A stretch of 63,555 nucleotides of DNA, the filler included. It is 6 parts of 6 records of this genome, joined end to end, with 100 filler letters (N's around TTAATTAATTAA, not from the genome) between each part and the next. Parts side by side here need not be neighbours in the genome. Positions count along the whole stretch, not along the records: positions 21,848 to 33,909 come from SRR31156797_27387; 5 more parts are not named here. One strand, given 5' to 3'. Both the position numbers and the translations under genes were made by a program. The notes below the pieces were generated by a model that searched no databases, was not told the DNA's origin, and worked only from the letters and a program-made list of their open reading frames with translations. Below, piece by piece: positions 1-63,555 of this stretch; the stretch's first letter is position 1; each line of letters starts with the position of its first letter.

Positions 1-1
1 G

Positions 2-1555
2 GGCCGCTTCGATGGTGGCGTTCAGGGCCAAAAGATTTGTCTGCTCCGATATTTCAGTGATGGTTTCCACCACGTCGCCGATCTCCTGGGCGGACCGGCT
101 CAGTTCATCTATTTTTTCCGAGGCTTTCCGGGTCCGTACCACCGCTTCGTTACTGGTGAGCCGTGTCTTCTCGGTATTTCTGGCTATTTCACTGATGGTG
201 GACGTCATTTCCTCGGTTGCTGCCGATACCATGTTAATATTTGTGGAAGACTGCTCCACCGCAGCCGCCACGGAAGCCATGTTGGAACTCATCTCTTCGG
301 CGGCCGTTGCCACAGAATTGGCTTTTTCCGACATTTTACCCGCCCCCTGGGACACCTCCCCGGCAATGGAAGCCAAGGTTGAAGAGGAATTATCCAACCC
401 CCCGGTATCTCCGGCAATGCTTTTGATTATTCCCTGGAGTTTTTCCACAAAGCTGTTGAACCACCTGGCCATCTCCCCGATTTCATCACGGCTGTCGGCC
501 GCCAGACGCATGGTCAGGTCCCCTTCCCCTTCGGCAATATCCCTGAGACCTTCAACCATTAAATTGATGGGCCTGATAAACCGTCCGGACACCAGATAGC
601 TGAGAAAGGCGACCACCGCCAGCACCAGGCCGGTGATCATCAATACAGTGGCCCTGATGCCCCTGGAAACCTCCGACAACTCCGATTTCTCAATCAGGAC
701 CGCCACCACCCAGTCGGTTTTAGGGGATTGAAAGGAATCGACCCGGTAGACGGTACCCTCAATCTCGGTCTCGAAGCTGGCCTTTTCCTTTTCAAGGATG
801 GTTTCCATTTTTGCAATGCCGATATCCTTGATGTTCTTCAGGTTATTTTTTTCATTCTTCGGATCAGCCAAAATCAGCCCTGTTTTATGAAGCATCATGG
901 CATATCCGGTTTTGCCGATCCGGACGCCTTTCATGATCGAGGCCAATTTATCCGAAGAAACATCGATGGCCATAACACCGTATCTTCTGCCGTCCTTGTT
1001 TGAAAACGTCCGAACGTTGCTTACGATGACTGAGCCGGTAACGGAATCAGTGTAGGGATCGGTCCGAACCACTTTCCCCGGCCGGGTCATTGCAATCGGA
1101 TACCAGGGCCGCCTGCGCGGGTCGTAATTTTTGGAAATCTTCGACTCGGGCCATTGGATATACCCCCCATCATCCGTCCCCATATAAACATAAAGGGTGC
1201 CCGGATGGTTTTTCGCATAGTTGTCGAACTCTTCAAAAATCGCCTGCTCAATACCGCCATTCCGGGAAGGGGTCATGGTGGGTTCAAAATTGTCGTCCGC
1301 ATAGCTGGTAATGGTGTCATCCGAGGACATCACCTTGGGATGGGTGGCGAACATATCAATGTTCCGGTCAAGCTCATCGTAAAATACATCCAGCAACTGC
1401 TCAATGGTATTGACCTGCTGGGCCACGTTGGCCAGATGCCCGTCCTGAACCGAATTATTGATCAGATAATTCACGGCAATCACAACAGGGATCACCGTTA
1501 TGAAAATCAATGAAAGGGAAAACAGGATAAGCTTTGAGCGAATGGACTTAAACAT
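2..1555 (-). CDS. Methyl-accepting chemotaxis protein (TM-Cache-like-TM-HAMP-MCP signal), 3' truncated by window edge
   Basis: Read by hand on the minus strand: GAGG RBS, then ATG at 1555 giving MFKSIRSKLILFSLSLIFITV...; ends in the MCP hairpin signature QTNLLALNATIEAA at the window start. Absent from the ORF track because it has no stop codon. Confidence 0.92.
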   Translation of the reverse strand, partial: MFKSIRSKLILFSLSLIFITVIPVVIAVNYLINNSVQDGHLANVAQQVNTIEQLLDVFYDELDRNIDMFATHPKVMSSDDTITSYADDNFEPTMTPSRNGGIEQAIFEEFDNYAKNHPGTLYVYMGTDDGGYIQWPESKISKNYDPRRRPWYPIAMTRPGKVVRTDPYTDSVTGSVIVSNVRTFSNKDGRRYGVMAIDVSSDKLASIMKGVRIGKTGYAMMLHKTGLILADPKNEKNNLKNIKDIGIAKMETILEKEKASFETEIEGTVYRVDSFQSPKTDWVVAVLIEKSELSEVSRGIRATVLMITGLVLAVVAFLSYLVSGRFIRPINLMVEGLRDIAEGEGDLTMRLAADSRDEIGEMARWFNSFVEKLQGIIKSIAGDTGGLDNSSSTLASIAGEVSQGAGKMSEKANSVATAAEEMSSNMASVAAAVEQSSTNINMVSAATEEMTSTISEIARNTEKTRLTSNEAVVRTRKASEKIDELSRSAQEIGDVVETITEISEQTNLLALNATIEAA

Positions 1556-1902
1556 ACACACCTCTTAAACTTAAAAAGACAAGTCATGCCCCGGGCCGGG
1601 GCCACACAAACTCAATCAAAATTACCAGTCTAAGATCTCCGGGTGCTGGCAGGTATGAATGCCATAATAGCGCAATTAATTTCTGACTTCAAACAGTATG
1701 TAAGCAAAGATCTGTCAATAGAACAGTGATCGACCACCACCTGGCAGGCGGAGATCTCGACCATGGCAGACTGGAATACTGCCCGGAAAGGAGGTACAGG
1801 AAAGCATGGCAAAGGGGGCCGAACAGTTGGACCAAGCCCGGCACAGACACAACAGGTTGTGCTTGTGCCGAACTTTGTGAGCATTTCAACGTTTGGTGTT
1901 TT

Positions 1903-2058
1903 TTATACTTTCCTTCGATCATCCGTGAGTTGCTGAACTCTTTCAAGTCGATAGTTTTTGCCGCAGGACCTGCAGCTGAAATAGGTACGGTTTCAGGATC
2001 GGTGGAGGCGGAGCTCCCCACCGCATGCGGGGCATGTTCTCTTGGTCTTATCTGTCAT
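1903..2058 (-). CDS. Small dual-CxxC putative selenoprotein (51 aa, in-frame UGA at codon 22)
   Basis: MTDKTKRTCPACGGELRLHRS-TGA(1995-1993)-NRTYFSCRSCGKNYRLERVQQLTDDRRKV*; purine-rich GGAAAGAG before the ATG; SECIS-like hairpin after the UGA. Confidence 0.72.
1960..1976 (-). other. Putative bacterial SECIS hairpin
   Basis: GCTGCAG-GTC-CTGCGGC starts 16 nt after the UGA: 7-bp stem with one G-U pair and a G at the start of the loop; resembles the E. coli fdhF SECIS tip TGCAGGTCTGCA. Confidence 0.62.
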
Positions 2059-2237
2059 AATACTCTTTCCATAAAGTTACGATTAAAAAACTTAAAAAAG
2101 TTATGACAAAAATCGGAAAAGTCAAATCCCAATTGGGATCAGCCTATCTTAAAACCCTGGACTGACAAGAGTGAGCCCTTCAGGCGAGCTCACCCGGCTT
2201 ATTTGGTAGGCGTCCCCAAGTTTTTAATGCCACGTGT

Positions 2238-3542
2238 CTATCCCAGGAGGCCCGGGAGGAAGGTTACCAGGGCTGGGAAGAGGATCAACAGCAGGATGGT
2301 GAGGGTGTAGGCAGGGAGGAACAGGGCCACGCCCTTGAACACATCCTTCAGGGGAATATCCCCGGCAACCCCTGCCACCACATAGGTGGTGGCGCCCACC
2401 GGCGGGGTGACGGCCCCAAGAGTCGTAACCACGGTAATGGTGACGGCGAACCAGACGGGATCGTATCCCATCTGAAGGGCCAGGGGGAAAAATACGGGAA
2501 TGGTGATCAAGAGAAGCGCCAGGGCATCCATGATGGCGCCGCCCAGGATGTAGATCAGGCAGATGGTGCCCATGATGGCCCAGGCGGGAAGCTCCAGGGC
2601 CGCGACCCCCGATGCGAGGTCAAAGGGAATCCGGGTAACGGCAAGGAACCTTCCGAAAATCATGGCCCCTGCGATGAGCATGATCACCATGCAGGAGATT
2701 CGCAGGGTATCCAGGACCGCCTTCTTGAAATTTTCCCTGGAGAGGGTCTTGCCAAGGACCGCGATTACCAGGGCGAAAAACGCACCCGCGGCACCGGCCT
2801 CGGACGGGGTGAACACACCGGCCCAGAGCCCTGCCATGACAAGGCCGAACAATAGCAGCATCTCTCCCGCGCCGGAAAGTGAGGCGATTCGGGCCTTGAG
2901 GGAGGGTTTGTCGGCCACGGGCCCCCACTGGGGACGGAGACGGCAGACAAGACTGACGGTGGCGGTCAACAGCAGGGTAAGGAGAATGCCTGCGCCGATG
3001 CCGCCGTAGAAAAGTTTTGCGATGGACTGCTCGGTGGCAAGGCCGATGATGATGAGCACAACGCTTGGCGGAATCACCACCCCCAGGGTGGAGCCGCAGG
3101 CAATGGCGCCGGTGCTGAGAATGGTGGAGTAGCCGTATTTTCTCATCTCGGGCAGGGCCACGGTGCTCATGGTGGCGGCGGTGGCCGTATTGGAGCCGCA
3201 GATGGCGGCAAAGGCGCTGCACGCCATGACGGTGGCCATGGCAAGCCCGCCCCGGATATGGCCGGTCCAGGCGTGGGCGGCCCGGTAGAGGCGCTGGTTG
3301 ACTCCTGAGTAAAAGGCGATCTGACCCATGAAGATGAACAGCGGAATCACGGTAAGCCCGTATTTGGAACAGACCGACCAGAAGACCGATCCGGCCATGT
3401 TCATGCCCGCGTTAAGGTTGATCACATGGGAAAATCCGAGGAAACCCACCAGGGCCATGGAAAACCCAACGGGCATGCCGAGAAAAAAAAGGACCGCCAG
3501 CAGGGAGACGATCCCAACGATTCCAACAAGGGTAAGACTCAC
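2238..3542 (-). CDS. dctM: TRAP transporter large permease (DctM)
   Basis: 434 aa, highly hydrophobic, with IPLFIFMG, GVVIPPS, FTPSEAG and TPPVG motifs. Confidence 0.93.
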   Translation of the reverse strand: MSLTLVGIVGIVSLLAVLFFLGMPVGFSMALVGFLGFSHVINLNAGMNMAGSVFWSVCSKYGLTVIPLFIFMGQIAFYSGVNQRLYRAAHAWTGHIRGGLAMATVMACSAFAAICGSNTATAATMSTVALPEMRKYGYSTILSTGAIACGSTLGVVIPPSVVLIIIGLATEQSIAKLFYGGIGAGILLTLLLTATVSLVCRLRPQWGPVADKPSLKARIASLSGAGEMLLLFGLVMAGLWAGVFTPSEAGAAGAFFALVIAVLGKTLSRENFKKAVLDTLRISCMVIMLIAGAMIFGRFLAVTRIPFDLASGVAALELPAWAIMGTICLIYILGGAIMDALALLLITIPVFFPLALQMGYDPVWFAVTITVVTTLGAVTPPVGATTYVVAGVAGDIPLKDVFKGVALFLPAYTLTILLLILFPALVTFLPGLLG

Positions 3543-4009
3543 GACGCTTCTCCAAAACCTGTAAACAACTCATAAACAAAAAGGAGGACAAGGACGGCCA
3601 CCCCAAAGGCGACCACCAGGACAACGGGGTAGTAAGGAATTCTCAGGGTTTCGGACACCTCTTCCACTTTTTGAAGGTTCAACCCGGTCTTCACCAGCTG
3701 CCGGGACAGAAGGGAGAAAAGGCCGATGCAGGCAAGGGTGTTGATGCCCTTTGCCACCTGCCGCACCTTTTTAGGAAACCGGTCAAAAAGAATGCTCACA
3801 TAGAGGTGCTCTTTTTTGGAATGGGAATAGGAGAGGCTCAGGCCGAACACGGCGGCCCCCAGGAATCCCATGAGTTCAAAGGTGCCCCGGATGGGAATGC
3901 CGGCCTGGCGTGCCAGGATGTTGGCCGTGGTCAGGACGACCATCATCACCAGAAACACGCCGGCCACCCCGGTCTGAAGCCTGTTGAGAACTGTCAGGAT
4001 CCTGTGCAT
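3539..4009 (-). CDS. dctQ: TRAP transporter small permease (DctQ)
   Basis: 156 aa, about 4 TM segments, between DctP and DctM with overlapping start/stop codons. Confidence 0.9.
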   Translation of the reverse strand: MHRILTVLNRLQTGVAGVFLVMMVVLTTANILARQAGIPIRGTFELMGFLGAAVFGLSLSYSHSKKEHLYVSILFDRFPKKVRQVAKGINTLACIGLFSLLSRQLVKTGLNLQKVEEVSETLRIPYYPVVLVVAFGVAVLVLLFVYELFTGFGEAS

Positions 4010-5034
4010 CAGCCGTTCTTCCTGTAATCATCAATTAAATTCTTGATGGTATCAACAATGTTTTTACCGTCAAATCCCTTGGCTGACGCCTTCTCGATCC
4101 ACTTTTCCGTGATGGGTGACAGGGCCTGGTTCCATTTCTCGGATGTCTTCTGATCCAGCTCCAGGAACTCCACATTGTGGGTCTGTTTGGACCAGTCCAC
4201 CGCCTCTTTCACATGGTTGTCCATGTAGTTGCCGGTCCAGAGGGCCTGCTCCCTTGACAGGTTCTCCATCACCGCCTTCACGTCTTCCGGAAGGGCGTTC
4301 CACCGGTCCAGGTTCATGACCACGGCAAAGGGGTAGACCACGGTGTTGGTCACGGTCACATGGGAGCACTCCTCGGCGAACTTCAGGTCCTTCATCACCT
4401 CAAGGGAGGAGAAAAGGCCCTGGATCACGCCCTTTTGCAGGGCTTCCGGGGTGGCGGACATGGGCATGCCGATCTGGTTGGCGCCCCAGGTTTTAAGAAT
4501 CTCGGCAGCCCCGCCCGAGGCCCTCAGATCCATGCCCCTCAGATCCGGAAGGGTTGCCACCCGTTTTTTGGACATGATGTTTGCCGGGGCCGTGGTAAAG
4601 AGGGCCAGCACCTTGACCTTTTTGAAGGCCTTGGGGTTCATTTTATTGAAGAGATCCGTCAGCACCAGGCTGCCTGTTTTGGAATCGGGGATGCCCAGGG
4701 GCAGGCTCACGGCGTTGGTCACCGTGAATCGTCCGGGCTGGTAAGCCATGCAGAGGCAACCGATGTCGGCCTGGCCGGAGATTACGCCGTCCATCATGTC
4801 CCTTGCGCCCAGGAGGGTGCCGCCGGGGAAGGTGTTGATGCGCACCTTGCCCTGGGTTTTGGCTTCAACTTCCGACTTCCACTGTTCCATCTGCACGCAG
4901 GGGAATGTGGGCGCCGGCGGAAAGTTGGCGTAGTTCAGGGAGATGGATTTTGCCTCCACCGGTGACTGGCCGAGAAAAACCGCCAGGGCGGTGGTCATGA
5001 TTGCCGTGGCTGCAAACCGCTTGAATCTCTTCAT
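4009..5034 (-). CDS. dctP: TRAP transporter substrate-binding protein (DctP)
   Basis: Signal peptide; FPGGTL, DLRGMDLR and EALQKGVIQG motifs. Confidence 0.92.
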   Translation of the reverse strand: MKRFKRFAATAIMTTALAVFLGQSPVEAKSISLNYANFPPAPTFPCVQMEQWKSEVEAKTQGKVRINTFPGGTLLGARDMMDGVISGQADIGCLCMAYQPGRFTVTNAVSLPLGIPDSKTGSLVLTDLFNKMNPKAFKKVKVLALFTTAPANIMSKKRVATLPDLRGMDLRASGGAAEILKTWGANQIGMPMSATPEALQKGVIQGLFSSLEVMKDLKFAEECSHVTVTNTVVYPFAVVMNLDRWNALPEDVKAVMENLSREQALWTGNYMDNHVKEAVDWSKQTHNVEFLELDQKTSEKWNQALSPITEKWIEKASAKGFDGKNIVDTIKNLIDDYRKNG

Positions 5035-5048
5035 TTTTTCTTTTCCTT

Positions 5049-6344
5049 TTAACTGCTGTTGCCGTTTCTGTTGTCAAAGACCCGCTGGCTTTTCCGCTGG
5101 GTCCTGGGCAGGGCTTCGGGATCAAGGATCTCCACTGCGGCCCTCACGAGAAGTTTTCTTCTTATCCGGTCGGAGATCACGGCGGCAAGGGCGGTGTCGT
5201 CGTCGGACGAGCCGTTGCCTGAACGCTCCACCTTCAGGGTCATCAGGTCCCGGCCGTTCTCCTGGTGATCCAGGAGGATCTGGTACTCGCTGCCCGCCCC
5301 GTCAATGGGGTCAAGGATGAGATCGATCTGGCTGGGATAGATGTTGACGGCCCGGTAGATGAACATGTCGTCGCTCCGGCCCTGGATCCGTCCGTGGCGG
5401 GGAAAGGAGATGCCGCAGCCACAGTCCCCGGGGATGATCCGCGTAATATCGTGGGTCCGGTAACGGATGAGGGGGCTTGCCTCCTTTTTCAGTGAGGTGA
5501 TCACAAGCTCGCCCACCTCGCCTTCCGGCACGGGCTTCAGGGTGACGGGATCGATGATCTCGTATATGAAAAGGTCGTCCCAGAAATGGATGCCTTCATG
5601 GGCGGAACAGTCAAGGCCGGCGCCCGGGCCGTACACCTCGGTGAGGCCGTAGATGTCATAGATCTCGTCAACCCCCAGCATCTCGCCGATGCGCTGTCGC
5701 ATGGCGTCGCTGTGGCGTTCCGCCCCGAGGATGATCTTCTTGAGATTGATCTTGGACAAAAGTCCCCTCTTCCTGACCTCCTCCGCCATGAGCAGCGCCA
5801 TGGAGGCGGTGGAACAGAAAACCGTGCTCTGCATGTCCACCAGCATCTCCACATGCATGTCCGTGTTCACCGGGCCCATGGGCACGGCCATGGCGCCGAA
5901 CCGTTCGCACCCGAGCTGAAACCCCGCCCCGGCGGTCCAGAGACCGTAGCCCACGGCGATGTGAACCCGGTCTTGCCGGGTCATGCCGGAAAGCTCGTAG
6001 CAGCGGGCAAACATGTCGGCCCACACATCGATGTCCTTCTGGGTGTAGCACATCACCTTGCGCTTGCCGGTGGTGCCGGAGGAACCGTGGATCCTCACCA
6101 CCTCTTCGTCGGAAACCGACTTCAGGGGCAAAGGATAGTCTGCCTGGAGATCGTGCTTGTCCAGGAAGGGCAGGTTTTCAAGGTCCTTGAGGCTCCTGAC
6201 GTCCCCGGCCGTGACACCGGCCTTGCCAAAGGTCCCCTGGTAAAGGGAGGAGTTGGCAAGGGCATGGTTCACGGTCCATTTGAGTCCGTCAAGCTGAATC
6301 TGATCAATGGCTTCCCGGGTCGAATTCTGGGGGATGAATCCCAT
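5049..6344 (-). CDS. paaK: Phenylacetate-CoA ligase family protein
   Basis: RIHGSSGTTGK, YGLTEVYGPG, PLIRYRTHD and GRSDDM motifs. Confidence 0.9.
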   Translation of the reverse strand: MGFIPQNSTREAIDQIQLDGLKWTVNHALANSSLYQGTFGKAGVTAGDVRSLKDLENLPFLDKHDLQADYPLPLKSVSDEEVVRIHGSSGTTGKRKVMCYTQKDIDVWADMFARCYELSGMTRQDRVHIAVGYGLWTAGAGFQLGCERFGAMAVPMGPVNTDMHVEMLVDMQSTVFCSTASMALLMAEEVRKRGLLSKINLKKIILGAERHSDAMRQRIGEMLGVDEIYDIYGLTEVYGPGAGLDCSAHEGIHFWDDLFIYEIIDPVTLKPVPEGEVGELVITSLKKEASPLIRYRTHDITRIIPGDCGCGISFPRHGRIQGRSDDMFIYRAVNIYPSQIDLILDPIDGAGSEYQILLDHQENGRDLMTLKVERSGNGSSDDDTALAAVISDRIRRKLLVRAAVEILDPEALPRTQRKSQRVFDNRNGNSS

Positions 6345-6877
6345 TACAGCTCCTTACAAATGTGGTTGTATCCTGTTTCAAGTGCCAGCAGCGCGTTTGC
6401 CCGTACGGCGTCGCTCTTTGCCGCGAAGACCTTCTCGATCTGCCCTTTGATCCTGTCAAGGGTACACACCGGCACCGCGCCCAGTGCCGCCCCCAGCATG
6501 TAGAGGTTGGTGGAAGGCAGGTTGTTGTCCTTCAATGCCATGGCGTCCGCATCCACCGGGGTCAGGCCTGCACCATTAAGATCGGTGGATGCCGTATTGA
6601 CCAGAGCCTTGCCCTCCTCCCGGAGGAATCCCCTGTGCTGGGGATAGTTTTCCTCCTTCAGGGCCACCAGGAGATCGGCGTTCCCCGGCCGTATGAGGGG
6701 GCTCTTGAAGGAACCCACCTTGAGGTGTGAAATAACGGTGCCGCCCCGCTGGGCCATGCCGTGGGTCTCTGAAGTAAGTACCCTTTTGTTGTCATCCATG
6801 CAGGCCTGGGCAAGCAGCCTTGTCACAAAAAGAACGCCCTGGCCCCCTACTCCGCTGATTACGATTTGATAGTTCAT
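6344..6877 (-). CDS. iorB: Indolepyruvate:ferredoxin oxidoreductase beta subunit
   Basis: MNYQIVISGVGGQG, ETHGMAQRGGTV. Start moved from the track's 7054 to ATG 6877 (6889 is also possible) because iorA ends at 6894. Confidence 0.88.
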   Translation of the reverse strand: MNYQIVISGVGGQGVLFVTRLLAQACMDDNKRVLTSETHGMAQRGGTVISHLKVGSFKSPLIRPGNADLLVALKEENYPQHRGFLREEGKALVNTASTDLNGAGLTPVDADAMALKDNNLPSTNLYMLGAALGAVPVCTLDRIKGQIEKVFAAKSDAVRANALLALETGYNHICKEL

Positions 6878-6893
6878 TTGATTCCCCATTGAA

Positions 6894-8382
6894 TTAATTG
6901 ACATGAGCCGGAACGATGGAGCCCTTTGGGCAGACATGGACGCATACACCGCATCCAGAACAGAGGGAGGCGTCGATATCCACCCGCTCGTTCTCGCTGT
7001 CAAGGACAAGGGCCGGGCACTCGAAATGCGAGACGCAATACCCGCAGCCGTCACAGTCTTCGGAGACCGAAACCTCCCGGAACTGTTCCATGCGCTGGGC
7101 TTTTGTCATGCTCAATAGACAGGGGGACCGGGAGATCACCACACCGGGACCCTGCTCCCTGGTATGGGCCACGGCCTCCTTGACCAGGGCAATGAACCCC
7201 TTTGTATCCATGGGATCGGCTGTCTTGCAATAGGTGATGCCGCAGCCGGCCACAAGTTTTTCGATATCCACGGCCGCGACCTCCTCACCGAGCACGTCGG
7301 TGCCCGTGGCTGGGGTGGGCTGATTGCCGGTCATGGCCGTGGTTCTGTTGTCCAGAATGACTAGAAGGATGGGCGCCTTCTGAACCACGGCATCGATGAG
7401 GGCGGGAACGCCCGCATGGAAAAAGGTGGAATCCCCCATGGTGGCCACGATGGGGGGCCGTTTTTCGTCGGAATAAGCGTGGGCGAAGCCCGCGGCCTGG
7501 CTGATGGCGGCCCCCATGCAAAGCACGGTGTCCACGGCCCCGAGGTTCATGCCCAGGGTGTAGCAGCCGATATCGCTGGTGTAGATGCCCTTGGGAGCGG
7601 CCTTTTTAATGGCAAAAAAACTGGCCCGGTGGGGACAGCCGGCACAAAGGGTGGGACGCCGGCCGGGAACGGATTCCATGACGGCGGAACGGGGCTCGGT
7701 CCCCGCAAACTCGGCAATGATGGCCTCCATGATCTCGGGCAGCAGCTCTCCGGTCCTGGGCACATGGCCGCTCTCTTTTCCCTTGACCTTGTCCCTTCTG
7801 GCAAGCTGCATCTCGATGATGCCGGTGGTTTCCTCCAGCACCAGGATATCGCTGTGATTCTCCAGGACCTCGTCCATGAAGGCCGTATGAAGGGGATAGG
7901 GCTGGACCACCTGGTAAAGGGCGACCCTGTCGCTGATTTCCAACTCATTGATGATGTCCCGGGCATGGGCGGCACTGACTCCCGCCACCACAATGGCCTT
8001 TGACGGCTTGCCCGTTTCCGGGTTAAGACGAACCGGGGCGGTCTCCTCAAAGCGCGCGATATCGGCAAGTTTTGCCTCGAGGTCGTTATGGAGCTTGAAC
8101 CGGAACTTGGGGGTGGCGGCCCACCGTCCCGGATTTTTCTCAAAATTCGCCTCAACCGTGCCGGGGGTGACCTTGTTGAGGGGAATATCCTGGCGGGCAT
8201 GGCAGACCCGTGTGGTGGGCCGTATCATCACCGGGATTTCGAACTGTTCCGACAGCCTGAACCCGAGATCAGCCATGTCCCTTGCCTGCTCCGGCGAATC
8301 CGGGTCCAGCACGGGAATCTTGGCGGACATGGCATAGAGCCTGGAATCCTGCTCGGTCTGGGAGGAGTGGGGACCGGGATCA
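6894..8382 (-). CDS. iorA: Indolepyruvate:ferredoxin oxidoreductase alpha subunit, 5' truncated at contig end
   Basis: RPTLCAGCPH, SDIGCYTLG, TPP motif GDSTFFH...ILDNRTTAMTG, C-terminal ferredoxin Cys motifs; frame continues upstream (DPGPHSSQTEQDSR) to the spacer. Confidence 0.93.
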
Positions 8383-8482
8383 NNNNNNNNNNNNNNNNNN
8401 NNNNNNNNNNNNNNNNNNNNNNNNNNTTAATTAATTAANNNNNNNNNNNNNNNNNNNNNNNNNNNNNNNNNNNNNNNNNNNN
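8383..8482. other. Artificial contig spacer
   Basis: N-run, TTAATTAATTAA (stops in all frames), N-run; 100 nt. Confidence 0.99.
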
Positions 8483-8529
8483 GCTTGACCTGAACTCGTT
8501 GATGAAGCTCTGGATCCTGCATCTTGAGG

Positions 8530-9189
8530 TCACTTAGGTATAAGGGCAATAATCGACTGCCAGAGGATCATAGATCCGATAAGTGAGAATATTGCTCCAC
8601 ACAGTAAATCAATGTAGCGGCCAGCGGAATGCAGTTTGGCTTGTAGACGTTTGGTGGAAAGCATCCAAGCTAATGTAGCAAACCATACCAAAGACAAACC
8701 CCAAAGGATCAGCAACGCAATGCTTTTTCCGGTCAGTGACATGCTTGCAGGTACCAGCGTCGACATTAAGCTAACGAAGAAAACCAGAGCTTTAGGGTTC
8801 AGAATGTTGGTCATAAAGCCGCGGGAGAATGCTTGTCGTTTGTTGCTCAATAGCAGTGCGCTATCCTCTTTTGGTGTTGATGATGTGCGTTTCCAGTTAC
8901 GAAAGGTTGCTTTTAAAGCGCCAACACCTAAGTACAATAAATAGCTACCACCACAAAATTGCAAAATAGCGAACAGCACAGGTTGTTGGTGCACTAAATA
9001 GCTAACACCCGTCAGGCTTAAAAGGGAATGAAGTAATATTCCAAACGACAGGCCTAAAGCAATGTAAACACCGGTTTGTCTGCCATAGCGAGTGGCATTT
9101 TGTACCACTAGTGCTACATCCGGCCCCGGGCTCATTAAGGCGATAAAGTGTACCCCGGCAAGAGTCGCTAAAATGCTGGCTTCATTCAT
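8530..9189 (-). CDS. LysE/RhtB family amino-acid exporter
   Basis: MSPGPD, GGSYLLYLG and GFMTNILNPKA motifs; start at MNEASIL. Confidence 0.92.
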   Translation of the reverse strand: MNEASILATLAGVHFIALMSPGPDVALVVQNATRYGRQTGVYIALGLSFGILLHSLLSLTGVSYLVHQQPVLFAILQFCGGSYLLYLGVGALKATFRNWKRTSSTPKEDSALLLSNKRQAFSRGFMTNILNPKALVFFVSLMSTLVPASMSLTGKSIALLILWGLSLVWFATLAWMLSTKRLQAKLHSAGRYIDLLCGAIFSLIGSMILWQSIIALIPK

Positions 9190-9208
9190 GACTTTATCCT
9201 TAATTATT

Positions 9209-10126
9209 TTACTTAGCGGTAACGGCTGCAATTGGACGCTTTCTGCCTTGGGTTAAACCATCAAAACTGAAAACAACTAATGCACCCCAGATGAAAACAA
9301 AGGTGATTGCTTTATCGGTTGAGAATGCTTCGCCGTAAACCAAAACCGCGAGCAAGAACATTAAACTTGGCCCTATGTACTGGAAGAACCCTAGAGTTGA
9401 CAGTTTCAGTTTGGTTGCCGCACCGGTAAAACAAAGCAGAGGTAGTGTGGTGACAATACCTGCGCTAAATAACAGCAGGTTTAAATGCCAGTCGTTAGCC
9501 GTCATTGAACTTGTTGCTGATTGAGCAAACCAGAACAGATAGATCAATGCGATTGGTAATAGAATCAGCGTTTCTACAAACAAGCCAGTTTGACCGTTGA
9601 CACTCACTTTTTTACGCAGTAATCCGTAGAAAGCGAATGATGTCGCTAAAGCTAATGCAACAACGGGAACGGAGCCAAACACCACAACTTGTATGCTTAC
9701 CCCGATCGTTGCCATAGCAACGGCAAACCACTGTAACTTGCGTAGCCTTTCCCCTAAAAATAACATGCCAAAGACAACATTGATCAGCGGGTTAATGTAA
9801 TAGCCCAAGCTCGCATCAAGCATATGGTTAGCATTAATAGCCCAGATAAATATGAGCCAGTTACCACCGATGAGAAGAGAGGTTGTTGCTAGATAAGCTA
9901 ATTTTGCTTTTGAGCGAAAGATGCTGACAACATTACGCCATTGGTGACTAAAATGAATGATTATCGCTAAAAAGAAGAAAGACCAGATAACTCGGTGACT
10001 CAGAATTTCTAGCGCCGGTACAAAAGTGATTGTTTTAAAATAGATCGGCGCGATGCCCCACATTGTGTAGGCACCAATAGCGAGTAAAACGCCTTTCTTG
10101 GCGTTGGCTTGTTCTTCTGGAGTCAT
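9209..10126 (-). CDS. rarD: EamA-family transporter RarD
   Basis: EILSHRVIWS, ASLGYYINPL, LGFFQYIGPSL; divergent from recQ; start at MTPEEQ. Confidence 0.93.
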   Translation of the reverse strand: MTPEEQANAKKGVLLAIGAYTMWGIAPIYFKTITFVPALEILSHRVIWSFFFLAIIIHFSHQWRNVVSIFRSKAKLAYLATTSLLIGGNWLIFIWAINANHMLDASLGYYINPLINVVFGMLFLGERLRKLQWFAVAMATIGVSIQVVVFGSVPVVALALATSFAFYGLLRKKVSVNGQTGLFVETLILLPIALIYLFWFAQSATSSMTANDWHLNLLLFSAGIVTTLPLLCFTGAATKLKLSTLGFFQYIGPSLMFLLAVLVYGEAFSTDKAITFVFIWGALVVFSFDGLTQGRKRPIAAVTAK

Positions 10127-10399
10127 CCGGTACTTCTCGTTGAGTGTAAAGGAAGGAGATTCCTTTAAAAACTGACATTGTTGTAATAGTAATCGGCAGT
10201 ATAACCGTAAAATATTTGAAGGGAAGTAAGGAAACCTATGTCGTTCTGGGTACGGCAGAATGTTGGATTTATCGAACAAATTCTACAACCCTACTTGCTT
10301 CATCTTACTCCTACATATTTAGCGGTTTAATTCGCTGCCAAAGGTCTCTACAATGTCGACCTGTATATCATCCGATTTCACTTTCCATTGAGAACCTGC

Positions 10400-12235
10400 A
10401 TGACCGCCACGTTAGCTGCTGAACAATCTGACTCATCTTTGACAGCGAAAGGCGTCCTGCGCGACGTTTTTGGTTATCAGTCATTTCGTGAAGGCCAGCA
10501 AGAGGTTATTGATACTGCAATTGAAGGCAATGATAGCTTAGTCATTATGCCTACAGGTGGTGGTAAATCGCTCTGTTACCAAATACCGGCACTGGTGCGT
10601 TCCGGCGTTACGGTAGTCATCTCTCCGCTTATCTCCTTGATGAAAGATCAGGTCGACCAACTCAAAGCGAACGGCGTAGCAGCTGAGTGTGTTAACTCAA
10701 CACAAACACGTGAAGAGCTCATCGGTATTTATAACCGAATGCATACTGGTCAGGTTAGGTTGATTTACGTTTCTCCTGAGCGAGTACTTACTAACGAGTT
10801 TGTCGAGCGTTTACATAATATCCAACTCTCAATGATTGCTGTGGATGAGGCGCACTGTATCTCTCAATGGGGACATGATTTTCGTCCAGAATATGCATTA
10901 CTTGGCCAGCTAAAGCAGCAGTTTCCTCATGTGCCAATTATGGCGCTGACTGCTACCGCCGATGATGCAACACGCCGTGATATTCAAAGTCGCTTACAGT
11001 TAACAGAGCCACATATCTATCTCGGTAGTTTTGACCGCCCGAACATTCGCTATACCTTAGTTGAGAAGCATAAGCCTGTTTCTCAAGTCATTCGTTATTT
11101 GGGAACTCAAAAAGGTCAGTGTGGCATTATCTATTGTGGCAGTCGTAAAAAAGTAGAAATGCTGACTGAGAAGCTGTGCAATAACCACATTCGAGCTGCA
11201 AGCTACCACGCCGGACTAGACGTTGATGAACGAGCTTATGTACAGGAAGCTTTTCAGCGTGATGATATTCAGATAGTCGTGGCAACGGTCGCTTTCGGCA
11301 TGGGAATCAACAAGCCAAACGTGCGCTTTGTTGTCCACTTTGATATCCCAAGAAATATCGAATCTTACTATCAGGAAACCGGGCGAGCTGGTCGAGATGG
11401 CTTACCTGCCGAAGCGATGATGCTTTATGACCCAGCCGATATTTCCTGGTTACGCCGAATGCTGGACGAGAAAGATGAAGGTCCACAGAAGCAGGTTGAA
11501 AGCCACAAACTCAACGCAATGACGCATTTCGCTGAAGCGCAAACCTGTCGTCGTCAGGTGCTGCTGAATTATTTTGGTGAGTATCGCGAAAAGCCTTGTG
11601 GCAACTGCGATATTTGCCTTGATCCACCCAAGCACTTTGATGCAACAGAAGAAGCACGCAAGGCGCTCTCTTGTGTATATCGAATTAACCAGAATTTTGG
11701 TATCGGTTATGCGGTAGAAGTACTGCGTGGTATGCAAAATGTGCGTGTGCGTGAAAATGGCCACGATAAAATTTCAACCTATGGTCTTGGCCGTGACCAC
11801 AGCCATGATTACTGGGTTAGTATCTTCCGCCAGTTGATTCATAAAGGGTTGCTGTTCCAGAACATTACCCGTAACTCGACCCTGCAGCTGACTGAAGAGG
11901 CGCGTCCGCTTTTGCGTGGTGATGTGAGTTTAGAGCTGGCCGTTCCGCGTTTGGATACGGCAGCAAGAGCGTCTAAATCCGATAAGTTATCCAGCAAAAA
12001 CTACGATAAGAAGCTATTTGCGAAATTGCGTAAGCTTCGTAAGTCGATTGCGGATGAAGATGGACTGCCGCCTTACGTGGTATTTAGTGATGCCACCTTG
12101 ATCGATATGGCGGAGATTTTGCCGACATCTTACGGTGAAATGTTGGCAGTGAACGGGGTTGGTCAGCGTAAGTTAGAAAAGTATGCAGACCCGTTCTTAG
12201 ATTTAATTCAGGAGCATTTAACTCATCATGGCTGA
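10400..12235 (+). CDS. recQ: ATP-dependent DNA helicase RecQ
   Basis: MPTGGGKS, DEAHCISQWGHDFRP, QETGRAGRDG, Zn-binding Cys residues, RQC and HRDC domains. Confidence 0.98.
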   Translation: MTATLAAEQSDSSLTAKGVLRDVFGYQSFREGQQEVIDTAIEGNDSLVIMPTGGGKSLCYQIPALVRSGVTVVISPLISLMKDQVDQLKANGVAAECVNSTQTREELIGIYNRMHTGQVRLIYVSPERVLTNEFVERLHNIQLSMIAVDEAHCISQWGHDFRPEYALLGQLKQQFPHVPIMALTATADDATRRDIQSRLQLTEPHIYLGSFDRPNIRYTLVEKHKPVSQVIRYLGTQKGQCGIIYCGSRKKVEMLTEKLCNNHIRAASYHAGLDVDERAYVQEAFQRDDIQIVVATVAFGMGINKPNVRFVVHFDIPRNIESYYQETGRAGRDGLPAEAMMLYDPADISWLRRMLDEKDEGPQKQVESHKLNAMTHFAEAQTCRRQVLLNYFGEYREKPCGNCDICLDPPKHFDATEEARKALSCVYRINQNFGIGYAVEVLRGMQNVRVRENGHDKISTYGLGRDHSHDYWVSIFRQLIHKGLLFQNITRNSTLQLTEEARPLLRGDVSLELAVPRLDTAARASKSDKLSSKNYDKKLFAKLRKLRKSIADEDGLPPYVVFSDATLIDMAEILPTSYGEMLAVNGVGQRKLEKYADPFLDLIQEHLTHHG

Positions 12236-12530
12236 GTTCGGTTTAAAGGAATATTTTGCACAAGAAGGCCGCTTGATTATTCAGACTCAAGAGTTTGATT
12301 TTGATAGCTTCCCAGAGTTAGGTGAGCGTTTACTTACTTTGCTTTCTGCTACAGCTGTCGAGAAGCAGCAAGACGCGGATCTACACTCATGGCTGATTGA
12401 TTTCGAAGGTTGTCGCTTGATGCTAAGAGCTGAACATTACAGCGAGTGTGTTTGGCTGGAAGCGATGGGTGAAGGGCTAGCACGAGAAGAGCTTGAGTTT
12501 ATTGCGAGTTTGCTCGCCCGCGGGATTTAA
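12228..12530 (+). CDS. Conserved small protein (DUF3630-like)
   Basis: Overlaps the recQ stop; DADLHSWLIDFEG and LRAEHYSECVWLE pattern. Confidence 0.75.
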   Translation: MAEFGLKEYFAQEGRLIIQTQEFDFDSFPELGERLLTLLSATAVEKQQDADLHSWLIDFEGCRLMLRAEHYSECVWLEAMGEGLAREELEFIASLLARGI

Positions 12531-12535
12531 ACAAT

Positions 12536-12572
12536 AAAAAGGCGGATGTGATTGAACAAATCCGCCTTTTTT
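12536..12572. terminator. Bidirectional intrinsic terminator
   Basis: AAAAAGGCGGAT-loop-ATCCGCCTTTTT between convergent genes. Confidence 0.8.
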
Positions 12573-12578
12573 AGTGAA

Positions 12579-14408
12579 TTACTCTTCGCCGATGAATCCA
12601 CCGGTTTGGTGTGCCCAAAGTTGAGCATAAACACCGTTTTGAGCGATCAGTTCCTGATGAGAACCTTGCTCTATGATTTCACCCTGATCCATTACAATTA
12701 AACGGTCCATAGCCGCAATCGTTGATAGACGGTGGGCAATGGCAATAACGGTTTTGCCTTCCATCAGTACTTCTAAGTTTTCCTGAATCGCAGATTCAAC
12801 TTCAGAGTCCAGAGCAGACGTCGCTTCATCCATAATCAGGATTGGCGCGTTTTTCAGTAGGACACGAGCAATGGCAATACGCTGACGCTGACCACCTGAC
12901 AGTTTCACACCACGTTCACCGACTTCTACATCGTAACCGACTCGCCCTTGTTCATCTTTCAAGTCGATAATGAAATCATGCGCGTGAGCCTGCTTTGCTG
13001 CCTGAACTAACGCCTCTTCACCAGCATCTGGATCGCCGTAAAGAATGTTCTCACGGATTGAACGGTGCAGCAGTGAAGTGTCTTGGGTGATCATCCCAAT
13101 CTGATGACGTAGAGATTCCTGAGTAACCGTAGAAATATCTTGTCCATCGATACGAATCGTACCGGACTGAACATCGTAGAATCTTAGTAACAGGTTAACC
13201 AAGCTCGATTTACCCGCGCCAGAACGGCCGACAATACCGATTTTCTCACCCGGCTTTAGGTCTAAGTCTAGTGAGCTGAAAACGGGCTTCTCTTCACTGT
13301 AGAAGAAATTGACTTTATCGAATTCAATTTGGCCCTGAGTCACGGTTAGCTCTTTAGCGTTCGGCACATCTTTGATTTCAACATCGTTGGAGATGGTGTT
13401 CATGCCATCGACAACGGTACCAATATTTTCAAACAGGCCACTCACTTCCCACATGATCCATTTCGACATGCCCTGAACACGCAGAGCGATGCTGATCGCA
13501 ACAGCAATTACCCCGACGGTGACGCCACCATCCAGCCATAAAGTGATGGATAACGCTGCGATTGAGAACAGCAGGACATAGTTGATGAAATCCACGCTCA
13601 GCAACAGACAGGTTGCCATACGCATCTGTTTGTAAACGGTTTTCAGGAACTGTTTCATACTGCTTTCAGCATACGCAACTTCACGTTGTGAGTGAGAAAA
13701 CAGTTTTACTGTGGTGATATTGGTGTAGCTGTCGACAATACGGCCGGTCATCACTGAACGTGCATCGGCCTGTTCAGTCGCAACACTTTTCATTTTTGGA
13801 ATGAAATAGAACTGGATGATGATGTAACTGACCAGCCAGATCAGAATGGGTAGCATCAGAATCAAATCAGATTCACCCACCATCCAGATCATGGATACGA
13901 AGTAAACCGAAATATAAACCAGTACATCGACCAATTTCATTACGGTTTCACGTATCGCCAGCGCACTCTGCATCACTTTAGTGGCTACGCGGCCAGAGAA
14001 GTCTTTTTGGAAGAAACCGACACTCTGTTTCAGCATGTAGCGGTGCACTTGCCAGCGAATCGACATCGGATAATTGCCAAGTAGCGTTTGGTGCATGATG
14101 TTGGAGTGAATAAAGGCAAGCAGAGGCATAACCACGATAACTAGTAATGCCATAGTCCAAAGACGACTTCCTTGGTCAGCCCAGAACGTATCTGGATTTT
14201 GGCTGCTTAAGATATCGACCAGCTCACCCATATAGCGTAGTAGTGTTACTTCAGCCACTGCAACACAGGCGCTGAGCATTGACATGATAAGTAATGGTTT
14301 TTCAAAACCACGCGTGTAGTGACGGCAAAAAGCGAACAGCGTTGTTGGCGGTTTTTGCGGCTCTTCATTAGGAAAAGCTTGTGTAAGTCTTTCAAACCAT
14401 TGGAACAT
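12579..14408 (-). CDS. ABC exporter, fused permease and ATPase
   Basis: N-terminal TM domain, Walker A GRSGAGKS, LSGGQRQR, DEATSALD. Confidence 0.95.
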   Translation of the reverse strand: MFQWFERLTQAFPNEEPQKPPTTLFAFCRHYTRGFEKPLLIMSMLSACVAVAEVTLLRYMGELVDILSSQNPDTFWADQGSRLWTMALLVIVVMPLLAFIHSNIMHQTLLGNYPMSIRWQVHRYMLKQSVGFFQKDFSGRVATKVMQSALAIRETVMKLVDVLVYISVYFVSMIWMVGESDLILMLPILIWLVSYIIIQFYFIPKMKSVATEQADARSVMTGRIVDSYTNITTVKLFSHSQREVAYAESSMKQFLKTVYKQMRMATCLLLSVDFINYVLLFSIAALSITLWLDGGVTVGVIAVAISIALRVQGMSKWIMWEVSGLFENIGTVVDGMNTISNDVEIKDVPNAKELTVTQGQIEFDKVNFFYSEEKPVFSSLDLDLKPGEKIGIVGRSGAGKSSLVNLLLRFYDVQSGTIRIDGQDISTVTQESLRHQIGMITQDTSLLHRSIRENILYGDPDAGEEALVQAAKQAHAHDFIIDLKDEQGRVGYDVEVGERGVKLSGGQRQRIAIARVLLKNAPILIMDEATSALDSEVESAIQENLEVLMEGKTVIAIAHRLSTIAAMDRLIVMDQGEIIEQGSHQELIAQNGVYAQLWAHQTGGFIGEE

Positions 14409-14496
14409 GTAAAATTTGACCTAAGTTAATAAAATTGAGATTCGTTCGCATTTTCACTTCCAATTGTGACCTTTATCAGTAAAATGCCGTACGCAT

Positions 14497-14521
14497 AATA
14501 ATGATAATGACAATAGTTCTC
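14497..14521 (+). promoter_or_regulatory. Fur box
   Basis: GATAATGACAATAGTTCTC (14503-14521) matches GATAATGATAATCATTATC at 15/19 and lies upstream of a siderophore receptor. A weaker site, AATTGAGATTCGTTCGCATT, is near 14433-14452. Confidence 0.8.
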
Positions 14522-14546
14522 AAATTTTTTAGCAGAGGTTCACATC

Positions 14547-16673
14547 ATGGAAAATACGCGCCTAACTTGGCTCGGACTCTCTATTCGCAATGCACTTCGC
14601 CTGAGCTTGGTACCGCTTACACTTGTTCTTAGTCACAATGCATTTGCTGAAGAAGCACAACAGAATTCTGAAACGGTAGAGACAATCGTCGTTACCGCTT
14701 CTGCGCTAAAGGTAGATACGCCAGCGCAGGAAACGCCACAATCGATTTCTGTAATCAATCAAGATGATATACAGCAGAAAAATGTTCAAAAACTAGATGA
14801 AGCATTTCGTTATACCAGTGGTGTCGCTTCTCAGGTTTACGGCTCTGACAACAACTCAGAGTGGTTCCGCGTTCGTGGTTTTGAAGCTACAAGATATCTA
14901 GACGGTAACCGTTTATATAAAGATGGCTATTATGCTTGGGTTGTTGAACCTTTTGGTATGGAACAGTTAGAGCTGTTGAAGGGACCTTCTTCAATCCAGT
15001 TTGGTGAGTCTTACCCAGGTGGTGTAGTTAATGCGGTTCAGAAAAAACCAACAGACTCGCCACAAGGTTCATTTAGTGCGTCTGTAGGCAACTTAGATCA
15101 ACGTCAGTTTAGTTTAGATGTCTCTGACTGGGCGAATGAAGACGGTTCTCAACGTTACCGCTTAGTGGCCACCTACAAAGGTGAAGATGGTGTTTTAGAT
15201 TACACCGAAAATGAACGTTTATATATTGCACCTAGCTATACTATTGATTTTTCAGATGCAACGTCTTTAACCTTATTAGCTAGTTTCCTTAAGGATGATG
15301 GAATTCCTACAGGTGGTTTTTTCCCAGCGTATGGAACCTATTTTGATACACCACAAGGTAAAATTGATCCGTCAACTAACCATGGTGACCCAAGCTATGA
15401 AACAAATGAAGTTACTCAGATTTCCTTAGGCTATTTGCTTGAGCACCAAATAGATGATACTTGGGCATTTAATCAAAACTTTAATTATGGGTATCATGAT
15501 CTTAAGTTGATTAGCAGCACCTATGGTTGGAGTGCAAATCTGAACACTTCGTTTGATAATTTATCTCGCGATATTGTTTACGATGAAGGTGATGTTCAAA
15601 GTATTACCTTTGATAATAAGTTTGCCGCGAAATTTGATACTTCAAATGTAAACCATACTTTGGTTCTAGGTGCGGATGCTCAATATTTTCACAACAAATA
15701 TAAATCTCTACCTTGGCCCGCAGGGTCTGGTGCAATGGCACTCGATGATGCGTTTAACCCAAGCTATGGCGGTGGTTCACCAGATTTAAGTTCTGCGACT
15801 GAAAATAAACGACAAAAATCTCAGTTAGGTCTATACGCTCAATATCAAGCTGAACTGTTCTATAAACTTATCGCGAATGTTGGTGCTCGTTTCGACTACG
15901 TGGATTTTGAGAATACGGCCGCATCTACTCAAACATCAGGAAATGTTGATAACACTACCTTGAATGCTGGTTTGATGTATTTGTCTGATGCAGGATTCTC
16001 TCCTTACATTAGTTATTCTGAAGCATTTGAAGTGCTGACTTCTATCGATTCGTCAACAGGAGAAGTTTATAAGCCTCAGAAGGGTAAACAATTTGAGGCG
16101 GGCGTTAAATATACTCCATCTTTCTTTGATGGATATATCAACCTAGCATGGTTCGATTTAACTCAAGAAAATGCCTTAACTTCAGTAGGTAGTTACTCTG
16201 TTCAAAACTCTGATACAGAAGAAGTAGTGTCTCAAGGTATTGAACTAGAGTCTGTTATTCAAGCGACCGAAGCTTTGAGAATCAGCGCTACTTACACTTA
16301 CACAGATGCGAAAGAAGTGTCTAAGACTAAAGGTGATATTGATGCAATTCTTATTCCTGAGAAACAAGCATCTCTATGGGTTGATTATAATGTCGCTTCG
16401 TTGAACTTACCTGATTTGACGGTTGGTTCTGGTGTGAGATATGTCGGCGAATCTATCGGGTATCAATCGTGGGCAAACTACGATGCACCATATCAAGTTG
16501 ATAGCTACACATTAGTCGATATGATGGCCCGCTATGACATTAATAAACAATGGCAAGCTCAAGTTAACGTAAGCAATGCTTTGGACAAAGAGTACTTAGC
16601 TTCATGTAACTCTGGCTACTGCTATTACGGCGATACTCAACGTATTACCGCAACAGTTAACTACAACTGGTAA
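14547..16673 (+). CDS. fhuA: TonB-dependent siderophore (ferrichrome-type) receptor
   Basis: Signal peptide, TonB box ETIVVTA, plug motifs ETPQSISVI and ELLKGPSS, C-terminal aromatic residue (YNW). Confidence 0.9.
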   Translation: MENTRLTWLGLSIRNALRLSLVPLTLVLSHNAFAEEAQQNSETVETIVVTASALKVDTPAQETPQSISVINQDDIQQKNVQKLDEAFRYTSGVASQVYGSDNNSEWFRVRGFEATRYLDGNRLYKDGYYAWVVEPFGMEQLELLKGPSSIQFGESYPGGVVNAVQKKPTDSPQGSFSASVGNLDQRQFSLDVSDWANEDGSQRYRLVATYKGEDGVLDYTENERLYIAPSYTIDFSDATSLTLLASFLKDDGIPTGGFFPAYGTYFDTPQGKIDPSTNHGDPSYETNEVTQISLGYLLEHQIDDTWAFNQNFNYGYHDLKLISSTYGWSANLNTSFDNLSRDIVYDEGDVQSITFDNKFAAKFDTSNVNHTLVLGADAQYFHNKYKSLPWPAGSGAMALDDAFNPSYGGGSPDLSSATENKRQKSQLGLYAQYQAELFYKLIANVGARFDYVDFENTAASTQTSGNVDNTTLNAGLMYLSDAGFSPYISYSEAFEVLTSIDSSTGEVYKPQKGKQFEAGVKYTPSFFDGYINLAWFDLTQENALTSVGSYSVQNSDTEEVVSQGIELESVIQATEALRISATYTYTDAKEVSKTKGDIDAILIPEKQASLWVDYNVASLNLPDLTVGSGVRYVGESIGYQSWANYDAPYQVDSYTLVDMMARYDINKQWQAQVNVSNALDKEYLASCNSGYCYYGDTQRITATVNYNW

Positions 16674-16680
16674 ACCTTTC

Positions 16681-16713
16681 AAACTCACTCCTTTCTGAGG
16701 AGTGAGTTTTTTT
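16681..16713 (+). terminator. Terminator-like hairpin after the receptor gene
   Basis: AAACTCACTCCT-TTCTG-AGGAGTGAGTTT followed by a T-run. Confidence 0.75.
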
Positions 16714-16769
16714 GCTTTTTATTTCTTCCCGCGCTTTGCGGGAATTGTCGTTTCTTTAAGGGTAGGAAA

Positions 16770-17555
16770 ATGTATCACTTATCGGGTGTTGAAATGGTGC
16801 GAGGTGGGCGAACCATCTTATCTGTGGATTCGCTGAACATACCAACCGATGAACTTACTGTTGTACTTGGCCACAATGGTTCGGGTAAATCGACATTGGT
16901 GAGTTTGTTGTCTGGTCAGCAGGCACCTGATAATGGTGTGGTTGAACTAAACGGTAAATCAATTTCCACTCTTGCAGCCAAACAACTGGCAAAAGAAGTC
17001 GCTTTTTTACCTCAGAAGTTACCCACTTCGGCAGGTTTAACGGTTCGTGAGTTAGTGCGATTAGGGCGCTTTCCATGGCGAGGGGCGCTTGGTCGTTGGA
17101 AATCTGATGATGAACAGATCATTGATCTAGCGATTGAGAAGACGGGTGTGACTGCGTTTGCGAATACTCTGGCGGATGAACTTTCTGGTGGTGAACGCCA
17201 GCGTGCATGGGTTGCCATGCTATTAGCACAACAGTCACCCGTTCTAATTCTTGATGAACCGACTTCAGCGCTGGATGTTCATCATCAGTATCAATTAATG
17301 GCATTGCTTGCTGAGCTTAATCAAAATCAGGGTTGTGGAATTATCGTTATTCTTCATGACCTTAATTTAGCATTACGCTATGCGACACACATAGTGGCTT
17401 TGAAGCAAGGGCGTATTGCTTTTGAAGGCGCGGCTGAGTTACTACTCGATGAACAACGGTTGTCAGAGCTGTACCACTCTCCAATACAACTGATTAATCA
17501 CCCAAATCCTTCTCCTGAATCTAAGACTAATAAGGTGGCGATTGTATGTTCTTAA
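16770..17555 (+). CDS. fhuC: Fe-hydroxamate ABC transporter ATPase
   Basis: GHNGSGKS, LSGGERQRAWVAM, DEPTSALD. Confidence 0.92.
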   Translation: MYHLSGVEMVRGGRTILSVDSLNIPTDELTVVLGHNGSGKSTLVSLLSGQQAPDNGVVELNGKSISTLAAKQLAKEVAFLPQKLPTSAGLTVRELVRLGRFPWRGALGRWKSDDEQIIDLAIEKTGVTAFANTLADELSGGERQRAWVAMLLAQQSPVLILDEPTSALDVHHQYQLMALLAELNQNQGCGIIVILHDLNLALRYATHIVALKQGRIAFEGAAELLLDEQRLSELYHSPIQLINHPNPSPESKTNKVAIVCS

Positions 17556-18478
17556 GCAGCTTTGGTAATCCATTTCGTAGCATTTTACTGGTACTAACTT
17601 TACTGGCGGGCTTACCTGTTTCAGCAAGTATTACGATTCAGGATAGCCGTGGAGAACAAGTCTTTTCTGAAGCTCCTCAAAGAGTTGTGGTACTGAATTG
17701 GGATCTGTTGGAACAAGTCATTGAGCTGGGTATAACACCGGTAGGTGCGCCAAATTTACCCTCATATTCTGAGTGGGTTGTTCAACCTGCAGTACCAGAA
17801 GGGGTAGAAGATATCGGTACTCGCGCAGAACCGAACTTTGACAAAATTGCGGCGTTAAATCCTGATGTCATTATCGTCGCTTCTCCGCAGAAAGATTTGA
17901 TTCCAGCTTTAGAACGTATCGCTCCTGTGATTTACCTATCGAATTTTGAGCAACAAAATCAGGCTGCAGAAGTCGCCATAGAACAATTTAAAACACTGGC
18001 GACGTTATTTGAAAAGGAAGAGCTTGCTGAGAAAAAACTGCAAGCGATGGAAGCGCGTTTTAAAGAGCTCAAAGGTAAGTTACAAGCTGCATTTGGCGAA
18101 CAACTACCAGAGGTTGTCACTCTCCGCTTCGCAAGCACAACCGCTGTTTATCTGTATGGTGAGAACTCTGGAACTCAATATGTTCAGGACCAACTCGGCC
18201 TAAAAGCGGCTTTACCACAGCCCGCGGCACAATGGGGCATTATTCAAAAACGTCTTAATGAACTGCAAAACGTCAAAGATGGTTACGTGCTTTATATTCG
18301 TCCTTTCCCTCACGAAGATAAATTGAATAAATCCATGCTATGGAAAGCGATGCCATTTGTACGAAAGGGGCATGTGAACTCGGTTCGTTCGGTATGGAGC
18401 TATGGTGGCGCGATGTCACTGCTGTACACGGCGGAAGCTGTCACCGATGCTTTGCTCGAAGTTGCTCCTAAGTCATGA
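17546..18478 (+). CDS. fhuD: Fe-siderophore periplasmic binding protein
   Basis: PQRVVVLNW, DIGTRAEPN and VWSYGG motifs. Confidence 0.9.
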   Translation: MFLSSFGNPFRSILLVLTLLAGLPVSASITIQDSRGEQVFSEAPQRVVVLNWDLLEQVIELGITPVGAPNLPSYSEWVVQPAVPEGVEDIGTRAEPNFDKIAALNPDVIIVASPQKDLIPALERIAPVIYLSNFEQQNQAAEVAIEQFKTLATLFEKEELAEKKLQAMEARFKELKGKLQAAFGEQLPEVVTLRFASTTAVYLYGENSGTQYVQDQLGLKAALPQPAAQWGIIQKRLNELQNVKDGYVLYIRPFPHEDKLNKSMLWKAMPFVRKGHVNSVRSVWSYGGAMSLLYTAEAVTDALLEVAPKS

Positions 18479-20445
18479 AATTAGGTCACTATAGTTTCTT
18501 ACTGTTTGGCGTTTTCATTGCTGCCATTTGCAGTCTACAAATCGGCAATGAGTTAACGCTGACGACGCAGTGGAACCTTGCAACGCTGCATATTGAGGCT
18601 GAAGAATTTGCCGATTTCAATTTCTTCTATGCACAACTACCAAGAGCGATAATTACGATTGTCGTTGGCGCTATGCTTGGGCTGGTGGGTAGCTTAATGC
18701 AGCAGCTCACGCAGAACACGTTAACGTCACCACTTACTTTGGGTACGTCTTCAGGTGCTTGGTTGGCGCTTATTGTTGTCAATATCTGGTTCCCGGATTG
18801 GATTGCAGATTACAGCGCGTTGGCGGCGATGCTGGGTGCTTTACTCGCATTTGGTTTGATTGTGTTGATCACCGGTGCTTCAAACATGACGGGTCTGCCT
18901 TTGGTCGTTTCCGGTATGGTGGTGAACATTCTGCTTGGTTCGATTGCGACTGCGATTATTCTGCTCAATGAGCAGTTTGCCCAGAATGTCTTTATGTGGG
19001 GTGCGGGTGACTTAGCGCAGAATGGTTGGGAGTGGCTGGAATGGTTGCTGCCGCGCTTGGTTATCTCTATTCCTCTATTAATTATTGCGCCTCGAATTCT
19101 GACTTTGATGCGTTTAGGTCATCAAGGTGCGGTTGCTCGCGGATTAGCAGTAATCCCTGCTTTTCTATTACTGATGGTTGTTGGCATTTGGTTGGTGTCG
19201 GCTTCAATTACAGCGGTTGGTGTGATTGGATTTATTGGCTTGTTAACACCCAATATTGCCCGCTCTTTAGGCGCCAGAACGCCTAAGATGGAGCTCTATT
19301 CGAGCATGTTGCTTGGAGCCTTATTACTGCTTTGTACTGACATGCTCGCAATGTCTTTGAGTCTGTGGTTTGAAGCGGTGGTGCCAAGTGGTATCACAAC
19401 GGCAGCGATTGGTGCTCCAGCGCTCATTTGGTTCAGCCGCCGCCAGCTAAAAGCTCAGGATACCTTGGCGATCAGTTTGCCTCATCACAGAGCAACCGTA
19501 AGCGTCAAAAGTGTCGCTGCATTACTTAGCGCATTTGTAATAGCCGTTGCTTTACATTCTCTCGTGCAATTGAACGATGTGAACTGGTCGTGGGCAATAC
19601 CAAGTGAATACCAGTGGCAACTGCGCTGGCCTCGAGCTTTGACAGCTCTATTTGCAGGCGTCGGTTTAGCAATAGCCGGTACGATTTTGCAGCGTTTGAT
19701 ATATAACCCATTAGCAAGTCCTGACATTCTTGGTGTTTCATCAGGTGCAACTTTCGCGTTGGTTTTTTCGAGTTTGTTTCTAGGGCAATCAATGCTGGCT
19801 ACACACTGGCTAACTGCGTTATTAGGTAGTGTGACGGTTTTGATTGTTTTACTCATGCTGGGTAAACGACATCAGTATGCGCCGTCCAGTTTAATCCTGA
19901 CGGGTATTGCCATAACCGCTCTGCTGGAAGCTTTGGTTCAATTCTGTTTATCCCGAGGCACTGCTGATAGTTACCAAATTTTGCTTTGGCTAGCGGGTTC
20001 TACCTATCGGGTTTCTGCTGAGCAAGCGGTCTATCTGGCGGCGGGCGTCATCGGCTTATCGATATTCGCTTTAATGACTTCCCGATGGTTGACGCTTATT
20101 TCTATCGGGCGAAGCTTTGCAGGAGCTCGAGGATTGAGCCCGCAAACAGCGAGCTTAGTTCTACTGATTGTTGTTGCTCTGTTATGTGCTTTGGTGACGG
20201 CAACGATGGGGCCAGTCTCGTTTGTAGGTCTGATCGCGCCGCATATGGCAATGATGTTAGGTGCACAAAAAGCCAAACAGCAATTGCTGGTGGCGGCTTT
20301 AGTGGGTGGCACTCTAATGCTGTGGGCTGACTGGCTTGGTCAGGCCATTCTGTATCCGATGCAGATAGCCGCCGGAACGATAGTGGCGATTCTAGGCGGA
20401 ACTTACTTTTTATTGTTGCTGGTGTTTAGTCGAACCAATAAGTGA
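18475..20445 (+). CDS. fhuB: Fe-hydroxamate ABC permease (duplicated FecCD domains)
   Basis: 656 aa with two permease halves (NTLTSPLTLGTSSGA and NPLASPDILGVSSGA). Confidence 0.93.
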   Translation: MKLGHYSFLLFGVFIAAICSLQIGNELTLTTQWNLATLHIEAEEFADFNFFYAQLPRAIITIVVGAMLGLVGSLMQQLTQNTLTSPLTLGTSSGAWLALIVVNIWFPDWIADYSALAAMLGALLAFGLIVLITGASNMTGLPLVVSGMVVNILLGSIATAIILLNEQFAQNVFMWGAGDLAQNGWEWLEWLLPRLVISIPLLIIAPRILTLMRLGHQGAVARGLAVIPAFLLLMVVGIWLVSASITAVGVIGFIGLLTPNIARSLGARTPKMELYSSMLLGALLLLCTDMLAMSLSLWFEAVVPSGITTAAIGAPALIWFSRRQLKAQDTLAISLPHHRATVSVKSVAALLSAFVIAVALHSLVQLNDVNWSWAIPSEYQWQLRWPRALTALFAGVGLAIAGTILQRLIYNPLASPDILGVSSGATFALVFSSLFLGQSMLATHWLTALLGSVTVLIVLLMLGKRHQYAPSSLILTGIAITALLEALVQFCLSRGTADSYQILLWLAGSTYRVSAEQAVYLAAGVIGLSIFALMTSRWLTLISIGRSFAGARGLSPQTASLVLLIVVALLCALVTATMGPVSFVGLIAPHMAMMLGAQKAKQQLLVAALVGGTLMLWADWLGQAILYPMQIAAGTIVAILGGTYFLLLLVFSRTNK

Positions 20446-20473
20446 AAAGAGCCCTTGCGGGCTCTTACTCTTA

Positions 20474-20740
20474 TCACATCATATGTTTACGGCGAATATC
20501 GAGCAGAGCGAAAATACCGAATATCAGGATTGACCATTTTTCCCAGCTTGTCGTTTTTACTTTGTCACCGAACGCTCCGACAAATATCAGCATTTGCAGT
20601 CCGTGCATCATGAATAGGAAAGCGGTCATAATATAAAGCGCGATAGCGGCTTTGCCCGGGAAAGGCATCACGATGTTAAGCAGTAAAACCAGCCAGACAA
20701 AGGCGATGGATGCTTTCGCTAGAATTAGTAGAATCTTCAT
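20474..20740 (-). CDS. Small membrane protein (YhhL/DUF1145-like)
   Basis: 88 aa hydrophobic protein directly downstream of rsmD; MHGLQ and IFGIFAL motifs. Confidence 0.8.
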   Translation of the reverse strand: MKILLILAKASIAFVWLVLLLNIVMPFPGKAAIALYIMTAFLFMMHGLQMLIFVGAFGDKVKTTSWEKWSILIFGIFALLDIRRKHMM

Positions 20741-20752
20741 TCAGTTGTCCTT

Positions 20753-21361
20753 TCAAACTTCTCTTTCAAACGTTTTTTCAAATAAGCGGAAACAAACCTG
20801 ACCTGCGCTTTTTTCGCGATAAAGTTGCCAGCTTTCTGGTAGTTCCGGTAATAGTAGTTCTTTTTCTGTTTCGATATAAATCATGGCCTTATCTGCCAAC
20901 CAGCCATTTTCTTCCAGCAGTTGCAGCGCTTCATCTAACAAGCCTTTACGAAACGGCGGATCGATGAATACCACGTCAAATGGTGTTCCGGTTTGCTTGA
21001 GATAGGCTAGCGAATCCGTGTTAATTGCTTCGATGTTTTCAGCTTTTAGGGCACTGATATTGGCTTTGAGTTGGTTAAATGCCTGTGGATTCATTTCCAG
21101 CATAGTGACACGTTCTGCCTGACGAGAAGCACACTCAAAACCTAATCCACCGGAGCCTGCAAATAGGTCTAAACATTTGGCGTTAGGCACATCTTGGGCA
21201 ATCCAGTTGAATAACGTTTCTTTTACGCGATCGGTGGTTGGTCTTAAACCTTCGGCGTCATGTACGGGTAATTTTCTGCCTCGCCATAAGCCGCTGATAA
21301 TTCTAACTTGCCCTGCTTGAGGACGTTTTTGTGATGGGTTTTGTTGGCGACGTCTTACCAT
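20753..21361 (-). CDS. rsmD: 16S rRNA m2G966 methyltransferase
   Basis: RIISGLWRGRKL, LRPTTDRVKETLFNW, DLFAGSG, DPPF. Confidence 0.97.
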   Translation of the reverse strand: MVRRRQQNPSQKRPQAGQVRIISGLWRGRKLPVHDAEGLRPTTDRVKETLFNWIAQDVPNAKCLDLFAGSGGLGFECASRQAERVTMLEMNPQAFNQLKANISALKAENIEAINTDSLAYLKQTGTPFDVVFIDPPFRKGLLDEALQLLEENGWLADKAMIYIETEKELLLPELPESWQLYREKSAGQVCFRLFEKTFEREV

Positions 21362-21569
21362 AGATTTTTTGACCGCTAATTAAGTGTTACTATAGCCAAC
21401 CTTTCAGCAAAAATGTGTTTTGTTGAAGATAAGCATTCATAAATATGGCAAAGTTTACCAAGTGAAGCAGAAAGTTATCACTGCTTTGTCATTTTTCTTT
21501 TCTTTTTAGTGATAATTCTTTAAGAAAAGAGTAGAAAAATAATTAGTTAGAAATTCTAGGATATCCTCG

Positions 21570-21747
21570 ATGGCGGAAAAGAAGAAGCGTGGCTTACTGT
21601 CATGGCTTGGTTTTGGTGATGAAGAACAGAGCCAAACAAAAGAAACCGAACAGCAAGTAGAAAGCACAGAATCTGAAGAAACGGTTGAACAGTCTGTTGA
21701 GGACGTCGAAACTGAAAAAGCAGAAGCAGAAGCAGAAGCAGAAGCAG
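21570..21747 (+). CDS. ftsY: SRP receptor FtsY, acidic N-terminus only (truncated)
   Basis: MAEKKKRGLLSWLGFG followed by a Glu-rich tract; divergent from rsmD. Confidence 0.9.
21720..21747 (+). repeat. (GCAGAA)n hexamer repeat encoding AEAEAE at the contig break
   Basis: More than four tandem GCAGAA units run into the spacer. Confidence 0.85.
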
Positions 21748-21847
21748 NNNNNNNNNNNNNNNNNNNNNNNNNNNNNNNNNNNNNNNNNNNNTTAATTAAT
21801 TAANNNNNNNNNNNNNNNNNNNNNNNNNNNNNNNNNNNNNNNNNNNN
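21748..21847. other. Artificial contig spacer
   Basis: N-run with TTAATTAATTAA. Confidence 0.99.
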
Positions 21848-21976
21848 CGCCCCTACAATCTATAAGTAGCTTTTTCCTGGTTTTCAGACCAAATTAATAA
21901 AATCAAAAAGTCCCGCCAGTAAGACATAATTATTAGCAAGCACTATATTTCGGAGAGATCTGCAGGAAAGAACAAT

Positions 21977-22002
21977 GCCCCTGGTCCGCACGATCCAGGG
22001 GC
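21977..22002 (-). terminator. GC hairpin downstream of the signalling operon
   Basis: GCCCCTGG-10 nt-CCAGGGGC, followed on the minus strand by ATTGTTCTTT. Confidence 0.55.
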
Positions 22003-22031
22003 GTCGGTTAAATCAATTTAATTATTAAACC

Positions 22032-22952
22032 TCAGACCAGCAACCCAAAAGCGACCCGGGCGATGAATTCCTGAAAATCCTGTGGGCGGCGTGGTTTAAG
22101 CAGGCAGTCGTCCACCTTGTATTCGGGCGAAAGCACTTTTTCCATTCGTTCTTCGCTGGCTGTAAAAATAATAAAGTGATTCGGGCCGCAAGACGGATCG
22201 TTTTTCACCGCCTGGCAAAGCTGCAGGCCGTTTAAACCAGGCATTTCAAGATCTGAAACAATTATTTTCGGCTGAGATTCACGGGCGGCTTCCAAGCCCT
22301 TTTCACCGTCCGCGGCCGTCAGGACTTCAAAATTGTGTTCTTCCAGGTTTTTGCGAAATAATTCCAATTGGTATGCGGAATCGCTGACCAGCAGTATTTT
22401 TCTGTCCTGTTTTGAAAGCTTGACGGCCAATAGATGATTTATAAGACGATAGGACGTTTGCAAAGATCTGACCAGGTTGCTTTTTAAGGAAGATTTCGAA
22501 GCTTTTCCGCCTTGGCCTTCTTCGGCCAGCAACCGGTATTGTTCTAATTCGGCCGCCCTGTCCCGGGCTTCGGCCGCCCTGGTCAAAGACCTGGTCGCCT
22601 GGTTGAAAAGAGCTTCCCGGGATACGGGTTTTTCCAAAAGCGCGGCCGCGCCTTCATTCATGGCCATGACCAGGTGCGAAAGCGGCGCCTCGCTGTTTAC
22701 CAGAAAAATAAACGGCCTGTTAGGGTGTTTCTTATGAACGTTCTGCATGGTTTTGACGGACAAGGCGTCTTCCTGAAAAAAATCCATTATGACAAGTTCA
22801 GGCCCGGCGTCTAATATTATTTTGACCAATTCCTCCACGGAGGAATCGCTGCCGGGTTCGTGCCTTATCGGGGCGTGGCTTTCTTCCTTCAGAGCCTGGA
22901 AAATGCCGTCCGCATCCTTTCCCGGCTCCGCTATCAATAAAATATGAGACAT
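22032..22952 (-). CDS. Dual receiver-domain protein (REC-coiled coil-REC), no output domain
   Basis: Atypical N-terminal REC (LVIMDF, LLEKP); C-terminal REC (IIVSDLEMPGLNG, LLKP). Confidence 0.88.
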   Translation of the reverse strand: MSHILLIAEPGKDADGIFQALKEESHAPIRHEPGSDSSVEELVKIILDAGPELVIMDFFQEDALSVKTMQNVHKKHPNRPFIFLVNSEAPLSHLVMAMNEGAAALLEKPVSREALFNQATRSLTRAAEARDRAAELEQYRLLAEEGQGGKASKSSLKSNLVRSLQTSYRLINHLLAVKLSKQDRKILLVSDSAYQLELFRKNLEEHNFEVLTAADGEKGLEAARESQPKIIVSDLEMPGLNGLQLCQAVKNDPSCGPNHFIIFTASEERMEKVLSPEYKVDDCLLKPRRPQDFQEFIARVAFGLLV

Positions 22953-22955
22953 TGG

Positions 22956-25079
22956 CTACTCCATGAGCAGATTATCAAAATCAATCACTTCATAGTACTT
23001 GGTCAATTGATTTCGGGCAAAGCGGTCTACTTCCTCCTGGGTCTTGCTTGTGGCGAACATAACCTTGACCGTATCGGACACCATACCCTTTTCAATTTTT
23101 TCCAATGTCGGGGTTGTGGCAATAACGTCGCCCAACAAGGCCAGCCTTCTGAGAATCAGGTAAGCCACAAGGAACGGCTGTTGAAAGGTGGGATTAAAGC
23201 GGAGCCTGCTTTGAAATATATTCGCGCCCTGGTCGGTTTTAGCCTGCAGAAGAAGGCTGCTGAAAGAACTGAGCACAAAGGCGGCCTCTTCCTCGCCTTC
23301 AGCCTCATCTTCTTCCGCCTTGGCTCGCGGTTTGAATTTGTTAAGCGCCTCCATCAATTCATCATCTTTTAACTTGAAATGCCGCCCGGCCCTGATGTGG
23401 CTGATGGCTTCTTCCAGCAGTTTAACCGAATCAAGCAACAGGTCGATCAATTCCTGGTTGACTTCCAAATCCCTTTCTCTCATCCGGCCGAGCACGGTTT
23501 CAACATCGTGAACCATGGCGCCCAAGCCTTCAAATCCGGTCATTATCAGATTGCCTTTTATGGAGTGGAAATGACGGAATATGGTATTTATTCTTTCCGG
23601 ACTATCCGGATCTTTTTCCAGTTGGAATATTTCCTCGTTCAGTTCGGTAAGAATATTTTTTATTTCGAGAAAGAAGTCACCGGCCAGGGAAGCGTCCATG
23701 CCGGTAACCCGGACAATGTCTTTATCTTCGCTCTCGGCGGATTCGTCACCCAGGGCCTTGGTTTCAGCATCTTTTGCTACAGGTTCAACTCCGGTAAAAA
23801 GATCCTGATCAAATTCGATAGATTCCCGGCTTAAAAAACCTTCTTCAGCGGAATCCCGGCTCTCGCCGGTCGCCAGGTTGACCAATTCAAACGGATCAAG
23901 AACCAGACCAAGTTGGTTGCCGCCTAAAATAGTAGTACCGGAAACCCCGTTTACGTTGAACAGGTCCGGCAGGGGTATCAGAACCAGTTTCTGGGGTCGG
24001 ATGAATTCGGACACTTTTAAAGCTATTCGTCCGTTTTTCGCCTCGATAATAATTACCGGAATGGTTTCCTGATCTTCTTCCTGCGCTCCTCCGTACAGCA
24101 AGCCGTGCAGATCGTGCAACGGGATTATTGACCCCAGGTAAATTATGCTCCGGCTGCGTTCCATTGTGGTGTGAAGTTCTTCCACCTGGAAAGCCTGGGT
24201 GGCCACGACATTGACAATGGGCACGGCAAAATGCTCCCGGCCTGCTCTTATGATAAGCGCGTCGGTAATGTTCACAGCCGACAGTATAGGTATTTTGTAT
24301 AAAAAAGAAGCGCTCTTTCCCGGTTCGGATTCGATGATCACTTCACCGCCGAGTTCGTCCGTCATGGTTTTTACTACATCCATGCCCACGCCGCGGCCTG
24401 AAATTTCCGTTGCCTTGGGGGAAGTGGAAAAACCCGGCTGCATTATCAGGTTAAAACATTCTTCACTGGTCAGATTCGCGGCGGCCGAAGCAGAATAGAG
24501 CCCTTTTTCCCTGGCGACCTGCTTTACTTTTTCTTCGTCAACGCCCCGCCCATCGTCTTCCACCCGGATAAAAGTGTGGCCTTCCTTGGGATAAGCGCTC
24601 AGGGTAAGTTGCCCGACAGGGTTTTTCCCCTGGTGTTTTCTCTCAATGGAATCTTCAAGCCCGTGATCAAGGGCGTTGCGAATCTGGTGGGCCAGGGGTT
24701 CATAAAGTCTTTCCGCAACAGTTTTGTCCACCAGGGTGTCTTCCCCTACAATTTCAAAATTAACCTGCAGCCCCTTTTTCTTGGCCAGGTCTCGAACCAG
24801 GCGCCGGAATCTTAGAAAGGTTTCCTTGACCGGGATGAGCCTGATATCCATCACCAGATGATGAAGATCGGAAGAAATACGGTTGGCGGTCATGGCCGCA
24901 TTCTTGATCATCTCCATTGAATCCTTGTCAAGGCTGTGGGACATGCCTTGCAAGTGCCTTTGTAAAATGGAGATATTGCTGGCGGTAATAATTATTTCCC
25001 CGGTCAGGCCCAGGAGCCTGTCCAAATGGGATATTTTCACAGCCATGCGATCTATTTCCGGCGCATCTTTACCATTCAT
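22956..25079 (-). CDS. cheA: CheA-like histidine kinase with permuted domain order (dimerisation-HATPase-CheW-Hpt-P2)
   Basis: aa 10-80 dimerisation (VKISHLDRLLGLTGE); aa 125-265 HATPase (HQIRNALDHG, DDGRG, PGFST, SGRGVGMDVV); aa 272-403 CheW-like; aa 461-583 Hpt (IFRHFHSIKG); aa 618-700 P2-like. Confidence 0.92.
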   Translation of the reverse strand: MNGKDAPEIDRMAVKISHLDRLLGLTGEIIITASNISILQRHLQGMSHSLDKDSMEMIKNAAMTANRISSDLHHLVMDIRLIPVKETFLRFRRLVRDLAKKKGLQVNFEIVGEDTLVDKTVAERLYEPLAHQIRNALDHGLEDSIERKHQGKNPVGQLTLSAYPKEGHTFIRVEDDGRGVDEEKVKQVAREKGLYSASAAANLTSEECFNLIMQPGFSTSPKATEISGRGVGMDVVKTMTDELGGEVIIESEPGKSASFLYKIPILSAVNITDALIIRAGREHFAVPIVNVVATQAFQVEELHTTMERSRSIIYLGSIIPLHDLHGLLYGGAQEEDQETIPVIIIEAKNGRIALKVSEFIRPQKLVLIPLPDLFNVNGVSGTTILGGNQLGLVLDPFELVNLATGESRDSAEEGFLSRESIEFDQDLFTGVEPVAKDAETKALGDESAESEDKDIVRVTGMDASLAGDFFLEIKNILTELNEEIFQLEKDPDSPERINTIFRHFHSIKGNLIMTGFEGLGAMVHDVETVLGRMRERDLEVNQELIDLLLDSVKLLEEAISHIRAGRHFKLKDDELMEALNKFKPRAKAEEDEAEGEEEAAFVLSSFSSLLLQAKTDQGANIFQSRLRFNPTFQQPFLVAYLILRRLALLGDVIATTPTLEKIEKGMVSDTVKVMFATSKTQEEVDRFARNQLTKYYEVIDFDNLLME

Positions 25080-25476
25080 GGTCGAATATCCTGCTTAAAA
25101 CCGTGTGGAGCATTTCTTTGGTAAAAGGTTTTGTCAGGTAATCATCCGCTCCCAGCCTTAACGCTTTGAATATGTAGCGGGAATCGGCGTGAGTGGATAT
25201 GATGATTACCGGAAGCGTTCGCCATTTTTTGGAAGTTTTAATGGCTTCCGTGAGTTCGAATCCATCCATTTCAGGCATAACCAAGTCTGATATCACCAGA
25301 TCGACATGGTTTTCCTTAAGCTTTTTTTGCGCATCGACGCCGTTTTCGGCTTCCAGGCACACAAGGCCGACGCTTTGGGCAAGCTCGCGCATAATCCTTC
25401 TCAATGTGGGGTAATCATCCACAATGAGAGCGGTTTTGCCCTTCCAGGCCTGTTCTGAAGAAATTGCATTTTCCAT
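25069..25476 (-). CDS. Single-domain response regulator (CheY-like)
   Basis: LIVDD, VISDLVMPEMDG, IIIST, YLTKP all intact; overlaps the kinase start by 11 nt. Confidence 0.93.
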   Translation of the reverse strand: MENAISSEQAWKGKTALIVDDYPTLRRIMRELAQSVGLVCLEAENGVDAQKKLKENHVDLVISDLVMPEMDGFELTEAIKTSKKWRTLPVIIISTHADSRYIFKALRLGADDYLTKPFTKEMLHTVLSRIFDHEW

Positions 25477-25625
25477 TTTAGGTCACTTTTCCGAAATAGG
25501 ATATTTGCCCTGTTCCTCTCCATTAAAGAATTATCACGCTCTTAAGATCCATTCAAGCCCCCAGCCGCTTCGCATCCCTTTATTATTCTTGACAGAGTAA
25601 AGAAAATGCCCTACATATCCGTCAC

Positions 25626-26198
25626 ATGTCATTCGGGGAATACCAATGGTTTTACCGGCCGTTTAAAAAGGGCCGCCCCAGGCTGCTGAAACCGGGTGCG
25701 GCGATCGCGGCCATGGCCATTATTTTAATGACGCCGGCAATATCCATGATAAACGCGTCAATGGCCGATGCCGGGGAAAACCTTGTCTGTAAATTGTATT
25801 TTCCTCATCCGTCGCTTCCTTTTCTGACCGTTGAGGAGAGAGTCATTAAGCAAAAGGCTTATTTAACCGATCGTATTTTTAGTGTAATTTCCGCTTTAGC
25901 TTCGTTAAAACATGATAGTCGGACCAATCGTTTTCCGGACGGTTTAAGCCTGCGACGGGTGTTCATCGATCAGGTGGGAACAGTGTATGTTGATCTTTCC
26001 GCGGAAACAAGTAAAATTTCCTCTGGAGTCATCCGCGAGCGATTGGTAGTCTGGTCCCTGGTGAACACTGTTTGCCTCAATTTTTCTGAAGCGAAGCGAG
26101 TTAAAATTCTGGTTGGCGGTGATGAAGTTGACACTCTTTTCGGACACATAGACCTGTCACGACCCTTACTCCCGGATGAGAGTATTATTAAGAAGTAA
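25626..26198 (+). CDS. GerMN domain protein
   Basis: N-terminal TM; LYFP, VYVDLS, SLVNT, VKILVGG, TLFGHIDLSRP. Confidence 0.85.
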   Translation: MSFGEYQWFYRPFKKGRPRLLKPGAAIAAMAIILMTPAISMINASMADAGENLVCKLYFPHPSLPFLTVEERVIKQKAYLTDRIFSVISALASLKHDSRTNRFPDGLSLRRVFIDQVGTVYVDLSAETSKISSGVIRERLVVWSLVNTVCLNFSEAKRVKILVGGDEVDTLFGHIDLSRPLLPDESIIKK

Positions 26199-26222
26199 CC
26201 CTCGAGAAAAAGCGAATATGTC

Positions 26223-28268
26223 ATGGCTGCTGACAAAAGACTGAAAAGTATAAGAAATATTGGTATCATCGCCCATATCGACGCAGGGAAAACAACCCTG
26301 ACCGAGCGTATTCTTTATTACACCGGGCGAACCCACAAAATGGGCGAAGTCCACAACGGCGAAGCCACCATGGACTGGATGCCCGAAGAGCAGGAACGCG
26401 GCATCACCATTACTTCCGCTGTAACCAGTTCCGAGTGGAAAGGGGCGTCGATAAATATTATCGATACCCCCGGACATGTTGATTTTACAATAGAAGTGGA
26501 AAGAAGCCTTCGTGTTCTGGACGGCGCCATCGGCGTTTTTTGCGCGGTCGGCGGAGTCGAACCCCAATCCGAAACAGTCTGGCACCAGGCGGATCGATAT
26601 CACGTTCCCAAAATAGCATTCATTAACAAGATGGATCGCGTGGGCGCCGATTTTAACAATGTTCTGGGCATGATGAAGGAAAGGCTAGGGGCGCGCCCCC
26701 TGGTCATGCAGTTGCCCTGGGGCAGCGAAGACAAATTTAGAGGCGTGGTGGACCTGGTCCGGATGCGATGTTATGTCTGGGATGATGAAAGCCTGGGCGC
26801 CAATATGGTGGATGAGGACGTTCCCGAAGAAATGATGGAAGCCGCAACAGCCGCCCGCATAGAATTGATAGAAGCAGTGGCTGAAACCGACGACGAGTTA
26901 ATGGAAGCCTATTTAAATGATGAGGAAATACCCATTGACAGGCTGCTGGCCGCTGTCCGCAAAACCACTGTAGGCCTTAACCTGGTGCCGATCTTTTGCG
27001 GCGCCGCACTAAGGAACAGGGGCGTTCAGCCTCTTCTTGACGCCATTGTGGATTTTCTTCCTTCTCCGCTCGACGTGCCGCCCATATCCGGTGAAAAGCC
27101 GGAATCCGGCGAATCAGTTACTCTTCCCGTTGAAGTTAAAGCCCCGCTTTCCGCTCTCGCATTCAAGGTCATGATGGACCAGGGCCGCAAGCTGACTTAT
27201 CTTAGGTTGTATTCCGGAAAAATGGCCGCCGGATCGGATGTTCTAAACGTCAGAACAGGCCAGAAGGAAAAGATCTCCCGAATTCTACGCATGCATTCCA
27301 ATAAAAGAGAGCGGGTCAATGAAGCCCTGGCCGGCGACATTATCGGAATTATCGGTTTAAAATCGGCCGGAACCGGAGACACGATCACGGACATGGAAAA
27401 CCCGGTCATTCTGGAATCCATAGAAGTTTATGAACCGGTTATAAACGTGGCTGTTGAGCCAAAAGTGTCTTCGGACCTGGACAAGGTGACGGCTTCATTA
27501 TTGAAGCTTGCCGAAGAGGACCCAACATTCAGATACAGGGTGGACGACGACACCGGGCAGACCATTATCTCGGGCATGGGTGAGTTGCACCTGGATGTAC
27601 TCGTGCATCGCCTGGGCCGGGAATTCAATGTCGATCTGAATGTGGGTAAACCACAGGTTGTTTACAGGGAAACCGTAAACATGGAAAAGGAAGCCGAGGG
27701 CGTCTTTGACCGGGAGCTCGGGGGAACGCCTCACTTTGCTTCGGTTCTGCTTAAAATCAAGCCTTTGCCCAGAAAAGCAGGAAGAAAGATAATAAACAAT
27801 ATCGATCCTGAAAGCCTGCCTGAAAACTTTTTCCAGGCAATAACGGAAGCTGTGAAGGAAGGTCTTTCCAGCGGCGTGGTTATGGGCTATCCGGTTCTGG
27901 ATATTGAAGTGACGATTATCAGCGCCCAGCAAAAGGAAGGCGTGTCCACGGAACCGGACTTCCGGGTTGCGGCCAGCCAGGCCTTGCGAGAAGGATTATT
28001 AGGCGCCGCCCCCGTCCTCCTGGAACCTATGATGGCGGTTGAAGTGATCGTTCCGGATGAGTTTACCGGGGAAGTGATCGGCGACCTTAATTCCCGCCAG
28101 GGCAAAGTGGACAATATCGCGGCCCGTAAGGCTTTTAAAATTGTGTCAGCCACCGTGCCCTTGTCCGAAATGTTCGGTTATTCCACTTCGGTCAGATCGG
28201 CCACCCAGGGACGCGGAACCTTTTCCATGCAGTTCTCGCACTACGACTTCGTGGAAAGAAGAAAATAG
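26223..28268 (+). CDS. fusA: Elongation factor G (stand-alone copy)
   Basis: [42 protein letters not shown]; no rpsL/rpsG/tuf neighbours. Confidence 0.96.
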
Positions 28269-28362
28269 CTTAATATGAAATAAGTATTATACGGCGACAC
28301 AGTAAAGAATAGGGGGCAAAAGCAAACCCGACGCCTTACCTCTTACTGAAGGCAAATAAAAG

Positions 28363-28857
28363 CTATATCCAGTTTTCATCATACTTTTCCCAGAGTTTCG
28401 GCAGTTTCCGGGCATTTTCGTCCTCATCGTCAAAATCCCATTCCTCTCCCTCAGGATCCTCGGCAGCAAAAGGCTTCCGGGGCATGTCTTCACCGGTTGC
28501 ATTTTCGTATAAATCCAAGGCAATGTACCCGAAAAGCTCATCAGATATTTCTTCGCCAAGCTTTACTGAAGCCAGTGAATCCGGATCGGCAAGAGCGTTT
28601 TCATAGACCTCTTTTCCTTTGGATATCAAGCCGTATCTGAAATCAATAAATCCATCATCCGAACACCCGCCATGGATAATATAAGCCGCTCCCCAAAGGT
28701 TCCAGCGATAGGCTTTTTCGTGAAAATAGTCGAAATGTTCCTGATAGGACACGAGTTCCCGGGGAGACAATCGAACCAGTTCTTCTTTCACGACTGATTT
28801 GGGATCGTCATCATCTTTTCCTTTTGCTATGATTGCCCAAAAATCTTCAACCTTCAC
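28363..28857 (-). CDS. DUF4240-like protein
   Basis: GTG start after AAGGAGAG; FWAII, LWGAAYIIHGGCSDDGFIDFR, LPKLW. Confidence 0.85.
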   Translation of the reverse strand: MKVEDFWAIIAKGKDDDDPKSVVKEELVRLSPRELVSYQEHFDYFHEKAYRWNLWGAAYIIHGGCSDDGFIDFRYGLISKGKEVYENALADPDSLASVKLGEEISDELFGYIALDLYENATGEDMPRKPFAAEDPEGEEWDFDDEDENARKLPKLWEKYDENWI

Positions 28858-29048
28858 TTTGCTCTCCTTTCAGGAAAGGACCGGTTTGAATTATTAGTGA
28901 GAAAAGCGTTCTCGCCTTCTCCCTCCTGGTTCATCACCTGATATTCGAGGCCTGGATAAGTGATTACAGTTATTATACAGAGTCTTTTCGTCGCCTGAAG
29001 CCGATACACGAGTCAAGGTCAGACGCGGCCCCTCATGATACTTTTTAT

Positions 29049-29612
29049 TTAAGCTTTTTCAATTTTTTCTATCGTTCTTTGCCTGACCAGCCCCCGCAAT
29101 ATGCTGAGAAACGGATGGTAACTGGTTTGGTCTTGCCCGTAGGTCAGGTTAAGCTCGTACTCGATGTCTTCCCAGGTGGAAAGGTTCGCGTCATTATGCT
29201 GTATTAAGGCTTCCAGCTTGTCCAGCGCGTTGGCGAGTTTTGCCTCCGGAGTAATGCAGGCGTTGAATTCCCTTTGCAAGGAGATGATCTTTTCTTTAAG
29301 AACCGCCGGCAGACCCCGGACCGTCTTTTGCAGTGCATCAAACTCAATGTTATCGTCTTCTATCTCTTTCTTGAAAGCCGGAATGTCGCCGTTGATTTCA
29401 CCAAGATCATGAAAAAGGCAGAGTTCCAGAACTTTCCTGGTATCCACATCCGGAAACTCATCTTCAAAAAGAACAGCCATAACCGTCATTCGCCATGTAT
29501 GTTCGGCCACGCTTTCCCGCCGTCCGTCCGCGCACCACGAATGCCGAGTAACTGACTTCAAAGGCTCGATAAGGCTCAAAAAATCTAAAATGCTTTGGGC
29601 TTTTTCTTCCAT
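29049..29612 (-). CDS. HD-domain phosphohydrolase (YfbR/HDDC2-like)
   Basis: LKSVTRHSW, ESVAEHTWR, HDLGE, DKLE motifs. Confidence 0.9.
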   Translation of the reverse strand: MEEKAQSILDFLSLIEPLKSVTRHSWCADGRRESVAEHTWRMTVMAVLFEDEFPDVDTRKVLELCLFHDLGEINGDIPAFKKEIEDDNIEFDALQKTVRGLPAVLKEKIISLQREFNACITPEAKLANALDKLEALIQHNDANLSTWEDIEYELNLTYGQDQTSYHPFLSILRGLVRQRTIEKIEKA

Positions 29613-29978
29613 AAATATAGGTGGAATTTAATTTGCACGGCAAGGACCGCGTCTTTCGTATTTCAAGCTCTCCGACTCCATTTTTCGCATGCTTTACAAA
29701 TATTGAACTGAGTCGCAGGACTTGTGAACTACCCGCAAAAGGCGATTTCTTAACCACTTATAGGAATATGTACGGGCATAATAATCCATGGTTAGTCCTA
29801 TGGTCAAACAGAAACCATCCATTCAGCCATGACTGATCACTGCTTGATAGTAATGTCGAAGAGGGTAAGCGGAGGACGCCATCAAGGATCATCTAATGAA
29901 GCCGCTTATATTGAGATTGCAACTTCCTTCAGATTTTGTCTTAGCACTAATAAATAATACATTCAAGATATCAAATCT

Positions 29979-32900
29979 CTATGAAAGTTCAGCCAGTTCC
30001 TGCTCGGCCTTCCTCACCCACCCATCTGCGGAGCAATCCCTGTAGATTTCAATGGCTTTTCCAAGGTGCTCCACGGCCTTAGGCTGATTACCGTTGCGTT
30101 TATGCAACCTGGCATAAAGCAGATGATCATAACCCAAATAAAATTGAAAATTATGCCTTTTATCCGCTTCAATAATATCTATCAGCCATTCTTCCGCCTT
30201 ACTATCGGGTGGATCGAGATTCAATAAGATCTCACATATGTATCTGGCGCATTTTTGCTTCATTCGTTTTGATCGAATATTTCTGCAATATAGCAGCAAC
30301 TCTTCTATATCGACGCCTTGATCAGAGCTTAATACTTTTGCTCTTGCCAATCCCGCTTTATAAAGGCCGATTTCGGAAGAACGATATTTTGTGGGTTCAA
30401 GAATGGATATCATTGTTTTAAAATAGCTTTGAGCCTTCTTGAAGTCTCTTTTGCTGATATATAACTCGAAAATGTGTTCGCACGCCGTCATCCAGTTTGT
30501 GTAATGCCCGGTCTTTTGGGAAAAATCCAATGCCTTTAGTAAGTAAGATTCTGCTTTATCCAAGTCGCCTTTCACAAAGCTGGAAACGCCGCAACAAATA
30601 TTGGCCGGAGTCTGGTAATACATATCGCCCATTTCTTCCGCAGCCTGCAAATAGTTCAGGCTCTCATTAATGGATAGCTCGATCTTACCCTGCCAGGCAT
30701 GAAACCATGTAACTATATAACTCTTTAAAAATATTCTGGGACCGGGATTATTGGTTTTCGCACTTAACGCCCAGCCTTTATTCAGACATTCGATGGCTTT
30801 CTCTACTTCATTTTCATAGTAACAGCCAAGTGCTGTGAACCAGTATGCAGACCACATTGAAAAATAATCCCTGGTCTCCATCGAGATTTTCAGCGCCTGT
30901 TCCAGAAGCTGAACGCCCTTGTTAAAATCCTCATCGATCAAAATGTAATATGACCCAAGGGCGACATATATTGTAGGCAGCCTCTTTTTGTAGGTCATGC
31001 TCTGAGCCAATTCAACAATGGGCTCTATAACCTCCATTGCCTTAACATGGTGGTTCAAGCTCATGTAGTACCCGGCCAGCAGGGTTCTGGCATCAACAAG
31101 CTTCCTTTGATTAGCTTCTGACATTGATAACTTGTCAGCGCATATCACTCCTTTTTTTGCATATGATATTGCATCTTTGAATGCCGACTTCTTTCGGGCC
31201 GCCTTACCGGCCAGCCTCAGGTATTCTTCCGCCTTCTCAAAATTCTCTCCCTCCCAAAAGTGCTCCGCCAAAATCCCGTATTGTTCTGAAATATTCTTTG
31301 CATACATGGATTCTACAGCCAGGCCGATTTCATTGTGAAGTTTGATTCTCCGCTTTTTCAAAATAGATTCGTAAACAACTTCACGGGTGAGGGCATGTTT
31401 GAAAATATAAATGGATTGAGGGTAGATTCCTCTTTCATAAATAAGCTCCGAATCCTTCAAAACAGACAAGTAGCCTAATAATTCCCGGTCCGACAACTCT
31501 GTAATATGTTGTAGCAGCTCATAGGTAAACTCTCTCTCGATCACCGCCCCGGCCTGAAGAACAACTTTTGCTCCCTCCGGCATGGAATCAACCCTGGCCA
31601 TGATAACATCTTGGATTTTGGATGGAATTGATAGCTGCTCAATATCTTTAGCTAAAAAATACCGGCCATCCTTTCTTTCAATTATCTTGAGCTCTATAAG
31701 GGACTTAATAAACTCCTCTATGAAAAATGGAACCCCCTCTGTTTTCTCCAGGATCAACTCCTTAAGATCAATATCTATGTTATCCGAGCCTAAAATGGAT
31801 TTCGCCATGGCAAGGCTTTCCCGGTTGGAAAGCCGGTTCAGGTTCACCTGGCTGTGATACGATTTCCCTCCCCAGGCGTGTACAAATTCAGGCCGATAGG
31901 TGAATATTAGAAAGATTCTTGAGCCGGATATGCTGTTTAAAAAGTTTATGAAGTATTCTTCGGAAGTTCTGTCAGTCCAATGGAGGTCCTCGATTGCCGC
32001 AACAAGGGGTCTGATCTCTGAACCCTTCAGGCTGATTCGTATTACTGATTCTATAATACGGTTTTTTTTTGCTTCCGGAGTAATCGGGATATCATCTACA
32101 TCGCTGCCTTTGACCGTTAAAAGCTCAAGAATATAAGGAAGTGTAGAAGTTACATCCACGCCTATAGTCTCTAGACCGCTTATGACCTTTTCCTTTATTT
32201 CTTCATCATGATCAGTATCCAGAATATCGAAATTGGATTTCAGTATATCGATCACCGGATGATAAGCTATGTTTTTACTGAACGAAAGACACTTGCCTTC
32301 AAGAAAGGTCACGTCCTCATTGATAATTGCTTTTCTAAATTCATATAACAGCCTTGACTTGCCGACGCCGGCCTCGGCCATTATTGAAAAAGCCTGGCCT
32401 CGGCCGCCCTTGGCCTCTTCGTATCCATTCAACAACAGTTCGAGTTCCCGATCTCTTCCAATAAAAGTTGTCAGGCCCCTTTCCGCGCTGACGTCAAACC
32501 GGGTTTTCCTGGTGCTGGGAGCTATCACCCGAAAAATCTTAACCGGCGTTTTCATGCCTTTGATTTTATAATCACCGAGGGCTTCGAACCGAAAAAACCC
32601 CTCCGTGTTCCTAAAGGTTTCTTCCGTCACATAAGTGGCGCCCGGTTCAGCAATGTTTTCCACCCTGGATGCCAGGTTGACCGTATCCCCAATAGCCTTG
32701 AAATCCACTCGCAGATCGTTGCCTAAAGTTCCGACGACCACCGGACCGGTGTGAATCCCGATCCGCATTTTGAGAGTCTGCATGTATTCTTTTTCAAGCT
32801 TCAACTTGTCACTTAGTTTGGCCATTTCTCTGTGGATTGAATATGCGGAACGAAGAGCCCGTTGGGGGGCGTCTTCCAGGGCAATTGGGGCGCCAAACAG

Positions 32901-33359
32901 GGCCATGACCCCGTCTCCGGTCAATTCATTGACCGTGCCTTCATAATCATGGACCTTATGGATCAGGAGTTCATAGACTTGGTCCATGATGGAATAGGCA
33001 TCTTCCGGGCCAAGGTATTCGACCATTGGAGTAAAATCCGCCATGTCGCAAAACATGACCGTGACCTGTTTGCGCTCGCCTTCGATTCGGTCTCTCTGCG
33101 CCAGGATTTTTTCGGTCAGCCCTTTGGGAAGGTATTTTTGAATTTTGGCCAGCTTATCGTCATAAGAAATGTCTTTGGGAGAAGGTTCGGGCAAGGCAGC
33201 TAATTTTTGGCCGCATTCACCGCAGAATTTCCGGTCCGGCGGTATCCCGGCCTGGCAATTCGGACAGATCTGCTCGAGCTTTGAGCCGCACTCTTCGCAG
33301 AACTTAATTCCTTCTCGATTCTCAAAATTGCATTTCGGGCATTGCATGACAGCCCCCAT
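29979..33359 (-). CDS. Double zinc ribbon-class III nucleotide cyclase-AAA/STAND ATPase-TPR protein
   Basis: Four CxxC motifs; MFCD, TGDGVMALFGAP, RIGIHTG, GDTVNLASR; EAGVGKS, IEDLHW, GVPFFIEE, FKHALT; helical repeats. The true start may be 33347. Confidence 0.93.
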   Translation of the reverse strand: MGAVMQCPKCNFENREGIKFCEECGSKLEQICPNCQAGIPPDRKFCGECGQKLAALPEPSPKDISYDDKLAKIQKYLPKGLTEKILAQRDRIEGERKQVTVMFCDMADFTPMVEYLGPEDAYSIMDQVYELLIHKVHDYEGTVNELTGDGVMALFGAPIALEDAPQRALRSAYSIHREMAKLSDKLKLEKEYMQTLKMRIGIHTGPVVVGTLGNDLRVDFKAIGDTVNLASRVENIAEPGATYVTEETFRNTEGFFRFEALGDYKIKGMKTPVKIFRVIAPSTRKTRFDVSAERGLTTFIGRDRELELLLNGYEEAKGGRGQAFSIMAEAGVGKSRLLYEFRKAIINEDVTFLEGKCLSFSKNIAYHPVIDILKSNFDILDTDHDEEIKEKVISGLETIGVDVTSTLPYILELLTVKGSDVDDIPITPEAKKNRIIESVIRISLKGSEIRPLVAAIEDLHWTDRTSEEYFINFLNSISGSRIFLIFTYRPEFVHAWGGKSYHSQVNLNRLSNRESLAMAKSILGSDNIDIDLKELILEKTEGVPFFIEEFIKSLIELKIIERKDGRYFLAKDIEQLSIPSKIQDVIMARVDSMPEGAKVVLQAGAVIEREFTYELLQHITELSDRELLGYLSVLKDSELIYERGIYPQSIYIFKHALTREVVYESILKKRRIKLHNEIGLAVESMYAKNISEQYGILAEHFWEGENFEKAEEYLRLAGKAARKKSAFKDAISYAKKGVICADKLSMSEANQRKLVDARTLLAGYYMSLNHHVKAMEVIEPIVELAQSMTYKKRLPTIYVALGSYYILIDEDFNKGVQLLEQALKISMETRDYFSMWSAYWFTALGCYYENEVEKAIECLNKGWALSAKTNNPGPRIFLKSYIVTWFHAWQGKIELSINESLNYLQAAEEMGDMYYQTPANICCGVSSFVKGDLDKAESYLLKALDFSQKTGHYTNWMTACEHIFELYISKRDFKKAQSYFKTMISILEPTKYRSSEIGLYKAGLARAKVLSSDQGVDIEELLLYCRNIRSKRMKQKCARYICEILLNLDPPDSKAEEWLIDIIEADKRHNFQFYLGYDHLLYARLHKRNGNQPKAVEHLGKAIEIYRDCSADGWVRKAEQELAELS

Positions 33360-33611
33360 GCATATGGTTAACCATTAAATTATATAGCAATAAAATGGAC
33401 ATAACAATAAAGGCGGCCGGCCGGAATTTCAACCCGATTGAATATAACAGGAATAGGAAACAGGGGCCGCCGTTTTAAGGACGGCGCGTTTTTACCAATA
33501 AATACGAAGAAAAGGCATCTAAATCGCAAGTGCAGTTTATCTTAATAAAAAGCCGGCTCCAAATAACCTGTGGCCCAAAATCTTAATTTAGAGCCGGCCT
33601 GCAGACTACTT

Positions 33612-33909
33612 TTATTCCCGGGCCATCATCTCTCTTAATGTCACTTTTTCCAGTTTCCCGGTGGCTGTTTTGGGCAAGTCGTCAAAAAAGGAGACCTTTT
33701 TCGGCGCCTTGTATACAGCGGCGTTGTCCCGGCAGAACTTGATGATCTCTTCTTCGGTCGCCTCCGCCCCGGGTTTCAATGTGATGCAGGCCACCGCTTT
33801 TTCGCCGCTTATCACGTCAGGGACGCCGACAACCTGAACTTCGCCTACAGCTGGATGGGTGTAGAGCAGGTCCTCAACTTCCTTGGGATAGATATTGAAG
33901 CCGCCGGTG
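33612..33909 (-). CDS. AMP-binding acyl-CoA ligase, C-terminal fragment
   Basis: GGFNIYPKEVEDLLYTHPAV...VVGVPD...YKAPK...LPKTATGK. Confidence 0.9.
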
Positions 33910-34009
33910 NNNNNNNNNNNNNNNNNNNNNNNNNNNNNNNNNNNNNNNNNNNNTTAATTAATTAANNNNNNNNNNNNNNNNNNNNNNNNNNNNNNNNNNN
34001 NNNNNNNNN
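33910..34009. other. Artificial contig spacer
   Basis: N-run with TTAATTAATTAA. Confidence 0.99.
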
Positions 34010-34262
34010 GGAACGAATTGAAGGTATAGGTCCACAGACTGATGCCGGACAGTTCCAGGATTTCCTCATAGGCGGTCAGATCGAAGCTTTCGGGAAACAG
34101 GCGCATCGGCGTCGTCAGGATCTGTTCGGTGGTCCTGAACGAGCAGGCGAACATCCAGATGTAGGGAAACAGGAACACCAGCGAGATCGCGATGCCGGCG
34201 GCGTAAAGCGTCCACCGGATCAGGCGTTCGCGGTTTTGCTTGCGGGTCCGTCGGTCCGTCAT
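34010..34262 (-). CDS. Carbohydrate ABC permease (MalG-like), truncated
   Basis: FLFPYIWMFACSFRT...YTFNS; ATGA overlap with the upstream permease. Confidence 0.85.
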
Positions 34263-35152
34263 CGCCAATCCGTTTTCGTGTTCAGCCAATAGACCAGATA
34301 GGCCAGCCCGATCACGATGACGAAAAGGGTGCTGGCCATCGCCGTCGCCTCGCCGTAGCGGGCCTGGTCGAACAGCTTGTAGGCAAAATAGGAAACGTAG
34401 TTGGTCTCGAAATTCGGTCCGCCCTTGGTCATCACGACGACGACGCTGAAGGTCTTCAGGAACTGGATCAGCGCATAGACCGAATTGATCATGATCGCCG
34501 GGCGCAGTTGCGGGATGGTGACGTACCAGACCCGCTTCCAGTATTGGGCGCCGTCAACGCGGGCCGCCTCGTCCAGGTGCGGATCGCAGATCATGATGTT
34601 GGTCAGGAAAATGATGACGTAGAACCCGGCATGTTTCCAAAGCTCGGCGATCAGAACGGCGGCCATCACCGTATCGACGCTGGCGGTGCCGCCGAAAGAA
34701 GGAAGGCCGACGGCTTCCAGGAAGGCGTTCACGGCGCCGAAGTTCTGGTTGTACATCCATTTCCAGACGATATAGCCGGCGATGTCCGGGGTGATCACCG
34801 GCAGGAACACGGCCAGGCGGAAAAAGGTGCCCATCCCGGTGACGTAGCGGCTGGAAAGAAACAGCGCGTATATCAACGCGAAGCCGACGTTGAAGACGAC
34901 CGACAGCACCGTGTACTTCAGCGTCTTGTAAAGGGACGAAATGAACTGCGGGTTGTTGAAGATTTTGACGTAGTTGTCGAAGCCGACGTAATTCGGCTCG
35001 GGCTGCAGGGCGGTGAAGGACTCGGTGAAGGACACCTGAACGCTGAGCACGATCGGCCACAGGCCGAAGACGATCGTCAGCACCGCGAAGGGGATGACGA
35101 ATAGATAGAAGATCCTGTTTTTCCAGATCAGGTTGGCGTCAAGCGTGGGCAT
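34259..35152 (-). CDS. Carbohydrate ABC permease (MalF-like)
   Basis: YVGFDNY, EAARVDGA EAA loop, MTKGGP. Confidence 0.93.
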   Translation of the reverse strand: MPTLDANLIWKNRIFYLFVIPFAVLTIVFGLWPIVLSVQVSFTESFTALQPEPNYVGFDNYVKIFNNPQFISSLYKTLKYTVLSVVFNVGFALIYALFLSSRYVTGMGTFFRLAVFLPVITPDIAGYIVWKWMYNQNFGAVNAFLEAVGLPSFGGTASVDTVMAAVLIAELWKHAGFYVIIFLTNIMICDPHLDEAARVDGAQYWKRVWYVTIPQLRPAIMINSVYALIQFLKTFSVVVVMTKGGPNFETNYVSYFAYKLFDQARYGEATAMASTLFVIVIGLAYLVYWLNTKTDWR

Positions 35153-35250
35153 GAATTCTGGTCATCCTTGAACGCCTGTGTCGGCATCGCACAATGGAAA
35201 GAGGAAGCGGCGCAACGCCAGGCGCCGCGCCGCTTCGAAAGGCACCTAGC

Positions 35251-36528
35251 TTACTTCAGCTCTTTCGCCTTGGCGCGCAATTTCTCGGCCGTGGCTTTGA
35301 TGAAGGCCTGCCAATCGGATGGCGGGTTGGCAATGCCGTCCAGCAGCAGGCGGTGGTATTCGGCCTCCAGCTGCGGATAGAAGCTGTGAATCGATTCCGG
35401 GAAATCGTAGGCGTTCAGCGCGTGCTGGGCTTTCGCGAAAACCATCTGTCGTTCGCTCAATCCGGACAGCGCGAAATCGCCGCGCACCGCCGCCCCGACA
35501 TTGCGAAGCGAAGCCGACTGGGCGTCTTTCGACAGCATGAAAACGGCAAACTTTTTGGCCAGATCCAGGTTCGGCGAGTTTTCCGGGATGCCGATTCCGC
35601 GCATGCCACCGATAACGACGGCGTTTTTGCGCGCCGGGTCGAAGCTCGGCCAGGAACCGATCTGGAAATCGCCCTTGAAGGCTTTGGCGTCCCATTTTTT
35701 GACGTTCCAGTCGCCGACGCGGAACATGCCGGCCCGGCCGCCTTCGATGACCTGGTACATTTCCGGGAAGCTGTGATTGACGGTATCCGGCGCCACGTAT
35801 TCATAGTCGGTGAAGGTGCGCAGGAATTCCTCCAGCACCTTGGCGTGGGCCGGCTCGTCGATGACGATGTCGCCGGCGGGGTCGATCAGGGTGTGGCGCA
35901 GTCCCGACCCGAAGGTGAAAAGATCCAGCATGTGGATAAGGTCGCGGGGATTTGCCGCTTCCAGGGCCAAACCAAAGGTATCGGCCTTGCCGTTGCCGTC
36001 CGGGTCCTCGGATTTGAACTTGGCGGCGACGCGCTGGACGTCGGTCCAGGTTTTCGGGAACGTCTCGCCGACTTTATCAAGCCACGATTTGCGGACGCCG
36101 AAACCCATTTGGACCCGCTGTATCGGGAAAATGATCATCCGGTCCTTGTAGGTCGCAACCTGCAGGTCGCCTTCGCTGAGGAAAGCCTTGTCGGAAACCG
36201 AACCGAACAATGCCTTCAGGTCCATGACCTTGCCTGTCTGGTTCTGAATCCGGATGACACGTTCATAATTGTTGTAGATCAGATCGGGCGCCGTGCCGGT
36301 ATTGATGGCGGCGATGACCTTTCCGTACCACTGATCGGTCGGATAGGAGACCGAGCGAACGGTCACGTCCGGATTCTGCTTTTCGAACAGACCGCTCAGT
36401 TCCTTGAACCATTTAATGCCGTTGTCCCCCAGATCGTGCCAGACAACCAGCTCTTTCGATTGCGCCGTCGCTGCCGACAATCCGACAACCGCCGCGGCTA
36501 AGACACCGATGGCATGTTTGGCGTGCAT
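35251..36528 (-). CDS. Carbohydrate ABC substrate-binding protein
   Basis: Signal peptide, GAGAGG RBS, family-1 SBP patterns (TGTAPDL, PKTWTD). Confidence 0.9.
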   Translation of the reverse strand: MHAKHAIGVLAAAVVGLSAATAQSKELVVWHDLGDNGIKWFKELSGLFEKQNPDVTVRSVSYPTDQWYGKVIAAINTGTAPDLIYNNYERVIRIQNQTGKVMDLKALFGSVSDKAFLSEGDLQVATYKDRMIIFPIQRVQMGFGVRKSWLDKVGETFPKTWTDVQRVAAKFKSEDPDGNGKADTFGLALEAANPRDLIHMLDLFTFGSGLRHTLIDPAGDIVIDEPAHAKVLEEFLRTFTDYEYVAPDTVNHSFPEMYQVIEGGRAGMFRVGDWNVKKWDAKAFKGDFQIGSWPSFDPARKNAVVIGGMRGIGIPENSPNLDLAKKFAVFMLSKDAQSASLRNVGAAVRGDFALSGLSERQMVFAKAQHALNAYDFPESIHSFYPQLEAEYHRLLLDGIANPPSDWQAFIKATAEKLRAKAKELK

Positions 36529-36794
36529 CTAACCTCTCCCTATTTGATTGCGTGATTCGCTATGGCTCCGCGGCGAACGGGCGCCGCAGGGTGTAAGGAA
36601 TACCGTCGTCTCTGATGTCCCCTGGAAATTCACCGGGTTCGATCCTGCTCCCTGCTTCCCGCGTAGGGGAAGAATTCCGCCGCCCGGATATCCGGGTCGA
36701 TCGGTGCTCAGGTTACCCAGGGAGGATCGAGCCCGTCAAGAAAATACCGCAAATTTCCGAAAATTGCGAAATAAACGCCAAACGACGAAAGTTT

Positions 36795-37877
36795 TCAGTC
36801 GACGATCGACCTGACGCTTTCGCGCTGGACCAGGTGGCCGCCCAACTCGACCCGCCAGGCCGGGGCGCCGTGATCGCCGACCCGGGCCAGCAGCCGTTCG
36901 ACGGCGGTCCGCCCGATCGCTTCGCGGGCGACGTGAATGGTGCTCAGGCTCGGCGAGAACACCTCGCTGATCGGCATGTCGTCGAAACCGATGACGGAAA
37001 CGTCACCGGGAACGTCGAGGCCGCATTTGCGAAGGGCCGATATCAGGCCGAGGGCGGCGCTGTCGGTGACGCAGCAATAGGCCGTCGCCGTGTTTTCCCG
37101 TTCCCGCAGGCGCCGCAGCATCCCGGCTTCGACAACGTCGGTATCGAACGAGTCGAGATCGATGACGGAATCGTCGTCGAGCCCGATTCCGGCGTTGCGC
37201 ATGGCGTCGTTGAAGCCGTCGAGGCGCCGGCGGCAGGTCGATCGTTGCAGCGCCGTCAAATGGACGATCTTCGTGTGGCCCATTTCGATCAGGTGCCGCG
37301 TCGCCAGGTTGGCGCCGGCCCGATAGGCCGGGGAAACGCTGTCCATCTGCATTTCCGGATCTTCGCCGTTGACGATGACGGTCGGAATGCCGGCTTCCTT
37401 GACCAGGTCCAGATACGGCGGCTCGTCGATGCCGAGGGTCAGGACGCTGTCGCAGGCGATGCTGTTCAGGGTTCGCGAGAACTCGTCGATGTCGGGGGCC
37501 GAGCGATCCAGCAGATGGCTTCTCAACTTGATCCCGCGTCGTGCGCAGGACCGCCGGATCTCCTCCAGGATGGCGTTGTAGAAGGTGTTGGAGGCGTCGG
37601 TGATGTACTGATAGAAGGTGACCAGCGTTACCGAGCCGACTCCGGCCTGTTCGGCTTCGGCTTTGCCGCCGGCGGAAATCCGGTCGTAGCCCAGTTCGGC
37701 GGCGGTTTCGATGACCTGCCGGCGCAGCTCTTCGCTGATGCCGGGCGCCCGGTTCAAGGCACGGGATACCGTGCTGACGGAGACGTTGGCCGATCTGGCG
37801 ATGTCGAGCAGCCGTGGCCGATCGCCGATTTTTCCGCCGTTGGTGCCGCGGCCGTCTCTCTGATCTCGGTTTTTCAT
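36795..37877 (-). CDS. LacI-family transcriptional regulator
   Basis: LLDIARSANVSVSTVSRALN, ELGY, VPGDVSVIGFDD, PSLSTI; start at MKNRD. Confidence 0.95.
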   Translation of the reverse strand: MKNRDQRDGRGTNGGKIGDRPRLLDIARSANVSVSTVSRALNRAPGISEELRRQVIETAAELGYDRISAGGKAEAEQAGVGSVTLVTFYQYITDASNTFYNAILEEIRRSCARRGIKLRSHLLDRSAPDIDEFSRTLNSIACDSVLTLGIDEPPYLDLVKEAGIPTVIVNGEDPEMQMDSVSPAYRAGANLATRHLIEMGHTKIVHLTALQRSTCRRRLDGFNDAMRNAGIGLDDDSVIDLDSFDTDVVEAGMLRRLRERENTATAYCCVTDSAALGLISALRKCGLDVPGDVSVIGFDDMPISEVFSPSLSTIHVAREAIGRTAVERLLARVGDHGAPAWRVELGGHLVQRESVRSIVD

Positions 37878-38099
37878 CGGATTCCAGTCGTTTCCAATTC
37901 GGTTTTCGGAAAATCCCTTGGGTAATTTGCGGCCCAAAATGGCATTCGTATCAAAAATCGAAGCAGAAACAAGAAGTTAAAACATTTTCGCAAATTTCGC
38001 AATTCCCATATTGCATTTGAGTGGGGAAACTGCCTAGGATTTACCTCCGATTTCAGAATTATCGCACGCCGAAGGTGCAATCAGGAGTAAATCCCAAGC

Positions 38100-39200
38100 A
38101 TGGCCGACCTTTCGATCGAGGGTGTCTATAAAAGTTTCGGCGACGTCGAGGTCATCCACGGTGTCGACCTGGCCATCGGGCACCGCGAATTCGTCGTTCT
38201 GGTCGGGCCGTCGGGATGCGGCAAATCGACGCTGCTTCGCCTGATTGCCGGCCTCGAAGAAGTGACGAAGGGCAGAATTCTCGTCGACGATGTCGATGTC
38301 ACCGATGAAGGTCCGACCGCGCGCGGCATCGCCATGGTCTTTCAGTCCTACGCGCTGTATCCGCATATGACGGTCGAAAAGAACATGGGGTTCGGCCTGA
38401 AAATGGCCGGTGCCAAGAAGGCGGACATCCGCGAGCGGGTTCTCGAAGTTGCCCGCATCCTGCAACTGGAACCGTTGTTGGAACGGCGGCCGAAGCAGTT
38501 GTCCGGCGGCCAGCGTCAGCGGGTTGCCATCGGCCGCGCCCTGGTCCGGGATCCGAAGATCTTCCTGTTCGACGAACCCCTGTCGAACCTCGATGCCGAA
38601 CTGCGGGTCCAGATGCGGGTCGAGATCGCCCGCCTGCACCAGACCCTGAACGCGACCATGGTCTATGTCACCCACGACCAGATGGAAGCCATGACCATGG
38701 CGGATCGCATCGTCGTGCTGCGCGACGGCTACATCGAACAGATCGGCTCGCCGCTGGACCTGTACCATTTTCCCGAAAACACCTTCGTTGCACAGTTTAT
38801 CGGTTCGCCGAAGATGAACCTGCTGAAGGGGCGTATCGAATCCTTGGGCGACAACGGTACCACCGTCGATTTGAACGGCGTCCTGCGCATCGCCCTGCCG
38901 GTGAAACGCGACGATTGCGCCATCGGCGATGCCGTCACCCTCGGTATCCGGCCCGAACAGATCGGGCTCGGCGACATACCGGGCGACGCCCTCGGCCTGA
39001 AGGTGGACGTTGCCGAGCATTTGGGCGGAACGACCTTTCTGCACGGTACGGCCAGCACCGGCGAAGCGATCATCGTCGAGGCCGAAGGGTCGGACCGCAC
39101 GCAGTCCGGAACCACCGTCGACATCCGCGTCGATCCCCGGGTCTGTCATCTGTTCGATGGGGAAGGGCGGGCCTTTGCCCGGCTCGATCCGAGAATCTGA
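38100..39200 (+). CDS. Sugar ABC ATPase (MalK/UgpC family)
   Basis: GPSGCGKS, VFQSYALYPH, LSGGQRQR, DEPLSNLD, TOBE tail. Confidence 0.96.
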   Translation: MADLSIEGVYKSFGDVEVIHGVDLAIGHREFVVLVGPSGCGKSTLLRLIAGLEEVTKGRILVDDVDVTDEGPTARGIAMVFQSYALYPHMTVEKNMGFGLKMAGAKKADIRERVLEVARILQLEPLLERRPKQLSGGQRQRVAIGRALVRDPKIFLFDEPLSNLDAELRVQMRVEIARLHQTLNATMVYVTHDQMEAMTMADRIVVLRDGYIEQIGSPLDLYHFPENTFVAQFIGSPKMNLLKGRIESLGDNGTTVDLNGVLRIALPVKRDDCAIGDAVTLGIRPEQIGLGDIPGDALGLKVDVAEHLGGTTFLHGTASTGEAIIVEAEGSDRTQSGTTVDIRVDPRVCHLFDGEGRAFARLDPRI

Positions 39201-39520
39201 CACCTCACCGCGAACGGCCGTTGCGGCCGTCAATCCATGGAAAACAAGGGATTTACCGGCCGGTTTCCGGTCCGGCCGGGGTGCCGCGTCGGGCGTTATT
39301 GTTACATTATAACATCCGTATATAATAAAGTTGTTATTTAAGCGATTTTGAGTTTAAGTAGACGCCGGGAAAACCCGCCGCCGGCCGGTCGGATTCCGCA
39401 CGCTCGGGAAACCGCTGCCGGCGAAACGAAAAAGGCGGGCACGTGCCGTCCCACCAGGCCCGAAACGCAGGCCCGGGCGGCGTTTGGAACCGAAACGAAA
39501 CGGTCGAGGAACGTCAAACG

Positions 39521-39925
39521 ATGATTCGATTGGGAATGTTGATATGTGCCGCGGTAATGGGCTTTTCCGCCATGGCCGATGTCGCGGTTGCGGCCGACAA
39601 GAAGGTCTGGCGGCTGGGCCGCGTCTATTACCGCATGGTCTGTACCGAATGTCACAGCGAACAGGCCGGAAAGAAAATCGGTCCGAATACGCGGACGATC
39701 GCGGAATGGACCGCCTACCTGGATGCCGATGCCCACGATGCGACCGGCAAGTCGGAAGCGAAGCTGTCCTACTATACCAGCACCGACTACCGCGAAAGCG
39801 TCAAGGACACCAACAAGGCCGCCAAGAAGTTCCTGAAGATGTCGGAAAAAGACCTGCATGCGGCCGTCAGCGCCTGGGTCGTCTATGGCGCCAAGGATTC
39901 GGACAATCCGGCCAGTTGCCAATAG
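39521..39925 (+). CDS. Periplasmic monoheme c-type cytochrome
   Basis: GAGGA RBS, ATG at 39521, signal peptide, CTECH heme-binding motif, C-terminus AKDSDNPASCQ. Confidence 0.82.
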   Translation: MIRLGMLICAAVMGFSAMADVAVAADKKVWRLGRVYYRMVCTECHSEQAGKKIGPNTRTIAEWTAYLDADAHDATGKSEAKLSYYTSTDYRESVKDTNKAAKKFLKMSEKDLHAAVSAWVVYGAKDSDNPASCQ

Positions 39926-39988
39926 GCACCGCCGGCGGGTCCTTTCGGGCGTGCAAACCGAGATCAAAACAAAAAGGGGAAACACACC

Positions 39989-41260
39989 GTGTCCTCGCAA
40001 GACTCCAATTCCGTGACCGCCAGCGCCGAGCCCACCGGGCCGGAATGGCTGGGCGGGTTTCGGGAAGACTATAAGGCCCTTCTGGTCGACCGCTGGTCGC
40101 CCTATGTCGGCGCCATCATCCTGGTCGCCGTCACCCTGGGGCTGATAATGCACGGCCTTTTCTGGGGTGTCTTCGGCGGCCTCAGGCTGTGGGGCGACTG
40201 GGTCAACAACCTGATCGGCCTGGGCGGCGTTCTGGGCATCAGCGATCATCTGGCCAGCCCGCTCGACCATCGCATCTCGCTGATGAACATCACCCTGCTG
40301 TTGGGGGCGGCGGCGGCGGCCATGATGTCCGGCGACTTCCGCATCTCGCGGGCCCGCAACCTGGACTACGCCTGGGGCGCCATGGGCGGCACCTTCATGG
40401 GCGTCGGGGCCAGTCTTTCCGGCGGCTGCACCATCGGCGGATTTTTCACGCCGGTCCTGTTTTCGGCGGCGTCGGCCTGGGTTAACCTGGTCGGGCTGAT
40501 GATCGGCGCCATTATTGGCCTGAAGGTTCTGTTCTGGACCATGGGCACCATCAAGTGGGGAACGAAACCGCCGAAAACCGGCGGCAGCGCCTGGGCCAAA
40601 ACCCACGGCGGCTTTGCCGGAACCGGCCTGGCCATTCTCGTCGGCCTGTGGATCGCGTCCTGGTACCTGTCGGACGATGACAAACTGGTCAGCCGCGCGA
40701 TCATCCTGTTGGCCGGCTTTTCGCTCGGTTTCGTTCTGCATCGTTCGCGCTTCTGCATCGCGCGTGCCATCCGCGAACCCTTCATGACCGGCGACGGCAC
40801 CATGACCAAGGCCCTTCTGCTCAGCCTGGTTTTGGCCATTCCGCTGGCTTCGTTCCTGATTCAGCAGGATGCGGTCGATCCGCTGATTGCCATCCCGTCG
40901 CGCTTCTGGATCGGTGCCGCCATCGGTGGCGTTCTGTTCGGCTTCGGCATGATCTTCGCCAGCGGCTGCGGGTCGGGATCCCTGTGGCGCGCCGCCGAAG
41001 GCCAGGTCAAGCTGTGGATCACGGTTTTCTTCTTCGGCTGGTCCGGATCGGTCTTCAACGCCTTGGTCCGTCCGTTTGACCTGCTGACCGTCGAAATGAA
41101 CCTGGATTTGGTCGAGGAAACGGCGGTCGGATACCAGGCCTACCTGCCCGATATGCTCGGCGGTTGGGGCGCCACCTACGCGCTGGTGTTCGGTTTGATG
41201 GCGGTCTGGTACGCCTTCGTCCGTTACAACGAGACGACCGAACGCTTCACGGCGATCTAA
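39989..41260 (+). CDS. YeeE/YedE family sulfur-compound transporter
   Basis: WSPYVG, LSGGCTIG, RSRFCI, GGVLFGFGMIFASGCGSGSLW (three conserved Cys). Confidence 0.9.
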   Translation: MSSQDSNSVTASAEPTGPEWLGGFREDYKALLVDRWSPYVGAIILVAVTLGLIMHGLFWGVFGGLRLWGDWVNNLIGLGGVLGISDHLASPLDHRISLMNITLLLGAAAAAMMSGDFRISRARNLDYAWGAMGGTFMGVGASLSGGCTIGGFFTPVLFSAASAWVNLVGLMIGAIIGLKVLFWTMGTIKWGTKPPKTGGSAWAKTHGGFAGTGLAILVGLWIASWYLSDDDKLVSRAIILLAGFSLGFVLHRSRFCIARAIREPFMTGDGTMTKALLLSLVLAIPLASFLIQQDAVDPLIAIPSRFWIGAAIGGVLFGFGMIFASGCGSGSLWRAAEGQVKLWITVFFFGWSGSVFNALVRPFDLLTVEMNLDLVEETAVGYQAYLPDMLGGWGATYALVFGLMAVWYAFVRYNETTERFTAI

Positions 41261-41421
41261 CCCATTTCCGGCGTCGTTCGCCGGAAGCAGATCACACGCG
41301 GGGTTCCGGATTGCCGGGGCCCCGCTTTTCTTTTCCGCAATACGGCCCTTTGATGCGTTTTGAATCGGCCGGCGATTTGCTAAAACACCCGTCGACAAAA
41401 CCAACCGCTTCGGAGGGGTGA

Positions 41422-42305
41422 ATGCCCGTTCGCGACAATAGCCCGCTTTTTGATCTTTACCGCGACATGCAGCGCATCCGGGCGATGGAGGAACGCATCG
41501 GCGAATTGTTCCTGCGCGGCGTCACCGCCGGGTCGATGCTGCACCTGTCGATCGGCGAGGAATCGGTGGCCGGGATCTGTAAGGCCCTGCGCAAGGGCGA
41601 CGCCTCGACGACGCACCATCGCGGCCACGGCATCTTCCTGGCCCGTGGTGCCGAACCGGGGCCGTTGCTGGCCGAAATCTGCGGTCGGGCGTCCGGATAC
41701 TGCCGGGGCCGCGGCGGCTCCATGCACGTCGCCGGGATGGACCTCGGGCATATGGGGGCGAACGCCATCGTCGGTGGCGGCATCCCGCAGGCGGTCGGCG
41801 CCGGGCTCAGCTTCAAGACCAAAAAGACCGGCAACGTCGCCATCGCCTTTTTCGGCGATGGCGCCATGCAGCAGGGCGTTTTGTACGAAAGCATGAACCT
41901 GGCCGCCATTTGGAAGCTGCCGGTGATCTTCTGCTGCGTCAACAACCAGTACGGCATGGGCACCCGCATCGACCAGGCAAGCGCAACGACGGCCTTCGAC
42001 GATCGCGCCCGGTCCTTCGGCCTCGATGCCGAAATGCTCGACGGGTCCGACATCGAAAACGTCTTCGTCAGGGCGGAACAACTTATCGAAGCGGCCAGGA
42101 ACGGCCGGCCCGCCTTCATCTCGCTCGAATGCTACCGCTTCCACGGCCACGCCCGAAAGGACAAGAGCCCGTATCGCTCCGACGAGGAGGAGGTCCAGGG
42201 CCGCGCGAAGGATCCCATCATGCACGCCCGCCGCCGCCTGCTTGCCGAGAGCAGGGTCGACGAAAAAGCGCTCGCGGCAACCGACGACGCCATCGATGCC
42301 GAAAT
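41422..42305 (+). CDS. TPP-dependent dehydrogenase E1 alpha subunit (AcoA/PdhA-like), truncated
   Basis: HLSIGEE, HRGHG, GRGGSMH, FFGDGA...NNQYG, YRFHGH. Confidence 0.93.
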
Positions 42306-42405
42306 NNNNNNNNNNNNNNNNNNNNNNNNNNNNNNNNNNNNNNNNNNNNTTAATTAATTAANNNNNNNNNNNNNNNNNNNNNNNNNNNNNNNNNNNNNNN
42401 NNNNN
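42306..42405. other. Artificial contig spacer
   Basis: N-run with TTAATTAATTAA. Confidence 0.99.
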
Positions 42406-42571
42406 TATGAAAGAACTGACTGAGTTTGAAACCGTAAAAAAGAATATGGAGGCCCGGTATCTGTCGGCTGAGGATATCGCCGCCAGGATGGACAGAAGCT
42501 ACCGGCTGGCTTACGACTGAGCTGTGGTACCGCCGCAGTCCTCGGCGCTCCGGCCGGAGTACAGAGGGTTC

Positions 42572-43345
42572 CTACATCCACTTGAAGAAGTTGTAGATGC
42601 ATATACCGATGATCAGGACCATAACCCCCATAAAGAGCTTGTCCACGGCCCTGTGGCTCATCCTCTTGGAAAGGTGAGACCCTATAAGGCCGCCGCCGAT
42701 CCCTCCGGCTATCATCAGTCCCAGTGTGACGGGATCGAAGGGAGGGATACGTCCGCTGAGAGCGGTGAATATCAGGCTTGTGATCTGGGAGAAGAAGATG
42801 ATGAACAGGGAATTGAGGGCTGCGGTTTTGCTGTCCATGGAGAAGAAGTAGTAGAGTATCGCCAGGTTGATGGGACCGCCGCCTATGCCCAGAAAGGATG
42901 CCAGGCTTCCCAGGAGGAATCCTATGAAGAGTGTGAAGAGGAGGCTGTCCTTGTGGCGGGGAGTGATTCTCTCTTTGTAGAGGGTGAAGACCAGGACGAA
43001 GAGGGTGAGAAGGGTCAGTATGGCCGATTGGGTCATCCCCACCACCCCGTCGCTGGCGAAGGCTGTCTTGATGATGTCGAAAACCTGTTTTCCCGCCATG
43101 CCGCCGATGATTCCCCCCCCGGCAAGGAGCCCGGCGGTTCTTTTATTGATGGCGATATCCGTATGTCTGCTGCGTATAAGGGTTACGGTTGTCATGGAAA
43201 GGACCGTACAGCCCGAAAGGAAGCTGATGGTTGCCACGCCGAAGGGTGAGAGGCTGTCCAGTACCGGTTTGATAATGACTCCTCCTCCGATCCCGCTGAT
43301 GGCTCCCACGATGGAGGCGAAGAGGCTGATAAACAGGTACTGCAT
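42572..43345 (-). CDS. TauE/SafE family membrane protein
   Basis: Two GIGGG repeats (ISGIGGGVIIKP, FLGIGGGPIN), about 8 TM segments. Confidence 0.9.
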   Translation of the reverse strand: MQYLFISLFASIVGAISGIGGGVIIKPVLDSLSPFGVATISFLSGCTVLSMTTVTLIRSRHTDIAINKRTAGLLAGGGIIGGMAGKQVFDIIKTAFASDGVVGMTQSAILTLLTLFVLVFTLYKERITPRHKDSLLFTLFIGFLLGSLASFLGIGGGPINLAILYYFFSMDSKTAALNSLFIIFFSQITSLIFTALSGRIPPFDPVTLGLMIAGGIGGGLIGSHLSKRMSHRAVDKLFMGVMVLIIGICIYNFFKWM

Positions 43346-43437
43346 GTGAATGTTCTCCCGTAATGTGAATAGGCCTGTTCCGGAAGAGGCCCGGTATTGG
43401 ATGGTATGGACTTACAGGATAGCGAATTATGGCTGAC

Positions 43438-44313
43438 TCAGTCAACGCCGCCGGTTTCGGGTGAAAGGATGATGAGGATGCGCCCCTGTTGCAGTAACTC
43501 TCTGTTATGGGGAGACGAGATGATCATCCGGACGGCATCATCGGAAAGCACAAGGTCGGTGTGGCTGGTACCGCTGATCCGGCGCGCCATGGTTCTCAGG
43601 GGATAGCTGCCGATCCTCTCGGATGATGCGCTCAGGTCGAAGCCCCTGATATAGCCTGCGTTGCCCCACTGCCTGAGGGCCTCGGGGTCGGTCGTTTCGG
43701 CACTGTGGATCAGCTGCATGGAGCTGTCGTACAGTCTGGGGAACAGGCAGGGGCTCAGCTTCGCCTTTCCTGTACTGCCACCCTGAACGGGGAGGGACTC
43801 TCCCGCGTAGATGACGATGCCGCTGAACTCCTCGGTGGGCGTATAAAGGGGATTCTCTTTGATGGGGTAGGGGCTTTTGTGGTGAATCACCAGATCCGCC
43901 AGATCGGGAAAAAGATCCAGGGTATAGCGGACGGTCAGGTATTTTCTGTCCCCCGTAGCGGTGGTAAACACCTTCTTCATCTTTTCCGAAAGGGCTTCCA
44001 GTTTTCTGAGGAGGATGGGATCCCTGCGTATCAAGTCGGCAAGGGTGTGGGATGAATCTACCTGAAGCTCGCGCAGTACCTCTCCCGTGATAACGGGAGT
44101 GCGGCGGATGATGTGCTGTTCCGTTTTGTAACGGCCCGTGGGCTGATTGGGCTCCTCCTCGATCTGAGCGGTGATATCCAGTTGGAGGGTGCCTGTACGC
44201 CAGTCGACGGAACTGTCCGCCTGCATCCCGGTCTGTGCCTGCAAAGCTGTCAGCGGCAGGATGAGAAAGGCCAGCAGGGCGATCATGATGGGTCTGTTGG
44301 ATTCAGTCTGCAT
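43438..44313 (-). CDS. Exported hypothetical protein
   Basis: 291 aa with a signal peptide; overlaps the lytic transglycosylase stop. Confidence 0.75.
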   Translation of the reverse strand: MQTESNRPIMIALLAFLILPLTALQAQTGMQADSSVDWRTGTLQLDITAQIEEEPNQPTGRYKTEQHIIRRTPVITGEVLRELQVDSSHTLADLIRRDPILLRKLEALSEKMKKVFTTATGDRKYLTVRYTLDLFPDLADLVIHHKSPYPIKENPLYTPTEEFSGIVIYAGESLPVQGGSTGKAKLSPCLFPRLYDSSMQLIHSAETTDPEALRQWGNAGYIRGFDLSASSERIGSYPLRTMARRISGTSHTDLVLSDDAVRMIISSPHNRELLQQGRILIILSPETGGVD

Positions 44314-45670
44314 ATCCGTCTCCTGTGATCCCCGCCGGGGGAACCCTGAGGACCATTCCCGGTTTGATGATTCCGTTCAGGGGAAGCCTGTTACCGGAGG
44401 CCAGTTCCTCGGGGCTGGTATTAAAGCGCTTTGAAATGCTCCAGAGGGAGTCTCCGCCGGACACGGTGTAGTTTTGCGTCCACTGAGAGGTATCCGTCTC
44501 AGTAAGGGTTCCTTCCCTGTCAGGAATGCCTGAGTGGATCAGGGGGATCAGGAGGACCTGGCCTATCCTGAGATAACGGCTGGAGACGCCGGGATTGTAC
44601 TCGTAGATCATGCCCATGGGGATCCGGTACCACTGCGCCAGTTCGGAGAGGGTGTCTCCCGAGCGGATGCGGTAGCGTTTGAACTCGATCAGATCCGTCT
44701 CTTCCGCCAGAATCTTCTCCATCTCCTCTCTGTAGGCCGCGGGTATCTTGAGACTGTATCCGCTGGAGGCGGGGGGAGTCACCATATAGTTGAGTTCATG
44801 GTGGGCACTGAAAAGAAGGTCGGTGTCCATTTCAGTCCGTCCTGCTATCTTTCTCAGATCCACGCTGGATTTCAGGTCCAGCCTCACCCAGCTGTCGGGG
44901 CCGCCCCAGTGCAGGGGAAGATCGTAGGCTCCGCGGCTGTTGCACATAAGGGTGACCGCCGCAAGTTTGGGAATGTAGTTTCGCGTCTCCCGGGGGAGGA
45001 GGCCCCTCTCGCAGAGTTCCCAGTAGTCCGAAATGCCGTACTTCGCCACCGTCCGGGTGACCCTTCCCAGGCCGCAGTTGTAGGCGGCCAGCGCCAGAAG
45101 CCAGTCTCCCGTTTTCCTGTAGTTATACTCCAGTTTATCCAGGGCCGCCTCTGTGGAGCGCCAGAAATCCCGCCGGTCGTCCCGCCAGGCGTCGACGGTT
45201 ATATCATAGGGATCTATGCTGTTCATCATGAACTGCCACATTCCCGTGGCTCCTGACCGGGAAACCGCATCCACCCTGTAGGCTGACTCGATGACCGGAA
45301 GGTAGAGGAGTTCGGCGGGCAAACCCTTCTCCCTGATCCTTTCGGAGATAAAAGACGCATAGGGTTCCGCCCTGACAAGGCAGCGTTTAATAAAGGCCAG
45401 TCCCTTTTCGGAGCTGAAATAATCCAGATAGTAGTCGATCCGTTCGCTGGAAGGGAGGTTTGTCGTCCAAAGCTTGGTTGATATATGCCCGCGCCTTTCC
45501 GGAACGGCCGGATCAACCGGCTGGAGACCGGCGGCCTCCTGGGGGATCAGGTGATCGTTTCTGACCCTTTTCTCCTCCTCATCCCCCCCGACGCTGCCGG
45601 CGAAAAGAGGTGCGCACAGCAGGATCAGAGCCGCCGCTAGAGTTTGTTTCCGAAATATATGCCTGCCCAT
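44303..45670 (-). CDS. Lytic transglycosylase SLT with two LysM domains (MltD-like)
   Basis: LPVIESAY, SRSGATGMWQFM, ALAAYNCG, ETRNYIPK; LysM motifs IRSGDTL and VSGGDSLWSI. Confidence 0.93.
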   Translation of the reverse strand: MGRHIFRKQTLAAALILLCAPLFAGSVGGDEEEKRVRNDHLIPQEAAGLQPVDPAVPERRGHISTKLWTTNLPSSERIDYYLDYFSSEKGLAFIKRCLVRAEPYASFISERIREKGLPAELLYLPVIESAYRVDAVSRSGATGMWQFMMNSIDPYDITVDAWRDDRRDFWRSTEAALDKLEYNYRKTGDWLLALAAYNCGLGRVTRTVAKYGISDYWELCERGLLPRETRNYIPKLAAVTLMCNSRGAYDLPLHWGGPDSWVRLDLKSSVDLRKIAGRTEMDTDLLFSAHHELNYMVTPPASSGYSLKIPAAYREEMEKILAEETDLIEFKRYRIRSGDTLSELAQWYRIPMGMIYEYNPGVSSRYLRIGQVLLIPLIHSGIPDREGTLTETDTSQWTQNYTVSGGDSLWSISKRFNTSPEELASGNRLPLNGIIKPGMVLRVPPAGITGDGYAD

Positions 45671-46674
45671 TCCCATCTGTTGTTTATCTCCGGATCTATG
45701 GGATACCGGATTCTGTTGAAGTACAGATACCAGATCCTTATTCTGTATGACCAGCCGCCGGTCCTGAGGAAGGCTTCCCTTTCATTGGACTCGGGTTCCA
45801 GGTCCCTGTTGTACCAGACCCGGGACTTCAGGAAGTTGGCCAGTTCCATGGGGATCTCCGTGAAGGGGTCGTAACGGTCCTGACCCCAGCTCATCATAAA
45901 GAAATCCTCACCCATATATCTGTTTAATCGGCTTCCGTTACGCGTTCTGATAGCATATTTTATGGAATTCACCAGGCTCAGGAGATCCGTTCTGGTCCAT
46001 CTCTTGTCTGAGTAGTGGAAATTCAGATAATGGTTCACCTCGTTGTATACATTCGGCTCTCCGGGAATCGTGGTGCGGGGAGCTTCCAGAAACTTTTCAT
46101 AGTTCTCTATGGACCTGTCCCAGAGGCCCTCGGCCTCATAGGATCTGGCAAGGTCGTAATAGACCTGGCCCCTGTCGATTTCACCGGAGAAACGGCCTAT
46201 CAGCTCGTTGTCGTAGTTGATCTTCTTCAGAGGATCGTCTTCCGAATAGGCCAGAAGCTTCTGAAGGCTGTAGAAGTGGATGGACTGTCCCCGGATCATC
46301 AGATCCTCGTAATTCTTCAGGAGCCTGTTGTAGTAGATGACCGCGATATCAAGAGAACCCTCTTCCTCATAGAGGGTGCCCAGCAGGAGAAGGTAGTAGC
46401 CGTTGTAGCTGTCCGCCGGATGTTCGTACAGCTGATCGTTCAGAAAATCCTTGAGTACCTCTCCATGCTCGCCCTGACGCAGGACGGAGATGATCTGCTC
46501 CATGATGCCGTAGCGGTTGGTATCGTCCGTTTCATCCTCAAGCAGGACGAAGAGGGTCGTCAGCTTGTCGTCGGTCTCGCTTACCCCGGTCTGATAAGGG
46601 GACGCTTCCTGTGTGCAGGATATGAAAAAGGTCAGTAGTAGGGCTGTCAGCAGCAGTTTGAAAGGATATCTCAT
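45637..46674 (-). CDS. TPR-containing lipoprotein
   Basis: Lipobox FFISC and TPR-like helices; first gene of a three-gene operon. Confidence 0.8.
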   Translation of the reverse strand: MRYPFKLLLTALLLTFFISCTQEASPYQTGVSETDDKLTTLFVLLEDETDDTNRYGIMEQIISVLRQGEHGEVLKDFLNDQLYEHPADSYNGYYLLLLGTLYEEEGSLDIAVIYYNRLLKNYEDLMIRGQSIHFYSLQKLLAYSEDDPLKKINYDNELIGRFSGEIDRGQVYYDLARSYEAEGLWDRSIENYEKFLEAPRTTIPGEPNVYNEVNHYLNFHYSDKRWTRTDLLSLVNSIKYAIRTRNGSRLNRYMGEDFFMMSWGQDRYDPFTEIPMELANFLKSRVWYNRDLEPESNEREAFLRTGGWSYRIRIWYLYFNRIRYPIDPEINNRWEWAGIYFGNKL

Positions 46675-46715
46675 TTGAGCTCTGAGTTTATCACAGCCCC
46701 TTGAGACATGACAAG

Positions 46716-47555
46716 TTATCCCCTGTTCAGACGGCGGAACTGGCTGGGGGTCAGGCCTGTGTTTTTTTTGAAGAGATTGCTGAAATAAGCCTCGTTTTCA
46801 TAGCCCGCCTCCCGGGCGATTTTTCTGATCTGCCAGTCGGGATGCTGCATCAGAAAGGCCTTGCTCCGGTTGATACGGTAGCTGTTCAGGTACTCGAAGG
46901 GCCTGACGTGGACCGCCTTCCTGAAGAGGGTGCAGAGATGCTGGGGGGTGATGCCCAGAACCCCCGCCATATCCGAGATGGAGATATCTTCTTTGTAGTG
47001 ATTCTCAATATACTTGAAGACGTCGCCAAGCTTGTTGTGCCGGAGGGCCATGGAGTCGTCCTCCCGGCTGGTGTAGCGGTAGAGATCGGTCAGGAAGGCG
47101 TAGACCAGGTGGGAGCTCTCCAGGAAGGAAAGGCTGTGCCCCGAACCCAGGAGATGGAGTCCCTTTTCCACCTGGGCGTCCAGATCTTCACGGTGGCTGA
47201 TGGAGTAGATGTCGGTGCCCGTTATCCTGAAGGTGTCCAGCAGGTTCTTGATATGAAAGCCGCCGAAGGTGAACCAGCATACGATCCAGGGCTCCTCTAC
47301 GGCCCTGTAGGCATGGGGATCCCCGGGGAAAATCATCATGCCCTCTCCCGCCTCAATACGGCGTTCCCCCCTGTCTCCCAGGGTCGCCAGGCCGCGTCCC
47401 TCCATCACATGGATCCACTGATAGTAGGGATAGCCGAAGGGGCGGTATATCTCTTCCTGCTCATAGCTGTAGCCCACGCCCACCAGGTAGAAGGGGAGCT
47501 GCTTTTCCAGCTCCGTCAGGACGGAGAAGGCGTAATTCTGTTTTTTCTGTTTCAT
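46716..47555 (-). CDS. AraC-family transcriptional regulator
   Basis: Cupin N-terminus; HTH motifs GITPQHLCTLF and AGYENEAYFSNLFKK. Confidence 0.94.
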   Translation of the reverse strand: MKQKKQNYAFSVLTELEKQLPFYLVGVGYSYEQEEIYRPFGYPYYQWIHVMEGRGLATLGDRGERRIEAGEGMMIFPGDPHAYRAVEEPWIVCWFTFGGFHIKNLLDTFRITGTDIYSISHREDLDAQVEKGLHLLGSGHSLSFLESSHLVYAFLTDLYRYTSREDDSMALRHNKLGDVFKYIENHYKEDISISDMAGVLGITPQHLCTLFRKAVHVRPFEYLNSYRINRSKAFLMQHPDWQIRKIAREAGYENEAYFSNLFKKNTGLTPSQFRRLNRG

Positions 47556-47831
47556 ATATTTATGTTAACCTTCAAATATAAAATGCAAATTGCATTGATT
47601 CCGATCGATAAGAAAAACTTTTTCTCAAATATAAGGGTTATCCATTACTGACAGATCCTCCTGTAAGGCTTGAGGGACGGTAGGGGAGAGAGAGACAACG
47701 GCCGAGTCTCTGAAAGGGCAGTGATCTTCATATATTTATAATACCATGAAAATAATGCGGTTGACCACTCTGGAGAGGCAGTGTGATAATTTTTTTTATA
47801 CAAAGAAGATAGCTTATAAAAAGGAGCGATT

Positions 47832-49124
47832 ATGAAAAAATCTTTTCTGACAAGAACTTTGTTGCTTATAACTGCGGCGGCGCTGTTGCTGGCCTCTTGC
47901 GGCAAGAAGGAAGAGCCCCAGGCCGCCGCTGCGGAGCCTCAGGCCAAGAAGGTCATCCTGTATAACTCAATGCACGGCGACCCCCTTCCCAGGGAGGCGG
48001 ATGAAGACGTGGTTAAAATGTTTTCAGACGACAATCCGGGCTATCAGGTGGTGCATTCCATCGTGGCCCACGAAGACTTCAAGCAGGCCATCCGCGCCTA
48101 CCTGTCCTCTTCCACCCCCCCCGATCTTCTGACCTGGTTCGCCGGTAACCGCGCCCGTTTCTTCATCGACAAGGGACTGATCCTGGATATCAGCGACGTC
48201 TGGGAAGAGCAGGGCTGGAACGAGAGCTTCTCCAAGGGCTGGCAGAACATGAGCTCCGTCGACGGCAAGAAGTACTTTCTCCCCACCTCCTGGTACTGGT
48301 GGGCCGTATATTACAGGCCCTCCGTATTTGAGAAATACGGCCTCAGCGCTCCCACCAGCTGGGATGAGTTCACCCAGGTCTGCGATACCCTTGTGGCCAA
48401 CGGCGTGAAGCCTTTCACCATCGGCACCAAGTACCGCTGGACCGCAGCCGCATGGTTCGACTATCTGAATATGAGAATCAACGGACCCGAATTCCACGTC
48501 AATCTGATGCTCGGTAAAGAGCGTTATGACGACGCCCGGGTCAAGAAGGTCTTCGCCGAGTGGGGCAAGATGATCGACAAGGGATACTTTATCGACGATC
48601 CCGCCGCCTACTCCTGGTCCGAGGCCATCCCCTTTATGCTGGACGAAAGCGCCGCCATGTATCTGATGGGCGACTTTATCCGGGACTCCTATCCCGCCGA
48701 ACAGCACGGCGACCTGGACTTCTTCCGCTTCCCCATCTACGACGCCTCCGTTCCCATCGGTGAGGACGCTCCCACCGACGGTTACTTCATCCCCGCCAAC
48801 ACTGTCAATCCCGAAGGCGCCAAGGAGCTTCTGGCCTACTTCGGCTCCAAAGAGGTGCAGGAGTTCTTCGCCGAGAAGATGGGACGGCTCAACACCAACG
48901 GCGATGTGGATATGAACCTTTTCAATGCGAATCAGCAGAAGGGTATCGAGATGATCAACAACAGCGATTACGTCGCTCAGTTCTACGACAGGGATACCAC
49001 CCCCGAGATGGCCAACAAGGGCATGGACGCCTTTATGGAGATCTGGGAGAAACACAGCCCCGCGGATATCGACAGAATCTGCGCCCGCCTGGAGAAGGAC
49101 CGTCAGGATATCTTCTCCGAATGA
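47832..49124 (+). CDS. Carbohydrate ABC substrate-binding lipoprotein
   Basis: AAGGAG RBS, lipobox LLASC, family-1 SBP motifs. Confidence 0.92.
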   Translation: MKKSFLTRTLLLITAAALLLASCGKKEEPQAAAAEPQAKKVILYNSMHGDPLPREADEDVVKMFSDDNPGYQVVHSIVAHEDFKQAIRAYLSSSTPPDLLTWFAGNRARFFIDKGLILDISDVWEEQGWNESFSKGWQNMSSVDGKKYFLPTSWYWWAVYYRPSVFEKYGLSAPTSWDEFTQVCDTLVANGVKPFTIGTKYRWTAAAWFDYLNMRINGPEFHVNLMLGKERYDDARVKKVFAEWGKMIDKGYFIDDPAAYSWSEAIPFMLDESAAMYLMGDFIRDSYPAEQHGDLDFFRFPIYDASVPIGEDAPTDGYFIPANTVNPEGAKELLAYFGSKEVQEFFAEKMGRLNTNGDVDMNLFNANQQKGIEMINNSDYVAQFYDRDTTPEMANKGMDAFMEIWEKHSPADIDRICARLEKDRQDIFSE

Positions 49125-49211
49125 TCCGCTGCGAATCCCTTAATCTAGAGAATATGTAAGTCATGCGCTCCCGGTTATCCGGCCGGGGGCCTTTTTTTCA
49201 GGAGGTTCTGT

Positions 49212-50096
49212 TTGAAACTGAGCAGAGATATTAAAAAAGAGATGGTCCCCTGGCTCTTTCTGGCTCTTCCCCTTGTGATCTATCTCATCTGGGTCATCGG
49301 CCCCATGTTCTATACCTTCTACCTGAGCCTGACCAAATGGGACGGCCTCTCGGCTCCCGAGTTCCGGGGGCTGAAGAACTACAGGCGTCTCTTCGAGGAT
49401 CCCGTCTTCTTCATCTCGCTGAAGAACAACTTTGTCTGGATCGCCTTTTTCATCACCGTTCCCGTTGTTCTGGGGCTCGGACTGGCCATGGTTCTGAACC
49501 GCAGCGTACCCGGATCCCGCTTCTTCAAGGCCAGCTTCTACTCCCCCATGGTCCTCTCCCTGGTGGTCTGCGGCCTTATCTGGTCCTGGTTCTACAATCC
49601 CTCCCAGGGGCTGATCAATACGGTCCTGAGGGCCGTCGGCCTGGACGCTATGGCCAAGGGCTGGCTCAGCGATCCCGACCTGGTGCTGGGCTCGGTTATC
49701 ACGGTCGCCGTATGGCGTCAGGTGGGCTATGTGATGGTCCTCTATCTGGCGGGGCTTCAGTCGGTGGATCCCTTTCTGGTAGAGGCGTCCAAGATCGACG
49801 GCGCCGGTTCCTGGCAGACATTCCGGCATGTGATCATGCCCCAGCTCCAGCCCATCACGATCGTGGTCGTGGTCATCAGCATCATCGACTCCCTCAGGGC
49901 GTTCGACCTGGTTTCGGTCATGACCCGCGGGGGCCCCTTCAACCGGTCCAGCGTGCTGGCCAACTTCATGTATATCGAGTCGTTCAATAACTACAAGATG
50001 GGCTACGGCGCGTCCGTGGCGGTGGTGCTGTTTCTGATCTCCCTGGCCTTCATACTGATGTACCTGGGACAGATTCATCAGGAAGAGGATCTCTAG
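49212..50096 (+). CDS. Carbohydrate ABC permease
   Basis: GGAGG RBS with TTG start; EASKIDGA; MTRGGP. Confidence 0.93.
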   Translation: MKLSRDIKKEMVPWLFLALPLVIYLIWVIGPMFYTFYLSLTKWDGLSAPEFRGLKNYRRLFEDPVFFISLKNNFVWIAFFITVPVVLGLGLAMVLNRSVPGSRFFKASFYSPMVLSLVVCGLIWSWFYNPSQGLINTVLRAVGLDAMAKGWLSDPDLVLGSVITVAVWRQVGYVMVLYLAGLQSVDPFLVEASKIDGAGSWQTFRHVIMPQLQPITIVVVVISIIDSLRAFDLVSVMTRGGPFNRSSVLANFMYIESFNNYKMGYGASVAVVLFLISLAFILMYLGQIHQEEDL

Positions 50097-50106
50097 GAAA
50101 GGAATT

Positions 50107-50940
50107 ATGGTACATAAAGACAATAAAATCCTGAGAACAGCGGGATTCTTCTTTCTGGTTCTGATGACCTTCGTCTGGCTTCTGCCCATGATCGTTGCGG
50201 TTCTCACATCCTTCAGGACGAACAGCGAGCTGCTGACCCGCGGATTCCTCTCCCTGCCCGAAAGGATCAGCTTCGAGAGCTATAGGAACGCCTGGACCCG
50301 GGGACAGCTGAATCTCTTCCTGCCCAACAGCTTTATCATCACCCTGCCGGCTCTGCTTTTCACCCTGGGGCTCTCAAGCCTTTCGGCCTACGCCCTGGCC
50401 AAGTTCAGGTTCCGGGGGCGGAAGCTGATCCTGAGCGTCTTCGTAGGGGGGATGATGCTTCCCTTCCAGATCCTGCTGCTGCCGGTCTTCCGTCTCTCGG
50501 AAAAAATAGGGATCTATGACAGCTACTGGGCGCTGATCGGGATCCATACGGCTTTTCAGCTGGGATTCTGCACATTCGTGCTGAGAAACTATATGGTAAC
50601 CATTCCCCGCTCCCTTTCCGAGGCGGCTCGGATTGACGGTTGCCGGGAATTCCGTATCTATTCGCAGATAATCATGCCCCTCGTCCTGCCCGCCGTGGCT
50701 GCGATAGCCACACTTGAATTTACATGGATCTTCAATGATTACATCTGGGCCCTGATCCTGGTGAGAACGAGCAGGATGATGCCTGTGACCGCAGGTCTGG
50801 CTATCCTTCAGGGACAGTACGTTATGGACTGGACCGTGATTATCGCCGGCGCTCTGATGGCGACCGTGCCGACGATCATCGTCTTTATCTTTCTGCAGCG
50901 TTACTTCATCCAGGGGCTGACCATGGGATCCAATAAGTAG
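50107..50940 (+). CDS. Carbohydrate ABC permease
   Basis: EAARIDG; QRYFIQGLTMG. Confidence 0.93.
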   Translation: MVHKDNKILRTAGFFFLVLMTFVWLLPMIVAVLTSFRTNSELLTRGFLSLPERISFESYRNAWTRGQLNLFLPNSFIITLPALLFTLGLSSLSAYALAKFRFRGRKLILSVFVGGMMLPFQILLLPVFRLSEKIGIYDSYWALIGIHTAFQLGFCTFVLRNYMVTIPRSLSEAARIDGCREFRIYSQIIMPLVLPAVAAIATLEFTWIFNDYIWALILVRTSRMMPVTAGLAILQGQYVMDWTVIIAGALMATVPTIIVFIFLQRYFIQGLTMGSNK

Positions 50941-51034
50941 ATACTGCCGGGGACGGCTCCTTCCGGAAACCTCCCGCGGCTTCAGGCGTTCCGTCGGGGC
51001 GGCTAATCAGAGAATAAACAATGGGGTCTGATTG

Positions 51035-53056
51035 ATGAAAGAGATACGCCGGAAGGGCATCTGTTATGGCGGGGATTACAATCCCGAACAATGGCCGCAG
51101 GAGGTCTGGGCCGACGATATCCGTCTGATGAAGCTGGCCGGGGTCAACTTTGTGAGCGTCGGGATCTTCAGCTGGGCGCTGCTGCAGCCTTCGGAGGAGG
51201 AGTTCGACTTCTCCTGGCTGGACAGGATCATGGATATGATGGCCGAGGCGGGCATCGGAGTGGATCTGGCCACCCCGACAGCCGCGCAGCCGGCCTGGCT
51301 GAGCCGGAAGTATCCCGGGATCCTGCCGGTAAGCAGGGAGGGAATGCGCTATACCTACGGTTCCCGCCAGTGTTACTGCCCCAACAGCGGGGACTGGAAA
51401 AGGGCCGCCGCCAGGATCGCCCGCAAGGTGGTGGCACGCTACAGGGATCATCCCGCCCTGGTGATGTGGCATACCAACAACGAGTACAGCTGTCATGTAC
51501 AGGAGTGCTACTGCGGCAACTGCGCCGCGGCCTTCCGCGTCTGGCTGGAGAAACGCTACGGCTCTGTGGAAGGGGTCAACAGGGCCTGGGGGACCAGATT
51601 CTGGAGCCAGTACTACTACGACTGGATGGATATACTCCCTCCCCGGAAGACGACGGCACAGGCCAATCCCGCCCATGTCCTTGACTACCGCCGCTTTATG
51701 AACGACTCGGTTCTGGATCTCTACCTTATGGAGAAGAATATCATCGAAGAGATCTCCCCGCAGGTGGAGGTGATGACCAACTTCATGATGACCTGGAAGG
51801 ATCTGGATCTCTTCCAGTGGGCCGAACACGTGGACGTGGTGACATGGAACTCCTATCCGGACCCCGATCCCTCCTACGATCCCTCCTGGACCGCCATGGA
51901 TCACGACATCATGAGGAGCCTGAAGGGGGGGAAGCCCTTCCTGCTTATGGAGCAGGCCCCCAGCCAGGTCAACTGGAGATGGGTCAACCGGGCCAAGGCC
52001 CCCGGCATGATGAAGCTCTACTCCTACCAGGCCCTGGCCCATGGCGCCGACGGCCTGATGTTCTTCCAGTGGCGTCAGTCGAGACGGGGCTCGGAGAAGT
52101 TCCACAGCGCCTGCGTCACCCATACGGGAGACGAGCACTCCCGGGTGTTCCGGGAGGTCGCCGATCTGGGAAGCGAGCTGAAGAGGCTTGAAGACCTGAA
52201 GGACGCCTCCTATCCCGCCGAGACCGCCATCGTCCTGGACTATGAGAACTGGTGGGCCCTGGAGTATGAGAACAACCAGTCCTCGGACGTGGGCTATCTG
52301 GACAATCTCCGCTATGTGTACCGCCATTTCTACGAGCGTCACATCCCCGTGGACTTCGTTCATCCCCTGCGCAGCGATCTGAGCAGGTACAAGATGATCG
52401 TAGCGCCCTTCCTCTATATGCTCAGCCGGGAGGCGGGCGACCGGTTCCGGGACTATGTAGAGCGGGGCGGCCGTCTTGTGGTCGGCTGCGGCAGCGGCAT
52501 TGTGGACGAGGAGGAGGCCGTTTTCGAGGAGGGCTACCCCGGCCCTCTCTCGGGGACCCTGGGCATCCGCGTGGAGGAGTTCGATCCCCTCTATCCCGGA
52601 CAGAGCGTCCGCATCAGCTTCGAAGGCAGAGAGGGGAAGCCCGATGCCGCCGGAGATCTGTGGGAGGACAGGATACACACGGCCGGCGCCGAAACCGTCG
52701 CCTGGTTCAGCGAGGGCATGATGAAGGGATGCCCCGCCCTGACCCGCAACAAGCTGGGAGAGGGGGAGGCCTGGTACCTCGGACTCCGTCCTGACAAAGA
52801 GACCATGGCCCGTGTCTTCGAAATGATCGGCAGGGACTCAGGGATAGAGACCCCTCTCGACGCCCCTTCCTCTCTGGAGCTCACATGCCGTGAGAACGAA
52901 AAGGGCCGCTGGTACTTTCTTATGAACTTCTCGGACGAGAACGTCTGCCTTTCCTTGGAAGGAAAGGGTTATATCAATCCCCTGACCGGCCGCGCCGCCG
53001 GTCCCCAGATGGGACTGTCTCCCCTGGAGGGCGCGGTCCTGCTGGAGCCCTCTTGA
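51035..53056 (+). CDS. Beta-galactosidase, GH42
   Basis: YGGDYNPEQW, GIFSWA, acid/base NNEY, Cys cluster CYCGNC, nucleophile LMEQ, FFQWR. Confidence 0.95.
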   Translation: MKEIRRKGICYGGDYNPEQWPQEVWADDIRLMKLAGVNFVSVGIFSWALLQPSEEEFDFSWLDRIMDMMAEAGIGVDLATPTAAQPAWLSRKYPGILPVSREGMRYTYGSRQCYCPNSGDWKRAAARIARKVVARYRDHPALVMWHTNNEYSCHVQECYCGNCAAAFRVWLEKRYGSVEGVNRAWGTRFWSQYYYDWMDILPPRKTTAQANPAHVLDYRRFMNDSVLDLYLMEKNIIEEISPQVEVMTNFMMTWKDLDLFQWAEHVDVVTWNSYPDPDPSYDPSWTAMDHDIMRSLKGGKPFLLMEQAPSQVNWRWVNRAKAPGMMKLYSYQALAHGADGLMFFQWRQSRRGSEKFHSACVTHTGDEHSRVFREVADLGSELKRLEDLKDASYPAETAIVLDYENWWALEYENNQSSDVGYLDNLRYVYRHFYERHIPVDFVHPLRSDLSRYKMIVAPFLYMLSREAGDRFRDYVERGGRLVVGCGSGIVDEEEAVFEEGYPGPLSGTLGIRVEEFDPLYPGQSVRISFEGREGKPDAAGDLWEDRIHTAGAETVAWFSEGMMKGCPALTRNKLGEGEAWYLGLRPDKETMARVFEMIGRDSGIETPLDAPSSLELTCRENEKGRWYFLMNFSDENVCLSLEGKGYINPLTGRAAGPQMGLSPLEGAVLLEPS

Positions 53057-53128
53057 CCGCTGTTCCAGTCAGGCCCGATACGCCCCGCCGTTCCGGAATG
53101 CCCCTCCGCCTCAGGCGGGCGGAGCTTT

Positions 53129-54316
53129 TCAGTCCTTCAGACAGAGAGCTTCAAAGGCTCTGAGAAAGTCATCCGCCTTCTCGGCTTTGCTGCCCGATCC
53201 CTGCCAGAGGGGGTCTCTTCCGCCGCCCTTGCCCTCGATGAGGGAGAGGCATTTCTCCCTGAACTCGTTAAAATCCACAGCCTTGTGACAGGGCAGATGG
53301 AGGGACCAGTTCAGTCTGCCTCCCTCCTCGCTGCAGAGCAGGAAGGAGAGGGATGTCCGGGCGGAAAGATCCCGGCAGACGAGGCGGAACAGGGAGGAGG
53401 GGCAGTCCTCTAGCTTCCGGATGACCAGGGGCGGGTAGGCTGTCAGCGATGAGGCCAGATCGCCGCTGATGCGGCGGGCTGTCTCCTCTTCCAGAGTCTT
53501 GAGCCGGCGCTTCTCGTCCCGCTTCTCCTCCAGAAGGTCTTCCAGCCTGTCGGCCGCCTCCAGGGCGGGGGTGGAGAGAAGCTTGCCCATCCTCTCGCTC
53601 TGTTCCATACGCCGTCTGTAATCCTCGCGGGCCGGGGCGCCGATCTTCCATTTCAGCCGCATATGGCCGCGTACCTTCTCGCTCCCCGCATACTTGATCA
53701 TTCCCAGATCGGCGGTGCTGTCCGCGTGTAGGCCCCCGCAGGGGGTTATATCGTTCTCGCCGATGCTGACGAGGCGGATGTTCTCGGTCTTGTCAGTGGG
53801 CCGGCGGAGCCTATAGCCTTCCAGCTCCTCCCTGTCATTCACAAGGAGAGACCTGACAGGAAGTCCGGCGGCGATCAGCCGGGCTCCTTCCTCTTCCAGA
53901 CTGTAGAGTTCGTCCATGGAGATATCGTCCCGATCGGTTTCGATGCTGCATTCGTCCCTGCCCAGGTGGACCGAAAGGGTCGCGGCACCGCAGAGGCTTT
54001 GAAGCAGGGAGGATATAAGATGCTGGCCCGTGTGCTGAATCCTGTAATGGTCGCGGTGGGATCTGTCCAGAGAGAGCCGGGCTTCCGTCTCCTCGGGTCT
54101 TTTCTCCAGCTTGTGGAGGATGCGCCCCTCCTCCTTCTGCACATCCAGTACGGGCAGATCGTTCAGGCTTCCTTTGTCGGCAGGCTGTCCTCCCCCCTCG
54201 GGATAGAAGAGGGTGTCTTCCAGTTCCAGATACCAGTGGTCTCCCCGCTGTTCGGCGCTCTTTATGGTTGTGGTCATTTCATTGCGTTCGGGCTTTAGGT
54301 AATACATTTGATTCAT
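53129..54316 (-). CDS. Alanyl-tRNA editing protein (AlaX-like, with DHHA1 domain)
   Basis: FYPEGGGQPAD, QHTGQH, CGGLH, GKGGG. Confidence 0.92.
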   Translation of the reverse strand: MNQMYYLKPERNEMTTTIKSAEQRGDHWYLELEDTLFYPEGGGQPADKGSLNDLPVLDVQKEEGRILHKLEKRPEETEARLSLDRSHRDHYRIQHTGQHLISSLLQSLCGAATLSVHLGRDECSIETDRDDISMDELYSLEEEGARLIAAGLPVRSLLVNDREELEGYRLRRPTDKTENIRLVSIGENDITPCGGLHADSTADLGMIKYAGSEKVRGHMRLKWKIGAPAREDYRRRMEQSERMGKLLSTPALEAADRLEDLLEEKRDEKRRLKTLEEETARRISGDLASSLTAYPPLVIRKLEDCPSSLFRLVCRDLSARTSLSFLLCSEEGGRLNWSLHLPCHKAVDFNEFREKCLSLIEGKGGGRDPLWQGSGSKAEKADDFLRAFEALCLKD

Positions 54317-54572
54317 GGATGAATTCTAGCAGATTCACGGTCGGTACGAAAGGAAAAAAGCGGAGAGGGCCCTGGTGTAAATGTACTATTTCCATACCCG
54401 TACCCTCTGCGGGACGGCGAACGACAGGCGCGAGACAACTTTCTCCTGGATTCCGAGTCTCATTCAGCCGTCGGAAACTCACGTCCTCTTCTTTGCAACT
54501 GTGTCCGTTATTTTTCACTTTAACTGATGCTTTCCCTTGAAAATATTGCAGTTTACCATAACAGTTATGATC

Positions 54573-56000
54573 ATGAATGGCGGAGAATACAGGTATCAGA
54601 AGGTCGCCGGACGCATCGAAAGCATGATCAGGACCGGGAGCCTCAGGGAGGGGAGCCGGATCCCTTCTCTCAGGGAGATGTCCACGCTCATGGGGGTCAG
54701 CCTGAATACGGTCAGGGAGGCCTACAGCAGCCTTGAGGCCCGGTATCTGGTGGAGGCCGTTCCCCAGTCCGGCTATTATGTCCGTTCCCTGGCCAGGGAG
54801 TTCGAAACCCTGCCCGCCGTCGATCCGGCGGCCATGGATCCGGAGAAGGAGAATTTCTGCCGCATCATCAGCCGCTATCAGGAGGGTGAGGGTGAGGATG
54901 CGGGTATACAGCTGGGAGTCTCCTCCCTCTCCGACGCCCTCTATCCCTCGGCCGCCATGGCCCGCATCCTCCAGGATGTGGCCCGCAACGCCGGCAACCG
55001 GGCCTTCGACTATCACATGCCCCCCGGCCATCGTCCTCTCCGGGAGAGGATCGCCAGGCTTTCGGCTGAGGACGGGGCCGTTCTCCATCCCGACGATCTC
55101 GTATTGACCAACGGCTGTCACGAAGCGGTGTTTATGGCCCTCCAGGTGCTCTGCCGTCCCGGGGATACGGTGGCCGTGGAAAGCCCCTGCTACTACAACT
55201 TCTTCCAGATGCTGGAGACCCTTCAGCTCAACGTGGTGGAGATCCCCTCGGTTCCGGGAGAGGGATTCTCCCTCGATACCCTGCGCTATGTCCTGGAGAC
55301 CCGGAGGATCAACGCCTTCTTCTGTATCCCCAGCTTCAGCAATCCCCTGGGGAATTGCATGACCGTCCCCGCGCGGGAGGCCCTGGTCGCCCTGCTCAGG
55401 GAATTCGGCGTCCCCATGATAGAGGACGATATCTACGCGTCCCTGTACTTCGGGAAGAAGCGTCCCCCCAGCTGCTACTCCCTGGCCGACAGGGGAGATG
55501 TCATCCTCTGCTCTTCCTTTTCCAAAACCCTGGGGCCCGGGCTCCGGACGGGCTGGATAGCGCCGGGTCCTTACAGGGAAAAAATCATCAGGCTGAAAAC
55601 CCTGTTGAACCTTGGCAATAACTCGATCCAGGAACTGACCCTGGCCCGTTATCTGGAGGGAAGGACCTACTCGGTTCATATGAAAAAGGTCCGGGCCGCC
55701 CTGGCCCGACAGATGCAGCAGCTCCGGCGCACGGTGCTGGAGAGCTTTCCGGAGGGCACCAGGACGACCGTTCCCGAAGGGGGGCTGGTGCTCTGGGTAA
55801 CCCTGCCGGGAGGGTTCGACACCATGGAGCTCTACAGAGCGGTGCAGGACAGGAATCTCTTCTTCGCTCCCGGCAAGCTCTTCTCTTTGAAACGGGATTA
55901 CAGCTCCTCCCTCCGCTTGAACGGAGGGGCGTGGAGTGAAAAGAACATCGAGGCCGTACGCTATCTGGGGGAAAGGGCCTGCCGGCTGGCCGGAAGGTAA
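54573..56000 (+). CDS. MocR/GabR family regulator (GntR HTH plus PLP aminotransferase fold)
   Basis: IPSLRE...VSLNTVREAY...PQSGYYV; IEDDIY; SSFSKTLGPGLRTGW. Start uncertain (54567 or 54573). Confidence 0.93.
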   Translation: MNGGEYRYQKVAGRIESMIRTGSLREGSRIPSLREMSTLMGVSLNTVREAYSSLEARYLVEAVPQSGYYVRSLAREFETLPAVDPAAMDPEKENFCRIISRYQEGEGEDAGIQLGVSSLSDALYPSAAMARILQDVARNAGNRAFDYHMPPGHRPLRERIARLSAEDGAVLHPDDLVLTNGCHEAVFMALQVLCRPGDTVAVESPCYYNFFQMLETLQLNVVEIPSVPGEGFSLDTLRYVLETRRINAFFCIPSFSNPLGNCMTVPAREALVALLREFGVPMIEDDIYASLYFGKKRPPSCYSLADRGDVILCSSFSKTLGPGLRTGWIAPGPYREKIIRLKTLLNLGNNSIQELTLARYLEGRTYSVHMKKVRAALARQMQQLRRTVLESFPEGTRTTVPEGGLVLWVTLPGGFDTMELYRAVQDRNLFFAPGKLFSLKRDYSSSLRLNGGAWSEKNIEAVRYLGERACRLAGR

Positions 56001-56042
56001 GGGAGGGGGCGACCCTTCTCAGTTTTCCAGCGAATTGCTATC

Positions 56043-56888
56043 ATGCTCACCATGAAATCGAACGATATGATATCCCCCCGCCTGGTGGCGGTCGACCTGG
56101 ACGGAACCCTGTTGAACTCGGACCATCGGCTGTCTGAAAGAACCATCGCAACCATGCGCCGCCTTGAAGGCGCGGGAATCCCCGTGGTTATAAGCACCGG
56201 TCGAAGCTACGAAGGGATGATGCGCTTTAAGAACGAAATAGGCCTTAAGAATCCTGTGGTCTGCTATAACGGCGCGGTCATAGCAGACGGCGGGAGCGAC
56301 CGGATCCTCCATCAATGGCTTCTGAGCGCCGACATCGCCCGGTCCGCATTGGATTATGCCCGGGAACGGGATTTCCATTTGCAGTTTTTCCGGGACGGGG
56401 AACTTTACTTTGAACGCCGCCGGGAGGAGTCGGAGTACTATGAGGCCTCCACCGGTCTGACCGGCCATGTGACAGACTTCGACAGCTGGGACAATCTTGA
56501 GGTGACCAAGGCTCTGATGGTCCTGCCTCCCTCCCGCGGGTCGGGCGAATTTCCCGAGCTCCATGAGGCCAAGGCCCGTTTTGAGGCCCTCTTCGGAGAG
56601 AGGCTTTACTGCGCCCTTTCCAAGCCCTTCTATCTGGAGTTTATCAACGGCCGCGGTTCCAAGGGAAACGCCCTTCTGCAGGTCTGCAAAGATATGGGGA
56701 TCAGGGCTGAGGAGATCGCGGCCTTCGGAGACGGCTTCAACGATCTTGAGATGCTGGAGGTCGCCGGCATGTCCGTGGCCATGTCCAACGCCCCCGAGGG
56801 AGTGAAGGACGCCTGTTCCCACGTCACCGATCTGAACAACGACGAGGACGGGGTGGCGGATTTTGTGGAGAGACACTTTCTGGCCTAG
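56043..56888 (+). CDS. Cof-type HAD IIB hydrolase
   Basis: DLDGTLL, STGR, SKG, FGDGFNDLEML, NDEDGVA. Confidence 0.95.
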   Translation: MLTMKSNDMISPRLVAVDLDGTLLNSDHRLSERTIATMRRLEGAGIPVVISTGRSYEGMMRFKNEIGLKNPVVCYNGAVIADGGSDRILHQWLLSADIARSALDYARERDFHLQFFRDGELYFERRREESEYYEASTGLTGHVTDFDSWDNLEVTKALMVLPPSRGSGEFPELHEAKARFEALFGERLYCALSKPFYLEFINGRGSKGNALLQVCKDMGIRAEEIAAFGDGFNDLEMLEVAGMSVAMSNAPEGVKDACSHVTDLNNDEDGVADFVERHFLA

Positions 56889-56951
56889 AATCGGATGGCC
56901 GGGGGGGCTAAGGCCCGGATAGGGCGGGACCGTGCCGCCGGCCCGGGCCCC

Positions 56952-57188
56952 TTAAAACACCACCCTGTCGGGAAAGCGCCTCCGGATGATCTCGGTGATC
57001 CGGAGCATGTCGATCTGGTATTTATCGAAGAGATTCAATTCCTCGTGAAGCGCCATCAGGTCGCGTCCTCTCGATACCCCCTGCATGATATAGTTCAGTT
57101 CCCTGTTGTTGAGGAAATGGGAGATCCTTTTCCATATCTCCATCTGCAGATCCGCAGGCTGCTGTTCAATCCATTGCTGAATTCTCAT
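56952..57188 (-). CDS. Small hypothetical protein
   Basis: 78-aa ATG ORF filling the intergenic gap, with protein-like helical composition. Confidence 0.6.
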   Translation of the reverse strand: MRIQQWIEQQPADLQMEIWKRISHFLNNRELNYIMQGVSRGRDLMALHEELNLFDKYQIDMLRITEIIRRRFPDRVVF

Positions 57189-57278
57189 GGCCGTACTATA
57201 ACATAAAGTGTAAGCATACCGCCAATACCTTAATAGTGCGGCTTACGCAGTAAACGCAGCGAAACCCGGAGGCCGCCC

Positions 57279-58207
57279 GTGAGCACACCAGTCGTACCCG
57301 CGTCTTTTTTTTCCGGTCTGGAACGCATCTGCATCGACGCGTCCAGCATGATCTATCATCTGAAGACGGGGCTTCTAGGTTCCCTGGCCGCGGAGGCCGA
57401 GCTTGTCTCTACACCCGGGGTGATTGCCGAGGTCGGATGGCCCCATCTTCCCGTCAGGCCCCTGGAGCTAAGCCCGGAGGAGGGCGAGGGGATAAGCAAC
57501 GATGAATCCCTTCTGGTCCTGGCGCGTCGTGAAGGGCTCCCCGTCCTTTCAGAGGACAAAGAGATCCTGGAGAGCTGCCGGGAGGAGGGGAGGGAGCACT
57601 ACAACACCCTGATGATGCTGAACCTTCTGCTCCTCCGGGGACGGATCCTCCCCGGGGAGTATCCCGAGTATCTGAGGCGCCTGAAGGACTGCGCCCGCTA
57701 CAGCGGAGCGGTGCTGGATTACGGGCAGCAGATATATCAAGAGATTATGGAGAGGCTCTCTCCCCCATCCTCCGGTACGGCGGATTCAGCGCGGGTATCA
57801 GAGAATCTATACCCCGCGGACGGGCAAGTCTCCCACGAAGAGCGCTGCGGGCTGTTGGGAACCCGCCCCCTTACCCTGTGGCTGACAGGTCTGAGCGCCG
57901 CCGGCAAGAGCACCATCGCCTATGCCCTGGAAAGGCGTCTGACCGACAGCGGAATCCCCTGTTATACCCTTGACGGAGACAATGTCAGGCAGAGACTGAA
58001 CCGGGATCTGGGATTTTCCCATACCGACAGATCCGAGAATATACGGCGGGTGGCGGAGACGGCCAGGCTTTTCAACGATGCGGGAATGACGGTGATCTCA
58101 GCGTTTATCTCTCCCTTCAAGGCGGACAGGGCCGCCGCCAGGAGCATCATAGGCCCCCTGTATTTCCGGGAAATCTATATCAGCACCTCCCTGGAGGTTT
58201 GCAAGGA
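57279..58207 (+). CDS. cysC: PIN-like domain fused to adenylyl-sulfate kinase, truncated
   Basis: GGAGG RBS with GTG start; N-terminal ICIDASS...IAEV...NDES...SEDK; C-terminal WLTGLSAAGKST, LDGDNVR, DRSENIRRVAE, FISP. Confidence 0.88.
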
Positions 58208-58307
58208 NNNNNNNNNNNNNNNNNNNNNNNNNNNNNNNNNNNNNNNNNNNNTTAATTAATTAANNNNNNNNNNNNNNNNNNNNNNNNNNNNNNNNNNNNN
58301 NNNNNNN
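58208..58307. other. Artificial contig spacer
   Basis: N-run with TTAATTAATTAA. Confidence 0.99.
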
Positions 58308-58420
58308 CGGTACAACCGGTGAACACCGCTTTGCCGCAAAACTTCCCTCCAAAAATAAATCCTTCCAGCGCCGGGCCCAGGTTACGGTGATTTTCAGTAG
58401 TTGATTTTATAAATTATTTC

Positions 58421-58460
58421 AAATATACAAGGCGTTATTTTTTCATCGCCTTGTATATTT
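58421..58460. repeat. Perfect 14-bp inverted repeat (terminator-like)
   Basis: AAATATACAAGGCG-12 nt-CGCCTTGTATATTT. Confidence 0.75.
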
Positions 58461-58583
58461 ATTTTAATAAAAATTCCATCCTGTCCCAATGCCGTTTTTG
58501 AGGTTAAAAAAGGGTTTGAATATAGGTGCTATATCGTTGAAAATCCTTGACCTCAAACTGTTAATAGCCTATAAATTCTCACC

Positions 58584-58910
58584 ATGAAAGTAGCCTCTAT
58601 CGAAGAAACCAATTTTAAATTGCTTAGACCTTTACAAGATGATCCTAGACGGACCCAAAGGGAAATGACACAACAATTGGGCACCCGCCTCGGCAAGATC
58701 CATTTTTGTACATTTGTTCTTGTGTGAAAGGAATTGACACGGGTTGATCAATTTAAAACAGTAAAAAGAATGCGTATGTATACTATGCTCAAGTATTTGG
58801 ACTGCCATGAACTATCCCATCTCATTTTAAAATTTTAAAGTTCAAGGGATTAGAATCCATTTAAAAAGAGGTAAGGCATTTGTCAGAGAAGGTAGACTCT
58901 GATTTGACTA
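58584..58910 (+). pseudogene. Degenerate MarR-family EPS-associated regulator
   Basis: MKVASIEETNFKLLRPLQDDPRRTQREMTQQLGTRLGKIHFC resembles the family HTH (TQRELA..LGISLGKVNYC). In-frame TGA at 58725-58727 and further stops; end approximate. TTGACC-17-TATAAA lies upstream at 58547-58575. Confidence 0.65.
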
Positions 58911-58967
58911 AAAAACAAGAGCCTTGGGCTGAGTTTAAAGATATTTTATAATTTTGATTTGTTCTAA

Positions 58968-60010
<1,043 letters not shown>

Positions 60011-60084
60011 TCAGCAGGACCCGATTGTAATTTTCAATTACATTATAATGGGTGCAGAAACTTCATGATACCAAGTTGCTAAAC

Positions 60085-61779
60085 ATGTCTGAGAAAAACA
60101 CTGAAAAAGCACCTTTTTTTGTTCACCCGACGAGTGTGGTGGATGAAAATGTTTCAATAGGTAGAAAGACAAAGGTTTGGCATTTTTTACATATTTTAAA
60201 AAATACGGTCATAGGTGATGAGTGTATTTTGGGCCAGAATGTTGTAGCAGGGCCAGATGTTTCTATCGGAGACGGCTGCAAAATACAGAATAATGTTTCA
60301 TTGTATAAAGGGGTTACCTTAGAAGATAATGTGTTTTGCGGGCCTTCAATGGTCTTTACCAATGTATTTAATCCAAGATCACACATCAAACGGATGGATG
60401 AGGTCCGGCCTACCCTGGTAAAAAAAGGCGCAAGCTTGGGGGCAAACTGCACAATTGTCTGCGGTGTTACCATCGGCCGGTATGCCTTTGTAGGGGCAGG
60501 CGCTGTTGTAACCAAAAATGTTCCCGACCATGCGCTTGTCATGGGGAATCCCGCCCGTCAAACCGGTTGGATGTGCGAGTGCGGGGAAAAATTAAATCAT
60601 GATATGGTCTGCCCTGTTTGCGGTAAATCTGTTAAAGAAAAATTAGGCCCCGGTCCCATATCTTTTGTGGATCTTGCAGCCCAGCAGACAAGAATTTTTC
60701 CCCAATTGGAGAAAAATATCCAGACGGTGCTAAAACATGGTCGGTATATAATGGGGCCTGAGGTCCGGGAACTTGAAAAAAAACTGGCAGATTTTGTCCA
60801 GGTCCGGCATGCTGTGACCTGCGCGTCCGGAACAGACGCCTTGCTGATGTCATTAATGGCTTATGGAATAGGGCCTGGAGATGCCGTTTTTACGACTCCG
60901 TTTACCTTTATCGCCACCGCAGAAATGATAAGGCTTTTGGGCGCAACCCCGGTCTTTGTTGATATTGATTTTGAAACTTTCAATATTTCTCCTCGGAAAA
61001 TAGAAGGGGCTGTTAAATCTGTTGTAGAGGATGGTCAACTGCGGGCCAAGGCCATAATACCTGTGGATCTTTTTGGGTTGCCTTGTGATTATGACAGGAT
61101 CAATACCATCGCAGCTGAATATGGGTTGATTGTGATAGAAGATGCTGCCCAGTCTTTAGGGGCTGAATATAAAGGGCGAATGGCCGGATCCTTTGGGAGT
61201 GTTGCCTGTACTTCTTTTTTCCCTGCAAAACCCTTGGGCTGCTATGGAGATGGGGGGGCTGTTTTTACCAATTCTCCTGAACTCGCTGAAAAGCTTATTT
61301 CCATTCGCGTTCACGGAAAAGGATACGATAAGTATGACAATATCCGGGAAGGCATTAACGGACGGATGGATACGCTACAGGCTGCGATCTTGCTTGCCAA
61401 ACTTGAGGTTTTTCCCCAGGAACTTGAAGCGCGGGACAGAGTTGCCCAAAGATATCAAGAGCTGTTATCAGAGGCAAAAAAGGCTATTATTCTTCCGGAT
61501 ACCCCTCCCGGTTATAAGAGCGCATGGGCTCAATTTTCCATATTGGCAGAAAATAAAAACCTAAGGGCAAAAATCCAGCAGGAGTTAAAAGCAGGCGGTA
61601 TTCCGACAGCAATCTATTATCCAACACCTTTACATCTCCAGCCAGCCTTTGCTGATTTAGGTTATGCTAAAGGCTGTTTTGATATCTCGGAAGAGTGCTC
61701 TTCTAAAATATTTAGCATCCCCCTGCATCCATATTTGACGAAAGAGGAACAGATACGGATTTGTTCATTCCTTCGTTAA
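60085..61779 (+). CDS. WbpD-like hexapeptide N-acetyltransferase fused to WbpE-like DegT/DnrJ aminotransferase
   Basis: [34 protein letters not shown], then [36 protein letters not shown] in one frame. Confidence 0.92.
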
Positions 61780-61852
61780 ATTTAGGGTGAGTAGTACCTA
61801 TCAAGAAGGGAATGAATAGCATTTCAAAAGTTTGTAACAATTCGGAGGAGCC

Positions 61853-62881
61853 ATGACTGATACTGACATAAAACATGAATACGAAGATGAAATTGAACTC
61901 ATGGATATTTTGCTTGTGATATGGAGATGGAAAACCTTCATCATAGTTTCCACAACTCTGGCGGTGATTGCAGCATTGGTATTCCTGTTTTTATCAAAGA
62001 ATATTTACAGGGTTTCTATGGTTATAGAACCGAATACTTTAGAACATAAAACGTATATTGACTTGCCAAAAAATATCGAAGGTTTAATAAACTCAGGGGT
62101 ACTGAATGATAAAATAATCACTAAATCAGGTGTTGAAGGTACTTCGCCTGTAGGTTTTTCATTCGATGTAGATCGTCTAAAGTTAACAAATAAACTAAAA
62201 GTGTCATTAGATTCCTCTTCGACGGATAAGGCGATAGCGATTTTAAAATCACTTAGACTTGTGTTAAATGAGCAATATCAAGAAATAGTTGATCATAATA
62301 TAGAAGTACAAAAAAAGAAATTAATTGATATAAATAAAATGTTTTTAGCTAGAACAAATGTTCAATCAGAGATAAAAGAAATTAATTTAAATATTGCTGA
62401 AATAAAAGAAAAGATTAAGGAGATTAAACAACAATCGGAAACATTCCTTTCGCAACAAACGACTCTCGCGGATGGATTATCAGATCAACCTATGACAGAA
62501 AATATGTTACTTTTTGATAGAAAACTTGATGTTGAATCTAGTTTGAATTCATATCTGAGCTTATTATATCATATGGAATCAGATAAAAGGGAAAAACAAA
62601 GAGAAGTAGATAGTGGCAAATTTGAATTACAAGGACTCAATTATAAACGTCTCCAAATTCAAAATATGGTTAACAGGGCTAAGCTTATCCAAACTAATAA
62701 TGACGCCATACTGTTGGTAACCCCACCGAAGGTTTTATCTTCACCAGTTAAGCCAAGGACGAGGCTTGTTTTAGCTTTGGCAATCATTGCAGGTTTTATG
62801 ATATCCTTTGTTAGTGCTTTTTTTCTGGAATATATTAGAAATTTTAAAAATCGGATATCTGAAACTGAAAGAAGGGCATAA
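61853..62881 (+). CDS. wzz: Polysaccharide chain-length determinant Wzz
   Basis: GGAGG RBS; EDEIELMD, two terminal TM segments, coiled coil, PVKP motif. Confidence 0.88.
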   Translation: MTDTDIKHEYEDEIELMDILLVIWRWKTFIIVSTTLAVIAALVFLFLSKNIYRVSMVIEPNTLEHKTYIDLPKNIEGLINSGVLNDKIITKSGVEGTSPVGFSFDVDRLKLTNKLKVSLDSSSTDKAIAILKSLRLVLNEQYQEIVDHNIEVQKKKLIDINKMFLARTNVQSEIKEINLNIAEIKEKIKEIKQQSETFLSQQTTLADGLSDQPMTENMLLFDRKLDVESSLNSYLSLLYHMESDKREKQREVDSGKFELQGLNYKRLQIQNMVNRAKLIQTNNDAILLVTPPKVLSSPVKPRTRLVLALAIIAGFMISFVSAFFLEYIRNFKNRISETERRA

Positions 62882-63069
62882 AAAATAAGAGCAGTTGAAT
62901 ATACGACTATTATATCAAAAACAGTCATAGTCCCAATTCAAAATAAAATTTTATACGAATTGAATGTTATGGAAAATTCGAAAATTAAGGTTGTGCTATT
63001 ATTAAGGCACCGGGTCAAAAATAAACAACCCATAGCATAAAATCATAGACAACTAAGCATAGGATATGT

Positions 63070-63555
63070 ATGGTAAACATGGAAAATCATAAGAAAGCGA
63101 GTTTTCATGAATCACCATGCCCAATTACATCAAGATCATCTGGCATATCTCTTCCAGCAATGGATGAAATATTCTTTTATTTTTCAGAAAGCAGCATCAC
63201 TGCAGATTTCATGGTCCATACGCTTGAGCACCTATGGCCAAAGCTAAAAGCAAAATATAATCCACACACCTTGGTACTGAATATGGATAATGGACCAGAA
63301 AACAATAGCCGGAGACGTCAGTTTATGAAGCGGATTGTTGAATTTTCACAAGACCGTTCAGTCAATATTAGTATGGCCTATTATCTCCCCTATCATAGTA
63401 AATATAACCCAATTGAACGTATCTGGGGACGCCTGGAAAATCACTGGAACGGTGAATTGCTTGATAGCGTACAAAAGGCTTTAGGGCTGTCCAGGACTAT
63501 GATGTGGAAAGGATATTCCCCTGTTGTTAATTTTTTCACCAAAAGCTACTGCAAA
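63070..63555 (+). mobile_element. ISAzo13-like DDE transposase remnant (runs off the window)
   Basis: Hand translation: ...ITADFMV...LVLNMDNGPENNSRRRQFMKR...AYYLPYHSKYNPIERIWGRLENHWNG...; the N-terminal half is not recognisable upstream. Confidence 0.82.

Follow-up and report, generated by a model that had tools for sequence, protein, structure and literature searches.

A CheA-type kinase with the domain order P3-P4-P5-P1-P2, encoded between two receiver genes

A three-gene operon encodes a 707-aa CheA-type histidine kinase whose five domains occur in the rotated order P3-P4-P5-P1-P2, together with a CheY-like protein and a second receiver protein. The likely explanation, with a probability of roughly 0.75, is a functional class II (CheA-type) histidine kinase that has been circularly permuted at the level of domains and that would receive its input via P5 from CheW and receptors. 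An initial annotation of this DNA had read the gene as a circularly permuted CheA, and this reading is supported by an independent contig, more than 100 colinear homologues, synteny and a single branch in a phylogenetic tree. A literature search found no published description of a CheA with this domain order.

The operon and its receiver proteins

The window, i.e., the whole stretch of 63,555 nucleotides that was analysed, is comprised of six contigs of mixed G+C content joined by N44-TTAATTAATTAA-N44 spacers. The operon's contig occupies positions 21848-33909 (12 kb). Since this contig starts at 21848, the operon ends approximately 180 nt from the contig end. The DNA to the left of 21748 is not a genomic neighbour of the operon. 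The features of this region are:

21748..21847, no strand: artificial contig-joining spacer N44-TTAATTAATTAA-N44, marking the end of the operon's contig
21977..22002, minus strand: GC-rich hairpin, 29 nt past the stop codon of the REC-REC gene (minimum free energy structure)
22032..22952, minus strand: pseudo-REC / helical linker / REC protein, 306 aa (Pfam Response_reg, alignment of 11 orthologues)
22956..25079, minus strand: permuted CheA kinase, 707 aa, P3-P4-P5-linker-P1-P2 (Pfam, PDB profile, AlphaFold2, Foldseek)
25069..25476, minus strand: CheY-like single-domain response regulator, first gene, 135 aa (Pfam Response_reg, 108.3 bits)

The three open reading frames are those claimed in the initial annotation and are tightly coupled, as it had stated: the CheY-like gene overlaps the kinase gene by 11 nt, and 3 nt separate the kinase gene from the REC-REC gene. 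The bounds that it had placed around the operon were also recovered, namely a divergent gene with a Germane domain at 25626-26198 on the plus strand, and the hairpin at 21977-22002 on the minus strand. The hairpin is probably a terminator. The 85-nt stretch that contains it has a minimum free energy of -23.8 kcal/mol and a modest z-score of -1.77, with 12 of 200 shuffles folding equally well, and the hairpin at 21977-22002 is absent from the output of a consensus terminator scan. An independent contig, from run X2, departs from the window at 21967, just past the hairpin.

The CheY-like protein has an acidic pair (D20/D21), a phospho-acceptor (D64), T95 and K116, all of which are invariant in eight orthologues, as well as a conserved C-terminal tail, FDHEW. 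Its best NCBIfam match is CheY, at 95.3 bits, below the cut-off of 189. In the 306-aa protein, Response_reg (Pfam) scores 83.4 bits in two stretches, the best being 186-296. The description of its gene as REC-REC holds only for the C-terminal receiver, which is intact in the 11-orthologue alignment (D190, D234, T264 and K286). The N-terminal domain is a pseudo-receiver, where only the aspartate (D57) is kept and the positions of the acidic pair, threonine and lysine are unconserved. This protein may resemble FrzZ-like dual-receiver output proteins, although it lacks the two complete phospho-acceptor pockets that characterise them.

Gene order is well kept among homologues. In all 13 loci examined, both distant ones included, the kinase gene is immediately preceded by the CheY-like gene, and the order CheY-like, kinase, REC-REC is found in 11/11 close-family loci. 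The three-gene operon thus stands for the close family, but not for L091, the sole distant locus with visible downstream DNA, which has the CheY-like and kinase genes only, the REC-REC gene being absent after the kinase. The operon partners are conserved across phyla. The genes that flank the module are housekeeping genes.

Domain order, continuity and spread of the kinase

The Pfam scan that the initial annotation had proposed recovers five domains in the kinase, each above its curated cut-off, in the rotated order, with Hpt and P2 scoring at the C-terminus. Nothing precedes P3, and both P1 (463-582) and P2 (600-707) follow P5; the canonical arrangement, where P1 and P2 come before P3-P4-P5, was found neither by Pfam nor in the PDB-profile search or the AlphaFold2 model. 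Built from 13 homologues, the profile matches E. coli CheA (6s1k_A, residues 255-646, E 3.4e-89) over positions 13-415; over positions 477-582 it matches CheA P1 chains (2ld6, 1tqg, 1i5n; residues 8-110). In the AlphaFold2 model (mean pLDDT 75.3), P3, P4 and P5 are folded. A five-helix bundle (463-581) comes after them and carries H505 in the second of its helices; next is an alpha/beta domain (605-706). The cut-offs of the NCBIfam CheA equivalogs are missed by far (340.6 against 950 for NF041336, and 269.6 against 793 for NF007835), each matching the kinase in two stretches. The domains, all on the minus strand, are:

24840..25040, minus strand: P3 dimerisation domain, two-helix hairpin, aa 14-80 (H-kinase_dim, AlphaFold2, Foldseek)
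24285..24827, minus strand: P4 ATP-binding kinase domain, aa 85-265 (HATPase_c, Foldseek)
23868..24269, minus strand: P5 CheW-like domain, aa 271-404 (CheW in Pfam, Foldseek)
23697..23867, minus strand: acidic, disordered P5-to-P1 linker of about 55 residues, aa 405-461 (AlphaFold2, composition)
23334..23693, minus strand: P1 / Hpt five-helix bundle, aa 463-582 (Hpt in Pfam, PDB profile)
22959..23282, minus strand: P2 response-regulator-docking domain, aa 600-707, reaching the C-terminus (Pfam P2, AlphaFold2)

The Pfam match to P3 (H-kinase_dim, aa 14-79) lies barely above the cut-off, at 24.0 bits against 23, and scores 24-34 bits in most distant relatives. Its two helices (16-45 and 52-80) are present in the AlphaFold2 model, and Foldseek matches it to the P3P4 structure 4xiv (E 1e-20). 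P4 is identified by HATPase_c (aa 125-264, 55.1 bits), by a Foldseek TM of 0.9-0.97 to solved CheA P4 structures, and by the motifs HQIRNALDHG (131-140), DDGRG (175-179), PGFST (215-219) and GRGVGMDVV (228-236). In a set of 26 sequences reaching down to 30% identity, H131, R134, N135, H139, G140, D176, G177 and G179 are invariant, as are G216, S218, T219 and G228-G232. P5 matches CheW (aa 274-401, 53.6 bits) and the P4-P5 structure 2ch4_A (Foldseek E 2e-28); the same set keeps A268, V269, N270, I271, D273, V291, P362, K364, V366, G381 and G387 invariant in the P5 region.

The linker at aa 405-461 is the new junction made by the permutation. It is acidic, as had been claimed (17 D+E against 6 K+R in the 56 residues of aa 406-461), its pLDDT at 407-461 is about 30 and everywhere below 50, and it varies in length and sequence among homologues. 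The Hpt domain beyond it (aa 466-558, 42.4 bits) is intact, again as annotated: it matches CheA P1 chains in the PDB-profile search, and H505 (codon 23565-23567), K508, H524 and E527 are invariant in the 26 sequences. The E. coli CheA residues His48, Lys51, His67 and Glu70 are spaced in the same way (+3, +19, +22). The domain described as P2-like scores 31.3 bits against a cut-off of 23 for Pfam P2 (aa 624-689) and has an alpha/beta fold at 605-706 with pLDDT 82-92.

The frame of 707 codons is free of stops, and independent DNA shows that it is not misassembled at the linker. A 9,700-bp contig of run X2, from a study other than that of X1, covers 21967-26200 without a gap, differing by 74 substitutions, and the kinase that it encodes (P0001) is 98% identical. 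Among the 120 best database matches, 115 align colinearly with at least 96% of the kinase, and a complete 4.48-Mb chromosome (L001) is one of their sources.

Homologues with the permuted order exist well beyond close relatives. In a set of 276 fetched proteins, 147 have P1 solely at the C-terminus, and none has it on both sides. The rotated Pfam order is found in all 14 distant full-length representatives of 50%-identity clusters (32-44% identity), those named being Nitrospinota, Planctomycetaceae and Myxococcales MAGs. The proposal of a distinct lineage is favoured: in a tree of kinase cores, 19 permuted and two core-only rows form a single branch apart from 43 canonical rows (SH-aLRT 100). 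This tree is unrooted and comes from a 'quick' search with SH-aLRT only, and its canonical rows are the 43 nearest representatives, each of which has an N-terminal P1 only according to the P1 profile. The permuted cores are only 30-39% identical to the nearest canonical proteins. The kinase was found in 4/401 and 1/401 species-representative genomes sampled from two phyla, with only two candidates scored per genome. Judged by sequence, permuted kinases are a rare but conserved family spanning several phyla.

Proposed phosphotransfer and input

From these features we infer kinase activity and a route of phosphotransfer. The kinase would dimerise through P3, and P4, having bound ATP, would phosphorylate the tethered P1 at His505 (helix 2). 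Docked by P2 at its alpha4-beta5-alpha5 face, the co-encoded CheY-like protein would then receive the phosphoryl group from P1 on Asp64. A candidate second acceptor is Asp234 of the pseudo-REC/REC protein, located in its C-terminal, intact receiver and serving as a second output or as a phosphate sink. The disordered acidic linker, about 55 residues long, would tether P1 and P2 to the C-terminal end of P5. In canonical CheA, P1 and P2 are likewise 'beads on a string', and the rotation would therefore alter the tether point, not the chemistry.

Docking of P2 (aa 598-707) with the CheY-like protein gave a score of 0.70, while the best of three controls scored 0.00. The docking tool makes no use of the alignments; 51 of 78 solved complexes attain this mark with it, as do 2 of 108 mismatched pairs. 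The runs share at least 90% of their contacts, and the partner has a pLDDT of at least 87. The predicted interface has invariant residues on both sides, with alpha4-beta5-alpha5 as the receiver face; on P2 it includes F632, Q633, L637, Y640, L641 and R645, which are invariant in the close family. The pass may reflect likeness, because P2-CheY is a textbook pair with solved structures, and the model does not tell which receiver P2 prefers.

Input may enter via docking of the conserved P5 domain onto CheW and receptors encoded elsewhere. This connection to arrays is a guess, because no MCP, CheW, CheB or CheR was found in or next to the module in 9/11 close-family loci. The operon itself contains none of the four, as had been annotated, and none was found on its contig or among the 40 other window ORFs scanned; a complete pathway, with receptor, CheW and adaptation genes beside the kinase, is not present at the locus. 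In two Planctomycetota MAGs (L006 and L007), a gene for a soluble, Fe-hydrogenase-like MCP directly follows the module. The four kinase-carrying genomes that were examined (G001-G004) have 7-16 CheW-domain matches, stand-alone CheW included, and 7-38 MCP matches.

It is possible, though rather improbable, that the kinase works outside arrays in a self-contained cytoplasmic phosphorelay, with P5 kept for another contact or for stability, and with an activity that is either constitutive or under feedback control by the pseudo-REC/REC protein. Such a receptor-independent relay would fit the isolation of the module among housekeeping genes in 9/11 close-family loci, the bare CheY-like and kinase pair at L091, the absence of adaptation genes, and the deep branch that the family forms in the tree. 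However, P5 is as conserved as P4, with 11 invariant positions in the 26 sequences, and stand-alone CheW and many MCPs occur in all four host genomes; the soluble MCP genes of L006 and L007 also argue for receptor input. According to a 2023 survey (PMC10782961), a CheY-like domain is present in about 34% of CheA homologues, mostly at the C-terminus. These fusions suggest that array docking is not necessarily prevented by a domain added at that end.

A functionally bipartite CheA, in which an internal start at Met461 or proteolysis of the linker frees P1-P2 and the permutation is a fusion at the transcript level, is very unlikely. An ATG does lie just ahead of P1 (23697-23699), and the same survey reports both that P1 functions when liberated and that there are bipartite CheA systems (PMC10782961). 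Nevertheless, neither this gene nor any aligned homologue has a break in the frame, and every member keeps the linker. The suggestion that Met461 is an ancestral CheA start is not supported: the methionine is present in only four of the 13 close homologues in alignment A1, and there is no clear Shine-Dalgarno sequence in the 30 nt upstream.

Even less probable is a degenerate kinase, left from a rearranged che locus and without a signalling role. The unusual order, the orphan location and the scores below the NCBIfam CheA cut-offs might be taken in its favour, as might the copies in L006 and L007, which match in two frames; these two, however, sit on MAG contigs of low coverage (7.9 and 5.3, by name). 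The ATP-binding and phosphotransfer residues are invariant in the 26 sequences, the five domains fold confidently in AlphaFold2, and the operon partners are conserved across phyla, all of which speaks against decay. Lastly, the assembly is metagenome-like, given the mixed G+C of the contigs that were joined into the window, but a chimera of two cheA genes, with the 3' part of the first fused to the 5' part of the second, is refuted by the gapless X2 contig, the 115 colinear matches and the complete L001 chromosome.

Relation to known CheA systems and significance

CheA is among the best-studied signalling kinases, and models of its regulation depend on tethered P1 and P2 reaching P4 within the receptor array. 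All five domains of canonical CheA (E. coli, Thermotoga maritima) are recognisable in the permuted kinase: its P3-P5 core aligns with T. maritima CheA-289, its P1 aligns with solved P1 domains, and the His/Lys/His/Glu residues of P1 and the motif residues of P4 are conserved. The differences are that P1-P2 follow P5 rather than precede P3, that the operon is without MCP, CheW, CheB and CheR, and that the NCBIfam equivalog cut-offs are not reached.

Split CheAs, as far as the 2023 survey describes them, indicate that P1 need not be N-terminal to the core: CheA3/CheA4 of Cereibacter (Rhodobacter) sphaeroides are bipartite, Hpt is separately encoded in others, and P3-P4-P5 can phosphorylate the P1 of another polypeptide (PMC10782961). 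In contrast to CheA3/CheA4, P1-P2 and the core are here parts of one polypeptide in a continuous frame, and the operon has no second cheA-like gene and no degenerate kinase domain. CheA proteins with a C-terminal receiver also tether a further signalling domain to the C-terminus of P5, which is therefore a tolerated attachment point. Those proteins keep an N-terminal P1 and add a receiver, whereas the permuted kinase appends P1 and P2.

A more speculative and less likely reading is that the permuted kinase and its dedicated CheY-like protein represent an unclassified chemosensory class of ancient single origin, without methylation-based adaptation. If true, the new class would couple to soluble receptors of an unusual type, for instance the Fe-hydrogenase-like MCP of L006 and L007, or to none, and the position of P1-P2 beyond P5 would not be a neutral shuffle but an adaptation changing substrate access to P4, and hence kinase gating.

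CheA architectures are catalogued in the literature by domain composition, and domain order is not singled out. Family members carry database names such as 'CheW', 'Hpt domain-containing protein' and 'ATP-binding protein', so they are easily missed in pathway counts. Their rare yet multi-phylum spread raises questions about the age and dispersal of the family. Since nature has here kept all five domains but attached P1-P2 to the other end of the core, the family offers a ready test of how strongly tether geometry matters.

Domain order and continuity of the kinase

The permuted kinase is encoded within a stretch of three closely packed genes (22032-25476) which, by ORF analysis, all lie on the minus strand. 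Its gene overlaps that of a CheY-like receiver by 11 nt, and the gene for a two-receiver (REC-REC) protein starts 3 nt past its stop codon. Five Pfam domains, all above the curated cut-offs, are found in the kinase in the order dimerisation (P3), HATPase (P4), CheW-like (P5), Hpt (P1) and receiver-docking (P2).

Genes of the operon and Pfam domains of the kinase
25069-25476, minus strand: CheY-like receiver, 135 aa
22956-25079, minus strand: permuted kinase, 707 aa
22032-22952, minus strand: two-receiver protein, 306 aa
Kinase aa 14-79: H-kinase_dim
Kinase aa 125-264: HATPase_c
Kinase aa 274-401: CheW
Kinase aa 466-558: Hpt
Kinase aa 624-689: P2

The order P3-P4-P5-P1-P2 was the central claim of the initial annotation, and it is confirmed by the Pfam domains, by comparison with solved structures and by a structural model. 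Firstly, when a profile of 13 homologues is compared with PDB sequences, kinase positions 13-415 correspond to E. coli CheA residues 255-646 (6s1k_A, E 3.4e-89), and positions 477-582 to residues 8-110 of solved P1 domains; these alignments thus confirm the rotation of the domains. Secondly, an AlphaFold2 model with an input of 26 sequences (mean pLDDT 75.3) presents P3 as a helical hairpin followed by folded P4 and P5, a disordered stretch at residues 407-461 (pLDDT about 30), a five-helix bundle at 463-581 whose helix 2 carries His505, and an alpha/beta domain at 605-706 that reaches the C-terminal residue. In a Foldseek search with the full 707-residue model, the core matches the CheA structures 3ja6, 1b3q and 2ch4, with a TM of up to 0.97 for P4. 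Among the matches listed there are only P3-P5 and generic histidine-kinase structures, and none to a P1 or P2 fold. The structural assignment of P2 therefore comes from Pfam and from the secondary structure of the AlphaFold2 model, and not from a fold match.

Across 26 sequences, at identities down to 30%, P4 is invariant at H131, R134, N135, H139, G140, D176, G177 and G179, as well as at G216, S218, T219 and G228-G232. In P1 the invariant residues are H505, K508, H524 and E527, with a spacing (+3, +19, +22) equal to that of His48, Lys51, His67 and Glu70 in E. coli CheA. P5 has 11 invariant positions in the same sequences, and is therefore also under constraint. Judged from its sequence, this CheA variant is probably active.

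The continuity of the reading frame is well documented. Contigs of one sequencing run, possibly the source of the window, match the stretch exactly, while a 9,700-bp contig from a different study runs gap-free across 21967-26200, differing by 74 substitutions, and so gives independent coverage of the P5-to-P1 junction; it encodes P0001, which is 98% identical to the permuted kinase. A 13-sequence alignment of homologues is colinear, with length and sequence variation confined to the linker, and the homologue at locus L001 sits on a complete 4.48-Mb chromosome. Misassembly is ruled out by the bridging contig, the colinear homologues and the L001 chromosome. Another sequencing run (X3) was left aside, since it offers only short, low-depth pieces of 90-99% likeness. 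Among 5.8 billion clustered proteins, 115 of the best 120 matches cover at least 96% of the kinase at 53-68% identity. The initial proposal that Met461 is an ancestral start, like its use as an internal start, is unsupported: only four of the 13 close homologues have a Met there, and the sequence ahead of it shows no clear ribosome-binding site.

Receiver partners and genomic surroundings

The CheY-like protein keeps D20, D21, D64, T95 and K116 in 8 of 8 aligned orthologues. The description of the 306-aa protein as REC-REC holds for its C-terminal receiver, which is intact (D190, D234, T264 and K286 are kept in 11 orthologues). It does not hold for the N-terminal one, a pseudo-receiver in which only Asp57 is kept across the 11 orthologues and the positions of the acidic pair, the Thr and the Lys vary. 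In the orthologues of L001-L008 and L087-L089, the last residues of the CheY-like protein form a conserved F(D/N)(H/Y)(D/E)W (window 25069-25083, minus strand), and those of the REC-REC protein a conserved G-L-(L/I)-(L/V/I) (window 22032-22046, minus strand). These tails may be short C-terminal docking motifs.

The order CheY-like, kinase, REC-REC is found in all 11 close-family loci (L001-L008, L087-L089), with contig ends leaving part of the CheY-like gene in L005 and part of the REC-REC gene in L089. The module is flanked by unrelated housekeeping genes in L001 and L004. At the distant loci L090 and L091 (36-39% identity), a receiver gene lies immediately upstream of the kinase; the L090 contig stops within the kinase gene, and L091 has no REC-REC gene, with convergent YbjQ, anti-sigma and ECF-sigma genes downstream. 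The conserved core therefore consists of the CheY-like gene plus the permuted kinase, and REC-REC is particular to the close family.

A docking model of P2 (aa 598-707) with the CheY-like protein scored 0.70, the best of three controls reaching 0.00, although this score gives no preference among receivers. For reference, 51 of the 78 solved complexes and two of the 108 mismatched pairs attain this docking mark. At least 90% of contacts recur between runs, with a partner pLDDT of at least 87, and the tool made no use of the family alignments. The predicted interface joins P2 residues 632-645, 663-665 and 686-696 to the alpha4-beta5-alpha5 face of the receiver (97-135), and contains residues invariant on both sides. 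Structures of CheA-P2/CheY complexes have already been solved, so the pass may reflect likeness to them, and the pairing of P2 with the CheY-like protein is a prediction.

The operon lies on the contig at 21848-33909, and its end is about 180 nt from the end of that contig. The six contigs of the window have G+C contents of, in order, 0.57, 0.445, 0.474, 0.61, 0.57 and 0.39. Genes separated by a spacer are not neighbours in a genome, and they may stem from different organisms.

Other features of the window
8383-8482, 21748-21847, 33910-34009, 42306-42405 and 58208-58307: the five spacers between contigs, N44-TTAATTAATTAA-N44
29979-33359, minus strand: 1126-aa protein on the operon's contig, with double zinc ribbon, adenylate/guanylate cyclase, AAA_16 and TPR repeats
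21977-22002: GC-rich hairpin 3' of the operon

On its own contig the operon is accompanied by a divergent Germane-domain gene, an EF-G gene (TIGR00484, 907 bits), a DUF4240 gene and an HD-domain gene. Neither this contig nor the 40 other window ORFs scanned include a chemotaxis gene. The contig at 34010-42305 (G+C 0.61) has six long ORFs of 281-688 aa, none with a Pfam match at E <= 1e-8. The hairpin had been noticed initially and is indeed present; the z of its 85-nt stretch is only modest (-1.77), and it is absent from the terminator-like sites of a consensus scan, which occur at chance level only. A sigma-70 scan gave 10 promoter-like sites against 4.7 expected, with no compelling promoter upstream of the CheY-like gene.

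Reach of the family and origin of the rotation

The close family carries the labels Thermodesulfobacteriota, Deltaproteobacteria, Candidatus Adiutrix and Planctomycetota. Beyond it, an exhaustive phmmer search of 1.84 billion cluster representatives yielded 14 more full-length, colinear proteins at 32-44% identity, all 14 with the identical Pfam order; those that are named come from MAGs of Nitrospinota, Planctomycetaceae and Myxococcales. A metagenome scan with the distant permuted alignment, for which the back-translated patterns were generic, added L090 and L091 as the permuted members of 80 kept loci. The family is rare among species-representative genomes. At E <= 1e-100 it occurs in 4 of 401 sampled from the phylum of genome G004 and in 1 of 401 from that of G001, namely G001 itself, both counts being lower bounds because only two candidates were scored per genome.

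Some relatives differ in length. P0100 (809 aa) and P0105 (810 aa), of the close family, are about 100 residues longer. Only 45% of the query falls within their best local alignment (68-69% identity), and this points to a large insert, perhaps one located in the linker. P0130 is a giant, repetitive relative of 4858 aa that matches the kinase in 32 stretches, the best of which pairs query 73-264 with residues 4660-4851.

A P1 profile built from the permuted family was run over 276 fetched proteins. P1 lies only after the core in 147 and only before it in 126, and three have no P1; in none of the 276 is P1 on both sides, as in a duplication intermediate. In an unrooted maximum-likelihood tree of the P3-P5 core (64 rows, quick search, SH-aLRT only), from which P0125 was omitted owing to its split core match, a single branch with an SH-aLRT of 100 separates 19 permuted and two core-only rows from 43 rows of canonical order. 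This core tree fits a rotation that arose once, without proving it. The two core-only proteins, P0150 (422 aa) and P0161 (484 aa), consist of P3-P4-P5 and their cores nest within the permuted clade. Each may be a fragment of a gene truncated by a contig end, or a split form that bears on how the permutation arose.

Signal input and relation to known CheA kinases

As initially stated, the module includes no gene for MCP, CheW, CheB or CheR. In genomes G001-G004, all carriers of the kinase, CheW-domain matches number 7-16, with stand-alone CheW proteins and additional CheA genes among them, and MCP matches number 7-38. Input would come through docking of the constrained P5 to CheW and to receptors encoded elsewhere, which is the reading favoured here. 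A relay that needs no receptor, as might suit a module with none of these four genes, is a less likely but serious rival.

Two closely related Planctomycetota MAG contigs, L006 and L007, offer a possible receptor. Directly past the REC-REC gene, on the plus strand, both have a gene for a soluble MCP (L006 10508-12304; L007 5412-5621, truncated where the contig ends). At its N-terminus this protein has 4Fe-4S and Fe-only-hydrogenase large-subunit-like domains; Fe_hyd_lg_C scores 103.5 bits and MCPsignal 98.6 bits. It may act in that lineage as a receptor that senses redox state or H2 on behalf of the permuted kinase. L087 and L088 lack it at the corresponding position. In both L006 and L007 the match to the kinase is spread over two frames (L006 7073-9195, L007 1922-4056), with the break at different places. 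Given the low coverage stated in the contig names, this is read as a probable sequencing error, the alternative being a frameshift.

The permuted kinase has all the domains of CheA, and would be expected to work like it. P1 and P2 are modular 'beads on a string', which makes their rotation mechanistically plausible. With CheA chemistry expected and the rotation plausible, the protein is therefore not categorically new. In contrast to canonical CheA, it has a different domain order, and it scores below the cut-offs of the NCBIfam CheA equivalogs (340.6 against 950 and 269.6 against 793). These departures lead to the database names 'CheW', 'Hpt domain-containing protein' and 'ATP-binding protein'.

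The nearest precedents, in the parts consulted of a 2023 survey of CheA architectures (PMC10782961), are bipartite CheAs, which can receive P1 from another polypeptide, and CheA-REC fusions, where an appended domain is tolerated at the P5 C-terminus. In those parts of the survey no mention of a permuted order was found. Nor does a '...CheW,Hpt' architecture appear among the first Table S2 rows listed for ACF and F1-F4, all of which are RefSeq (GCF) genomes, whereas the permuted family is known almost only from MAGs. The sections consulted of a preprint (bioRxiv 10.1101/2022.05.07.491035) mention rare architectures with CheW fused to Hpt and do not describe the permuted order. In full-text searches of the open-access literature, no permuted CheA came up.

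The initial observation is thus confirmed and its central interpretation supported: the kinase is a real, conserved and probably active CheA variant in which the order of the domains is rotated, and it has a CheY-like partner of its own. A permuted CheA is notable and experimentally useful for specialists, and on its own it overturns no current models.
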